Part shown: in pieces, positions 1-7,415 of the stretch
How the letters are laid out: the number at the start of each line of letters is the position of its first letter
How positions within the stretch are numbered: position 1 is the stretch's first letter
Made by a program: the position numbers and the translations under genes
Notes under the pieces: model-generated
What the model saw: the letters and a program-made list of their open reading frames with translations, nothing else
What the model was told of the DNA's origin: nothing
Database searches by the model: none
IMG/VR virus record: IMGVR_UViG_2706794698_000011
Source: a virus
Taxonomy: Duplodnaviria > Heunggongvirae > Uroviricota > Caudoviricetes
Length of the DNA: 7,415 bases
Reading direction: 5' to 3' (one strand)

Positions 1-35
1 GGGGAATATCTCCCCGGCAGCCTTCAGGGAAAAAT

Positions 36-98
36 ATCATCAGATGGCTGCTTAAAAAAAGAACAAATGGTAGTGTCCGCTATTGCCAGTACACCTCA
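36..98. repeat. Left copy of 63-bp perfect inverted repeat (partner 7353-7415)
   Basis: Reverse complement of 7353-7415 is identical to 36-98; identity stops at pos 99 / 7352. The right copy is cut by the window end, so the repeat may be longer outward. Confidence 0.9.
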
Positions 99-297
99 TC
101 CATCACCGAAAAAAATTGGCTTTTACACCATTGGCGATAAAAGCATTTACCTGTATGACCTACGCCGCATGGATGAAATCATGGAGGCTCTTGATAATCG
201 TTCGTCGATGGATTGGTGTGTTGCTGTTCATGATATGAATGCAGGGTTTGATGAAAAGATTTTGTTCCCCTCATCAGTTGAAAGCACTGCGGGTTAA
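67..297 (+). CDS. Hypothetical small protein (76 aa)
   Basis: ORF with plausible enteric codon usage; no clear Shine-Dalgarno; first 10 codons lie inside the inverted repeat; its stop overlaps the SD of the next ORF. Confidence 0.4.
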   Translation: MVVSAIASTPHPSPKKIGFYTIGDKSIYLYDLRRMDEIMEALDNRSSMDWCVAVHDMNAGFDEKILFPSSVESTAG

Positions 298-307
298 GGA
301 GTAACAC

Positions 308-475
308 ATGACCACTATTACCAAAGAACGTATTGAATTGTTCATTAAAAACCCGCTTGAAAACGGGCTTACCCGTGGTGAACAAATGGAACTGGCACGG
401 ATTGCGCTGGCATCGCTGGAAGCAGAGCCGGTTGTGTTCTGGTTTGAAAAATATCAAGAAGGGGCTACGGCATGA
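308..475 (+). CDS. Hypothetical small protein (55 aa), paralogous to the next ORF
   Basis: ATG at 308 preceded by AGGAG (297-301); stop overlaps the next start as ATGA (472-475); shares an N-terminal MTT(I/F)T(K/R)E and an IAL(A/V)SL(E/A)AEP motif with ORF 472-816. Below the 60-aa cutoff of the ORF track. Confidence 0.55.
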
Positions 476-816
476 CGACTTTTACCAGAGAGCAGTTAAT
501 AGCTCACGCAGAGGAGACTATTGAAGCACAGAGACTGTGCATACCGGGCACAATCGACCATGACATCATCCGCACATATAAGATGGATATTGCTGTTCTG
601 GAAATCGCACTGGTATCGCTGGCAGCAGAGCCAGCCGGTAAATTGCATGAATACAAACCAGTGGGATATCAGCGTCTGGTCGATGAGTTAACCATGCTGG
701 TAAAGCAGTTAACCTGGCAACTGAGGAAAGCGAAGCCAGACTGCAAATTACCGGATAAGGCGATGAGTTATCTGGAGCGGAACGGACTGATAAGCGTGGA
801 GGATATTTTACGATGA
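472..816 (+). CDS. Hypothetical phage protein (114 aa)
   Basis: ORF in the track; start overlaps the upstream stop (ATGA); shared motif with ORF 308-475 suggests tandem duplication. Confidence 0.6.
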
Positions 817-896
817 CCTGGCCTGAAGCATTAACAACGGTAGGAATTGCGATGGCGGTGGCGCTGGTGGTGTATTCGATTTGCCGCTGGGGATAA
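813..896 (+). CDS. Putative 27-aa hydrophobic (single transmembrane-like) peptide
   Basis: ATG 813 overlaps the upstream stop (ATGA); GGAGG at 798-802; sequence [27 protein letters not shown] is mostly hydrophobic. Confidence 0.4.
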
Positions 897-903
897 AAAC
901 GGT

Positions 904-931
904 TTGCGGGAAAAGGAGAGTTAAGTAGAAT
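904..931 (+). promoter_or_regulatory. Candidate sigma70 promoter of the hok mRNA
   Basis: -35 TTGCGG (904-909), 16-nt spacer, -10 TAGAAT (926-931); predicted start near 938, giving an mRNA of about 415 nt to the terminator at 1353. Confidence 0.5.
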
Positions 932-999
932 TGCAGCGGGTGCTTGAGGCTATCTGTCTCAGGCATGAACACCAAAAGGCAGATAGAGAAAAGCCCCAG

Positions 1000-1059
1000 T
1001 TAACATTACGCGTCCGGCAAGACGCTTAACATTAATCTGAGGCTCAATCTATGAACGGC
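1000..1059 (-). ncRNA. sok: Candidate Sok-like antisense RNA (approximate ends)
   Basis: Minus-strand promoter inside mok: -35 TTGCCT (complement of 1089-1094), 17-nt spacer, -10 TAACCT (complement of 1066-1071); transcript would cover the mok start and SD; hairpin 1010-1025 on the antisense strand. Ends inferred, not measured. Confidence 0.4.
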
Positions 1060-1263
1060 AAATCTAGGTTAGCCTCTTACGTGCCGAAAGGCAAGGAGAA
1101 GCAGGCTATGAAGCAGCAAAAGGCGATGTTAATCGCCCTGATCGTCATCTGTTTAACCGTCATAGTGACGGCACTGGTAACGAGGAAAGACCTCTGCGAG
1201 GTACGAATTCGAACCGGCCAGACGGAGGTCGCTGTCTTCACAGCTTACGAACCTGAGGAGTAA
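1051..1263 (+). CDS. mok: mok-like overlapping reading frame (modulator of killing)
   Basis: 70-codon ORF whose last 51 codons are hok in the same frame; GAGG at 1039-1042; architecture matches the hok/mok/sok loci. Confidence 0.6.
   Translation: MNGKSRLASYVPKGKEKQAMKQQKAMLIALIVICLTVIVTALVTRKDLCEVRIRTGQTEVAVFTAYEPEE
1108..1263 (+). CDS. hok: Hok/Gef-family type I toxin (51 aa)
   Basis: MKQQKAMLIALIVICLTVIVTALVTRKDLCEVRIRTGQTEVAVFTAYEPEE carries the Hok signature (TM helix, TRK.LCE.R.R.G..EVA.F.AYE); AGGAG at 1094-1098. Confidence 0.9.
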   Translation: MKQQKAMLIALIVICLTVIVTALVTRKDLCEVRIRTGQTEVAVFTAYEPEE

Positions 1264-1332
1264 GAGACCAGGCGGGGGAGAAATCCCTCGCCACCTCTGA
1301 TGGGGCAGGCATCCTCAATGCACCCACACTTA

Positions 1333-1353
1333 ACCCGCTTCGGCGGGTTTTTG
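1333..1353 (+). terminator. Intrinsic terminator of the hok mRNA
   Basis: 6-bp stem ACCCGC/GCGGGT with TTCG loop followed by a T-run (1348-1360). Confidence 0.8.
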
Positions 1354-1483
1354 TTTTTATTTTCAACGCGTTTGAAGTTTTAGATGGTGCCGGAATAGAA
1401 TCAAAAATACTTAAGTAGCGCGCAGGGAGAAGAGGGATGGACCCCGAACAGGGGAGTGCTATTTATCTGGAAGGATTCTGTTG

Positions 1484-1765
1484 ATGAAAATCGAAGAATT
1501 ACGTGAAATTTTTAGTGAAGATGGCCTCTATACTGTGCGCGTTGAGAATGGCGCTATTGTCAGCCACTGCCTTCCAGACTACACAATTCTGATAATTCAG
1601 CCGTCTTTGCCAGCAGGCACGGGCGGCGCTCTCACGCATTTAAATCTGATTGGTACCAGCATCCCCCATGCACTGAAGAACAGGCCGAATGGCTCATTCA
1701 GTGTTACCGCAGGCGCGGATGCGAGGTTAAAAAAGCCCTTAGCCTCGACTACCGTCACTGGATAA
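1484..1765 (+). CDS. Hypothetical small protein (93 aa in the zero frame; possible 118-aa form ending at 1839 after a -1 shift at 1729-1735)
   Basis: ATG 1484 with AAGGA 8 nt upstream; the -1 frame is open from 1546 to a TAA at 1837-1839 that overlaps the next gene start (TAATGTG). Confidence 0.55.
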   Translation: MKIEELREIFSEDGLYTVRVENGAIVSHCLPDYTILIIQPSLPAGTGGALTHLNLIGTSIPHALKNRPNGSFSVTAGADARLKKPLASTTVTG

Positions 1766-1840
1766 TCTCCGTCAGGCTCCCTTACTCCGAACGGCCAACG
1801 CGTCCGTCCCGCACATTCCAGCAACGGATCTGGAGGTAAT

Positions 1841-2899
1841 GTGCGGGTATTACTTCGACCTGTTCTGGTACCGGAACTCGGTCTGGTTATCGTTAAGCCA
1901 GGCCGTGAATCAATGTCAGCATTCCATAACGGCAGAATACTGGTGGAGCCGGAACCAAAAAGCATGCGTAATCTGCCGTCCGGGGTCGTTCCTGCCGCTC
2001 GCCAGCCGCTGGTGGAAGACAAAACATTGCTGCCGTTTTTCAGTAACGCACGGGTGATTCGTGCTGCTGGTGGTGCTGGTGCATTGTCTGACTGGCTGTT
2101 GCGCCATATTAAATCCTGCCAGTGGCCACACGGCGATTATCATCACAGCGAAACCGTCATTCACCGTTATGGTACCGGCGCAATGGTGTTGTGCTGGCAC
2201 TGCGACAACCAGCTGCGTGACCAGACATCCGAATCACTCGAGCAACTTGCTCATCAAAACCTGTCAGCATGGATGATTGACGTCATCGGTCACGCAATAA
2301 GCGGTACGCAGGAGCGTGAATTATCTCTGGCTGAATTATCCTGGTGGGCGGTCCGCAATCAGGTGGCGGACGCGCTACCGGAAGCGGTATTACGTCGTTC
2401 GCTGGGGTTGCGTGCGGAAAAAATTCGCTCTGTGTACAGTGAAAGCGACATCATACCGGGAGAGCAGACAGCCACCAGCATACTGAAGCAGCGCACAAAA
2501 AATATTGCGTTACTGCCTCACGTCCACCAGCAACAGAACCCACCACAGGAAAAGACGGTGGTCAGCATTGCCGTTGATCCGGAGTCACCGGCTCAGTATC
2601 TCCAGCGCCAGAAATCACAACGGGAAGAGATGCCTGTATACACGCGCTGGGTAAAAACGCAGAAATGCATGACGTGTGGCAATCAGGCAGATGATCCGCA
2701 TCACATCATTGGTCATGGACTGGGAGGGATGGGAACAAAGGCTGATGATTTGTTTGTTATTCCGTTATGCCGTAAATGCCGTAACGAACTACATGCCGGA
2801 GTAAAAGATTTTGAAGAGAAACACGGCAGTCAGCTGTTGTTGCTGATTCGTTTTTTAATGCACGCGAGAAATTCGGGTGTTCTGAAGTGGAAAGCATAA
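1841..2899 (+). CDS. DUF968/NinG-like phage protein with C-terminal Cys/His (HNH or zinc-ribbon-like) cluster, 352 aa
   Basis: Long ORF with enteric codon usage; GTG 1841 preceded by GGAGG (1832-1836); C-terminus CMTCGNQADDPHHIIGHGLGGMGTKADDLFVIPLCRKCRNELH resembles the metal-binding motif of NinG/YbcO-type phage proteins. Family assignment is from memory. Confidence 0.6.
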   Translation: MRVLLRPVLVPELGLVIVKPGRESMSAFHNGRILVEPEPKSMRNLPSGVVPAARQPLVEDKTLLPFFSNARVIRAAGGAGALSDWLLRHIKSCQWPHGDYHHSETVIHRYGTGAMVLCWHCDNQLRDQTSESLEQLAHQNLSAWMIDVIGHAISGTQERELSLAELSWWAVRNQVADALPEAVLRRSLGLRAEKIRSVYSESDIIPGEQTATSILKQRTKNIALLPHVHQQQNPPQEKTVVSIAVDPESPAQYLQRQKSQREEMPVYTRWVKTQKCMTCGNQADDPHHIIGHGLGGMGTKADDLFVIPLCRKCRNELHAGVKDFEEKHGSQLLLLIRFLMHARNSGVLKWKA

Positions 2900-3280
2900 A
2901 TGACCGAGCGCATAGAATTTGTTTTACCTTACCCGCCGACGGTGAACACTTACTGGCGTCGTCGTGGCAGCACATATTTTGTATCAAAAGCCGGGGAGCG
3001 TTATCGCCGGGCAGTGGCGCTTATTGTTCGCCAGCAGCGGCTGAAATTAAGCCTGTCCGGAAGGTTGGCAATAAAAATTATTGCAGAACCACCGGATAAG
3101 CGCCGCCGTGACCTGGACAATATTCTGAAAGCGCCGCTGGATGCGCTGACGCATGCGGGGTTGCTAATGGACGATGAGCAGTTTGATGAAATCAATATCG
3201 TTCGTGCTCAGCCAGTATCTGGTGGACGTCTGGGGGTGAAGATTTATCCCATAATGCTTGAAGGGCAGGTCAAAAAATGA
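2900..3280 (+). CDS. rusA: RusA-family Holliday junction resolvase (126 aa)
   Basis: LPYPPTVN...PDKRRRDLDNILKAPLDALTHAGLLMDDEQ matches RusA conserved blocks including the catalytic acidic residues (DLDN, DD); start abuts the upstream stop. Confidence 0.85.
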   Translation: MTERIEFVLPYPPTVNTYWRRRGSTYFVSKAGERYRRAVALIVRQQRLKLSLSGRLAIKIIAEPPDKRRRDLDNILKAPLDALTHAGLLMDDEQFDEINIVRAQPVSGGRLGVKIYPIMLEGQVKK

Positions 3281-4026
3281 AACTGGAAGATTTACCGAAA
3301 TACTACTCCCCAAAATCCCCCGGCCTGACTGATGCATCGGCCTCAACGTCGAAAGATGCGCTGAGTATCACTGATGTGATGGCCGCGCAGGGCATGACAC
3401 AGAATCGGGCTGAGATGGGGGTTTCTGCGTTCCTTGGGAAAATGGGCATTAGTATGAATGACAGAGAGCGGGCAACAGAATTGCTGACAGAATATGCACT
3501 CAGTCGGTGTGATCGCGTGGCGGCGTTAAGAAAACTCCCGGCAGAAATAAAACCGGCAGTGATGCGTATTATGGCTTCGTATGCGTTTGAAGATTATGCC
3601 CGTAGCGCGGCGAGCAAAAAACANNNNNNNNNNNNNNNNNNNNNNNNNNNNNNNNNNNNNNNNNNNNNNNNNNNNNNNNNNNNNNNNNNNNNNNNNNNNN
3701 NNNNNNNNNNNNNNNNNNNNNNNNNNNNNNNNNNNNNNNNNNNNNNNNNNNNNNNNNNNNNNNNNNNNNNNNNNNNNNNNNNNNNNNNNNNNNNNNNNNN
3801 NNNNNNNNNNNNNNNNNNNNNNNNNNNNNNNNNNNNNNNNNNNNNNNNNNNNNNNNNNNNNNNNNNNNNNNNNNNNNNNNNNNNNNNNNNNATATGCGAG
3901 GTGACAAACCAGATAACACGCGCGTCATGGGAAAAAACAGTTAAGAAATTTTATGATGCGCTGGTGACCCGGTTTGATATTGAAGAAGCATGGGCTGAGC
4001 GGCAGTTAAAAAAGGTAACTAGGTAA
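3277..4026 (+). CDS. Q: Lambda-Q-family late antitermination protein (central 268 nt masked)
   Basis: N-terminus KYYSPKSPGLTD...DVMAAQGM and C-terminus KTVKKFYDALVTRFDIEE...KKVTR parallel lambda Q (FHSPKSP..., TVKPLYDALV...AVTR); ATGA overlap with rusA; frame is maintained across the mask 3624-3891. Confidence 0.8.
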   Translation: MKLEDLPKYYSPKSPGLTDASASTSKDALSITDVMAAQGMTQNRAEMGVSAFLGKMGISMNDRERATELLTEYALSRCDRVAALRKLPAEIKPAVMRIMASYAFEDYARSAASKKXXXXXXXXXXXXXXXXXXXXXXXXXXXXXXXXXXXXXXXXXXXXXXXXXXXXXXXXXXXXXXXXXXXXXXXXXXXXXXXXXXXXXXXXXXICEVTNQITRASWEKTVKKFYDALVTRFDIEEAWAERQLKKVTR

Positions 4027-4031
4027 CAAGG

Positions 4032-4059
4032 TTGATTTTTCCGGAATCTGTGGTAAATT
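4032..4059 (+). promoter_or_regulatory. Candidate late promoter (pR'-like) with probable Q-utilisation region just downstream
   Basis: -35 TTGATT (4032-4037), 16-nt spacer, extended -10 TGG-TAAATT (4051-4059), placed immediately after Q as in lambdoid phages. Confidence 0.5.
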
Positions 4060-4107
4060 CGTTATAACGATGGGCGTTTTATGCCTGACGTTAGAAGAGT
4101 TTCTACA

Positions 4108-4131
4108 ACCCGCCGCCGAGCGGGTTTTTTA
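4108..4131 (+). terminator. Intrinsic terminator (tR'-like) downstream of the late promoter
   Basis: Stem ACCCGC/GCGGGT (4108-4113 / 4120-4125) with a 6-nt loop, followed by TTTTTT. Confidence 0.75.
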
Positions 4132-4250
4132 TGACTGAAATCGCGTCAGTACAGTAAACGCGCTGGTGGCGGTGAATACCTGTCTTTCAGCTTGCTGGCT
4201 TTTTCGACAAGAGTTATTGGTGTGTCACGTTAACCGGAAAAGGAAAAGAC

Positions 4251-4448
4251 ATGCTAAAACAGCAGGATATGACAGAAACCGCCAGAGTGGTGTTTAATGA
4301 ATTAAGCGTTACCGAACCGGCGACAGTCGGGGAGATAGCGCAGAATACTTACCTTTCACGCGAACGCTGCCAGTTAATACTGACCCAGCTGGTTATGGCG
4401 GGTCTGGCAGACTATCAGTTCGGTTGTTACAGACGCCTTCCGCAGTGA
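4251..4448 (+). CDS. Small putative winged-helix DNA-binding protein (65 aa), possibly PapI/FaeA-like
   Basis: AAAGGAAAAG RBS; TVGEIAQNTYLSRERCQLILTQLVMAGLA resembles a helix-turn-helix recognition region; family resemblance is by eye only. Confidence 0.5.
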   Translation: MLKQQDMTETARVVFNELSVTEPATVGEIAQNTYLSRERCQLILTQLVMAGLADYQFGCYRRLPQ

Positions 4449-4461
4449 AGGCTTTTTTATT
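4435..4461 (+). terminator. Intrinsic terminator overlapping the stop codon of ORF 4251-4448
   Basis: Stem GCCTTC/GAAGGC (4435-4440 / 4447-4452), loop CGCAGT, followed by TTTTTTATTT. Confidence 0.75.
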
Positions 4462-4476
4462 TGTGGTAAATGGGCG

Positions 4477-4505
4477 GCTGGTGGGTGTTAGGGGCACCCA
4501 CCAGC
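4477..4505. repeat. Perfect 11-bp stem-loop carrying a Chi octamer on each arm
   Basis: GCTGGTGGGTG (4477-4487), loop TTAGGGG, CACCCACCAGC (4495-4505); no downstream T-run. Confidence 0.7.
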
Positions 4506-4858
4506 CATCTGCTCATGCGTTGGGTTCACAAGCAAACCTCAGGCCCACTGCTTTGCGCAAAAGCAGAATGAGCCTATCAGAGACAGGCTTAATGATCCAT
4601 GCTTAATANNNNNNNNNNNNNNNNNNNNNNNNNNNNNNNNNNNNNNNNNNNNNNNNNNNNNNNNNNNNNNNNNNNNNNNNNNNNNNNNNNNNNNNNNNNN
4701 NNNNNNNNNNNNNNNNNNNNNNNNNNNNNNNNNNNNNNNNNNNNNNNNNNNNNNNNNNNNNNNNNNNNNNNNNNNNNNNNNNNNNNNNNNNNNNNNNNNN
4801 NNNNNNNNNNNNNNNNNNNNNNNNNNNNNNNNNNNNNNNNNNNNNNNNNNNNNNNNNN

Positions 4859-5661
4859 CATCTGATATCGAAATCATGATGCGTGAACGCTTCAGTGTGC
4901 TGAACCATATTATCTGGGCGAAGCCGTCCGGACGCTGGAACGGATGCAACAAGGAAAGCCTGCGGGCGTATTTCCCCGCCACAGAGCGCATTCTGTTCGC
5001 GGAACATTATCAGGGGCCGTATCGTCCGAAAGATGCCGGGTATGCGGCGAAGGGCAGTGCACTGAAACAGCATGTGATGGCCCCGCTGATTTCTTACTTT
5101 CGTGATGCGCGAGCTGCCCTGGGGATAACGGCAAAACAGATTGCAGATGCCACAGGAAAGAAAAACATGGCGTCGCACTGGTTCAGTGCCGGTCAGTGGC
5201 AGTTGCCGAATGAAAGCGATTATCTGAAATTACAGGCGCTGTTTGCCCGGGTGGCAGAAGAGAAGCATCGGCGTGGTGAACTGGAAAAGCTCCACCACCA
5301 GCTGGTGGATACGTATACCTCACTGAACCGGCAGTATGCGGAGCTGCTGAGTGAATATAAACATCTGCGGCGGTATTTTGGCGTGACGGTGCAGGTGCCG
5401 TATACCGATGTGTGGACGCATAAACCGGTGCAGTTCTATCCCGGGAAACATCCGTGCGAAAAACCGGCAGAAATGCTGCAGCAGATAATCAGCGCTAGCA
5501 GTCGTCCGGGTGACCTGATTGCAGATTTTTTCATGGGGTTGGGTTCGACAGTGAAAGCGGCACTGGCGCTCGGGCGTCGTGCAATTGGCGTTGAGCTGGA
5601 GACTGAACGTTTTGAGCAGACGGTTCGGGAAGTACAGGATTTAGTCAGCCAGAACGGATGA
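4859..5661 (+). CDS. DNA amino-methyltransferase (N6-adenine/N4-cytosine type), 3' portion; N-terminus inside mask 4609-4858
   Basis: HPCEKP followed by DFFMGLGST (FxGxG AdoMet motif) near the C-terminus, the arrangement of beta-class amino-MTases; frame is open back to the mask with no start codon between 4492 and 4608, so the start is probably masked. Confidence 0.75.
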
Positions 5662-5700
5662 TATTGAAGAATTAATTACGCGTCGTTATTATGCGGCTCC

Positions 5701-5776
5701 CGGCCCTTTAGCTCAGTGGTGAGAGCGAGCGACTCATAATCGCCAGGTCGCTGGTTCAAATCCAGCAAGGGCCACC
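5701..5776 (+). tRNA. tRNA with CAU anticodon, closest by eye to tRNA-Ile2 (lysidine) of the ileX type; tRNA-Met not excluded
   Basis: Full cloverleaf can be drawn: acceptor GGCCCTT/AAGGGCC, D-arm GCTC...GAGC, anticodon loop CTCATAA, T-arm GCTGG-TTCAAAT-CCAGC, 3' ACCA. Confidence 0.85.
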
Positions 5777-5783
5777 ATCACAT

Positions 5784-5818
5784 ACCGCCATTAGCTCATC
5801 AGGAAAGAGCGCCAGCCT
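5784..5818 (+). tRNA. Probable 5' part of a second tRNA running into mask 5819-6068
   Basis: TAGCTC D-stem with GAGC partner (5793-5796 / 5806-5809), then CCAGC-CT consistent with an anticodon stem and C32-U33; anticodon masked. Confidence 0.35.
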
Positions 5819-6148
5819 NNNNNNNNNNNNNNNNNNNNNNNNNNNNNNNNNNNNNNNNNNNNNNNNNNNNNNNNNNNNNNNNNNNNNNNNNNNNNNNNNN
5901 NNNNNNNNNNNNNNNNNNNNNNNNNNNNNNNNNNNNNNNNNNNNNNNNNNNNNNNNNNNNNNNNNNNNNNNNNNNNNNNNNNNNNNNNNNNNNNNNNNNN
6001 NNNNNNNNNNNNNNNNNNNNNNNNNNNNNNNNNNNNNNNNNNNNNNNNNNNNNNNNNNNNNNNNNNNNTTTTAAATACTTCACAATTCAGGCGGTTGACT
6101 GTTGTCTGGTTTGCGGGGAGTTTGTTAAAAGAAACTGGCATGGTGAAT

Positions 6149-6292
6149 CCCCCTGTGCGGAGGGGCAATCAGCGAGTAGGTATATGGGATAATCGCGGAT
6201 TCAGGTGCTGGTACTGAATTCACCGGGAGGCACCCGGCATCATGCAATGGCACATAGCGCCACTCTCCAGCCCTCTCCGGAGGGGCTTTTCT
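6149..6292 (+). other. GC-rich hairpin-dense non-coding stretch (candidate structured RNA or regulatory leader)
   Basis: Four local hairpins (6150-6165, 6197-6221, 6223-6237, 6270-6286), the last followed by CTTTTCT; no ORF over 30 codons on either strand. Confidence 0.3.
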
Positions 6293-6681
6293 GTGCCGGA
6301 TACATCACAGTTTCTGGAACCTTAGGTACTACAGTATCAGTCAGGGTGCTATATTTTCAGATGTGATGAAAGCCTGTCAGCAGGCAGGGCGTATCGGAAA
6401 TGACCCAGTAGAGAAAACNNNNNNNNNNNNNNNNNNNNNNNNNNNNNNNNNNNNNNNNNNNNNNNNNNNNNNNNNNNNNNNNNNNNNNNNNNNNNNNNNN
6501 NNNNNNNNNNNNNNNNNNNNNNNNNNNNNNNNNNNNNNNNNNNNNNNNNNNNNNNNNNNNNNNNNNNNNNNNNNNNNNNNNNNNNNNNNNNNNNNNNNNN
6601 NNNNNNNNNNNNNNNNNNNNNNNNNNNNNNNNNNNNNNNNNNNNNNNNNNNNNNNNNNNNNNNNNNNNNNNNNNNNNNNNN

Positions 6682-6981
6682 TTGCAGAGTGCAACGGTTA
6701 TTAAAGCATTCATTCAATACGTTATCTGTATTTGTAGGGCATTCCTGGCTATTTTTGATTGAATTCCAGAATGTTTTATTGAATGGTACTACGTTGTAAA
6801 TGGTTACAGGTAGCACTTTGTTATTGAGCATGATGCCTGTGTGAGTCAGTGTAAATATACTTTCAGGAGGTAAGAAAGCATCCGATTGATACCAGATTAT
6901 TAATTTTATTTTACTCCATATGACTGAAAAAGATATTCCGCATGATGGCTGGATAACTGTATCAATCACAATCCACTTCAT
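6682..6981 (-). CDS. AT-rich hypothetical protein (at least 100 aa visible; 3' part enters mask 6419-6681)
   Basis: ATG at 6981 with AAGGAAAC SD (complement of 6985-6992); about 35 percent GC versus over 50 percent around it; AT-biased codons (ATA, AAA, TTA, AAT); uninterrupted 100-codon ORF in AT-rich DNA. Confidence 0.6.
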
Positions 6982-7243
6982 TTAGTTTCCTTNNNNNNNN
7001 NNNNNNNNNNNNNNNNNNNNNNNNNNNNNNNNNNNNNNNNNNNNNNNNNNNNNNNNNNNNNNNNNNNNNNNNNNNNNNNNNNNNNNNNNNNNNNNNNNNN
7101 NNNNNNNNNNNNNNNNNNNNNNNNNNNNNNNNNNNNNNNNNNNNNNNNNNNNNNNNNNNNNNNNNNNNNNNNNNNNNNNNNNNNNNNNNNNNNNNNNNNN
7201 NNNNNNNNNNNNNNNNNNNNNNNNNNNNNNNNNNNNNNNNNNT

Positions 7244-7399
7244 GATGTTGTCAGGGCGGCGCCGCCGTCAGATCTTGCGGAAAAGCTGACACATAAACTG
7301 AAAGAGGGCTGGCAGCCGTTTGGTAGTCCGGTGGCCATAACCCCTTATACCCTGAGGTGTACTGGCAATAGCGGACACTACCATTTGTTCTTTTTTTAA
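7244..7399 (+). CDS. 3' end of a hypothetical protein (5' part inside mask 6993-7242)
   Basis: Open frame from the mask edge to TAA 7397-7399 with enteric codon usage (...KLKEGWQPFGSPVAITPYTLRCTGNSGHYHLFFF); the last 14 codons lie in the inverted repeat. Confidence 0.5.
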   Translation, partial: DVVRAAPPSDLAEKLTHKLKEGWQPFGSPVAITPYTLRCTGNSGHYHLFFF

Positions 7400-7415
7400 G
7401 CAGCCATCTGATGAT
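7353..7415. repeat. Right copy of 63-bp perfect inverted repeat (partner 36-98)
   Basis: Exact reverse-complement match to 36-98; contains the last 14 codons and stop of the + strand ORF ending at 7399. Confidence 0.9.

What the first reader, a model, noticed from the sequence alone, without database searches (positions are those of the whole stretch)
36..98. 63-bp perfect inverted repeat at both window edges, fused to different genes
36-98 is the exact reverse complement of 7353-7415. At the right end the repeat supplies the last 14 codons plus stop of a + strand gene (7244-7399). At the left end the same DNA, inverted, supplies the 5' leader and first 10 codons (MVVSAIASTP) of ORF 67-297, while on the minus strand only a 15-codon remnant of the right-hand gene's C-terminus remains, preceded by a stop. 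That pattern suggests an inversion or recombination junction, or an assembly artefact at a repeat. The repeat may extend beyond the window end.
Basis: seen in the sequence. Interest (0 to 1): 0.5.

Follow-up and report, generated by a model that had tools for sequence, protein, structure and literature searches.

The report
Two IS600 insertion-sequence ends, facing inward
The 63-bp inverted repeat is the same end of two copies of IS600, a common Shigella/E. coli jumping gene, inserted in opposite orientations into two genes of a defective prophage; it is ordinary and already well known.

Summary
In detail: 36-98 is the exact reverse complement of 7353-7415, and chance would give none. The repeat is not an invertase site or a special junction. 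Each arm is the right terminus (IRR plus the 3' end of the transposase gene) of IS600, a 1264-bp IS3-family element. All of window 1-98 is 100% identical to IS600 ends found at 6104 places in 2887 E. coli genomes. The 63-bp length only reflects where the window stops. The left copy interrupts an 88-aa phage gene, and an ATG inside the IS end happens to be in frame with the rest of it. The right copy interrupts a DUF1737/nanS-p esterase gene at codon 43. Both junctions occur in complete, probably Shigella sonnei, chromosomes, so neither is an assembly join. There, however, they lie in two different prophage remnants, about 670 kb apart in the one chromosome where both were located. Neither copy keeps its original outer flank, and one strain carries a recombinant IS600 joining the two loci. 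So IS600-mediated rearrangement is real. The window's N runs do not keep true lengths. One of them hides a switch between the two prophage types, so the 7.3-kb linkage of the arms is unproven. Already known; low interest.

The parts
1..98 (+). Last 98 nt of an IS600 copy (IS positions 1167-1264). The transposase reads left to right. The element's tip (TGAGG... on the minus strand) is at base 98.
   Evidence: 100% identity over all 98 nt to annotated IS600 / IS3-family transposase loci in 3433 E. coli records. Aligned to the full 1264-bp IS600 in L001:1601-2864.
2..55 (+). 3' end of the IS600 transposase gene (orfB): the last 17 codons, GNISPAAFREKYHQMAA, plus the stop TAA at 53-55.
   Evidence: The translation is identical to the end of the annotated IS600 transposase CDS in L001.
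36..98 (+). Left arm of the reported inverted repeat: the part of the left IS600 end that the truncated right copy can mirror.
67..297 (+). Chimeric ORF of 76 aa: an ATG plus 10 codons from the IS600 end, one hybrid codon, then the last 65 codons of an 88-aa phage gene.
   Evidence: The native gene (L002 8936-9199, WP_000224233.1) reads MATLTKKERAWLNELQEVLDRCPSPKK... and the window matches it from base 99 = L002 9001. The exact 76-aa product is recorded in 795 blocks of public assemblies. No promoter-like site on the + strand in 1-400. No Shine-Dalgarno-like motif before the ATG (read from the sequence). Expression not shown.
99..101 (.). TCC, the 3-bp target-site copy on the inner side of the left IS600.
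   Evidence: In L006, L007 and L008 the displaced 5' part of the 88-aa gene ends at L002 9003, so it carries the same TCC (L002 9001-9003) that opens the interior. IS600 makes 3-bp duplications in L001 (GCG) and at IS600_B (TCC).
7243..7352 (+). 5' part (visible from codon 7 to codon 43) of a DUF1737 / nanS-p-type esterase gene, cut by IS600. The start codon, at about 7226, is masked.
   Evidence: 100% identity to L004 9001-9113. The native gene continues ...ACC CTG ATG CAG GCG.... In L005 the intact homologue is an 1857-nt SASA family carbohydrate esterase gene.
7353..7415 (-). Last 63 nt of a second IS600 copy in the opposite orientation (its transposase would read right to left). This is the right arm, cut by the window end.
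   Evidence: The same junction continues into IS600 in L016 (107 nt) and into full copies in L027, L028, L030 and L031.
6419..6681 (.). Fourth N run. It hides the switch from 'locus A' prophage sequence (1-6418) to 'locus C' sequence (6682-7415), and possibly a third IS600 copy and/or a scaffold gap.
   Evidence: Window 6069-6418 is 100% identical to L052, which runs 58 nt further into IS600. Window 6682-6992 is 100% identical to L017, L019 and L027. No complete E. coli genome has both parts together.

Best explanation
Both arms are the right terminus of IS600, a 1264-bp IS3-family insertion sequence abundant in Shigella and present in about half of complete E. coli genomes. Two copies lie in opposite orientations with their right ends (IRR) pointing into the window. 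Any two copies placed this way give a perfect inverted repeat as long as the sequence shown: 63 nt here only because the window stops, 1264 nt in reality. The left copy was inserted into an 88-aa prophage gene with a 3-bp TCC target duplication. The right copy was inserted into a DUF1737/nanS-p gene after ...TATACCC. The two 'gene fusions' are accidents of insertion. One frame of the IS600 end is open to the tip and contains an ATG, which here is in frame with the truncated gene. The other strand of the same end closes the truncated DUF1737 frame after 14 codons. The DNA is most likely from Shigella sonnei or a very close relative, where multi-copy IS600 breaks short-read contigs and serves as a substrate for homologous recombination that inverts and reshuffles the chromosome. 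Shown: the identity of the arms, the exact junctions, the empty sites, the presence of both junctions in complete chromosomes, and one recombinant IS600. Inferred: the order of events, the source organism, and that the window is a short-read contig or scaffold ending in IS copies.
For: Identity: window 1-98 is 100% identical to IS600 ends at 6104 places in 2887 of 5426 E. coli genomes, annotated 'IS3-like element IS600 family transposase'. Which end: the match covers the 3' end of the transposase CDS. The IS600 left end (IRL) matches only 24 of the first 50 positions, so both arms must be IRR. Breakpoints: prophage homology starts at 99 and ends at 7352-7355. Uninterrupted alleles of both genes lack the 63 bp. 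Reality of the junctions: the left fusion ORF is in 795 assembly blocks, 83 of them with contigs over 1 Mb, and where checked (L006, L007, L008, L011, L014) it follows a full 1264-bp IS600. The right junction is in 7 chromosome-size contigs, named Shigella sonnei by the source, and in 4 IMG/VR contigs. Insertion signature: TCC is retained on the displaced flank of the left copy. IS600_B has a TCC/TCC duplication, with the empty site in L007. Contig-end behaviour: L016 is a whole contig with 107 nt of IS600 at each end. Most contigs carrying the left ORF are 2-10 kb. Literature: IS600 is one of five IS expanded in all Shigella species (PMC7373316). IS-flanked inversions confirmed by long reads occur in S. 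sonnei (PMC12795559).
Against: Nothing contradicts the identification of the arms. The open points concern context. The full elements, their left ends and outer flanks lie outside the window. In the complete chromosomes examined, the two junctions lie in two different prophage remnants, 670 kb apart in GCA_016613025.1 where both were located. The window changes from one prophage type to the other under an N run. Physical linkage of the two arms at ~7 kb is therefore not established. It is supported only by two draft records (L016, and L025+L018) that switch type at other points.
Confidence: 0.97

Rival explanations
1. The window is a chimeric contig or scaffold. Each junction is real, but the two arms are not ~7 kb apart on one molecule. 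An IS600-bounded piece of prophage 'locus A' has been joined to a small piece of 'locus C' (iraM, DUF1737', IS600) through repeats shared by the two prophages or through IS600 itself. This rival concerns only the linkage and is compatible with the best explanation.
For: In GCA_016613025.1 the two junctions are 670 kb apart (L015, L031). Window 1-6418 is A-type and 6682-7415 is C-type, with the switch under mask 4. L052, which is 100% identical to window 6069-6418, continues 58 nt into IS600. IMG/VR records 2690316200_000011 and 2681813267_000008 hold that piece together with the iraM-DUF1737'-IS600 piece. Their two loci sum to the record length minus 11-12 nt, and the larger locus stops at IS600 position 127, which looks like a scaffold gap. 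Three draft records join A-left to C-right at three different points. No complete E. coli genome has 6291-6418 near iraM.
Against: L016 is a gap-free 6236-nt contig with both junctions. Lambdoid prophages in one cell do recombine naturally, so a real hybrid prophage is plausible. The N runs appear to be masks of arbitrary length and not scaffold gaps, so nothing shows that a gap exists in the source.
Confidence: 0.4
2. The two arms are recombination sites of a programmed invertible segment (a Hin/Gin/Pin-type or tyrosine-recombinase switch) that flips the 7.3-kb interval to control the flanking genes.
For: A perfect inverted repeat flanks a discrete segment, and different reading frames are created at each end.
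Against: The arms are 100% IS600, a multi-copy mobile element. The visible ORFs of the window have non-recombinase homologue annotations in intact prophages. Uninterrupted alleles of both flanking genes lack the repeat. In all ten complete-genome loci with the left junction, the interior has the same orientation relative to its downstream nanS-p and holin genes.
Confidence: 0.01
3. The two inverted IS600 copies and the DNA between them form a composite transposon that moves the hok/sok, DUF968, RusA, Q and methylase genes as a unit.
For: Two copies of one IS bracket a gene cluster, which is the formal architecture of a composite transposon.
Against: The interior is collinear with ordinary lambdoid prophages at its native position. 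The outer flanks of the two copies in complete chromosomes are unrelated DNA, with no shared target duplication (AAAATT.../CTAATC... against the expected flanks). The right-hand copy differs between strains: IS600_B in most, none at that site in L007 and L012, which fits independent insertions.
Confidence: 0.02

Closest known systems
IS600 (IS3 family), first described in Shigella sonnei
   Same: The arms are 100% identical to the right terminal 63/98 nt of annotated IS600 copies. This includes the orfB stop and the TGAGGTGTACTGG... tip. Related copies show a 3-bp target duplication.
   Different: Nothing in the visible part differs. Only the terminal 98 and 63 nt are inside the window, so the orfA/orfB frameshift region and IRL of these two particular copies are not seen here.
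IS-mediated chromosomal inversions and prophage decay in Shigella (Hawkey et al. 2020, PMC7373316; S. sonnei reference strain set 2026, PMC12795559)
   Same: Multi-copy IS600 interrupts prophage genes. The outer flanks are rearranged. A recombinant IS600 (L014) joins two loci that are 670 kb apart in another strain.
   Different: I did not find this particular pair of insertions, or this inversion, named in those papers. Only one of the two recombinant junctions expected from an inversion was observed here.
Site-specific invertible segments (Hin/Gin/Pin; fim switch)
   Same: Only the geometry is shared: inverted repeats bracketing a segment.
   Different: Those use short dedicated sites (about 26 bp for the Hin/Gin family, from my own knowledge) and a dedicated recombinase. 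Here the repeats are whole IS copies, no such recombinase is evident, and flipping of the 7.3-kb interval is not seen.

Membership tests
IS600 (IS3 family insertion sequence) | Terminal sequence identical or nearly identical to the IS600 right inverted repeat (TGAGGTGTACTGGCAATAGCGGACAC...) | tested here: met
   Both arms are 100% identical to the IRR end of IS600 in L001. They differ from IRL at 26 of the first 50 positions.
IS600 (IS3 family insertion sequence) | Transposase gene (orfB, DDE/rve domain) ending about 43 nt from the right tip | tested here: met
   Window 2-55 translates to GNISPAAFREKYHQMAA*, identical to the end of the annotated IS600 transposase. Only the last 17 codons are inside the window.
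IS600 (IS3 family insertion sequence) | Full element of about 1264 bp with orfA-orfB, a programmed -1 frameshift and an IRL | not testable with these tools
   This lies outside the window. In five complete-chromosome loci with the identical left junction (L006, L007, L008, L011, L014), a full 1264-bp IS600 (99.7-99.9%) precedes it. L027, L028, L030 and L031 show a full copy at the right junction. RefSeq annotates 'programmed frameshift' for IS600.
IS600 (IS3 family insertion sequence) | 3-bp target-site duplication flanking the element | tested here: inconclusive
   The outer flanks are not in the window. For the left copy, the displaced 5' gene fragment in L006, L007 and L008 ends with the same TCC. 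For the right copy, no partner flank (CCC+TGATGCAGG) was found. IS600_B and the L001 copy show clean 3-bp duplications.
Programmed invertible DNA segment (serine or tyrosine invertase switch) | Dedicated recombinase gene in or next to the segment, and short specific crossover sites | tested here: not met
   The visible ORFs have non-recombinase homologue annotations (88-aa fragment, two small ORFs, HokD, DUF968, RusA, Q, 65-aa ORF, DNA methyltransferase, IraM, DUF1737). The masked stretches are unseen. The arms are IS ends.
Programmed invertible DNA segment (serine or tyrosine invertase switch) | Both orientations of the segment found among closely related genomes | tested here: not met
   All ten complete-genome loci with the left junction have the interior in the same orientation relative to the downstream nanS-p and holin genes. 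The only orientation change detected is a much larger IS600 x IS600 recombinant.
Composite transposon | The whole IS-cargo-IS unit flanked by one target duplication and found at more than one genomic site | tested here: not met
   The outer flanks are unrelated and carry no shared duplication. The cargo sits in native prophage order.

The most novel reading that the evidence does not exclude
The ATG inside the IS600 right end acts as a start codon that rescues expression of the decapitated 88-aa phage gene, giving a chimeric 76-aa protein retained across a Shigella sonnei lineage. Alternatively, recombination between the inward-facing IS600 copies works as a recurrent switch that reorients the hok/sok, Q and methylase block. 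My data exclude neither, but nothing supports them beyond the ORF being intact and widespread, which clonal inheritance explains.
Probability: 0.03. Interest if true: 0.3.

Novelty: already known. Interest (0 to 1): 0.07.

Why it matters
It matters mainly as a caution. A perfect inverted repeat at the edges of a short contig, apparently fused to two genes, is the standard signature of a multi-copy insertion sequence breaking a short-read assembly. It is not a new recombination system. For anyone studying this strain, the two IS600 copies mark inactivated prophage genes (an 88-aa early-region gene and the nanS-p-type esterase). They also mark places where the chromosome has been rearranged, so gene order around them cannot be taken from draft assemblies.

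Tried and rejected
**Searches that found nothing**
- Exact searches for the right and left junctions in genome contigs found nothing, so the source contig and organism title could not be retrieved there.
- A search for the expected outer side of the right insertion (IRL tip + CCC + TGATGCAGGCGATTGC) in viral contigs found nothing. In complete chromosomes the flank there is unrelated, so a simple insertion with an intact duplication could not be shown for the right copy.
- A search of complete E. coli genomes for the combination 6291-6418 plus iraM plus DUF1737 found none.

**Blocked or failed steps**
I reached the same junction through a homology search (P0001). P0001 differs from the window's ORF by one T in a T run after FFF.

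**Ideas rejected**
- Invertase switch, composite transposon, and chance repeat: reasons are given under the rival explanations.
- That the arms are one IRL and one IRR of a single element: rejected because IRL and IRR match at only 24 of their first 50 positions.
- An outward promoter in the IS end: the consensus scan found none on the + strand. That scan is weak evidence either way.

Full report
**1. The observation**

The window contains a 63-nt perfect inverted repeat, 36-98 against 7353-7415.
- A search with the 63-mer allowing 3 mismatches finds only these two sites, with 0.00 expected by chance.
- Two qualifications are needed. The right arm ends on the last base of the window, so its length is set by the window. 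And the window holds five N runs: 3624-3891, 4609-4858, 5819-6068, 6419-6681 and 6993-7242.

**2. What the arms are**

Read outward from its inner boundary, each arm begins TGAGGTGTACTGGCAATAGCGGACAC.
- All 98 nt at the left edge (window 1-98) are 100% identical to sequences at 6104 places in 2887 of 5426 complete E. coli genomes. These are annotated as IS3-like element IS600 family transposase.
- In a full copy (L001:1601-2864, 1264 bp, flanked by a 3-bp GCG duplication), the matched end overlaps the 3' end of the transposase CDS.
- Window 2-55 translates to GNISPAAFREKYHQMAA*, the C-terminus of that transposase.
- The other end of IS600 (IRL) agrees with this end at only 24 of the first 50 positions.
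- Both arms are therefore the right end (IRR) of IS600, from two copies in opposite orientation with their right ends pointing into the window.
- The true repeat is the whole element. The left copy already shows 98 matching bases, because the window reaches further into it.

**3. The junctions**

- *Left.* Prophage homology begins at base 99. In an intact prophage (L002) this falls 65 nt into an 88-aa gene, MATLTKKERAWLNELQEVLDRCPSPKK.... One reading frame of the IS600 end is open to the tip and has an ATG 32 nt from it. Here that frame continues into the truncated gene and gives the 76-aa ORF 67-297.
- *Right.* Homology to DUF1737 genes ends at 7352-7355. The native gene continues ACC CTG ATG CAG, so the TGA shared with the IS tip is a 3-nt coincidence. 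The IS then closes the frame after 14 codons. In L005 the intact gene is an 1857-nt SASA-family esterase gene of the nanS-p type.
- *Interior.* 99-7352 is collinear, on one strand, with lambdoid prophages. Its features, in order:
  - two small ORFs
  - hok/sok
  - DUF968
  - RusA
  - antiterminator Q
  - a 65-aa ORF
  - a DNA methyltransferase
  - tRNA genes
  - a leader/terminator RNA
  - iraM on the minus strand

**4. Are the junctions real?**

Yes.
- The exact 76-aa product is recorded in 795 blocks of public assemblies, 83 of them with contigs over 1 Mb. In the loci checked, a complete IS600 lies directly upstream.
- The right junction is present in four IMG/VR contigs and in seven chromosome-size contigs. 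Their protein (P0001) is named Shigella sonnei by its source.
- Neither junction was seen in complete E. coli genomes.
- The window is 98.3-100% identical, block by block, to those chromosomes. So the source is probably S. sonnei or a close relative; this is an inference.
- Most contigs carrying the left ORF are 2-10 kb long. L016 is a whole 6236-nt contig with 107 nt of IS600 at both ends. This is the usual result of a multi-copy IS breaking short-read assemblies.

**5. Rearrangement**

In the complete chromosomes the two junctions belong to two different prophage remnants.
- *Locus A:* ompW ... DUF977(-) IS600_A(+) 88aa' hok DUF968 RusA Q methylase tRNAs hairpin X IS600_B(-) nanS-p.
- *Locus C:* IS21 RusA Q DUF3927 iraM DUF1737' IS600_C(-), then phage genes, yecN, cmoA and cmoB.
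- In GCA_016613025.1 they are about 670 kb apart, with their right ends facing each other (L015, L031).
- IS600_B is a clean insertion with a TCC duplication; L007 has the empty site.
- IS600_A and IS600_C have both lost their original outer flanks.
- The 5' part of the 88-aa gene still ends in the TCC target copy. It lies inverted, 2.2-2.6 kb away, and in L006 it is fused to the 3' end of an integrase gene beside ompW.
- In L014, the IS600 next to the window's left junction carries, on its other side, a 40-nt flank identical to that of IS600_C in four other strains. That is the product expected from homologous recombination between inverted IS600 copies. I did not check the reciprocal junction.
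- This agrees with published work on IS expansion and IS-flanked inversions in Shigella (PMC7373316; PMC12795559).

**6. An unresolved point about the window itself**

- The N runs do not keep true lengths. Against comparators 99.9-100% identical on both sides, 268 N stands for 340 nt, 250 for 246, and 250 for 266; elsewhere 250 N stands for 169 or 789 nt.
- Window 1-6418 is locus A type. Positions 6069-6418 are 100% identical to L052, which continues 58 nt into IS600.
- Window 6682-7415 is locus C type (6682-6992 is 100% identical to L017, L019 and L027). The switch lies under the fourth N run.
- Two IMG/VR records hold both pieces. In them, the A piece stops at IS600 position 127 and 11-12 nt of the record are unaccounted for, which looks like a scaffold gap.
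- No complete E. coli genome has the combination.
- Two other draft records (L016; L025+L018) join A-left to C-right at other points.
- So the window may be a real hybrid prophage, or a join of two IS600-bounded fragments. I put about 0.4 on the latter. This does not affect what the arms are.

**7. Verdict**

The repeat is real and far beyond chance, but it is the right end of two IS600 copies. This is a known element behaving in a known way. Novelty: already known. Interest: low.

Noticed in passing
window 938-1263: A hok/sok type I toxin-antitoxin module. Rfam sok matches 938-1113 at 112 bits. The Hok-family ORF is 1051-1263, and homologues annotate the shorter HokD.
   Followed up: partly
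window 6109-6298: Strong Rfam match to the sRNA family STnc100 (122 bits against a gathering score of 47). It ends in the hairpin GCCCTCTCCGGAGGGGC plus a T run. It lies downstream of Q and the tRNAs, so it is probably the late-operon leader/terminator transcript of this lambdoid prophage.
   Followed up: no
window 5702-5818: A tRNA with anticodon CAT is called tRNA-Met by ARAGORN but annotated tRNA-Ile in RefSeq homologues, where two tRNA-Arg genes follow. In the window, sequence after 5818 is masked.
   Followed up: partly
window N runs 3624-3891, 4609-4858, 5819-6068, 6419-6681, 6993-7242: N-run lengths do not equal the lengths of the sequence they replace in near-identical relatives: 340, 246, 169 or 789, unknown, and 266 nt. 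The methyltransferase frame is broken across the second run. Distances and frames across masks are unreliable.
   Followed up: yes
window 6291-6418 against 6682-6992: The sequence type switches under the fourth mask, from the locus A spacer (which runs into IS600_B in L006 and L052) to locus C iraM. This could be a hidden third IS600 copy, a scaffold gap, or a real hybrid.
   Followed up: partly
L014 8709-10072 compared with L027 11361-11430: A recombinant IS600. Its IRL flank is identical to the locus C flank and its IRR flank is the locus A interior. This implies recombination between inverted IS600 copies that lie 670 kb apart in GCA_016613025.1.
   Followed up: partly
L006 6224-6700 (minus strand): The displaced first 23 codons of the 88-aa gene are fused in frame to the C-terminal part of a lambda-type integrase next to ompW. 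This indicates an inversion plus deletion of the prophage early region, with the breakpoint exactly at the former IS600 left tip.
   Followed up: partly
L027 10128-10224 against window 1-98: In the S. sonnei chromosomes L027 and L029, the IS600_C end aligns to window 1-98 over 97 nt at 98.98%. This is apparently one T fewer in the terminal T run, since P0001 reads FFFKQPSDDIFP where the window has FFF-stop. It could be a real polymorphism or a homopolymer sequencing error.
   Followed up: no
window 401-429 and 604-632: A 29-nt direct repeat (86%) lies within two adjacent small ORFs (308-475 and 472-816). It encodes a shared motif, [10 protein letters not shown] / [10 protein letters not shown], and the ORFs are probably paralogues.
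   Followed up: no
L003 8984-10616: In E. coli strain 05_3471, another IS600 copy interrupts a DUF1737/DUF6645 gene in the same orientation but at a different position, about 430 nt into the gene. This gene family has been hit by IS600 more than once.
   Followed up: no

What the first reader, a model, noticed from the sequence alone, without database searches (positions are those of the whole stretch)
904..1353. Apparently intact hok/mok/sok type I toxin-antitoxin locus with all regulatory elements recognisable
The locus contains a Hok-family toxin ORF nested in a mok frame, a candidate hok promoter, an antisense promoter inside mok positioned to give a roughly 60-nt Sok-like RNA over the mok start, and a terminator. 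In addition the predicted mRNA 5' end GGGTGCTTGAGG (938-949) is complementary to CCTCAATGCACCC (1313-1325) near the 3' end, as expected for the tac/fbi fold-back pairing of hok mRNAs. Chromosomal hok loci are often decayed; this one looks complete and stands alone, without relBE-like genes upstream.
Basis: partly seen in the sequence, partly recalled or inferred. Interest (0 to 1): 0.45.

Follow-up and report, generated by a model that had tools for sequence, protein, structure and literature searches.

The report
Intact prophage hok/mok/sok toxin-antitoxin locus
This is a complete but ordinary copy of the well-known hok/sok RNA-controlled killer-gene module, carried in a lambda-like prophage of E. 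coli, and near-identical copies are present in most sequenced E. coli genomes.

Summary
Window 903-1357 holds a complete hok/mok/sok type I toxin-antitoxin module. The 51-aa ORF (1108-1263) matches Pfam Hok/Gef (E=1e-23) and is identical to E. coli K-12 HokD/RelF. The mRNA leader matches Rfam RF01794 from exactly base 938 (112 bits). The locus is 92.6% identical to hokW-mokW-sokW of Stx2 phage 933W/Sp5, which has been shown experimentally to be a type I TA. The -10 box of the sok promoter that was mutated in that study is unchanged here.

Folding reproduces every published hok mRNA conformation: the metastable 5' hairpin, tac/fbi end-pairing, ucb/mok-SD, and tac/ucb plus mok-SD/dcb. Across relatives, five classes of 5' end each have a compensating 3' partner.

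This is not a lone chromosomal relic. It sits in the nin region of a lambdoid prophage (hok, rem, DUF968, RusA, Q). It is the intact form of the hokD lineage, and K-12's relBE-hokD is the truncated exception. About three quarters of complete E. coli genomes carry the regulatory half.

Verdict: already known, low interest. The one mildly interesting side observation is that the Sok 5' tail / mok start is hypervariable among otherwise near-identical copies.

The parts
903..931 (+). hok promoter: -35 TTTGCG (903-908), 17-nt spacer, -10 TAGAAT (926-931)
   Evidence: The -10 box is conserved (TAGAAT, TAAAAT or TACAAT) in 76 unique related loci, even where the sequence upstream of about 918-926 is unrelated. 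A TTG-type -35 is always found 17 nt upstream. The region is identical to 933W apart from base 935. A consensus scan did not flag it.
938..1355 (+). Full-length hok mRNA, about 418 nt. The 5' end is predicted at G938 and the 3' end at the terminator T-run.
   Evidence: The Rfam RF01794 match starts at 938. The same 5' motif is conserved in R1, hokB, hokC and hokW. The fold has z=-6.9.
938..949 (+). tac (translational activator element), the 5' partner in the end-pairing
   Evidence: It pairs with 1313-1325 in the full-length MFE, with 956-966 in the nascent transcript, and with 991-997 (ucb) once the 3' end is removed.
956..966 (+). 3' arm of the metastable 5' hairpin (partner of 940-950) in the nascent transcript
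   Evidence: RNAfold of 938-968 gives an 11-bp hairpin of -16.9 kcal/mol.
992..999 (+). ucb, the anti-Shine-Dalgarno box for mok
   Evidence: It pairs with 1037-1044 (mok SD) in the MFE of 938-1312 and 938-1318. With this pairing enforced, the full-length fold is only 2.4 kcal/mol above the MFE. GCCCC is invariant in the five-locus alignment.
989..1059 (-). Sok-like antisense RNA gene, about 67-71 nt
   Evidence: Coordinates were transferred from the annotated sokW of 933W. The fold is a 14-nt single-stranded 5' tail, a long hairpin and then UUUU, at -29.9 kcal/mol, z=-4.9.
1039..1042 (+). mok Shine-Dalgarno GAGG, 8 nt before the mok ATG
   Evidence: Read from the sequence. Conserved in the alignments.
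1051..1263 (+). mok reading frame, 70 aa, in frame with hok
   Evidence: ORF list. The same -57 in-frame layout occurs in 61 of 72 intact relatives and in the R1-type locus.
1066..1094 (-). sok promoter on the minus strand: -10 TAACCT (1071 to 1066), 17-nt spacer, -35 TTGCCT (1094 to 1089)
   Evidence: Identical to 933W/Sp5. Primer YO-421 of PMC8621323 mutates exactly this -10 box to make the 'pro-less' construct that loses antitoxin activity. The layout matches R1: TTGCGC, 17 nt, TATCCT.
1065..1076 (+). dcb, the downstream box that pairs with the mok SD/start region in the open, processed form
   Evidence: In the MFE of 938-1300, 1039-1051 pairs with 1065-1076. The FASTBAC-Seq paper places dcb over the sok promoter.
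1093..1098 (+). hok Shine-Dalgarno AAGGAG
   Evidence: Invariant in the five-locus alignment. Homology to K-12 hokD begins here.
1108..1263 (+). hok toxin gene, 51 aa, identical to K-12 HokD/RelF
   Evidence: Pfam PF01848 E=1.2e-23. The translation is identical to b1562.
1271..1292 (+). Stable 9-bp stem-loop in the 3' UTR. It is the likely 3' protective hairpin of the processed mRNA.
   Evidence: -18.8 kcal/mol, z=-4.4. The role is inferred from the R1 model.
1313..1325 (+). fbi (fold-back inhibitory element), the 3' partner of tac
   Evidence: Compensatory changes occur across five tac classes.
1332..1357 (+). Intrinsic terminator of the hok mRNA
   Evidence: Seven-pair stem AACCCGC-TTCG-GCGGGTT followed by TTTGTTTTT. 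Shared with K-12 hokD but not with 933W.

Best explanation
Window 903-1357 is an intact hok/mok/sok type I toxin-antitoxin module of the hokD/hokW lineage. It is carried as a self-contained cassette in the nin region of a lambdoid prophage.

Proposed mechanism (the sequence features are shown here; the dynamics are inferred from the R1 and Sp5 systems):
1. A weak constitutive promoter (903-931) makes a stable mRNA of about 418 nt starting at G938.
2. While it is being made, the 5' end is held in a metastable hairpin (940-950 with 956-966).
3. Once complete, the 5' tac element (938-949) pairs with the 3' fbi element (1313-1325). The mok Shine-Dalgarno can then be sequestered by ucb (992-999). 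In this state the RNA is neither translated nor bound by Sok.
4. Slow 3' trimming back to the stable hairpin 1271-1292 removes fbi. tac then switches to ucb, and the mok start region folds against dcb (1065-1076). This exposes the mok translation start and the Sok target.
5. A short, unstable antisense RNA of about 70 nt is made from a promoter inside mok (1094 to 1066, minus strand). Its 14-nt single-stranded 5' tail pairs with the mok start region. That blocks mok translation, and therefore the coupled hok translation, and triggers RNase III cleavage.
6. When Sok synthesis stops, the stored mRNA is translated. Sok could stop because the prophage is lost, because a superinfecting phage shuts off transcription, or because the prophage is induced.
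7. The 51-aa Hok peptide then inserts into the inner membrane and depolarises or lyses the cell.
For: - Toxin family: Pfam Hok/Gef E=1e-23 and PHROG 251.
- Toxin identity: the peptide is identical to K-12 HokD. HokD was used as a known toxic control in 10.1101/2025.08.07.668861.
- RNA family: Rfam RF01794, 112 bits, starting at 938.
- Closest tested relative: 92.6% nt identity to 933W hokW/mokW/sokW, with both promoters, both SDs, tac and fbi unchanged. hokW-sokW has been shown experimentally to be a toxin plus RNA antitoxin. Antitoxin activity was lost when the same -10 box was mutated (PMC8621323).
- Folds: the full-length MFE contains tac/fbi. The nascent hairpin, ucb/SD, tac/ucb and SD/dcb conformers all appear at the expected transcript lengths. 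This matches the published R1 model.
- Covariation: five tac classes (GGGUGCUUGAGG, GGCGCUUGAGG, GGGUGCUUGAGA, GGGUGCCUGAGA, GGCGCCUGAGA) each have a compensating fbi 343-384 nt downstream. The mean duplex energy with a locus's own 3' region is -20.1, against -16.4 across classes and -12.5 for shuffles.
- Sok RNA: it folds as a 5' tail plus hairpin plus U-run, z=-4.9.
- Prophage context: RusA, Q antiterminator, DUF968 and a methylase lie downstream. Synteny matches Qin and other prophages.
Against: - There are no expression or toxicity data for this exact locus.
- Both promoters are weak matches to consensus and were missed by the scan.
- In the ViennaRNA full-length MFE the mok SD pairs with dcb rather than ucb. 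The published closed form is 2.4 kcal/mol less stable, so the in-silico ranking of conformers is not decisive.
- The small target hairpin 1046-1070 is not significantly stable on its own.
- Structurally intact chromosomal hokA, hokB and hokC loci were reported not to mediate post-segregational killing or to respond to rifampicin (cited). An intact anatomy therefore does not guarantee a killing phenotype.
- HokD-type peptides may need Tyr-to-Cys RNA editing for full toxicity.
Confidence: 0.88

Rival explanations
1. The locus is anatomically intact but physiologically silent. It would be a passenger that is transcribed yet never releases enough Hok to matter, as was concluded for chromosomal hokA, hokB and hokC.
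For: [quoted passage not shown] The promoters are weak matches to consensus. Tyr47 may need editing to Cys for full activity.
Against: The nearest tested relative, hokW-sokW (92.6% identical, same promoters), is toxic, is neutralised by its Sok, and affects lysis and phage yield. Every regulatory element is conserved across dozens of contexts, with compensatory changes, which argues for purifying selection on function. The regulatory half is retained in about 76% of complete E. coli genomes.
Confidence: 0.12
2. The role is lysis helper rather than addiction module. On prophage induction Sok disappears and Hok permeabilises the membrane ahead of holin and endolysin, which raises phage release. 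Here the trigger could be sense-direction read-through from the early-right operon colliding with the convergent sok promoter.
For: In Sp5, mitomycin C removes sokW RNA in a RecA-dependent way, HokW appears about 1 h before endolysin, and deleting the locus halves phage release. In the window, hok lies in the same orientation as the flanking nin, RusA and Q genes, so antiterminated early transcription would cross it in the sense direction.
Against: The read-through and interference step is pure inference. In 933W the locus sits elsewhere, about 3 kb from attR on the other strand, so the trigger cannot be specific to the nin position. The effect size in Sp5 is modest (two-fold).
Confidence: 0.4
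3. The role is prophage addiction and/or abortive-infection defence. Cells that lose the prophage, or whose transcription is shut off by a superinfecting lytic phage, lose Sok and are killed.
For: This is the classic R1 hok/sok behaviour. R1 hok/sok also reduces T4 plating (summarised). hok genes are enriched four-fold in prophages.
Against: It has not been shown for any hokD/hokW-type prophage copy. hok loci are not enriched next to defence systems (section title; discussion).
Confidence: 0.35
4. The resemblance is due to chance or to a decayed pseudogene. The promoter, tac/fbi and Sok features would then be over-read from a short ORF.
For: Only that the simple promoter scan found nothing at the proposed sites.
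Against: Pfam E=1e-23 and Rfam E=1e-25. The peptide is 100% identical to HokD. Only 1 of 1000 shuffles matches the tac/fbi duplex. There is no frameshift or stop, and the elements are identical to a tested functional locus.
Confidence: 0.01

Closest known systems
hokW-mokW-sokW of Stx2 phages 933W / Sakai prophage 5 (Sp5)
   Same: 92.6% nt identity over window 880-1335. The hok promoter, sok promoter, both SDs, tac, ucb and fbi (apart from the bulged base) are identical. mok is 70 aa and in frame. Sok is about 71 nt with the same lineage-specific extension at the hairpin tip. Hok is 92% identical. This relative is experimentally a type I TA.
   Different: There are four C-terminal residue changes in Hok (T45V, A46D, P49S, E51K). 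Six of the 14 bases of the Sok 5' tail differ (GCCGUUCAUAGAUU here, GUUCAGCAUGGAUU in 933W). Homology ends at about 1330-1335, so 933W lacks this terminator. The 933W locus lies about 3 kb from attR rather than in the nin region.
E. coli K-12 hokD (relF), downstream of relBE in cryptic prophage Qin
   Same: The 51-aa peptide is identical. Nucleotide identity is 98% from the hok SD (window 1094) through the 3' UTR, fbi, terminator and beyond. The downstream neighbours are the same (rem, ydfU/DUF968).
   Different: K-12 has nothing homologous upstream of window 1094. It lacks the hok promoter, tac, ucb, the mok start, the Sok gene and the sok promoter, and has relBE in their place. The window locus is the untruncated form.
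hok/sok (parB) of plasmid R1, the archetype
   Same: The architecture is the same: the mok ATG is 57 nt upstream and in frame, the sok promoter sits at the same position overlapping the hok SD, and the tac/fbi, ucb and dcb logic is shared.
   Different: Hok is only 41% identical. The tac class is GGCGCUUGAGG with a matching fbi. The Sok hairpin is shorter (the window has an insertion of about 16-18 nt at 1007-1024). R1 is a plasmid locus, this is a prophage locus.
E. coli K-12 hokC/mokC/sokC (gef)
   Same: Hok is 82% identical. Nucleotide identity is about 74% from the -10 box to the 3' UTR. The tac sequence is the same and mok is in frame.
   Different: It sits at a chromosomal, non-prophage site. 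In K-12 an IS186 lies directly downstream, and no tac-complementary fbi was found in the retained 3' sequence.

Membership tests
hok/sok (Hok/Gef) type I toxin-antitoxin family | Small (about 50 aa) Hok/Gef-family membrane peptide ORF | tested here: met
   PF01848 E=1.2e-23, 82.9 bits against a 22-bit cut-off. PHROG 251 E=2.8e-33. Identical to K-12 HokD. The NCBIfam Hok models hit below their curated cut-offs (48.5 bits against 73).
hok/sok (Hok/Gef) type I toxin-antitoxin family | Overlapping mok frame with its own SD, starting upstream of hok, through which hok translation is coupled | tested here: met
   ORF 1051-1263, GAGG at 1039-1042, ATG 57 nt upstream and in frame, as in the R1-type locus. 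The coupling itself was not tested.
hok/sok (Hok/Gef) type I toxin-antitoxin family | Cis-encoded antisense Sok RNA: promoter inside mok, single-stranded 5' tail complementary to the mok start region, terminator hairpin | tested here: met
   The -35 TTGCCT, 17-nt spacer and -10 TAACCT are identical to the experimentally mutated sokW promoter. The fold is a 14-nt tail plus hairpin plus UUUU, z=-4.9. This is shown at the sequence level only.
hok/sok (Hok/Gef) type I toxin-antitoxin family | 5'-3' end pairing (tac/fbi) of the full-length mRNA | tested here: met
   Present in the MFE. 1 of 1000 shuffles does as well. Five tac classes have compensating fbi elements.
hok/sok (Hok/Gef) type I toxin-antitoxin family | Alternative pairings: metastable 5' hairpin, ucb/mok-SD (closed form), tac/ucb plus mok-SD/dcb (open form) | tested here: met
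   Each conformer is the MFE at the appropriate transcript length. In the full-length RNA the closed form is 2.4 kcal/mol above the MFE. The model follows.
hok/sok (Hok/Gef) type I toxin-antitoxin family | Hok is toxic when expressed, and Sok neutralises it | not testable with these tools
   The identical peptide (HokD) and the 92%-identical HokW are reported to be toxic.
hok/sok (Hok/Gef) type I toxin-antitoxin family | Stable mRNA and unstable Sok, with slow 3' processing of the mRNA | not testable with these tools
   Only the likely protective 3' hairpin (1271-1292, z=-4.4) and the removable fbi tail are visible in the sequence.
hokD/hokW prophage lineage | High nucleotide identity over the whole cassette to hokW (933W/Sp5) and to the hokD 3' half, and location in a lambdoid prophage | tested here: met
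   92.6% to 933W. 98% to K-12 hokD from 1094 onward. 100% identical to an IMG/VR contig. Q, RusA and DUF968 lie downstream.

The most novel reading that the evidence does not exclude
The 5' tail of Sok, together with the first mok codons it overlaps (window about 1043-1063), may be a hypervariable specificity determinant. Under this reading, lambdoid prophages that share an almost identical Hok and identical regulatory scaffolds each carry a private Sok/target allele. Several co-resident prophages could then each keep an independent, non-cross-protected killer module. The window carries one such allele (Sok 5' end GCCGUUCAUAGAUU).
Probability: 0.3. Interest if true: 0.4.

Novelty: already known. 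Interest (0 to 1): 0.12.

Why it matters
It matters little as a discovery. hok/sok is the founding type I toxin-antitoxin system, prophage copies are catalogued in the thousands, and the nearest relative (hokW-sokW) has been characterised.

The result is useful in three smaller ways:
- It is a clean annotation. RefSeq labels only the hokD CDS at such loci and leaves mok, Sok and the mRNA elements unannotated.
- It shows that the K-12 reference hokD is the truncated exception within its lineage.
- It identifies a concentrated patch of variation at the antisense recognition site. That patch could be tested for insulation between co-resident prophage copies.

Tried and rejected
- **Promoter scan.** The sigma-70 consensus scan found neither the hok nor the sok promoter. 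Its only hit was an unrelated site at 1372-1401. I kept the two promoters on the strength of homology and conservation.
- **NCBIfam.** The Hok models hit only below their curated cut-offs, so I relied on Pfam, PHROG and exact identity to HokD.
- **Long-range ucb pairing.** I first read 993-998 pairing with 1301-1306, seen in the full-length MFE, as 'ucb/dcb'. I rejected this. 1301-1306 varies (TGGGGC, TGTGGC, TGTGTC) without compensation, and the literature places dcb over the sok promoter.
- **Local hairpins.** The sequence around the TACG editing motif (1234-1262) and the Sok target hairpin (1046-1070) are no more stable than shuffles.
- **Co-resident copies.** Copies within one genome carry different Sok-tail alleles (3 of 3, 3 of 3, 2 of 2, and 0 of 2). 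With 21 or more alleles in circulation this is expected by chance, so it is not evidence of selection.
- **Whole-window search.** No complete E. coli genome covers 80% or more of the window, partly because of masked N runs. The source genome was not pinned down beyond a 100% match of window 1-2760 to IMGVR_UViG_2734482560_000006.
- **Small upstream ORF.** The 27-aa ORF has no PHROG or NCBIfam match.

Full report

Yes. The 51-aa ORF at 1108-1263 hits Pfam Hok/Gef at E=1.2e-23 and PHROG 251 'MokW-like host killing' at E=2.8e-33. It lies inside a 70-aa in-frame ORF that starts at 1051.

Rfam family RF01794 ('sok') matches the + strand at 938-1113 with 112 bits against a 59-bit gathering score. 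The model's consensus begins GGGUGCUUGA.

GGGTGCTTGAGG is at 938-949 and CCTCAATGCACCC at 1313-1325. A clean intrinsic terminator follows (stem 1332-1349 plus a T-run).

**2. Is it more than chance?**

The 418-nt RNA 938-1355 folds to -169.5 kcal/mol, z=-6.9, and its MFE pairs 938-949 with 1313-1325 with one bulged U. The 12-nt 5' end binds its own 3' region at -21.1 kcal/mol, against -12.3 +/- 2.0 for shuffles. Only 1 of 1000 shuffles was as good.

I collected 157 related loci from genomes and IMG/VR. Across them, five classes of 5' end each have a compensating 3' partner 343-384 nt downstream. Examples:
- GGGUGCCUGAGA pairs with UCUCA(U)GGCACCC in hokB.
- GGCGCCUGAGA pairs with UCUCA(U)GGCGCC.
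- GGCGCUUGAGGC pairs with GCCUGAAGCGCC in the R1 type.

Mean duplex energy with a locus's own 3' region is -20.1, against -16.4 across classes and -12.5 for shuffles.

**3. The rest of the RNA anatomy**

The published R1 model is summarised in PMC9841398. It has four states: a metastable 5' hairpin in the nascent RNA; tac/fbi with the mok SD sequestered by ucb in the full-length RNA; then, after 3' trimming, tac/ucb with mok-SD/dcb, where dcb overlaps the sok promoter. The window reproduces each of these:
- 938-968 folds into an 11-bp hairpin (940-950 with 956-966) of -16.9 kcal/mol.
- 938-1312 and 938-1318 give ucb (992-999) paired with 1037-1044, which includes the GAGG at 1039-1042.
- 938-1300 gives tac (938-945) paired with ucb (991-997), plus 1039-1051 paired with 1065-1076.

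In the full-length RNA the closed form (ucb/SD enforced) lies 2.4 kcal/mol above the MFE, so the prediction does not rank the two confidently. A very stable hairpin at 1271-1292 (-18.8 kcal/mol, z=-4.4) is the likely 3' stop for exonucleolytic trimming. That last point is an inference.

**4. The antisense gene**

The 933W record annotates sokW as a 71-nt minus-strand RNA that starts 9 nt inside mokW. Transferred to the window, this is 1059 to 989.

On the minus strand the promoter reads TTGCCT (1094-1089), a 17-nt spacer, then TAACCT (1071-1066). It is identical to 933W/Sp5. Takada et al. destroyed antitoxin activity by mutating exactly this -10 box. Primer YO-421 changes AGGTTAGCC to CGGCTCGCC.

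The RNA folds as a 14-nt free 5' tail, a long hairpin and then UUUU, at -29.9 kcal/mol, z=-4.9. R1 has the same promoter geometry (TTGCGC, 17 nt, TATCCT).

**5. What it is and where it sits**

The cassette is 92.6% identical to hokW/mokW/sokW of Stx2 phage 933W, 98% identical to prophage copies in E. coli chromosomes, and 100% identical to an IMG/VR contig.

The peptide is identical to K-12 HokD/RelF. Alignment with K-12 shows that homology starts abruptly at the hok SD (window 1094) and continues at 98% through the 3' UTR, the terminator and beyond. Upstream, K-12 has relBE instead. K-12 hokD is therefore a 5'-truncated copy, and the window holds the intact form.

Downstream, both K-12 and the window have a DUF968 gene (ydfU in K-12). 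In the window this is followed by RusA and antiterminator Q, a methylase, a tRNA and an STnc100 sRNA. This is the nin-to-Q segment of a lambdoid prophage, as in the annotated relatives. No RelB or RelE is upstream.

**6. How common is it?**

Window 880-1380 matches 4933 of 5426 complete E. coli genomes. The median is 2 places and the maximum is 9, and 3829 genomes have a place covering at least 80% of the query. The regulatory half alone (938-1093) is present at 80% coverage or more in 4122 genomes, with 100%-identical copies, and carries no RefSeq annotation.

A recent survey found 6290 Hok homologs in IMG/VR and a four-fold enrichment of hok in prophages. Among 90 close relatives gathered here, almost all are intact, and only a handful show the K-12-type truncation at 1094.

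**7. Mechanism and role**

The mechanism given under 'best explanation' is the R1 mechanism mapped onto the coordinates shown here. What is shown is the presence, conservation and foldability of each element. What is inferred is the kinetics, the RNase III cleavage and the killing.

For the biological role, the only direct data on this lineage come from Sp5. There, Sok disappears on RecA-dependent induction, HokW appears before endolysin, and deletion halves phage release. Prophage addiction and abortive-infection roles remain possible.

In the window the locus has the same orientation as the flanking nin, RusA and Q genes. Antiterminated early transcription would therefore cross it in the sense direction and could silence the convergent sok promoter. 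This is an untested idea, and it cannot be general, because the 933W copy lies near attR.

**8. Side finding**

I aligned 76 unique intact relatives chosen for near-identical Hok. Within the transcribed region, variation peaks at 1040-1069. The region around the mok ATG has at least 21 alleles. Mean pairwise divergence per site is 0.344 in 1046-1059, against 0.07-0.11 in the other untranslated parts and 0.014 in the hok CDS.

This stretch encodes the Sok 5' tail, which is the recognition end in R1. The window and 933W differ at 6 of its 14 bases. Co-resident copies usually differ, but with this many alleles that is expected by chance.

The left boundary of the cassette also varies. Homology to other contexts begins between 918 and 930, just upstream of or at the -10 box, yet a TTG-type -35 is always present 17 nt upstream.

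**9. Verdict**

The element is an ordinary, already-known prophage hok/mok/sok module.

Noticed in passing
window 1043-1063: The Sok 5' tail / mok start region is hypervariable among relatives that are otherwise near-identical. There are at least 21 alleles in 76 unique loci, and divergence is 0.344 per site against 0.07-0.11 in the other UTR parts. K-12 hokC and 933W hokW share the same first mok codons (ATGCTGAACACATGTAG) although the loci are only about 74% identical overall.
   Followed up: partly
window 813-896 (+): An unannotated 27-aa hydrophobic ORF ([27 protein letters not shown]). Its ATG overlaps the stop of the upstream gene (ATGA). It is conserved at the protein level, down to about 52% identity, upstream of hok in 33 related loci, at two different distances. 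It has no PHROG or NCBIfam match. It is probably a real small membrane-protein gene of the nin region.
   Followed up: partly
window 1246-1249: Tyr47 of Hok is encoded by TAC followed by G (TACG). It aligns with Cys46 of HokB. A preprint states that hokC, hokD and hokE mRNAs undergo TadA A-to-I editing that recodes this Tyr to Cys. The local sequence UUACGAA resembles a tRNA-Arg anticodon loop, but no significant hairpin was predicted.
   Followed up: partly
window 36-98 and 7353-7415: There is a perfect 63-nt inverted repeat at the two ends of the window. It also appears as a second reverse-strand hit of the IMG/VR contig. It is likely an assembly-graph artefact or a repeat shared between inverted prophage segments.
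   Followed up: no
window 6109-6298 (+): A strong match to the Rfam sRNA STnc100 (122.5 bits against a 47-bit threshold) lies downstream of Q, the methylase and the tRNA. On the opposite strand next to it (about 6661-6981), the N-terminal part of an ORF resembles the anti-adapter IraM. That resemblance is from memory and from the IraM annotation at the corresponding place in a related prophage.
   Followed up: no
window 5702-5777 (+): A prophage-borne tRNA with a CAT anticodon. ARAGORN calls it Met, and related prophages annotate it as tRNA-Ile. The neighbouring stretch is masked with N, where relatives carry two tRNA-Arg genes.
   Followed up: no
window 1481-1765 (+): The ORF at the position of rem matches its PHROG family (phrog_340) only over the first 30 residues. 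It looks like a disrupted or recombined rem gene.
   Followed up: no
window 1007-1024: A GC-rich insertion of about 16-18 nt, relative to R1, hokB and hokC, extends the tip of the Sok hairpin and of the matching mRNA hairpin. It is specific to the hokD/hokW lineage.
   Followed up: no
loci L105, L164, L096 and others (IMG/VR): Nine of the 72 intact relatives scored have a 2-nt deletion after the mok ATG. This puts mok in another frame, giving a 19-aa Mok whose stop overlaps the hok ATG (ATGA). It is a different coupling geometry on the same scaffold.
   Followed up: partly
window 3600-3900, 4610-4860, 5830-6070, 6400-6690, 7000-7240 (approximate): Runs of N mask parts of Q, the methylase, the tRNA region and other genes. 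ORF calls that cross them are artefactual.
   Followed up: no

Follow-up and report, generated by a model that had tools for sequence, protein, structure and literature searches.

How can a lambdoid prophage carry a DNA methyltransferase that is probably toxic to its host, and what is the small gene directly ahead of it doing there? The window, i.e. the whole 7.4-kb stretch of DNA analysed here, is the nin/late-regulatory region of a lambdoid prophage. Our reading, to which we give a probability of roughly 0.55, is that the late operon starts in it, with a cassette in which an adenine methyltransferase, toxic and probably non-specific, is insulated several times over: a Q-dependent and otherwise silenced unit, whose leader RNA would sequester the start codon of an enzyme that serves against restriction. 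The argument is built on sequence anatomy, synteny, a predicted fold, and a leader that is conserved and covaries. From 5′ to 3′, the window contains:

hok/sok locus, the first of the listed features, 5′ of the DUF968/HNH gene
1841–2899, DUF968/HNH gene
2900–3280, rusA
3277–4026, + strand, antiterminator Q gene (lambda-Q family; middle masked)
4032–4074, + strand, pR′-like late promoter (alignment to lambda pR′)
4107–4130, + strand, terminator 1, tR′-like (scan, folding, conservation)
4191–4228, + strand, invariant block CTTGCTG-N-AGAGTTA-..GT.TG.CA (conservation)
4251–4448, + strand, gene for a 65-aa winged-helix protein of the phrog_331 family (AGGA Shine-Dalgarno at 4241–4244)
4435–4462, + strand, terminator 2 (scan, folding, conservation), the 5′ border of the methyltransferase leader
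4463–4604, + strand, structured leader RNA of ~140 nt (conservation, covariation, folding, covariance model)
4470–4516, helix P1 of the leader, containing a Chi site at 4477–4484
4517–4533 pairing with 4587–4602, helix P2, covering the UGAUC and AUG of the methyltransferase
about 4538–4582, helix P3, enclosed by P2
4599–5661, + strand, gene for a DNA adenine methyltransferase of the M.EcoGI/GII family (PF01555; 4609–4858 masked)
5702–5777, + strand, tRNA with a CAT anticodon (ARAGORN; Rfam tRNA, 72.5 bits)
STnc100-type sRNA, the last of the listed features, after the tRNA

The order of Q, promoter, terminator, small gene, terminator and methyltransferase, as set out in a first-pass annotation of this DNA, is thereby confirmed at these coordinates. 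A scan of positions 3900–4620 returned four terminator-like sites, as compared to 0.8 expected. Several stretches of the window are N-masked, and the masks alter length: the Q gene spans 750 nt here versus 822 nt in an E. coli locus of 99.6% identity, and relative to that same locus the methyltransferase is shifted by 4 nt. Because the masks change length, reading frames across them carry no information. An apparent frameshift in the methyltransferase (the frame of the ATG versus the downstream frame) was dismissed for this reason, N-mask lengths being unreliable and nothing inferable from them.

What does the cassette encode? The methyltransferase start (ATG at 4599) was placed by homology, following the annotation of the 99.6%-identical locus, and the protein matches PF01555 (E = 9e-26), bearing out the initial assignment of a DNA methyltransferase gene downstream of the small gene. 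FFMGLGS is visible in the window enzyme and DPPY occupies residues 35–38 of the 99.6%-identical relative, placing DPPY N-terminal to FxGxG, with the DPPY taken from the relative as the window's own N-terminus is masked. Over its 261 visible residues, the enzyme shares 93% identity with its counterpart in phage 1720a-02, and it is via the latter that kinship to M.EcoGII is set: the 1720a-02 enzyme was reported to be ‘very similar’ to M.EcoGII, a non-specific adenine methyltransferase of E. coli O104:H4 (PMC5778455). Like M.EcoGI and M.EcoGII, the window enzyme is a prophage-borne, beta-class PF01555 protein of about 350 aa, and by analogy it is probably toxic and non-specific as well. M.EcoGI and M.EcoGII alike are silent in the lysogen and their expression harms the cell; the authors proposed that both are switched on at induction, with a probable role in defeating restriction (PMC5778455). 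The upstream small gene, the tandem terminators and the leader RNA are not described in that paper, nor is a mechanism for silence in the lysogen. Sequence comparison with solved structures returned only distant beta-class methyltransferases, metagenome and protein searches for distant relatives, meant to map the range of the leader, found only close ones (at least 75% identity), and among defence-system models only generic methyltransferase models matched.

The first layer of insulation would be transcriptional. The visible N-terminus of the window Q matches PF03589 (E = 2.7e-23), a family likewise matched by lambda Q and by the full-length Q of the 99.6%-identical relative. Immediately after Q, the promoter consists of a −35 element TTGATT (4032–4037), a 16-nt spacer, a TG at 4051–4052 and the −10 element TAAATT (4054–4059). 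Six nucleotides past the −10, AACGATGGG occupies 4066–4074, with transcription predicted to start near 4066. In direct alignment, the −10, the 6-nt gap and AACGATGGG are in register with lambda pR′, in support of the pR′-like promoter that had been proposed to follow Q. A strict consensus scan did not call this promoter, so its identification rests on homology to lambda. Positions 4066–4074 constitute a pause-type, −10-like element (AACGAT followed by GGG), and in lambda an AACGAT-type element acts as a sigma70-dependent pause element.

Terminator 1 has a stem at 4107–4126 (7 bp, five of them GC, with a 6-nt loop), followed by a run of six T residues at 4125–4130, and folds at −11.2 kcal/mol (z = −3.1). 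All 20 diverse loci compared have a GC hairpin with T7 at this position. Terminator 1 lies about 63–66 nt from the predicted start at 4066, in keeping with the tR′-like terminator that had been expected 50–70 nt downstream of the promoter. Termination here would yield a short RNA of ~65 nt, analogous to lambda 6S or StxS; short pR′ RNAs, including the StxS precursor, provide the context for such a transcript (PMC7547250). The window and the lambda Q/pR′/tR′ system thus have in common the Q Pfam family, the −10 TAAATT, the AACGATGGG pause element and a nearby intrinsic terminator, and share a predicted short constitutive RNA, which is, however, only ~65 nt long in the window (lambda, 194 nt; StxS, 258 nt). 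What the window adds is a second terminator and two accessory genes before the lysis genes. As a minor point, TGTGGTAAAT occurs both at 4049–4058 and at 4461–4470, which raised the prospect of a second pR′ remnant at the latter site; this was dismissed, as relatives carry TGTGAAAAT or TGTGGAAAT there and the critical −11 base varies.

Is this arrangement peculiar to one prophage? The first-pass annotation regarded it as an unusual late-region module, and that view does not hold. Of 5426 complete E. coli genomes, 3136 match positions 3893–4608, 1053 of them with at least 80% coverage. The small gene and the methyltransferase correspond to L23/L24 of phiP27, just upstream of the tRNAs and stx2e, and are present in many Stx2a and Stx2d phages as well as in phage 1720a-02. 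In the window, the tRNA at 5702–5777, annotated in relatives as tRNA-Ile/ileZ, is the first of a tRNA cluster that follows the cassette. Taking one representative genome per species, the module was found in Kluyvera, Salmonella, Klebsiella, Citrobacter, Buttiauxella, Scandinavium, Phytobacter, Enterobacter, Mixta, Erwinia and Plesiomonas. It is located behind several unrelated Q types, usually with holin and lysis genes directly after it. Similarity to known phages breaks at terminator 1, with Q and pR′ being mEp460-like and the sequence from 4107 onward resembling the Stx-phage cassette. The cassette is thus a mobile module that resides behind different Q/pR′ units.

Within this module, the association of the two genes is one-sided. 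The methyltransferase lies ~150 nt after the small gene in 22 of 23 genuine genome loci, the exception (L021) having kept the leader and lost the enzyme. Even the most distant homologues of the small gene (50% and 42% protein identity) are immediately upstream of a methyltransferase, which in the 42%-identity lineage is itself 60% identical to the E. coli enzyme. The proposed link between small gene and methyltransferase therefore holds across genera. Conversely, about 14 of 121 distinct methyltransferase copies with a readable upstream region have no small gene next door, it being deleted, replaced or separated by an inserted gene, indicating that the enzyme is independent of it. Found only with the enzyme (L021 aside), while the enzyme also occurs without it, the small gene is better understood as an accessory than as a gene with an independent role.

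Terminator 2 is formed by the arms GCCTTC (4435–4440) and GAAGGC (4447–4452), followed by T6, and TTTTTTATTT follows the stem. The TGA stop codon of the small gene (4446–4448) spans the loop and the 3′ arm. Of the strong terminator that had been described as overlapping this stop codon, presence and overlap stand, whereas the strength does not: at −8.9 kcal/mol (z = −1.4) its stability is modest, and in many relatives it is weak, with an interrupted U-tract. What argues for its being real is conservation. A hairpin of varying sequence occupies this spot in 92 of 92 distinct upstream contexts, in each of them directly preceding YUGUGRAAAUGGGC, with at least four U residues within the next 8 nt in 73 of the 92. 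The stems include GCCUUC/GAAGGC, GCCUCC/GGGGGC, GCCGCC/GGCGGC, CCUCGC/GCGGGG and GAGUCAUA/UAUGACUU, among others, and loci with unrelated upstream DNA have a hairpin as well. If the cassette comes straight after pR′, tR′ itself serves as the hairpin (L164, L180, L219). Its occurrence before the leader in all contexts makes a terminator upstream of the leader a constant design feature. In every copy that has the small gene, the stop codon of that gene falls within the hairpin loop; a ribosome terminating there would mask the 3′ arm, and termination would consequently be most efficient on untranslated or uncoupled transcripts.

These observations bear on the idea that the small gene is a moron, i.e. 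an autonomous promoter-gene-terminator unit, expressed in the repressed prophage, with a host-directed or superinfection role, that simply neighbours the methyltransferase. The gene is indeed bracketed by terminators, and the intrinsic terminator directly after it matches the anatomy of morons. However, terminator 2 was kept in two loci from which the small gene has been deleted (L166, L256) and thus belongs to the methyltransferase leader. Moreover, occurrence of the small gene only before this methyltransferase, or in L021 before the leader that was kept, is unexpected for a moron.

The second layer of insulation would act on the mRNA. The spacer between terminator 2 and the methyltransferase exceeds both genes in conservation: among 20 diverse loci, mean pairwise nucleotide identity is 0.82 in the spacer, 0.68 in the small gene, 0.71 in the methyltransferase and 0.58 in the 130 nt upstream. 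A 33-aa ORF at 4470–4571, the sole one in the window's copy, was considered and rejected; it is cut to seven codons in most relatives, which together with single-nucleotide indels argues that the spacer is non-coding. Rather, the spacer is predicted to fold into three helices. P1 pairs AAUGGGC-GGCUGGUGGGUG with CACCCACCAGCC-AUNN-GCUCAU; P2 is a long-range helix of (A)GGUCAC-AAGC with GCUU-AC-UGAUC(U), just 5′ of the AUG, and in the window's copy includes the AUG itself; P3 pairs GGCCCAC-GCUUU with AAAGC-GUGAGCC. RNAalifold and independent single-sequence folds of three sequences agree on all three helices, with folding energies of −54 to −65 kcal/mol (z = −3 to −5).

Comparative data support this fold. 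In 44 leaders below 96% identity, 94.7% of cells are paired, as compared to 30–44% when the partners are slid, and 10 base pairs show double changes versus 2.7 ± 1.1 in shuffles. A model-guided alignment of 57 distinct leaders gave seven double changes versus 1.2. P1 is the best-supported helix: a GG→AA change is matched by CC→UU in Plesiomonas, several swaps are found in L245, and in L352 GGCUGG/CCAGCC has become GGCCAG/CUGGCC. P2 has one clear covariation (AAGC/GCUU to GGGC/GCCC). That covariation is thin in P2 and P3 is explained by their near-invariant sequence, and this conservation could reflect something besides pairing. With a covariance model, each locus gave a single copy in 99 of 100 sources; every copy lay upstream of the enzyme and shared its orientation, and the window's copy (4463–4604) scored 129.9 bits. 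Against Rfam 15, the leader had no + strand match at E ≤ 1 in the window and none at E ≤ 5 in three relatives, the only match being to P26, on the opposite strand and at chance level. Among the papers searched, none describes it. The leader is hence a conserved folded RNA that is absent from Rfam and apparently undescribed. New, too, are the one-sided linkage of a winged-helix family to M.EcoGII-type enzymes and the constant design of terminator plus leader.

The leader is not obligatory. A lineage of 35% GC content (L349–351) has Q, tR′, the small gene, the terminator hairpin and the methyltransferase, with a spacer of only 73 nt and a canonical AAGGA Shine-Dalgarno sequence; no leader was found there, even with the covariance-model filters off. 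Its absence from this lineage means that the leader is not essential to the module, and we regard it as an addition confined to Enterobacterales.

Might the spacer instead be conserved as DNA, for example as a recombination or RecBCD signal in the form of a Chi cluster, or as an inverted repeat bound by a protein? A Chi site (GCTGGTGG) is part of the P1 5′ arm in most copies, its complement is found in the 3′ arm of E. coli copies, and Chi is over-represented in the window (10 sites versus 0.14 expected). Yet in L026, L245, L018, L256 and L352 Chi is lost and the hairpin is kept by compensatory changes, on which grounds Chi was dismissed as the selected feature of P1. In addition, conservation continues for 100 nt past Chi up to the start codon, and the conserved G-U pairs, which would be A-C mismatches on the opposite strand, make the fold specific to the mRNA strand. 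A DNA-level element therefore strikes us as distinctly improbable, and we return to a leader that works as RNA.

How, then, could this RNA affect the enzyme? The methyltransferase lacks a GGAG-type Shine-Dalgarno sequence and has an invariant UGAUC at −7 to −3. This motif would be complementary to the GAUCA close to the 16S rRNA 3′ terminus, with correct aligned spacing. UGAUC is exactly the stretch that is paired in the predicted P2, so that in any methyltransferase mRNA P2 would pair the initiation region from UGAUC to AUG. A comparable logic is found in the Gifsy-1 IsrK system (PMC4825925) and in RBS-sequestering leaders, where a structured RNA likewise comes after a terminator within an antitermination unit of a prophage and, by default, translation of the read-through transcript is off, as we propose for the window. 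The window leader has, however, no sequence or model similarity to either of these, and a trans-acting short RNA complementary to P2 was not identified.

Beyond constitutive sequestration, the leader might be a true switch: a riboswitch, or an element activated by RNase III or responsive to a protein, with the winged-helix protein or SAM opening P2. The enzyme uses SAM, P1 is with ~20 bp of the size of an RNase III substrate, and strong conservation extends to unpaired nucleotides, namely the AU of the P1 internal loop, the joining strands GAACC and CCUAUCAGAG, and the AGCGC loop. Nevertheless, no known riboswitch model in Rfam matches, no conserved alternative pairing was identified, and the leader is the same in copies that lack the winged-helix gene, which argues against the protein acting through it. 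On balance, we consider a switch doubtful. Equally a long shot is the fuller scenario in which the leader is an undescribed structured cis-regulatory RNA gating translation of a non-specific DNA/RNA adenine methyltransferase, with a ligand, a nuclease or a protein as the trigger, and the winged-helix protein is a dedicated regulator acting via CTTGCTG...AGAGTTA, both jointly forming a phage timing device for the safe carriage of a self-toxic enzyme.

Setting such triggers aside, the favoured reading of an insulated cassette suggests the following course of events. In the lysogen, pR′ would fire and transcripts would end at terminator 1, giving the ~65-nt RNA. Read-through or stray transcription would end at terminator 2, which abuts the leader, and P2 would restrain any methyltransferase mRNA that is still made. 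Upon induction, Q-modified polymerase would read through both terminators, and the winged-helix protein, with its good Shine-Dalgarno sequence, and limited amounts of methyltransferase would be the first late products. The enzyme would then modify progeny DNA, thereby blunting host restriction. Q dependence, silencing and the anti-restriction role we infer from lambda biology and from the work on M.EcoGI and M.EcoGII (PMC5778455).

If true, this would matter beyond the present prophage. Toxic, non-specific M.EcoGII-type enzymes are present in over half of sequenced E. coli genomes, and their silence in lysogens had no explanation; tandem terminators and a start-sequestering leader offer a testable answer. 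Their genes are directly upstream of the Shiga toxin genes in many Stx phages. There, the cassette is part of the same Q-dependent transcript as stx, and so the terminators and the leader are on the path of toxin transcription. The anatomy further contributes a putative new RNA motif, as well as a winged-helix family, so far uncharacterised, with ties to the enzyme. M.EcoGII-type enzyme is moreover a widely used chromatin-mapping reagent, for which a native off-switch may have practical value.

What is the role of the small gene? The 65-aa ORF, which had been put forward from the letters of the sequence, is a real gene: an AGGA Shine-Dalgarno sequence sits 6 nt before it, the protein matches phrog_331 (E = 1e-37) and has 334 homologous clusters, and differences at the three codon positions among 16 diverse copies (0.15/0.12/0.46) reveal purifying selection. 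The family is narrow: clustering 1.8 billion proteins at 50% leaves only 61 representatives, of which many are fragments. Its recognition helix, R-C-Q-L-I-L-T-Q-L, is essentially invariant, and we are confident that the protein is a winged helix. At about −1, its net charge is not typical of a protein that binds DNA. Solved structures searched by sequence contained no match to the protein, and our literature search returned no paper on the gene. Fusions of the winged helix to other domains were sought as well, and the two long matches proved to be low-complexity noise.

The protein had been likened to PapI/FaeA-type regulators. The winged-helix fold suggested by this resemblance is borne out; membership in the family is not. 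In the HMM search that had been recommended, phrog_331 was hit, and PF04703 (FaeA/PapI) was matched neither by the window's 65-aa protein at E ≤ 1 nor by any of 24 family members at E ≤ 0.1. Nor is there support for the idea of a small regulator and a methyltransferase paired in the manner of PapI, whereby the protein and the adjacent methylase would set heritable methylation patterns at target promoters. Size and fold are indeed similar to those of PapI, and the gene adjoins one for a DNA adenine methyltransferase. For a switch of the PapI type, however, the methylase must be site-specific, as Dam is, and there must be competition at defined sites. The partner here, 93% identical to the 1720a-02 enzyme, belongs to the non-specific M.EcoGII family, and a family that is non-specific and silent in lysogeny rules out a heritable switch of the PapI/Dam kind. 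The settings differ, too: PapI and FaeA operate in fimbrial operons with Lrp and Dam GATC sites, as compared to a prophage late operon here. Accordingly, we give a PapI-like function a very small chance indeed.

A further parallel may be drawn to the controller (C) proteins of restriction-modification systems: these, too, are small and bind DNA, their genes lie just upstream of one related to modification, and a role in timing is plausible. C proteins, however, form dimers with an Xre-type HTH, recognise palindromic C-boxes and regulate a restriction gene. The window protein is a winged helix, a terminator separates its gene from the methyltransferase, and in the loci examined we found neither an endonuclease gene nor a palindromic C-box. 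Most likely, the small protein regulates the cassette by binding nucleic acid and is an accessory inherited along with it, not a PapI-like factor. That it is specific to the cassette is a tentative guess of ours, which we favour over the unlikely case of an unrelated moron product.

If the protein acts on the cassette, where might it bind? The block at 4191–4228 is unchanged across 20 loci and, too, in the 35%-GC lineage, in which the small protein is only 42% identical and most else has changed. Its geometry is promoter-like (TTGCTG, 17 nt, TAYNNG, then ~30 nt to the ATG). The block could thus be a weak or factor-dependent promoter, well placed before the ATG, and as such would favour expression in the manner of a moron. 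Against this speaks the putative −10, in which an invariant G replaces the normally required final T and which leaves 6 of 12 positions in agreement with the consensus; a consensus promoter scan did not call the block. Weighing this with the terminator data above, we hold a moron to be unlikely. As an RNA, the block offers only a 6-pair helix of −2 kcal/mol, without covariation. Alternatively, it could serve the winged-helix protein, with its equally invariant recognition helix, as an operator, and among the sequences of the cassette it is the best candidate for the site at which this protein acts.

Between the small winged-helix gene (4251-4448, + strand) and the methyltransferase gene (4599..5661, + strand) lies a spacer of ~140 nt (the leader, 4463-4604) that is more strongly conserved than either of the two genes flanking it. 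Three helices are predicted within this spacer, and in the modelled fold the start region of the methyltransferase gene would be sequestered. As no Rfam family was matched by 4463-4604, we regard the spacer as a candidate new RNA motif.

In some copies (viral contigs L212 and L216), the winged-helix gene is separated from the leader by an unrelated inserted gene of ~110 aa (MSMKDYEIDLNGVD...), located some 50-380 nt before the leader, and in these copies a fresh hairpin is again found directly 5′ of the leader. Upstream of the small gene, an invariant block (4191-4228; CTTGCTG...AGAGTTA..GT.TG.CA) is kept even in the distant 35%-GC lineage. The spacing of its elements is promoter-like, but the putative -10 is poor.

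Database phage similarity switches at 4107, the first base of terminator 1 (4107..4130, + strand): mEp460-like phages match the Q gene and the pR'-like promoter, and Stx-phage cassettes match the DNA from 4107 on. Terminator 1 seems to mark the point where modules were joined by recombination.

Runs of N (3625-3892, 4609-4858, and others) do not preserve the true length of the masked DNA. Measured against a 99.6%-identical relative, Q in the window falls short by 72 nt, and the offset in the masked copy of the methyltransferase gene is 4 nt; since masks alter length, apparent frame changes across them carry no meaning.

The window holds 10 copies of Chi (GCTGGTGG) in 7.4 kb, distributed over both strands, compared to 0.14 expected. 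An overlapping inverted pair (CCACCAGCTGGTGG) is contained within the methyltransferase gene, and nearly all related loci show the same Chi density as the window. These sites and two further elements are as follows:

Chi sites at 863, 2008, 2066, 2472, 2524, 4162, 4477, 4498, 5295 and 5301, both strands
938-1263, hok/sok-type toxin-antitoxin locus (Rfam sok and a Hok-like ORF)
6109-6298, sRNA family STnc100 (full-length match, 122.5 bits, E = 3e-27)

The sok match (938-1113, 112 bits) overlaps the Hok-like ORF, which ends at 1263; downstream of this locus, an isrK-like match (1272-1353) is weak and below threshold (25.8 bits). The STnc100 match sits 3′ of the tRNA region, in the place that stx takes up in Stx phages. 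Finally, the window ends (36-98 and 7353-7415) form a perfect inverted repeat of 63 nt, spanning the upstream region and first 10 codons (MVVSAIASTP) of two genes in opposite orientation.

Follow-up and report, generated by a model that had tools for sequence, protein, structure and literature searches.

Escherichia coli O104:H4 C227-11 carries M.EcoGII and its paralogue M.EcoGI, and M.EcoGII is a non-specific beta-class N6-adenine methyltransferase (Murray et al. 2018, PMC5778455). M.EcoGII modifies adenine whatever the surrounding sequence, in DNA and, more weakly, in RNA (PMC5778455, PMC11551740). Both enzymes are silent in the lysogen, M.EcoGII is deleterious if constitutively expressed, and the two belong to a large E. 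coli prophage family, with a very similar enzyme carried by phage 1720a-02 (PMC5778455). A study of O111 STEC places homologues with about 93% similarity to M.EcoGI/GII among the 'nonspecific' orphan methyltransferases and detected no further methylated motif in growing lysogens (PMC6602927). M.EcoGII has also been engineered as a methylation tool (PMC5778455, PMC11551740). A predicted structure of M.EcoGII has been published as well. Here we analyse a partly readable methyltransferase gene on a contig of 7415 bp, the whole of which we call the window. With high confidence, the gene is best explained as an orphan beta-class N6-adenine methyltransferase of the M.EcoGI/M.EcoGII family, borne by a prophage, that would be expressed late under the control of Q and would serve an anti-restriction role. 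The kind of gene is already known, down to its family and likely activity, and the window copy of this familiar prophage gene is an ordinary one. Of 5426 complete E. coli genomes, 1992 contain the methyltransferase gene, as do 247 phage records, the majority from Stx-converting phages; since most Stx-converting phages and more than a third of the complete E. coli genomes carry a member of the family, the copy has little discovery value.

The window is the entire contig CWUY01000202.1 of Shigella sonnei assembly GCA_001260435.1, N runs included. Its ends (36-98 and 7353-7415) form a perfect 63-nt inverted repeat that matches the end of IS600. Since IS600 ends lie at both termini, the window is a contig assembled from short reads, part of a lambdoid prophage remnant and broken off at IS copies, and the setting of the methyltransferase gene is a lambdoid, Stx-phage-like prophage remnant of S. 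sonnei. No lysis, structural or toxin genes are visible on this IS600-bounded contig. The features on which the argument draws are collected in Table 1. Although the Q gene is interrupted by an N run, its identity is supported by a 99.9%-identical relative (L096), whose full-length 273-aa product matches Pfam PF03589 'Antitermination protein Q' at 1.6e-53, and by RefSeq relatives, where the gene is labelled 'antitermination protein'. The tRNA gene 3' of the methyltransferase is called tRNA-Met(CAT) by ARAGORN and scores 72.5 bits against the Rfam tRNA model, whereas its equivalent in RefSeq relatives is labelled tRNA-Ile and is followed by two tRNA-Arg genes. Only the beginning of a second tRNA is present in the window. 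Beyond the tRNAs come an STnc100-like sRNA, an IraM-like gene on the minus strand and the IS600 end.

Table 1. Features of the window around the methyltransferase gene (positions are those of the 7415-bp contig).
Feature	Position	Strand	Remarks
Hok + Sok RNA			lambdoid context
DUF968 protein	1841-2899		match to the putative HNH nuclease model HNHc_6, E=1.9e-06, barely above the cut-off
RusA	2900-3280
Q-type late antiterminator gene	3277-4026	+	interrupted by N run 3624-3891
pR'-like late promoter	4032-4074	+	TTGATT 4032-4037, 16-nt spacer, TAAATT 4054-4059, AACGATGGG 4066-4074
First intrinsic-terminator-like hairpin and T run (tR'-like)	4107-4132 (hairpin 4107-4126)	+	AACCCGCCGCCGAGCGGGTT followed by TTTTTATGACT; 7 pairs, 5 of them G-C
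Small conserved ORF (65 aa)	4251-4448	+	possible winged-helix protein
Second terminator-like hairpin and T run	4435-4458 (hairpin 4435-4452)	+	GCCTTCCGCAGTGAAGGC followed by TTTTTTATTT; overlaps the end of the small ORF
Methyltransferase gene, visible start	4599-4608	+	ATG CTT AAT A = M L N ...
Run of 250 N	4609-4858	+	hides about residues 4-86 (about 83 codons), including the DPPY equivalent 4701-4712
Methyltransferase gene, visible C-terminal three quarters	4859-5661	+	rest of the catalytic Rossmann domain, helical HTH target-recognition domain, motif I, stop
tRNA, anticodon CAT	5702-5777	+	first of the phage tRNA cluster 3' of the methyltransferase

A sequence-only reading of this DNA had identified the gene as a beta-class amino-methyltransferase from the motifs HPCEKP and DFFMGLGST near its C-terminus. 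We confirmed the open reading frame and both motifs: positions 4861-5658 translate on the plus strand to 266 residues without a stop, ahead of a TGA at 5659-5661. Positions 5449-5466 encode HPCEKP and positions 5524-5550 encode DFFMGLGST, corresponding to residues 283-288 and 308-316 of 352-aa homologues, and the latter is the AdoMet-binding motif I (FxGxG). The 266 residues match Pfam PF01555 N6_N4_Mtase far beyond chance (E=4.8e-26, 92.5 bits against a cut-off of 26.7), and the PADLOC MTase_II model PDLC03265 matches residues 1-348 of the reconstructed protein at 3.8e-162. Sequence matches in the PDB are to beta-class enzymes only, and motif I aligns with motif I of CcrM, MboIIA, DpnA and TTHA0409. 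The class assignment thus stands, since every match in Pfam, PADLOC and the PDB is to beta-class enzymes and motif I lies C-terminally. The same reading held that the N-terminus is masked, and the N run lies where it was placed; what had been overlooked is the start codon upstream of it, ATG at 4599. The ten nucleotides ATGCTTAATA at 4599-4608 encode M-L-N-(T) and are the same as the first 10 nt of homologous 1059-nt (352-aa) genes, as judged against those of an E. coli O121 prophage and of IMG/VR relatives. By homology, the methyltransferase is predicted to be 352 aa long, with the catalytic DPPY motif in its N-terminal part, a helical HTH domain for nucleic-acid binding in the centre and, towards the C-terminus, the AdoMet-binding loop (HPCEKP ... 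DFFMGLGST).

Over its visible part, the protein shows 91% identity to M.EcoGII as printed in the supplement of PMC11551740. Against the 349-aa L053 protein, the identity is 92.0% over 262 residues aligned without gaps; the L053 protein in turn matches the printed M.EcoGII at 98.3%, with residual differences that resemble text-recognition errors. Differences from M.EcoGII fall at 21 of the 262 visible residues, and in the alignment of the HTH/central domain at 8 of about 78. At the nucleotide level, the gene of phage 1720a-02, which is match H17 in our search, is 93.5% identical to that of the window. Most PF01555 enzymes are motif-specific, including the PDB relatives CcrM (GANTC) and M.RsrI (GAATTC). 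Solved enzymes of the CcrM, M.RsrI, M.MboIIA and DpnA type act at defined motifs. A sequence-specific orphan methyltransferase with its own target motif and an epigenetic or regulatory role would fit this general pattern, and the central domain does contain an HTH with the 8 substitutions mentioned above. We nevertheless consider such an enzyme improbable here. The ungapped 92% identity to M.EcoGII includes the recognition domain, and the homologues of about 93% similarity are classed as nonspecific, with no additional motif detected (PMC6602927). The site of the gene behind pR' and terminators, described below, further argues against the expression in growing cells that an epigenetic regulator needs. 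Non-specific adenine methylation, which within the family is established for M.EcoGII alone, would therefore be the activity to expect of the window allele. Because the tested family member methylates any adenine, a methylome search for a target motif would probably find none.

We also asked what stands beside the gene. In annotated relatives (Stx2a-converting phages, phiP27, and the E. coli O121 and TUM10008 prophages), the core order is DUF968, RusA, Q, a small ORF, 'DNA methylase', tRNA-Ile, tRNA-Arg and tRNA-Arg, followed by stx or lysis genes. Across the E. coli genomes and phage records, the methyltransferase gene is always positioned between Q and the tRNAs, stx or lysis genes. No endonuclease lies beside the methylase in the annotated relatives, where its neighbours are Q, the 65-aa ORF and the tRNAs. 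In the window, no visible ORF except the methylase matches a PADLOC defence model. We did not find the adjacent cognate endonuclease of a Type II restriction-modification system; the only Pfam nuclease match is that of the DUF968 protein to HNHc_6, 1.7 kb upstream and in a separate transcription unit. The gene had been proposed to be an orphan with no restriction partner, and this holds for the visible ORFs of the window and for the annotated relatives alike.

It is extremely unlikely that the gene supplies the modification activity of a restriction-modification system, with its endonuclease either concealed by an N run or represented by the DUF968/HNH protein. The HNHc_6 match of that protein (Table 1) and the partly unreadable state of the window speak for such a partner. 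However, the N run that adjoins the methyltransferase covers the gene's own 5' part, and fully sequenced annotated relatives have no endonuclease among the neighbours. RusA, Q, a promoter and two terminators separate DUF968 from the methyltransferase, and DUF968 gives no PADLOC match. On the strength of gene order and the lack of a defence-model match, we rejected the DUF968/HNH protein as a restriction partner.

The sequence-only reading had assigned the gene to the late region, and its location downstream of Q and of a lambda-like pR' bears this out. The TTGATT of the pR'-like site begins six bases past the Q stop codon. In an alignment with lambda 44499-44629, the -35 element (TTGACT in lambda), the -10 element (TAAATT) and AACGATGGG line up ungapped. 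A consensus promoter scan did not list the site, which has 8/12 matches. We take AACGATGGG to be the promoter-proximal pause element at which Q loads, as in lambda. By analogy with lambda, the segment 4032-4074 would act as promoter and pause site. Two terminator-like hairpins follow it, and the methyltransferase start at 4599 lies about 530 nt 3' of the promoter-like site, beyond both of them. The methyltransferase would thus be the first sizeable gene of a Q-dependent late transcript. With pR' and two terminators between Q and the gene, it is therefore expected to be silent in the lysogen and to be read only after Q read-through; silence during lysogenic growth is suggested by the position of pR' and the hairpins.

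We propose the following role for the enzyme. On induction, Q-modified polymerase would read through the terminators, and the enzyme, produced late, would methylate adenines across replicating phage DNA shortly before packaging. In the next host, packaged genomes would then be shielded against many adenine-sensitive restriction systems. Bulk m6A modification of phage DNA is the most likely role, by analogy, because M.EcoGII methylates any adenine and harms cells that express it constitutively. The placement of pR' and the terminators would offer a simple, testable account of how a lysogen tolerates a harmful enzyme. This placement also fits the published silence in the lysogen and the harm from constitutive expression. 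On an IS600-bounded fragment without lysis or structural genes, the anti-restriction role may no longer operate.

What lies within the N run at 4609-4858 can be judged from relatives. We searched viral contigs with a pattern scan that used the two flanks of the run as anchors, and recovered more than 120 loci. The same flanks enclose exactly 246 nt in all 125 related copies, in contrast to the 250 N of the window, and this 246-nt stretch encodes ...LIVTDPPYFKV... Ten IMG/VR loci carry the window's own GLG allele of motif I. All ten encode one identical, intact 352-aa protein (P0121), and the best-matching of them is 99.7-100% identical to the window in the visible segments. DPPY is found at residues 35-38 in each of the ten, whose flanks are 99.7-100% identical, a site equivalent to 4701-4712 of the window; it is also present in 104 of 120 cluster representatives. 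At least 997 contigs carry P0121, under the name MULTISPECIES [Shigella], and the window protein is one residue apart from it (KKNMVSHWF to KKNMASHWF). The expectation that a DPPY-type motif lies inside 4609-4858 agrees with all ten of the relatives closest in the flanks, and for the window copy its presence there is well supported by homology.

We next consider the integrity of this copy. The gene could be dead, through a lesion in the N run or because the GLG allele is inactive, and be passive cargo of a decaying, IS-bounded remnant, which we regard as unlikely though far from negligible. Such a reading bears on function alone and leaves family membership untouched. Taken literally, 250 N against 246 nt in 125/125 relatives is a +1 frame shift that puts the ATG at 4599 out of frame with 4861. 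However, all five N runs of the window differ in length from relatives with 98-100% identical flanks (268 vs 340, 250 vs 246, 250 vs 169 or 789, 263 vs 403, and 250 vs 266), while 5300 visible nt contain zero indels between the window and L096. Because five indels coinciding exactly with five N runs are not credible, the run lengths are arbitrary. We thus reject a frameshift drawn from N-run length and regard the run lengths of the window as unfit for reading-frame arguments. A 4-nt insertion argued from a Shigella boydii protein (P0002; 343 aa, MESLPADCLEF...) was likewise rejected, since this protein is nine codons shorter in the same frame and reflects an alternative start.

The deposited protein CSI18697.1, 'DNA methylase [Shigella sonnei]', covers only the C-terminal 261 aa, from 4876 onwards, and could be read as a truncation. 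No gene is called across any N run of the contig, with Q, IraM and the methylase N-terminus all uncalled, and the 261-aa call begins at the first ATG past the run, as gene callers do at gaps. This call is therefore no proof of truncation and is best explained as a gap artefact rather than as pseudogene evidence. Shortened products do occur in the family: about 15% of the related copies in the fetched loci give them, some being cut by locus ends, and S. sonnei, which has several copies of the gene, includes a truncated one for which 35 contigs have a call of the C-terminal 164 aa. IS600 ends also flank the prophage fragment, which is in keeping with decay. Against this, all ten nearest relatives are intact, and on this homology we infer that the window copy is probably intact as well. 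The chance that it is non-functional is modest, on the order of a minor but real risk.

One substitution deserves separate mention. The motif-I loop reads G-S-G in all 117 motif-bearing cluster representatives and G-L-G in the window and its Shigella relatives, and this Ser-to-Leu change, absent from every one of the 117, counts in favour of a dead gene. The aligned position is G-V-G in CcrM, a well-studied and active enzyme, and G-T-G in TTHA0409, which argues that a hydrophobic residue is tolerated in the fold. Ser-to-Leu as an inactivating change is thus unsupported, with Val in CcrM and Thr in TTHA0409 at the same place. The substitution could suggest attenuation, yet it is not clearly damaging. 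It is very unlikely that the Shigella allele differs from M.EcoGII in its behaviour, either with Ser-to-Leu as a selected attenuation of a toxic enzyme or through a partnership with the 65-aa ORF.

The 65-aa ORF is among the gene calls of the deposited contig and of relatives, and the phiP27 RefSeq record labels it 'TrmB family transcriptional regulator'. Pfam, NCBIfam and PADLOC gave no match for it. Lambda orf-64 occupies the same position, but we found no homology between the two and rejected the ORF as its homologue. The ORF accompanies only a subset of the methyltransferases, being present in 23 phage records compared with 247 that have the methyltransferase gene. A Dam-like Stx-phage methyltransferase acts with a PNB-2 subunit on 16S rRNA (PMC10810198). 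By analogy, the 65-aa protein might be a PNB-2-like targeting or regulatory subunit that directs the enzyme to specific DNA or RNA, for example the downstream tRNAs. The adjacency of the two genes is what suggests this partnership. The Dam-like (GATC) enzyme, M.EcoPA8orf6770P, is likewise an adenine methyltransferase of a STEC prophage with a small winged-helix ORF just upstream (PMC10810198). In contrast to the window enzyme, it belongs to a different family, annotated as GATC N6-adenine methyltransferases, and its locus is close to the left end of the prophage. The searches that we ran found no homology between the two, and we rejected the 16S rRNA methyltransferase as the same gene on the grounds of its Dam-like family and other locus.

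Among solved structures, CcrM (6pbd), M.RsrI (1eg2), M.MboIIA (1g60), DpnA (5hek) and the 8urk/9c3u 'Methyltransferase' share the catalytic Rossmann domain with the window protein. Matches to these beta-class enzymes cover the DPPY region and motif I (E=1e-14 to 1e-25), and the two halves of the catalytic domain are all that aligns; the central domain of about 140 residues has no sequence match in the PDB. Closer are the 'DNA methylase' genes of E. coli prophages and of Stx phages, including Stx2a phages such as Stx2_95, 1720a-02 and phiP27, which have 83-97% nucleotide identity to the window gene and the same gene order. In Stx phages, stx and lysis genes come after the tRNAs, whereas the window has the STnc100-like sRNA, the IraM-like gene and the IS600 end instead. 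M.EcoGII is a protein of 349 aa (ending ...DLIV), in contrast to the 352 aa of the window family protein (...DLVSQNG), and among the substitutions of the window relative to it are Ser-to-Leu in motif I and several within the HTH domain. In their first 100 residues, the window's nearest relatives are identical to M.EcoGII, and the predicted full-length window protein and M.EcoGII, both prophage-borne orphans, share the order of DPPY, central recognition domain and FxGxG.

The window is the whole (1-7415) of contig CWUY01000202.1 from the Shigella sonnei assembly GCA_001260435.1, and five N runs interrupt it. At these places, in order, near-identical relatives carry 340, 246, 169 or 789, 403 and 266 nt, so that 0 of the five lengths agrees with the window. 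None of the deposited gene calls of the contig spans any of the five runs. By comparison with these relatives, the N runs look like gaps whose lengths were set arbitrarily, and arguments from frame or length should therefore not rest on them.

The methyltransferase module occurs twice within 9 kb in the related IMG/VR locus L124 (4017-4976 and 6388-7347), with both copies 99.9% identical to the window, showing that some genomes hold more than one copy of the module. This multiplicity is a likely cause of the gaps in the short-read assembly. Partial calls of the methyltransferase gene are also numerous in S. sonnei records (proteins P0137, P0136 and P0143), and a 164-aa piece that starts at the Met of the KKNMVSHWF stretch is found on 35 S. 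sonnei contigs, including one 4.78-Mb genome. Truncated copies thus exist in this species alongside the intact 352-aa allele.

At its ends, the window carries a perfect inverted repeat of 63 nt whose sequence corresponds to an IS600 end. The prophage fragment is thus flanked either by IS600 copies in opposite orientation or by contig breaks at such copies.

Coordinates of features in the window and the evidence for each
Feature	Position	Strand	Description
Inverted repeat, 63 nt	36-98 and 7353-7415		Perfect; window ends; matches end of IS600
hok/sok module	938-1263	+	Type I toxin-antitoxin
sok RNA	938-1113	+	Rfam match, 112 bits
Hok-family ORF	1051-1263	+	Pfam 3e-23
DUF968 gene	1841-2899	+	
N run	3624-3891		268 nt
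Conserved 65-aa ORF	4251-4448	+	Directly upstream of methyltransferase
Inverted repeat, 12 bp	GGCTGGTGGGTG 4476-4487, CACCCACCAGCC 4495-4506	+	Perfect; 7-nt loop
N run	4609-4858		250 nt
Sigma-70-like promoter match	5664-5692	+	TTGAAG, 17-nt spacer, TATTAT
Second tRNA (Arg in relatives)	start ~5785	+	Interrupted by N run 5819-6068
N run	5819-6068		250 nt
STnc100 sRNA family	6109-6298	+	Rfam; full-length, 122.5 bits vs gathering score 47
N run	6419-6681		263 nt
IraM-like anti-adapter protein ORF	6682-6981	-	First 100 residues; NCBIfam NF007393, 3.5e-42
N run	6993-7242		250 nt

Among the other genes, the sok RNA and the Hok-family ORF, which is uncalled in the deposited contig annotation, together form a type I toxin-antitoxin module. 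The DUF968 protein also matches HNHc_6, a model for putative HNH nucleases, at E=1.9e-06 (28 bits; cut-off 26.6). Its gene is a conserved nin-region member of these prophages, and we rejected it as a methyltransferase partner.

Downstream of the methyltransferase, the single sigma-70-like promoter match in 3900-5830 comes after the methyltransferase stop codon and ahead of the first tRNA. This tRNA has the anticodon CAT; it is assigned to Met by ARAGORN and annotated as Ile in RefSeq relatives. The STnc100 match is located 3' of the tRNA cluster. Further along, the IraM-like ORF continues into N run 6419-6681; a 210-aa ORF that spans the same run in the mechanical ORF listing was discarded as an artefact of the Ns.

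In the leader, the 12-bp inverted repeat lies downstream of the second terminator-like hairpin and ahead of the methyltransferase start; it is not followed by a T run. A profile search of the conserved 65-aa ORF found no match, and the ORF has no similarity to lambda orf-64, which occupies the equivalent position. It is present in 23 phage records, compared with 247 for the methyltransferase, and in the RefSeq record of phiP27, a relative with the same gene order around the methyltransferase, it is labeled a TrmB-family (winged-helix) regulator.

Follow-up and report, generated by a model that had tools for sequence, protein, structure and literature searches.

A phage tRNA cluster of the Stx-phage type downstream of Q in an IS600-bracketed prophage segment without a visible toxin gene

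Gene content and mosaic structure of the segment

The window, i.e., the whole stretch of 7,415 nucleotides that was analyzed, contains tRNA genes in the late region of a prophage segment, at a position downstream of the antiterminator gene Q and of a N6_N4 DNA methylase gene and upstream of the esterase and lysis genes. At its two ends the window has the same IS600 terminus in inverted orientation, at 1–98 on the minus strand (100% identical to the IS600 ends in Shigella sonnei Ss046) and at 7353–7415 on the plus strand (TGAGGTGTACTGGCAATAGCGG..., named IS600 by the RefSeq annotation). Given the same terminus at both ends, the window resembles a whole short-read contig between two IS600 copies, and it looks like a complete one. 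A 76-aa ORF (67–297) begins inside the left IS600 end. The left part of the window also contains a hok/sok type I toxin-antitoxin module (938–1263, with Rfam sok at 112 bits in 938–1113 and Pfam HOK_GEF in the ORF 1051–1263), a DUF968 gene (1841–2899), and a RusA gene (2900–3280) located between DUF968 and Q. The Q gene itself (3277–4026, plus strand), masked in its middle part, matches PF03589 (Antiterm, E = 2.7e-23) and encodes 273 aa in Ss046.

Directly past Q, the sequence (4031–4133, plus strand) shows a putative late promoter, TTGATT followed by TAAATT, with an intrinsic, tR'-like terminator downstream; by comparison with lambda, the promoter may be of the pR' type. The terminator was detected at 12339–12358 of the Ss046 locus (L013), equivalent to 4107–4126 of the window. 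The TAAATT is followed by ATAACGAT before the terminator, and position 4063 is T in the window and C in S. sonnei. Such a layout might give rise to a short terminated RNA, of which examples are known from Stx phages. Further to the right there is a 65-aa ORF followed by a terminator-like hairpin (4251–4448, plus strand), a hypothetical protein in all the relatives including a Stx2a phage, and then the N6_N4 DNA methyltransferase gene (4599–5661, plus strand; PF01555, E = 9e-26), with its N-terminal part masked and a 352-aa orthologue in Ss046. The prophage rRNA methyltransferase of PMC10810198 was considered as the identity of this methylase and rejected, being of the MT-A70 family and found at another phage location, whereas the window gene belongs to PF01555.

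Between the methylase and the first tRNA gene (ileZ) lies a candidate sigma-70 promoter (5664–5692, plus strand; TTGAAG, 17-nt spacer, TATTAT), found by a consensus scan, identical in sequence in Ss046, and ending 10 nt before ileZ. Its match to the consensus is weak and the scan gave no more sites than in shuffled sequence; the −10 hexamer does not vary among five aligned loci, one of them that of Escherichia coli CFT073, in which an IS200 takes the place of the methylase upstream of the tRNAs. The flank of this IS200 scores as STnc490 in Rfam.

To the right of the tRNA genes there is a sRNA of the STnc100 family with its own terminator (6109–6298, plus strand; 122.5 bits in Rfam RF02076, where the gathering score is 47, over the full model 1–206), a family of prophage sRNAs already described and related to PasD (bioRxiv 10.64898/2026.05.13.724894). 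Next comes iraM (6682–6981, minus strand), of which the first 100 codons are visible and the 3' end and promoter region are masked; the 100 visible residues score 143.1 bits with NCBIfam NF007393 (cut-off 121). IraM is an anti-adapter protein that stabilizes RpoS. This is the AT-rich gene that the preliminary description had noticed after the tRNAs, but it is found on the opposite strand, as an insert between STnc100 and the esterase gene, likewise in CFT073 and E. coli 042. The last gene is the DUF1737 N-terminal part of a nanS-p-type SASA esterase (7243–7352, plus strand; PF08410, E = 1.9e-12), cut by IS600.

Up to position 5818 the window is 99.9% identical, without indels, to a prophage of S. 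sonnei Ss046 (CP000038), with one mismatch and no gap in each of the segments 1–3623, 3892–4608, and 4859–5818. An exact-sequence search with the DUF968 protein (1841–2899) matched S. sonnei genomes only, Ss046 being one of them. To the right of the tRNA mask, the segment 6069–6418 shows six mismatches and no gap against Ss046, all of them within 6069–6109, and these six differing positions are CFT073-like, with 62/62 identity to CFT073 over 6069–6130. The similarity to CFT073 stops at 6290, with 6110–6418 identical to S. sonnei, and the iraM and DUF1737 parts are CFT073-like again at 99–100% (99% for iraM, 100% for 7243–7355). The window is a mosaic, S. sonnei-like up to 5818 and with the relatives switching to the right of the tRNA mask, and the crossover between Ss046-like and CFT073-like sequence falls within the masked positions 5819–6068. 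This exact mosaic was absent from complete E. coli genomes, and no match to the IS600/DUF1737 junction, the tRNA-to-STnc100 spacing, or the hybrid STnc100 region was returned by pattern scans of GTDB representative genomes and JGI metagenomes. The left IS600 junction is also present in Ss046, where IS600 and IS1 copies and only scattered prophage genes are found upstream of the segment. Ss046 and other S. sonnei contain the same remnant, but without iraM at the locus, and their right-hand IS600 lies between two STnc100 copies, whereas that of the window is inside the esterase gene.

Three runs of N interrupt the window (3624–3891, 4609–4858, and 5819–6068), with 268, 250, and 250 N, respectively, which correspond to 340, 246, and 169 nt in Ss046. 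This mismatch, together with the zero indels against Ss046 in ~5.6 kb of unmasked sequence and the frameshift that the run at 4609–4858 would cause in the methylase gene if taken at face length, indicates that the lengths of the N-runs are not true. Mask length in such windows is an unsafe guide to the hidden content.

The tRNA genes and the masked interval

ARAGORN finds a single tRNA in the window, at 5702–5777 on the plus strand with anticodon CAT, and Rfam also accepts it (RF00005, gathering score 29, here 72.5 bits with E = 7e-15, full model 1–71), with A27–C43 as the one non-canonical pair of the alignment. The preliminary description had this gene one base off, at 5701–5776, and was right in placing it close to ileX, with 68/76 identical positions (89.5%) to ileX of E. 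coli K-12 against 54/77 (70%) to metT/metU. The gene includes an encoded CCA and is of the ileZ type, being 76/76 identical to the annotated ileZ of the Stx2a phage AP012536.1 and identical as well to the copies in Ss046, E. coli O121, and CFT073. Matches below the Rfam threshold (Plastid-ycf2, which is antisense of the tRNA, isrK, rsmX, P26, and Trp_leader) were taken as chance. Minimum-energy folds gave a cloverleaf for the argN type gene (see below) only, not for ileZ or argO, and covariance-model alignments were used instead.

ARAGORN names this CAU tRNA a tRNA-Met, and so do many Stx2 phage records, in which case it would be an elongator tRNA without AUA reading. We find this very unlikely, in view of the far lower identity to metT/metU than to ileX, the RefSeq annotation as tRNA-Ile, and the acceptor stem (GGCCCUU...AAGGGCC-A-CCA), which has C4–G69, C5–G68, and A73, where metT has U4 and A5. 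C4–G69 and C5–G68 are the pairs by which E. coli TilS tells tRNA-Ile2 from tRNA-Met (PMC11947777, PMC1635315). The marks of an initiator are also absent, with G1–C72 paired and C11–G24, not A11–U24, in the D stem. The identity to ileX, the TilS pairs, A73, and the lack of initiator marks together identify this gene as one for a tRNA-Ile2 with anticodon CAU, despite the ARAGORN label and that of many phage records.

The second tRNA begins at 5785, after a spacer of 7 nt (5778–5784), as had been proposed. It is probably a tRNA-Arg(UCG) of the argN type, of which the 5' 34 nt are visible (5785–5818, plus strand; CCGCCATTAGCTCATCAGGAAAGAGCGCCAGCCT) and the rest, including the anticodon, is inside the N-run 5819–6068; none of the visible bases differs from the 5' portion of the Ss046 tRNA-Arg(TCG). 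In Ss046 the equivalent interval contains the last 43 nt of tRNA-Arg(TCG), a 13-nt spacer, a tRNA-Arg(TCT), and a terminator (GGCTCGCTTTTGCGGGCC-TTTTTTTT), whose T-tail corresponds to the TTTT found at 6069–6072 of the window. The three tRNAs of the Ss046 locus score 72.5, 58.0, and 70.1 bits in Rfam, all of them above threshold. The rest of argN and exactly one more tRNA, Arg-TCT, were found in the interval of the six relatives read directly and also, by annotation, in the 60 best E. coli matches (ARAGORN predicts the same three tRNAs in E. coli O121, UTI89, and CFT073, and they are annotated in NMBU_W05E18, the Stx2a phage AP012536, and these 60 matches). We infer from these relatives, the only source for argO and the 3' part of argN in the window, that the mask probably contains the 3' 43 nt of argN, the 13-nt spacer, the 77 nt of argO, a tRNA-Arg(UCU), and the terminator hairpin.

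It is possible that the hidden stretch is instead of the CFT073 type, with ~790 nt and an AT-rich insert with a DUF3927 ORF after argO. The argO terminator directly abuts TTTTAAAT in the Ss046 type, while the AT-rich insert intervenes in the CFT073 type; both types contain argO and neither of them a toxin gene. The preliminary description had used the 250-nt mask to gauge how many tRNAs are hidden, a measure that does not hold for an N-run that is not length-true (169 nt in Ss046). A fourth tRNA within the extra 81 N was considered and rejected, the other N-runs being also off their true length.

Compared to the host genes, K-12 ileX/ileY and argU have the same anticodons as tRNAs of the cluster, and the TilS pairs C4–G69 and C5–G68 are shared. 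The anticodon loop of argO is that of argU, but the overall identities are only 89.5% (ileX) and 72.7% (argU), and argN of Ss046 is 66–69% identical to the K-12 Arg tRNAs compared (argQ, argX, and argU), which gives 66–73% for the Arg tRNAs of the cluster. K-12 has no UCG tRNA-Arg, so argN adds an anticodon absent from the host. Among the prophages ileZ is invariant (76/76 in all the relatives examined) and argO nearly so (77/77 in three of four relatives; 97–100% for ileZ and argO), with flanking DNA diverged by 5–15%, while argN varies by 5–8% (92–95% identity). The argN changes among the O121, CFT073, Ss046, and AP012536 copies are mostly G–U or compensatory. The argN of CFT073 contains an A–C mismatch in its T stem and scores lower in Rfam, at 45.5 bits. 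Some argN copies may be decaying.

Comparison with Stx phages and the toxin slot

The kind of feature found here is already known, the ileZ-argN-argO tRNA cluster of Stx-type lambdoid phages. These names are those of the GenBank annotation of AP012536.1. tRNA genes after Q are common among lambdoid phages (PMC3636060), and SfI, Sf6, ST64T, and P21 likewise have them after Q and before the lysis genes, with the same proposed role of codon supply (PMC3636060), although theirs are Asn and/or Thr tRNAs, unlike those of the window in species and sequence. As far as the reference list of PMC3636060 goes, an ileX-like tRNA adjoining stx2 had been reported by Schmidt et al. in 1997. Of 5426 complete E. 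coli genomes, 3061 (56%) contain the 326-nt module, with as many as 13 copies in one genome, and so do 289 phage records, most of them of Stx2-converting phages; partial clusters, with tRNA-Ile only or Ile plus one Arg, are found in other E. coli copies. tRNA matches near Pas/STnc100 sRNAs have been described as not detected in phage genomes (bioRxiv 10.64898/2026.05.13.724894), contrary to the presence of this module, next to STnc100 and internal to the prophage, in the phage records mentioned.

The likeness to the cluster of Stx2 phages (933W, VT2-Sakai type; AP012536.1) extends from the 76/76 identity of ileZ and the same gene order to the surroundings. In AP012536 the order is 65-aa ORF, methylase, ileZ, argN, argO, stx2A, stx2B, STnc100, nanS-p, and holin. 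The window and phages of this type have in common the 65-aa ORF and the N6_N4 methylase upstream, at ~94% identity, a value that holds for the stretch from methylase to tRNAs in many Stx2a phages, and also STnc100 and the nanS-p esterase downstream. The comparison with Stx2 phages shows the same genes between Q and the tRNAs, and the Stx-phage-like layout without a visible toxin that had been described from the sequence stands, with a cluster of the ileZ/argN/argO type downstream of Q. The tRNAs do not follow Q directly, as the Q-tRNA order given in that description would have it, since the putative late promoter and terminator, the 65-aa ORF, and the methylase lie between. Other differences are a spacer of 7 nt in the window versus 9 nt in AP012536, 4/77 differing positions between argN of the nearest relative and that of AP012536, a Q allele of the 273-aa PF03589 type versus one of 113 aa in AP012536, and, unlike Stx2 phages, an iraM gene inserted ahead of the esterase gene in the opposite orientation and the IS600 copies that bracket the segment.

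The main difference is the absence of stx2AB between argO and STnc100, a slot that is masked in the window and was read in the nearest relative. No stxA or stxB was found in the visible sequence of the window, either among its ORFs with Pfam and NCBIfam or among the annotated features under the DNA matches, and the matches to Stx2 phages end where the visible part of argN ends. The slot from argO to STnc100 is empty in Ss046 (76 nt, mostly terminator), and in CFT073 (L003 7345–8000) it contains a 656-nt AT-rich insert without stx and with a 43-aa DUF3927 ORF. The hairpin-rich region that was thought to occupy the place of the toxin turned out to be the STnc100 sRNA. This family is found directly after stx2B in the Stx2a phage AP012536 (L014 7502–7717), so Stx2 phages carry STnc100 too and it is not a toxin replacement. 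The E. coli O121 prophage has two tandem STnc100 copies before nanS-p (L001 7170–7360 and 7638–7847). STnc100 is part of the conserved backbone around the toxin slot. Judging from these comparisons, the setting seems to be the remnant, bracketed by IS600 and without a toxin, of a prophage in a Shigella/E. coli genome.

Codon usage and the role of the cluster

The codons ATA, AGA, AGG, CGA, and CGG are served by scarce tRNAs in E. coli. These five codons, the ones read by the cluster, add up to 10.5 per 1000 codons in 42 K-12 core genes and to 41.8 in the plus-strand genes of the window, with similar values in the E. coli O121 prophage segment (41.1) and the Stx2a phage segment (38.5), i.e., they are ~4 times more common in prophage genes than in core genes. 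In stx2A, 15 of the 20 Ile codons are ATA. The downstream gene of the window, iraM, had been suggested as a place to look for such an enrichment, and the outcome was divided, as 5 of the 12 Ile codons visible in it are ATA (6/13 in CFT073), but there is a single Arg codon, which makes the two Arg tRNAs irrelevant to this gene. The high ATA content may be mere AT-richness. Considering the single Arg codon, the location on the opposite strand, and the overall AT-richness of iraM, its link to the tRNAs is weak.

Our preferred explanation, which we hold with high confidence, is that the feature is an ileZ-argN-argO operon, encoding tRNA-Ile2(CAU), tRNA-Arg(UCG), and tRNA-Arg(UCU), of a Stx-type lambdoid prophage, and that it raises the decoding of rare codons. 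The identities of the genes, their order, their context, and the codon bias are direct observations, and the standard account of rare-codon tRNA supply fits these data. The three tRNA genes would form a compact unit, with the candidate promoter 10 nt upstream and the intrinsic terminator after argO, that would also be included within the Q-dependent late transcription unit; from what is known of lambda, Q-modified RNA polymerase would be expected to read through the three terminator-like hairpins upstream. Once expressed, ileZ would have its C34 turned into lysidine by the host TilS, leading to charging with Ile and to the reading of AUA, while argN would read CGA/CGG and argO would read AGA/AGG. 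With five codons that are rare in core genes and ~4 times more common in prophage genes, the cluster would be expected to help in decoding phage genes and cargo genes, the latter including stx2A in the toxin-carrying relatives.

The state of the remnant bears on how much of this role may persist. Flanked by IS600 left and right and with a disrupted esterase gene, the remnant can no longer bring any advantage to phage late genes in this host, and the tRNA genes could be intact but idle, neutral passengers of a dead remnant whose role in late or toxin gene expression belongs to its time as a phage. The scattered prophage genes among IS600 and IS1 copies upstream of the segment in Ss046, the partial clusters of other E. 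coli, and the pseudo-tRNAs that have been reported (PMC13641118) go in the same direction. We regard this reading as unlikely, though it deserves serious consideration, because ileZ and argO have been kept at 76/76 in all the relatives examined and at 77/77 in three of four while their flanks diverged, and because a promoter-like site and a terminator of their own have been kept, even in CFT073 with its IS200 instead of the methylase. A host that retained the cluster under its own rather than phage selection would be a case of domestication, in which the decoding of AUA, AGA/AGG, and CGA/CGG would serve AT-rich acquired genes, such as the adjacent iraM or Shigella virulence genes. On this reading the cluster, still intact and with a promoter-like site and a terminator of its own, would have been kept in a remnant no longer able to make phage, next to an iraM with ~40–46% of ATA among its Ile codons. 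We consider this rather improbable.

Two further readings concern the nature of the tRNA genes themselves. Many prophages insert into tRNA genes, and tRNA matches near Pas/STnc100 sRNAs have been read as integration hot spots (bioRxiv 10.64898/2026.05.13.724894), from which the cluster could be seen as the remnant of a chromosomal integration site (attB/attL). This is extremely improbable. The cluster is flanked by the methylase on one side and by the esterase and lysis genes on the other, within the late region and not at a prophage end, and it keeps this position in the 289 phage records. A genome may have as many as 13 copies, and the genes are full-length and distinct from those of the host (66–73% to K-12 Arg tRNAs). 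Work on other phages has given rise to the idea that phage tRNAs mainly serve as replacements in the face of toxins or defence systems that cleave tRNAs, e.g., nucleases of the tRNA-Arg anticodon loop, rather than as a supply for rare codons. Here the anticodon loop of argO (CUUCUAA) is the same as in the host argU, by which a nuclease specific for this loop would not obviously be evaded, and the anticodons are exactly those for the codons that the phage genes use in excess, making this idea very unlikely for the present cluster.

Overall, the rare-codon supply reading remains the one that we favor, and the finding has little consequence beyond correct annotation. The proper label for the CAU tRNA, on which phage records are inconsistent, would be tRNA-Ile2 and not tRNA-Met, and the tRNA genes are best seen as an internal module of the phage, not as the scar of an integration site.

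Follow-up and report, generated by a model that had tools for sequence, protein, structure and literature searches.

Positions 6138 to ~6292 (+ strand) of a 7,415-nt stretch of prophage DNA, hereafter the window, carry a member of the STnc100 family of small RNAs (sRNAs). The element, ~155 nt long, is probably a self-contained promoter-RNA-terminator moron whose product is Hfq-associated and acts in trans in the lysogen. It has the P1, P2, P4, P5, and pseudoknot architecture of the family, a -10-like element at the family distance, and a terminator. The locus is already known, being a catalogued prophage sRNA gene that is real but ordinary, and not a new riboregulator. For the window, the result is the annotation of an unlabelled intergenic stretch, and the features of that stretch are collected in Table 1.

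Table 1. Features of the STnc100 element and its upstream region, in window coordinates.
Feature	Position	Strand	Basis or remark
Conserved upstream block TCACAATTCAG	6079-6089	+	Alignment of upstream regions; 5' edge of the E. coli-type module
Overlapping -35-like hexamers, TTGACT (6095-6100) and TTGTCT (6102-6107)	6095-6107	+	Sequence
Extended -10-like element, TGtTAAAAG	6123-6131	+	Family position of TAnnnT; TG precedes TAAAAG
STnc100 structured core, 108 nt	6138-6245	+	Rfam match; aligned PasD2 RNA-seq start; MFE fold
P1, 5' strand, GCAUGGUG	6138-6145	+	Pairs with 6238-6245
P2 hairpin, 6149-6151/6162-6164 and 6152-6153/6159-6160, 6161 bulged, loop UGUGC	6149-6164	+	Covariation
Pseudoknot, 5' strand, AUCAGCG	6168-6174	+	Pairs with P4 loop 6206-6212 (UGCUGGU)
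Variable insert, length copy-dependent, ending in conserved junction GC	6175-6196	+	Alignments A1 and A2
P4 hairpin, 8 bp, loop 6205-6213	6197-6221	+	Covariation; fold
P5 hairpin, CCGGG-AGGCA-CCCGG	6223-6237	+	Columns invariant in 139 copies
P1, 3' strand, CAUCAUGC	6238-6245	+	Covariation alignment
Poorly conserved 23-nt linker, AAUGGCACAUAGCGCCACUCUCC	6246-6268	+	Family variation; candidate seed by position
Intrinsic terminator, hairpin 6269-6287 then UUUUCUG; putative Hfq-binding 3' end	6269-6294	+	Terminator scan

Identity and spread of the element

A scan against all Rfam families returned STnc100 (RF02076, "Gammaproteobacterial sRNA STnc100") as the sole match at the element, at 6109-6298 (+), with 122.5 bits (gathering score, 47) and an E value of 2.9e-27. 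The match covers the whole model (positions 1-206 of 206) and is confined to the + strand, and a relaxed Rfam scan of 6069-6418 gave nothing credible beyond STnc100. An initial annotation, made from the sequence before any database search, had offered a small RNA as one of several options for this stretch and had proposed an Rfam scan; that option proved right, as the element is a full-length member of the family. The hairpins it had described are all present, three of them local (6149-6164, 6197-6221, and 6223-6237) and the fourth a terminator stem (6269-6287) followed by TTTTCT. The characteristic sequences of the family are found at 6142-6152 (GGUGAAUCCCC) and 6221-6239 (CACCGGGAGGCACCCGGCA) together with helices P1, P2, P4, and P5, and the 3' intrinsic terminator is present, though weakened by a 1-nt deletion. 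Window and relatives also share the location typical of the family, a lambdoid prophage moron site between Q and the lysis genes.

Compared with the Rfam family, nothing essential differs in the window copy, the departures being a G.U pair in P1 and the 1-nt deletion in the terminator stem. Both are also seen against the closest copy examined, from E. coli 2D (L001), which differs from the window copy at two places, each within a helix: a C-to-T change at 6240 converts a P1 G-C pair to G.U (6143-6240), and the window copy has lost one nucleotide in the C-run of the terminator 5' arm. qPCR primers published for STnc_100 in STEC (PMC12370729) have exact matches in the window, at 6139-6158 and 6212-6231. 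Of 5426 complete E. coli genomes in RefSeq, 2718 hold a match to the 349 visible bases around the element, some in as many as 12 places, and identity is 98.6-99.4% for the closest matches. In EDL933, 11 annotated STnc100 copies have RNA-seq reads, one of them Northern-positive (PMC5331693), and an RpoD ChIP-exo signal has been reported for Salmonella copies (PMC10794520). The papers cited here give no mechanism for STnc100 itself.

Several further observations concern the annotation of these copies. In E. coli 2D, the copy closest to that of the window is followed ~280 nt downstream by a second, different one, which precedes a SASA esterase gene (the two copies are at L001 7041-7231 and 7509-7718). 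Positions 6419-6681 of the window are masked, and some of such a copy, or else a partner sRNA, may lie hidden there. In RefSeq, antisense "hypothetical protein" (pseudo)genes run across STnc100/PasD copies (L001 7060-7185, L003 6948-7073, and L125 2801-3199, all on the - strand), and these are probably annotation artefacts hiding the RNA gene.

A covarying core with a pseudoknot

Relatives were collected with a 19-mer from hairpin P5 as query, which, in species-representative genomes, gave 120 loci. Rfam confirmed those sampled as STnc100, and 139 distinct cores were aligned. Outside Enterobacterales, the 19-mer also matched Streptomyces, Micromonospora, and others, but these matches lacked the 5' motif and were discarded as chance. 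Conservation in the family is concentrated in the ~108-nt core, in which GGUGAAUCCCC and UCACCGGGAGGCACCCGGCA are nearly invariant among the 139 cores, and the 5' leader of the Rfam model, the 3' linker, and the terminator vary in sequence across the family.

When 6138-6294 was folded alone, the MFE structure consisted of P1, P2, P4, P5, and the terminator. Across the 139 copies, the covariation score was 0.364; controls gave 0.161 when shuffled and no more than 0.11 when slid. Folding z-scores against dinucleotide shuffles were -0.24 (6095-6300) and -0.25 (6138-6294); stability alone is thus not evidence here, since the element folds no more stably than its shuffles, and its significance comes from homology (Rfam E 2.9e-27) and covariation rather than from folding energy. 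The check by folding and covariation that the initial annotation had suggested therefore came out in favor of the RNA on covariation and not on stability. The minus strand was also considered as a source of RNA and rejected: its fold has a z-score of -1.9, but it has no Rfam match, terminator, or promoter peak.

Individual helices differ in how they vary. P1 is paired in 90.7% of cells, with compensatory changes at 7 of its 8 pairs (139 copies), and P4 has compensatory changes at all 8 pairs and a local fold of -9.0 kcal/mol (z -2.36). P5 is 99.9% paired without covariation in the same 139 copies. For P2, the bulged register given in Table 1 is 99.0% paired with three compensatory pairs, against 83.5% and one for the Rfam register (A2 columns 23-40, window 6149-6165), and the Rfam register of P2 appears to be shifted by one.

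These patterns bear on two readings that would make the element something other than an RNA gene. One, which we consider very improbable, is that it is a DNA-level boundary sequence promoting homologous moron exchange between lambdoid phages. The element flanks the moron insertion site, and shared homology starts and stops sharply at the module edges in different phages; however, compensatory double changes keep the RNA helices, and do so for one strand only, relatives are transcribed, and exchange may be a side effect of sequence conservation. The recombination site put forward in the initial annotation likewise leaves the helix-preserving changes unexplained. The other reading, that the element encodes a small protein, is scarcely credible. 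It can point to overlapping open reading frames (ORFs) of 40-53 aa, to the PGAP pseudo "hypothetical protein" annotations antisense to relatives, and to ribosome footprints on one EDL933 copy, STnc100_10 (RCV 3.21), which is listed with the motif tatgggata (PMC5331693). The same motif occurs in the window copy at 6182-6190. None of the three overlapping ORFs (40, 42, and 53 aa) has a Pfam match, however, the + strand ORFs run through the terminator, among them that of 53 aa, and neither the indels nor the helix-preserving substitutions among copies follow a codon-like pattern. The earlier view that the stretch holds no credible ORF is upheld.

The P4 loop and the strand before the variable insert also change together, as shown by paired motifs such as CAGC/GCUG, CUGGU/ACCAG, CAGUC/GACUG, ACUGAC/GUCAGU, and GGCAA/UUGCC in different copies. 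Compensatory changes were found in 7 of 7 pseudoknot columns, with 61.8% paired against 52.1% when shuffled, in a MAFFT alignment that is poor in this variable region. Because the region aligns poorly, this column-based signal was of only moderate clarity, and we preferred a per-sequence test, in which the 5' strand of each copy was paired with its own loop or with the loops of other copies. Duplex energy averaged -9.22 kcal/mol with the own loop and -6.42 kcal/mol with other loops (z = -13.8). Among 81 representatives less than 70% identical, the longest helix averaged 6.44 bp against 5.18 bp (z = 9.8), and a helix of at least 6 bp formed in 81% of own-loop pairings compared with 35% of other-loop pairings. 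A pseudoknot in the STnc100 core is thus well supported by covariation. It is absent from the Rfam consensus line and unmentioned in the STnc100 papers cited here, among them a 2026 preprint (10.64898/2026.05.13.724894). Together, the pseudoknot and the refined P2 register appear to be new, as a modest addition to the family model.

Tandem arrays of three to five cores were seen in Pantoea (L049, L080, L089, and L096), Superficieibacter (L077, L046, and L048), and Enterobacter (L083 and L029). Gaps in the Pantoea arrays are as short as 24-44 nt, and some contain neither a -10 nor a terminator; arrays with such promoter-less gaps suggest transcripts containing several cores. The Enterobacter array loci have isrI and tRNA genes nearby. 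Tandem core arrays in these other genera also appear to be new.

Predicted promoter and transcription start, and prophage setting

Among 137 distinct upstream regions, 79 have TAnnnT 15-18 nt upstream of GTGAAT, against ~2-3 per position elsewhere. This peak at a fixed distance places a -10 for transcription to start at P1. At the family -10 position, the window has TAAAAG, without the usual T at the last position. The initial annotation had noted TTGACT, which is indeed present at 6095-6100, and had seen no convincing -10; the second part calls for revision, given the extended -10-like element at 6123-6131. TTGACT lies 25 nt upstream of the TAAAAG hexamer, too far to be its -35; a weaker -10, GAGTTT (6118-6123), is another candidate partner for TTGACT and would make the 5' end ~8 nt longer. 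The overlapping TTGTCT lies 18 nt before the -10-like hexamer, and the motif that contains both, GTTGAC(A/T)GTTG(T/C)CTG, is kept in E. coli-type copies. A promoter-like arrangement, TTGACT-18 nt-TAAAAA, is found for PasD2 of enteropathogenic E. coli (EPEC). The ends of PasD2, as estimated from RNA-seq, are NC_011601 741157-741328. The first is the G of GCATGGTG, which opens P1, and the last falls in the U tract of the terminator; they map to G6138 and ~6292 in the window. By this analogy, the window RNA is predicted to start at or near G6138.

Further upstream, TCACAATTCAG stands ~50-60 nt before the predicted start in E. coli-type copies, whatever the upstream gene, and may be a regulator or UP-like site. 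BLAST homology to the Stx phage copies starts at ~6071-6080, and homology to another locus, L003, stops right after the terminator hairpin. The mobile unit, extending from ~6071-6080 through that hairpin, therefore comprises promoter, RNA, and terminator.

From its gene order, the window is the late regulatory region of a lambdoid prophage. In order, it has hok/sok, the genes for DUF968, RusA, and a Q-type antiterminator, a terminator past Q, and a DNA methylase gene; then come tRNA-Ile(CAT), a masked stretch where relatives have two tRNA-Arg genes, the STnc100 element, an iraM-like gene (-), and the 3' end of a DUF1737 gene. The element lies ~150 nt past the tRNA cluster, on the late strand. 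Elsewhere, what precedes the module is stx2B in the case of Stx2 phages, a DUF3927 gene in that of EPEC, and tRNAs in other cases, so that adjacent tRNAs are not obligatory. The genes 3' of STnc100 vary by locus and include those for SASA esterase, holin, lysozyme, Ivy, and KdgM. In other genera, STnc100 again comes after Q-type antiterminators (PF03589 and PF06530) and precedes either holin/lysozyme genes or morons, Ivy, KdgM, and Ail/Lom among them.

This setting raises the question of whether the element could act in cis within the late (pR') transcript, as the trailer of the tRNA cluster, as an element for processing or stability, or as a terminator or attenuator that responds to Q. Its position on the late strand ~150 nt after the tRNA cluster fits such a role, as does a terminator that Q-modified polymerase would read through. 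We nevertheless regard a cis role as improbable: the module follows stx2B or a DUF3927 gene elsewhere, the -10 is conserved at a fixed distance, the 5' end of PasD2 is at P1, the downstream gene is convergent here, and ARAGORN found only the tRNA at 5702-5777 in the window, with no tRNA-like gene at the element. The same facts tell against two suggestions of the initial annotation. A leader or attenuator is unlikely because the next gene, iraM, is on the minus strand and the downstream genes differ between loci; the tail of a tRNA cluster or of a masked element is unlikely because the module follows stx2B, a DUF3927 gene, or tRNAs in different phages and has its own -10 at a fixed distance. 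An independent sRNA gene remains the preferred reading.

Other features of the window were noted alongside. The AT-rich cargo gene at ~6660-6981 (-) is a homologue of iraM (97% identical DNA is annotated in RefSeq as anti-adapter protein IraM) that gave no Pfam match; in L003, only ~26 nt separate the end of iraM from the STnc100 terminator. At 938-1113 (+) is hok/sok, a type I toxin-antitoxin locus, with an ORF at 1051-1263, an Rfam sok match of 112.4 bits, and hokD annotated there in relatives. A strong intrinsic terminator, AACCCGCCGCCGAGCGGGTT followed by a T run, lies at 4107-4132 (+), ~80 nt past the Q gene. This is the expected place for a tR'-type terminator and a short pR' transcript; a simple scan found no promoter. 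Finally, the ends of the window form a perfect 63-nt inverted repeat (36-98 and 7353-7415). Its right arm, which starts TGAGGTGTACTGGC and matches DNA annotated as IS3-like IS600-family in RefSeq, cuts the DUF1737 gene at 7352/7353. Inverted IS ends thus bracket the 7.25-kb nin-Q-tRNA-STnc100-iraM segment, which could be invertible or composite-transposon-like.

Related RNAs and the proposed function

In eight Sakai prophages, the moron site that lies downstream of pR' has been described as carrying Hfq-bound sRNAs, which form convergent pairs, for example, EcOnc27/AsxR 3' of stx2B (PMC4104026). EcOnc27, which is the same RNA as sRNA103 and overlaps an STnc100 annotation, raised fimZ and espA transcripts when overexpressed (PMC12711010; PMC7873438), and this STnc100 copy downstream of stx2B was Hfq-bound in CRAC (PMC12711010; PMC7873438; PMC4104026). 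At the Stx2 phage locus that we examined (L002), STnc100 scored 207.7 bits and starts 75 nt after stx2B, with AsxR convergent directly downstream. EcOnc27/sRNA103, from EHEC Sp5/933W, resembles the window copy in family and in position relative to Q, tRNAs, and lysis genes, but the two are only ~69-80% identical over the aligned part and have different 3' linkers. They also differ in that EcOnc27 is paired in Stx2 phages with the convergent anti-sRNA AsxR, whereas no AsxR/AgvB-like partner was seen in window positions 6293-6418. AsxR and AgvB (RF02703 and RF02702) had no match in 6069-6418 at E values up to 10, the neighboring 6419-6681 being masked, and the same search recovered AsxR in L002 with 88.1 bits as a positive control. 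AsxR and AgvB share with STnc100 the moron site and the combination of a conserved scaffold with a variable targeting end (PMC4104026), but, at 51-60 nt, they lie on the other strand and have no sequence relationship to it.

The second point of comparison is PasD1 and PasD2 of EPEC E2348/69, which are EcOnc13 homologues. Hfq RIL-seq retrieved both, along with numerous targets in chimeras (PMC8550237), and the preprint already mentioned (10.64898/2026.05.13.724894) proposes that PasD1, PasD2, and STnc100 share an ancestor. Like the window copy, they lie after Q (in their case also after a DUF3927 gene) and before esterase/lysis genes, and they share its overall fold, a 5' end at GCAUGGUG, and a 3' terminator. 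Unlike the window copy, which is a canonical STnc100, they have a degenerate core, with scores (41.4 and 37.7 bits) that fall short of the gathering score. Their seed, UGUGAG, sits in the corresponding linker, directly before the terminator; it is absent from the window linker (6246-6268), which ends in CUCUCC, and the window copy is therefore not PasD-type. In Δhfq RNA-seq, pasD1 and pasD2 levels changed by log2FC +0.55 and -0.18, neither significant. The analogy with PasD is thus indirect, since PasD falls below the Rfam threshold and its transcripts change little in Δhfq.

From these relatives, we propose that the window RNA would be made in the lysogen from its own sigma-70 promoter, with a start at P1, and would bind Hfq through the terminator hairpin and U tail. 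It would then pair in trans with host or prophage mRNAs through the single-stranded linker, with the conserved core as scaffold. The terminator folds with -10.2 kcal/mol, and the U tract of the window copy is short and interrupted (UUUUCU). Against a base-pairing sRNA, the best-conserved part is the structured core and not the putative seed, which is unusual for the type.

That pattern of conservation is the starting point for a different account, in which the pseudoknotted core (6138-6245) would be a functional module that binds a protein or ligand, for example, as a decoy or sponge, with the 3' linker and terminator as accessories. J1/2 and P5 are near-invariant, P1, P2, P4, and the pseudoknot covary across more than 20 enterobacterial genera, and the flanks are not conserved; the Pantoea arrays, with cores 24-44 nt apart and in places no room for a promoter or terminator, resemble multi-site sponge RNAs. 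Hfq binding and base-pairing chimeras are documented in relatives, however, PasD still works as an sRNA with a degenerate core, and a structured 5' domain could merely stabilise the RNA. We therefore treat a binding module as a speculative minority possibility. If true, it would explain the near-invariant J1/2 and P5, the covarying helices and pseudoknot, and the tandem arrays, and the base-pairing 3' tail of EHEC and EPEC would be a lineage-specific add-on. The trans-acting, Hfq-associated sRNA set out above remains the probable role of the window element.

The family matters because copies of it adjoin Shiga toxin genes. In a machine-learning study (PMC12711010), single-nucleotide polymorphisms in the copy linked to stx2 ranked among the top predictors of haemolytic uraemic syndrome. 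Handles for experiments on a very widespread RNA are offered by the pseudoknot, the revised P2 register, the predicted start at P1, and the tandem arrays.

What the first reader, a model, noticed from the sequence alone, without database searches (positions are those of the whole stretch)
6682..6992. AT-rich cargo gene of unknown function in the toxin slot, oriented against late transcription
A minus-strand ORF with a strong SD starts at 6981 and stays open for at least 100 codons in DNA of about 35 percent GC, embedded in sequence above 50 percent GC. The compositional break and opposite orientation mark it as a separately acquired moron with its own promoter, which would be hidden in mask 6993-7242. 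I could not assign its product to any family by eye. It occupies the position where Stx phages carry toxin genes, so an accessory toxin, defence or virulence function is plausible. Masks on both sides prevent seeing its full length or partners.
Basis: partly seen in the sequence, partly recalled or inferred. Interest (0 to 1): 0.65.

Follow-up and report, generated by a model that had tools for sequence, protein, structure and literature searches.

The report
Known prophage gene iraL, RpoS stabiliser
The AT-rich backward-facing gene is iraL, an already characterised prophage-borne protein that blocks the RssB adaptor so that the stress sigma factor RpoS escapes degradation; it is real and sits where Shiga-toxin phages carry their toxin genes, but it is not a toxin and not new.

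Summary
A minus-strand ORF starts at 6981 behind an AAGGA Shine-Dalgarno sequence. It is open for all 100 visible codons, at 35% GC in a 50% GC background.

It is not an unknown. It is iraL, the IraM-family RssB anti-adaptor described in UPEC CFT073 and Shigella sonnei (Hryckowian 2014):
- The visible DNA differs from CFT073 iraL at 3 of 311 bases.
- It scores 143 bits on NCBIfam "anti-adapter protein IraM" (cut-off 121).
- It is 62% identical to K-12 IraM.
- A model of a 97%-identical relative superposes on IraM in the IraM-RssB crystal structure (TM 0.90).

Relatives with 100% identical visible sequence give a full 111-aa ORF.

The gene plus its promoter forms a discrete AT-rich cassette of about 630 bp between an STnc100 sRNA and the nanS-p esterase gene. 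In Stx2 phages the same slot, Q-tRNAs-[cargo]-esterase-holin, holds stx2AB.

The window carries the Shigella allele (L74S) and lies between two IS600 copies.

The moron and position ideas are right. The toxin or defence guess is not: this is a host stress-response modulator. Verdict: already known, low interest.

One side observation: four invariant cysteines in the C-terminal tail are the best-conserved feature of the whole family. I found no discussion of them in the papers I checked.

The parts
6646..6981 (-). iraL coding sequence, 111 codons plus stop. 6682-6981 is visible; the last 11 codons and the stop (ICPYGLKQQSP*) lie in the left mask, so 6646 is a nominal coordinate counted from the mask edge.
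   Evidence: NCBIfam NF007393 at 143 bits (cut-off 121); 3 of 311 nt differ from CFT073 iraL; full ORF read in L011, L013 and L014, which are 100% identical over the visible part.
6988..6992 (-). Shine-Dalgarno AAGGA, 6 nt before the ATG
   Evidence: Read directly from the sequence.
6982..7014 (-). 33-nt 5' UTR. The transcription start is at nominal 7014, which is 22 nt inside the right mask.
   Evidence: The 5' RACE end ACATCACCAGCAAGGCATAAACAAGGAAACCA from PMC4045071 was found in L001 with one mismatch and in L011-L015.
7020..7048 (-). iraL promoter: -10 TACTTT (7020-7025; an overlapping TATACT is also possible) and -35 TTTACA (7043-7048). It is masked in the window and inferred from relatives.
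   Evidence: the paper assigns it to sigma-70. The simple consensus scan does not call it.
6109..6298 (+). STnc100-family prophage sRNA gene with a terminator hairpin, convergent with iraL
   Evidence: Rfam RF02076 at 122.5 bits, gathering score 47. In CFT073-like loci and in L011 its 3' end lies about 25-30 nt from the iraL stop.
5702..5777 (+). ileZ-type tRNA (anticodon CAU), first of the ileZ-argN-argO set downstream of Q. The two tRNA-Arg genes are masked.
   Evidence: annotation of relatives.
7226..7352 (+). 5' fragment of the DUF1737/nanS-p (sialate O-acetylesterase) late gene, cut off by IS600. The ATG is at nominal 7226, inside the mask.
   Evidence: 73% identical to the N-terminus of the 645-aa ORF downstream of stx2B in phage F723.
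7353..7415 (+). Terminal 63 nt (IRR end) of an IS600 copy
1..98 (-). IRR end of a second IS600 copy, inverted relative to the first
   Evidence: 0 mismatches in 98 nt against IS600 of L009; E. coli prophage homology starts at 99.
3277..4026 (+). Late antiterminator Q, which drives the rightward late transcript that iraL opposes. It is 822 nt in all relatives; the mask shortens it here.

Best explanation
The ORF is iraL, a prophage-borne member of the IraM/IraL/RssC family of RssB anti-adaptors. It is transcribed leftward from its own sigma-70-type promoter, independently of phage late transcription. Its 111-aa product has a PmrD-like beta-barrel plus helix (residues 1-78) and a cysteine-rich tail. 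The protein binds the N-terminal receiver domain of RssB. This most likely happens on the alpha4-beta5-alpha5 face where sigma-S docks, so RssB can no longer hand sigma-S (RpoS) to ClpXP. Sigma-S is therefore stabilised during unstressed logarithmic growth, and the lysogen enters stress with the general stress response partly primed. It is a lysogenic-conversion moron in the same late-region slot that holds stx in Stx phages. Shown by others: the RssB interaction, sigma-S half-life of about 5 versus 2.5 min in CFT073, lower log-phase sigma-S in CFT073 and S. sonnei deletion mutants, and the transcription start. Shown here: the gene's identity, fold, cassette boundaries, slot and allele. Inferred: the contact surface, and activity of this particular copy.
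For: Identity: 1446 of 5426 genomes carry it, annotated as IraM. The CFT073 potB-prophage gene, WP_000871291.1, differs at 3 of 311 visible nt. NCBIfam IraM scores 143 bits against a cut-off of 121. It matches K-12 IraM at 66 identities, which is 58.9% of 112 and equals the published IraL/IraM figure. Fold: PDB 8TWD IraM hits at E 9e-32; the AF2 model has TM 0.90 and 1.2 A to 8TWD_A and TM 0.73 to PmrD 4HN7. Interface: all 5 IraM cluster-I residues that touch the RssB N-terminal domain are identical (I4, I6, W22, K26, I42). The clusters that touch the C-terminal domain and linker carry T13S, L75I, H63N and I64V. That pattern fits the report that IraL binds only the RssB N-terminal domain. Promoter: the RACE 5' end and promoter are present in relatives with 100% identical flanks. 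Allele: the exact S74 protein is named IraM in Shigella sonnei/Shigella and seen on at least 999 contigs. Position 74 is variable and often polar across the wider family. Function: experiments in PMC4045071.
Against: No experiment was done on this copy. The promoter and the last 11 codons are masked in the window and known only from relatives. L74S replaces a residue that is L or I in all close family clusters and sits next to contact residue 75. I could not confirm that the S. sonnei strain tested in 2014 carries S74. The prophage is degraded: IS600 sits at both ends and nanS-p is truncated. The sequence downstream of the gene differs from CFT073 and is hidden.
Confidence: 0.9

Rival explanations
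1. It is iraL by descent, but this copy is a functionally weakened or silent passenger in a decaying, IS600-riddled prophage remnant. L74S, or altered flanking DNA, would impair activity or expression.
For: L74S lies at a position that is L or I in 15 of 15 close clusters, next to IraM contact residue L75. IS600 copies bracket the segment and truncate the neighbouring gene. The 3' flank differs from CFT073, and related contigs carry another IS600 56 nt beyond the visible 134-nt piece.
Against: The ORF is intact in relatives identical over the visible part, and so is the promoter. The S74 allele is the widespread Shigella form, on at least 999 contigs. Deleting iraL in S. sonnei lowered log-phase sigma-S. 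Position 74 is freely variable and often polar in distant relatives.
Confidence: 0.07
2. It is a PmrD-like connector that acts mainly on a response regulator other than RssB, for example by protecting a phosphorylated receiver domain as PmrD does for PmrA.
For: The fold is shared with PmrD, TM 0.73. IraM raises RssB phosphorylation, a PmrD-like property. Precomputed Pfam labels family members PF11183.
Against: Sequence identity to PmrD is only 13-20%. IraL co-purifies with RssB, and its deletion halves sigma-S half-life. All RssB N-terminal-domain contact residues are conserved.
Confidence: 0.02
3. It is an accessory toxin or anti-phage defence gene, as the first reader suggested from its position in the stx slot.
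For: Position only.
Against: No PADLOC match at E up to 1. PHROG 4407 carries no function label. It is a clear member of a characterised regulatory family. It has no signal peptide and no partner gene. It was cloned and expressed in K-12 without reported toxicity.
Confidence: 0.01

Closest known systems
IraL of uropathogenic E. coli CFT073 (potB prophage; WP_000871291.1; Hryckowian et al. 2014, PMC4045071)
   Same: Same gene: 99% nucleotide identity over the visible 311 nt, 99 of 100 visible residues identical, the same 5' UTR, and the same slot between STnc100 and DUF1737/nanS-p in a lambdoid prophage.
   Different: The window has L74S (the Shigella allele), one silent change and one 5' UTR change (T where CFT073 has C, 3 nt before the ATG). 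It has a different arrangement downstream of the stop, and IS600 copies bracket the segment.
IraM (YcgW) of E. coli K-12, the PhoPQ/Mg2+-starvation-induced RssB anti-adaptor; structure 8TWD
   Same: Homologous: 62% identity over 107 aa with no gaps. Same PmrD-like fold, same target RssB, and the same invariant Cys4 tail.
   Different: The upstream regions cannot be aligned, so regulation differs: iraL is active in log phase, iraM is stress-induced. IraM contacts both RssB domains, whereas IraL contacts only the N-terminal domain in two-hybrid assays. IraM lies next to e14, not in a lambdoid late region, and has no STnc100 nearby.
RssC of Salmonella (IraM/IraL-like anti-adaptor)
   Same: Same family according to the literature, 47-49% identity. 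A profile search finds 48 clusters at E up to 1e-10 with the same length and Cys4 motif.
   Different: I did not identify it by name here, because the library carries no names. It is reported to be restricted to Salmonella.
PmrD (connector protein protecting phospho-PmrA)
   Same: Same unusual beta-barrel plus helix fold (TM 0.73). Both bind a receiver domain.
   Different: Only 13-20% identity, no Cys4 tail, a different target and a different outcome.
stx1/stx2 and other cargo of the Q-tRNA-[cargo]-nanS-p-lysis slot of lambdoid phages
   Same: Same genomic slot, with homologous flanks: ileZ-argN-argO at 93% identity and the nanS-p N-terminus at 73% amino-acid identity.
   Different: stx is co-oriented with Q-dependent late transcription and driven by it. 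iraL is convergent with that transcription and has its own promoter. The product is a regulator, not a toxin.

Membership tests
IraM/IraL family (NCBIfam NF007393, anti-adapter protein IraM) | Sequence match to the family profile above its curated cut-off | tested here: met
   Visible 100 aa: 143.1 bits, E 3.5e-42, cut-off 121. Full-length relative: 162 bits.
iraL (as opposed to iraM), operational criterion of Hryckowian 2014 | At least 95% nucleotide identity to CFT073 iraL over the coding region, and about 59% amino-acid identity to K-12 IraM | tested here: met
   2 mismatches in the 300 visible coding nt against CFT073. 66 identities to K-12 IraM, which is 58.9% of 112. The last 36 nt are masked but identical in relatives.
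iraL | Own sigma-70-type promoter with the transcription start 33 nt upstream of the ATG | tested here: inconclusive
   The visible 11 nt of the UTR match. The rest is masked in the window. It is present and intact in five contigs whose visible flanks are 100% identical.
IraM/IraL family | [quoted passage not shown] | tested here: met
   AF2 model of the 97%-identical representative: pLDDT 79-93 (ten-residue block means) over residues 1-80, TM 0.90 and rmsd 1.2 A to 8TWD_A.
IraM/IraL family | Conservation of the residues that contact RssB in the IraM-RssB crystal structure | tested here: met
   Cluster I (N-terminal-domain face) 5 of 5 identical; cluster II 3 of 5 plus 2 conservative changes; cluster III 2 of 4; Pro66 identical.
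RssB anti-adaptors (functional class) | Physical binding to RssB and stabilisation of sigma-S against ClpXP | not testable with these tools
   Shown for the CFT073 allele and by an S. sonnei deletion in PMC4045071. Not shown for this copy.
Anti-phage defence systems (PADLOC) | Match to any known defence protein model | tested here: not met
   No family at E up to 1.
Pfam PF11183 (PmrD) | Match to the Pfam model | tested here: not met
   The local Pfam-A scan finds nothing for IraL or for K-12 IraM, even at E up to 10. The precomputed table lists PF11183.15 for all family members. This looks like a version or threshold discrepancy.

The most novel reading that the evidence does not exclude
The C-terminal tail is not a dispensable floppy appendage. 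It may be a metal- or redox-sensitive module that sets the stability or activity of the anti-adaptor, which would give sigma-S proteolysis an extra signal input. The tail is partly visible in the window as C81, C92 and C97. It carries the motif C-P-x9/10-C-x4/5-C-x4-C-P-Y-G. Across 35 representatives only 21-63% identical to IraL, its cysteines are the most conserved residues of the whole family: W72, C81, C97 and C102 are invariant, and C92 is conserved in at least 90%. The tail was removed for the IraM-RssB crystal structure because it was proteolytically unstable. For this prophage copy the module would combine with a convergent arrangement against Q-dependent late transcription, which could switch the gene off on induction.
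Probability: 0.2. Interest if true: 0.4.

Novelty: already known. Interest (0 to 1): 0.13.

Why it matters
It matters mostly as a correction. A gene flagged as an unknown possible toxin is a characterised regulator, so no discovery claim should be built on it.

Three modest additions come out of the analysis:
- iraL occupies exactly the stx cargo slot of lambdoid prophages. It forms a cassette of about 630 bp bounded by the STnc100 terminator and the nanS-p start codon. This gives a structural reason why the 2014 study found iraL under-represented in EHEC/STEC.
- The pattern of conserved and substituted RssB-contact residues explains why IraL binds only the RssB N-terminal domain.
- The four tail cysteines are the most conserved feature of the family, yet I found no discussion of them in the papers I checked.

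Tried and rejected
- Unmasking by gapped exact patterns across the left mask found nothing in genome contigs, viral contigs or metagenome contigs. This was later explained: the masks are not length-preserving.
- No complete E. coli genome reproduces the window's arrangement. The source is probably Shigella, which is absent from that collection.
- The afdb50 fold library was unavailable.
- Pfam gave no hit.
- The consensus promoter scan did not call the RACE-defined promoter. The promoter claim therefore rests on the published 5' RACE result plus sequence identity, not on the scan.
- The iraL and iraM upstream regions could not be aligned, so I rejected shared regulation.
- A literature search for IraM with cysteine or zinc returned nothing relevant.
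- I considered that L74S marks a dying allele. I down-weighted this because position 74 is variable in the wider family and the allele is abundant.
- I could not reconstruct what lies in the left mask beyond the last 36 nt of the gene. Related contigs suggest either a second STnc100 copy, an IS600, or both.

Full report
**Observation**

The window carries five runs of N. Between two of them, 6682-6992 is readable.

On the minus strand an ATG at 6981 follows AAGGA at 6992-6988, with a 6-nt spacer. The frame stays open for all 100 visible codons.

GC is 0.35 here, against 0.50 to the left and 0.51 to the right. It is equally low at all three codon positions.

An open frame of this length is unlikely by chance. 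For this composition the probability is about 7.5e-4 per frame, and 3 of 5000 shuffles gave one in any of six frames. Every neighbouring gene is on the plus strand.

**Identity**

Megablast of the visible 311 nt finds the gene in 1446 of 5426 complete E. coli genomes. All listed hits are annotated "anti-adapter protein IraM", and 1602 of 1603 places are chromosomal. It also finds four sequenced temperate phages.

Sequence evidence:
- In unmasked relatives the gene is 336 nt, or 111 aa.
- NCBIfam NF007393 (IraM) scores 143 bits for the visible 100 residues, against a cut-off of 121.
- K-12 IraM aligns without gaps at 66 identities. That is 58.9% of 112, the figure published for IraL against IraM.

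I then fetched the potB prophage of CFT073, the strain in which IraL was defined. Its gene (L007 8465-8800, minus strand) has the same protein accession, WP_000871291.1, as the best E. coli hits. It differs from the window at 3 of 311 nt:
- 6751 is silent.
- 6761 gives L74S.
- 6984 lies in the 5' UTR.

The window gene is therefore iraL (Hryckowian et al. 2014, PMC4045071).

**What the masks hide**

The exact 111-aa sequence with S74 exists in public data. It is named IraM of Shigella sonnei or "MULTISPECIES Shigella", and it is seen on at least 999 contigs.

An exact 34-mer covering both coding differences retrieved five IMG/VR contigs, L011-L015. They are 100% identical to the window over visible iraL and over the right flank, including the IS600 junction. 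In these contigs:
- The ORF runs on to ...ICPYGLKQQSP-stop with no interruption.
- The stretch under the right mask is 266 nt.
- That stretch contains ACATCACCAGCAAGGCATAAAC..., the 5' end mapped by RACE in CFT073, preceded by TTTACA-17-TACTTT.

It cannot be read in the window itself.

The masks do not preserve length. In a 99.9%-identical relative the hidden stretches are 340, 246 and 169 nt, where the window shows 268, 250 and 250 N. Two consequences fit this:
- Q is 750 nt in the window but 822 nt in every relative.
- The methyltransferase is out of frame by 4 nt.

I therefore give positions inside masks as nominal, counted from the nearest visible edge.

**Context and the "toxin slot"**

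Relatives read hokD, DUF968, RusA, Q, a small ORF, DNA methyltransferase, tRNA-Ile/Arg/Arg, STnc100 sRNA, iraL (minus strand), DUF1737/nanS-p esterase, holin, lysozyme.

Stx2a phage F723 reads Q, ileZ, argN, argO, stx2A, stx2B, a 645-aa nanS-p ORF, holin. Its tRNAs are 93% identical to the window's. Its nanS-p N-terminus is 73% identical to the window's fragment. The positional claim is correct.

An alignment of CFT073 with O55:H7 CB9615 defines the cassette. The two are identical up to the last base of the STnc100 terminator stem, and again from the nanS-p ATG. Between those points CFT073 has 30 nt, iraL and 260 nt of 30%-GC promoter DNA. CB9615 has an unrelated spacer of about 225 nt.

At least 80% of the 1.2-kb module around CFT073 iraL is present in 1377 genomes.

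**Mechanism**

Published experiments on CFT073 IraL show:
- co-purification with RssB;
- a two-hybrid interaction with the RssB N-terminal domain only;
- a sigma-S half-life of about 5 min, against about 2.5 min in the deletion mutant;
- lower log-phase sigma-S in CFT073 and S. sonnei deletion mutants;
- raised sigma-S in K-12 carrying iraL with 100 nt of upstream DNA.

The IraM(1-78)-RssB crystal structure (8TWD; PMC10844676) shows a PmrD-like barrel that covers the alpha4-beta5-alpha5 face of the RssB receiver domain, where sigma-S binds.

The AF2 model of the 97%-identical family representative matches 8TWD_A with TM 0.90 and rmsd 1.2 A. It matches PmrD with TM 0.73.

I mapped the published contact clusters onto IraL:
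- All five residues that contact the N-terminal domain are identical (I4, I6, W22, K26, I42).
- The clusters that contact the C-terminal domain and the linker carry T13S, L75I, H63N and I64V.

This pattern fits IraL binding only the N-terminal domain. It supports, by inference, occlusion of the sigma-S docking face as the mechanism.

**This allele**

S74 replaces a residue that is L or I in all 15 close clusters. It lies in helix 69-77, next to contact residue 75.

In 35 more distant representatives the position is variable and often polar, while position 75 stays hydrophobic. Given that, and the abundance of the allele in Shigella, I judge the substitution benign. It has not been tested directly.

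**Verdict**

This is a real gene, a real moron, in the stx-equivalent slot and with its own promoter. It is also a known, characterised regulator rather than a toxin or defence gene: PADLOC finds nothing, and PHROG 4407 is unlabelled. Novelty: already known. Interest: low.

**Side observations**

- The segment 99-7352 is bracketed by two IS600 copies with their IRR ends facing inward. One of them truncates nanS-p.
- In the window, STnc100 (6109-6298) is followed by a 134-nt piece identical to E. coli ATCC 11775, not by iraL as in CFT073. In related contigs another IS600 lies 56 nt past that piece. The left mask may therefore hide more than its length suggests.
- A profile search finds 48 family clusters at E up to 1e-10. 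Across 35 full-length representatives the only invariant residues are W72, C81, C97 and C102, with C92 and P103 at 90% or more. This contrasts with the published description of the tail as less conserved.
- With the deeper alignment, the pLDDT of the tail rises from below 50 to about 60-77.

Noticed in passing
window 6109-6298 (+); L001 7750-7939; L004 7324-7514 and 7792-8001: This is an STnc100-family prophage sRNA gene (Rfam RF02076, 122-161 bits) with its own terminator, convergent with iraL. In CFT073-like loci its terminator hairpin ends 25-30 nt from the iraL stop and could serve both genes. E. coli ATCC 11775 has two copies and no iraL. A 2026 preprint relates STnc100 to PasD, an sRNA found upstream of the esterase gene.
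   Followed up: partly
window 81-102 of the protein (DNA 6676-6741, partly masked); alignments A1, A2, A5: The IraM/IraL family has a C-terminal motif C-P-x9/10-C-x4/5-C-x4-C-P-Y-G. C81, C97 and C102 are invariant, and C92 is at 90% or more, across 35 representatives that are 21-63% identical to IraL. That is better conserved than any residue of the RssB-binding domain except W72. The IraM-RssB structure paper calls the tail less conserved and flexible, and it removed the tail. With a deeper alignment AF2 raises the tail's pLDDT from below 50 to 60-77. It may be a metal or redox module.
   Followed up: partly
window 1-98 and 7353-7415: Both ends of the window are IRR ends of IS600 (IS3 family) in inverted orientation (0 of 98 mismatches for 1-98 against IS600 of L009; 7353-7415 is 100% identical to the IS600 end in L011). 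The prophage late-region segment 99-7352 is therefore bracketed by two IS600 copies. The right-hand copy truncates the DUF1737/nanS-p gene after about 42 codons. This points to a Shigella-type degraded prophage.
   Followed up: yes
masks 3624-3891, 4609-4858, 5819-6068, 6993-7242: The N runs do not preserve the length of what they hide. Relatives that are 99.9-100% identical have 340, 246, 169 and 266 nt where the window shows 268, 250, 250 and 250 N. This explains why Q looks 72 nt short (750 against 822 nt) and why the methyltransferase appears frameshifted by 4 nt. Coordinates and frames across masks should not be trusted.
   Followed up: yes
window 6761 (codon 74 of iraL): The L74S substitution defines a Shigella allele of IraL. 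The exact protein is named from S. sonnei or multispecies Shigella and appears on at least 999 contigs. No complete E. coli genome in the collection is more than 99.4% identical over the visible 311 nt.
   Followed up: yes
window 6285-6418 and the left mask; L004 7501-7634; L036, L055, L019: Unlike CFT073, the window has a 134-nt piece between STnc100 and iraL. The piece is 100% identical to the spacer between the two STnc100 copies of ATCC 11775. In IMG/VR relatives that carry this piece, an IS600 starts 56 nt beyond it. What lies between that point and the iraL stop in the window's source is unknown.
   Followed up: partly
window 938-1263: This is a hok/sok type I toxin-antitoxin locus. Rfam sok RF01794 scores 112 bits at 938-1113, and the hokD ORF ends at 1263. 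It sits upstream of the DUF968-RusA-Q block, as in CFT073 and other relatives.
   Followed up: no
clusters P0016, P0019, P0021, P0020: Protein clusters 88%, 75% and 68-69% identical to IraL exist in E. coli. The clean iraL/iraM dichotomy reported in 2014 ('no overlap') is therefore now bridged by intermediate alleles.
   Followed up: no
L003 (K-12) 15414-16004: In the current MG1655 annotation iraM lies 268 nt outside the right boundary of cryptic prophage e14, beyond icdC, rather than on it. It has no STnc100 nearby, and its upstream region is unrelated to that of iraL.
   Followed up: partly
The precomputed Pfam column lists PF11183.15 (PmrD) for 19 of the 20 IraM/IraL family clusters returned. 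The local Pfam-A hmmscan finds no family for IraL or K-12 IraM, even at E up to 10. This is a version or threshold discrepancy in the tools.
   Followed up: partly
window 5702-5777: ARAGORN calls this tRNA 'Met (CAT)'. Relatives annotate it as tRNA-Ile (ileZ), the lysidine-modified CAU isoleucine tRNA typical of Stx-phage late regions.
   Followed up: no
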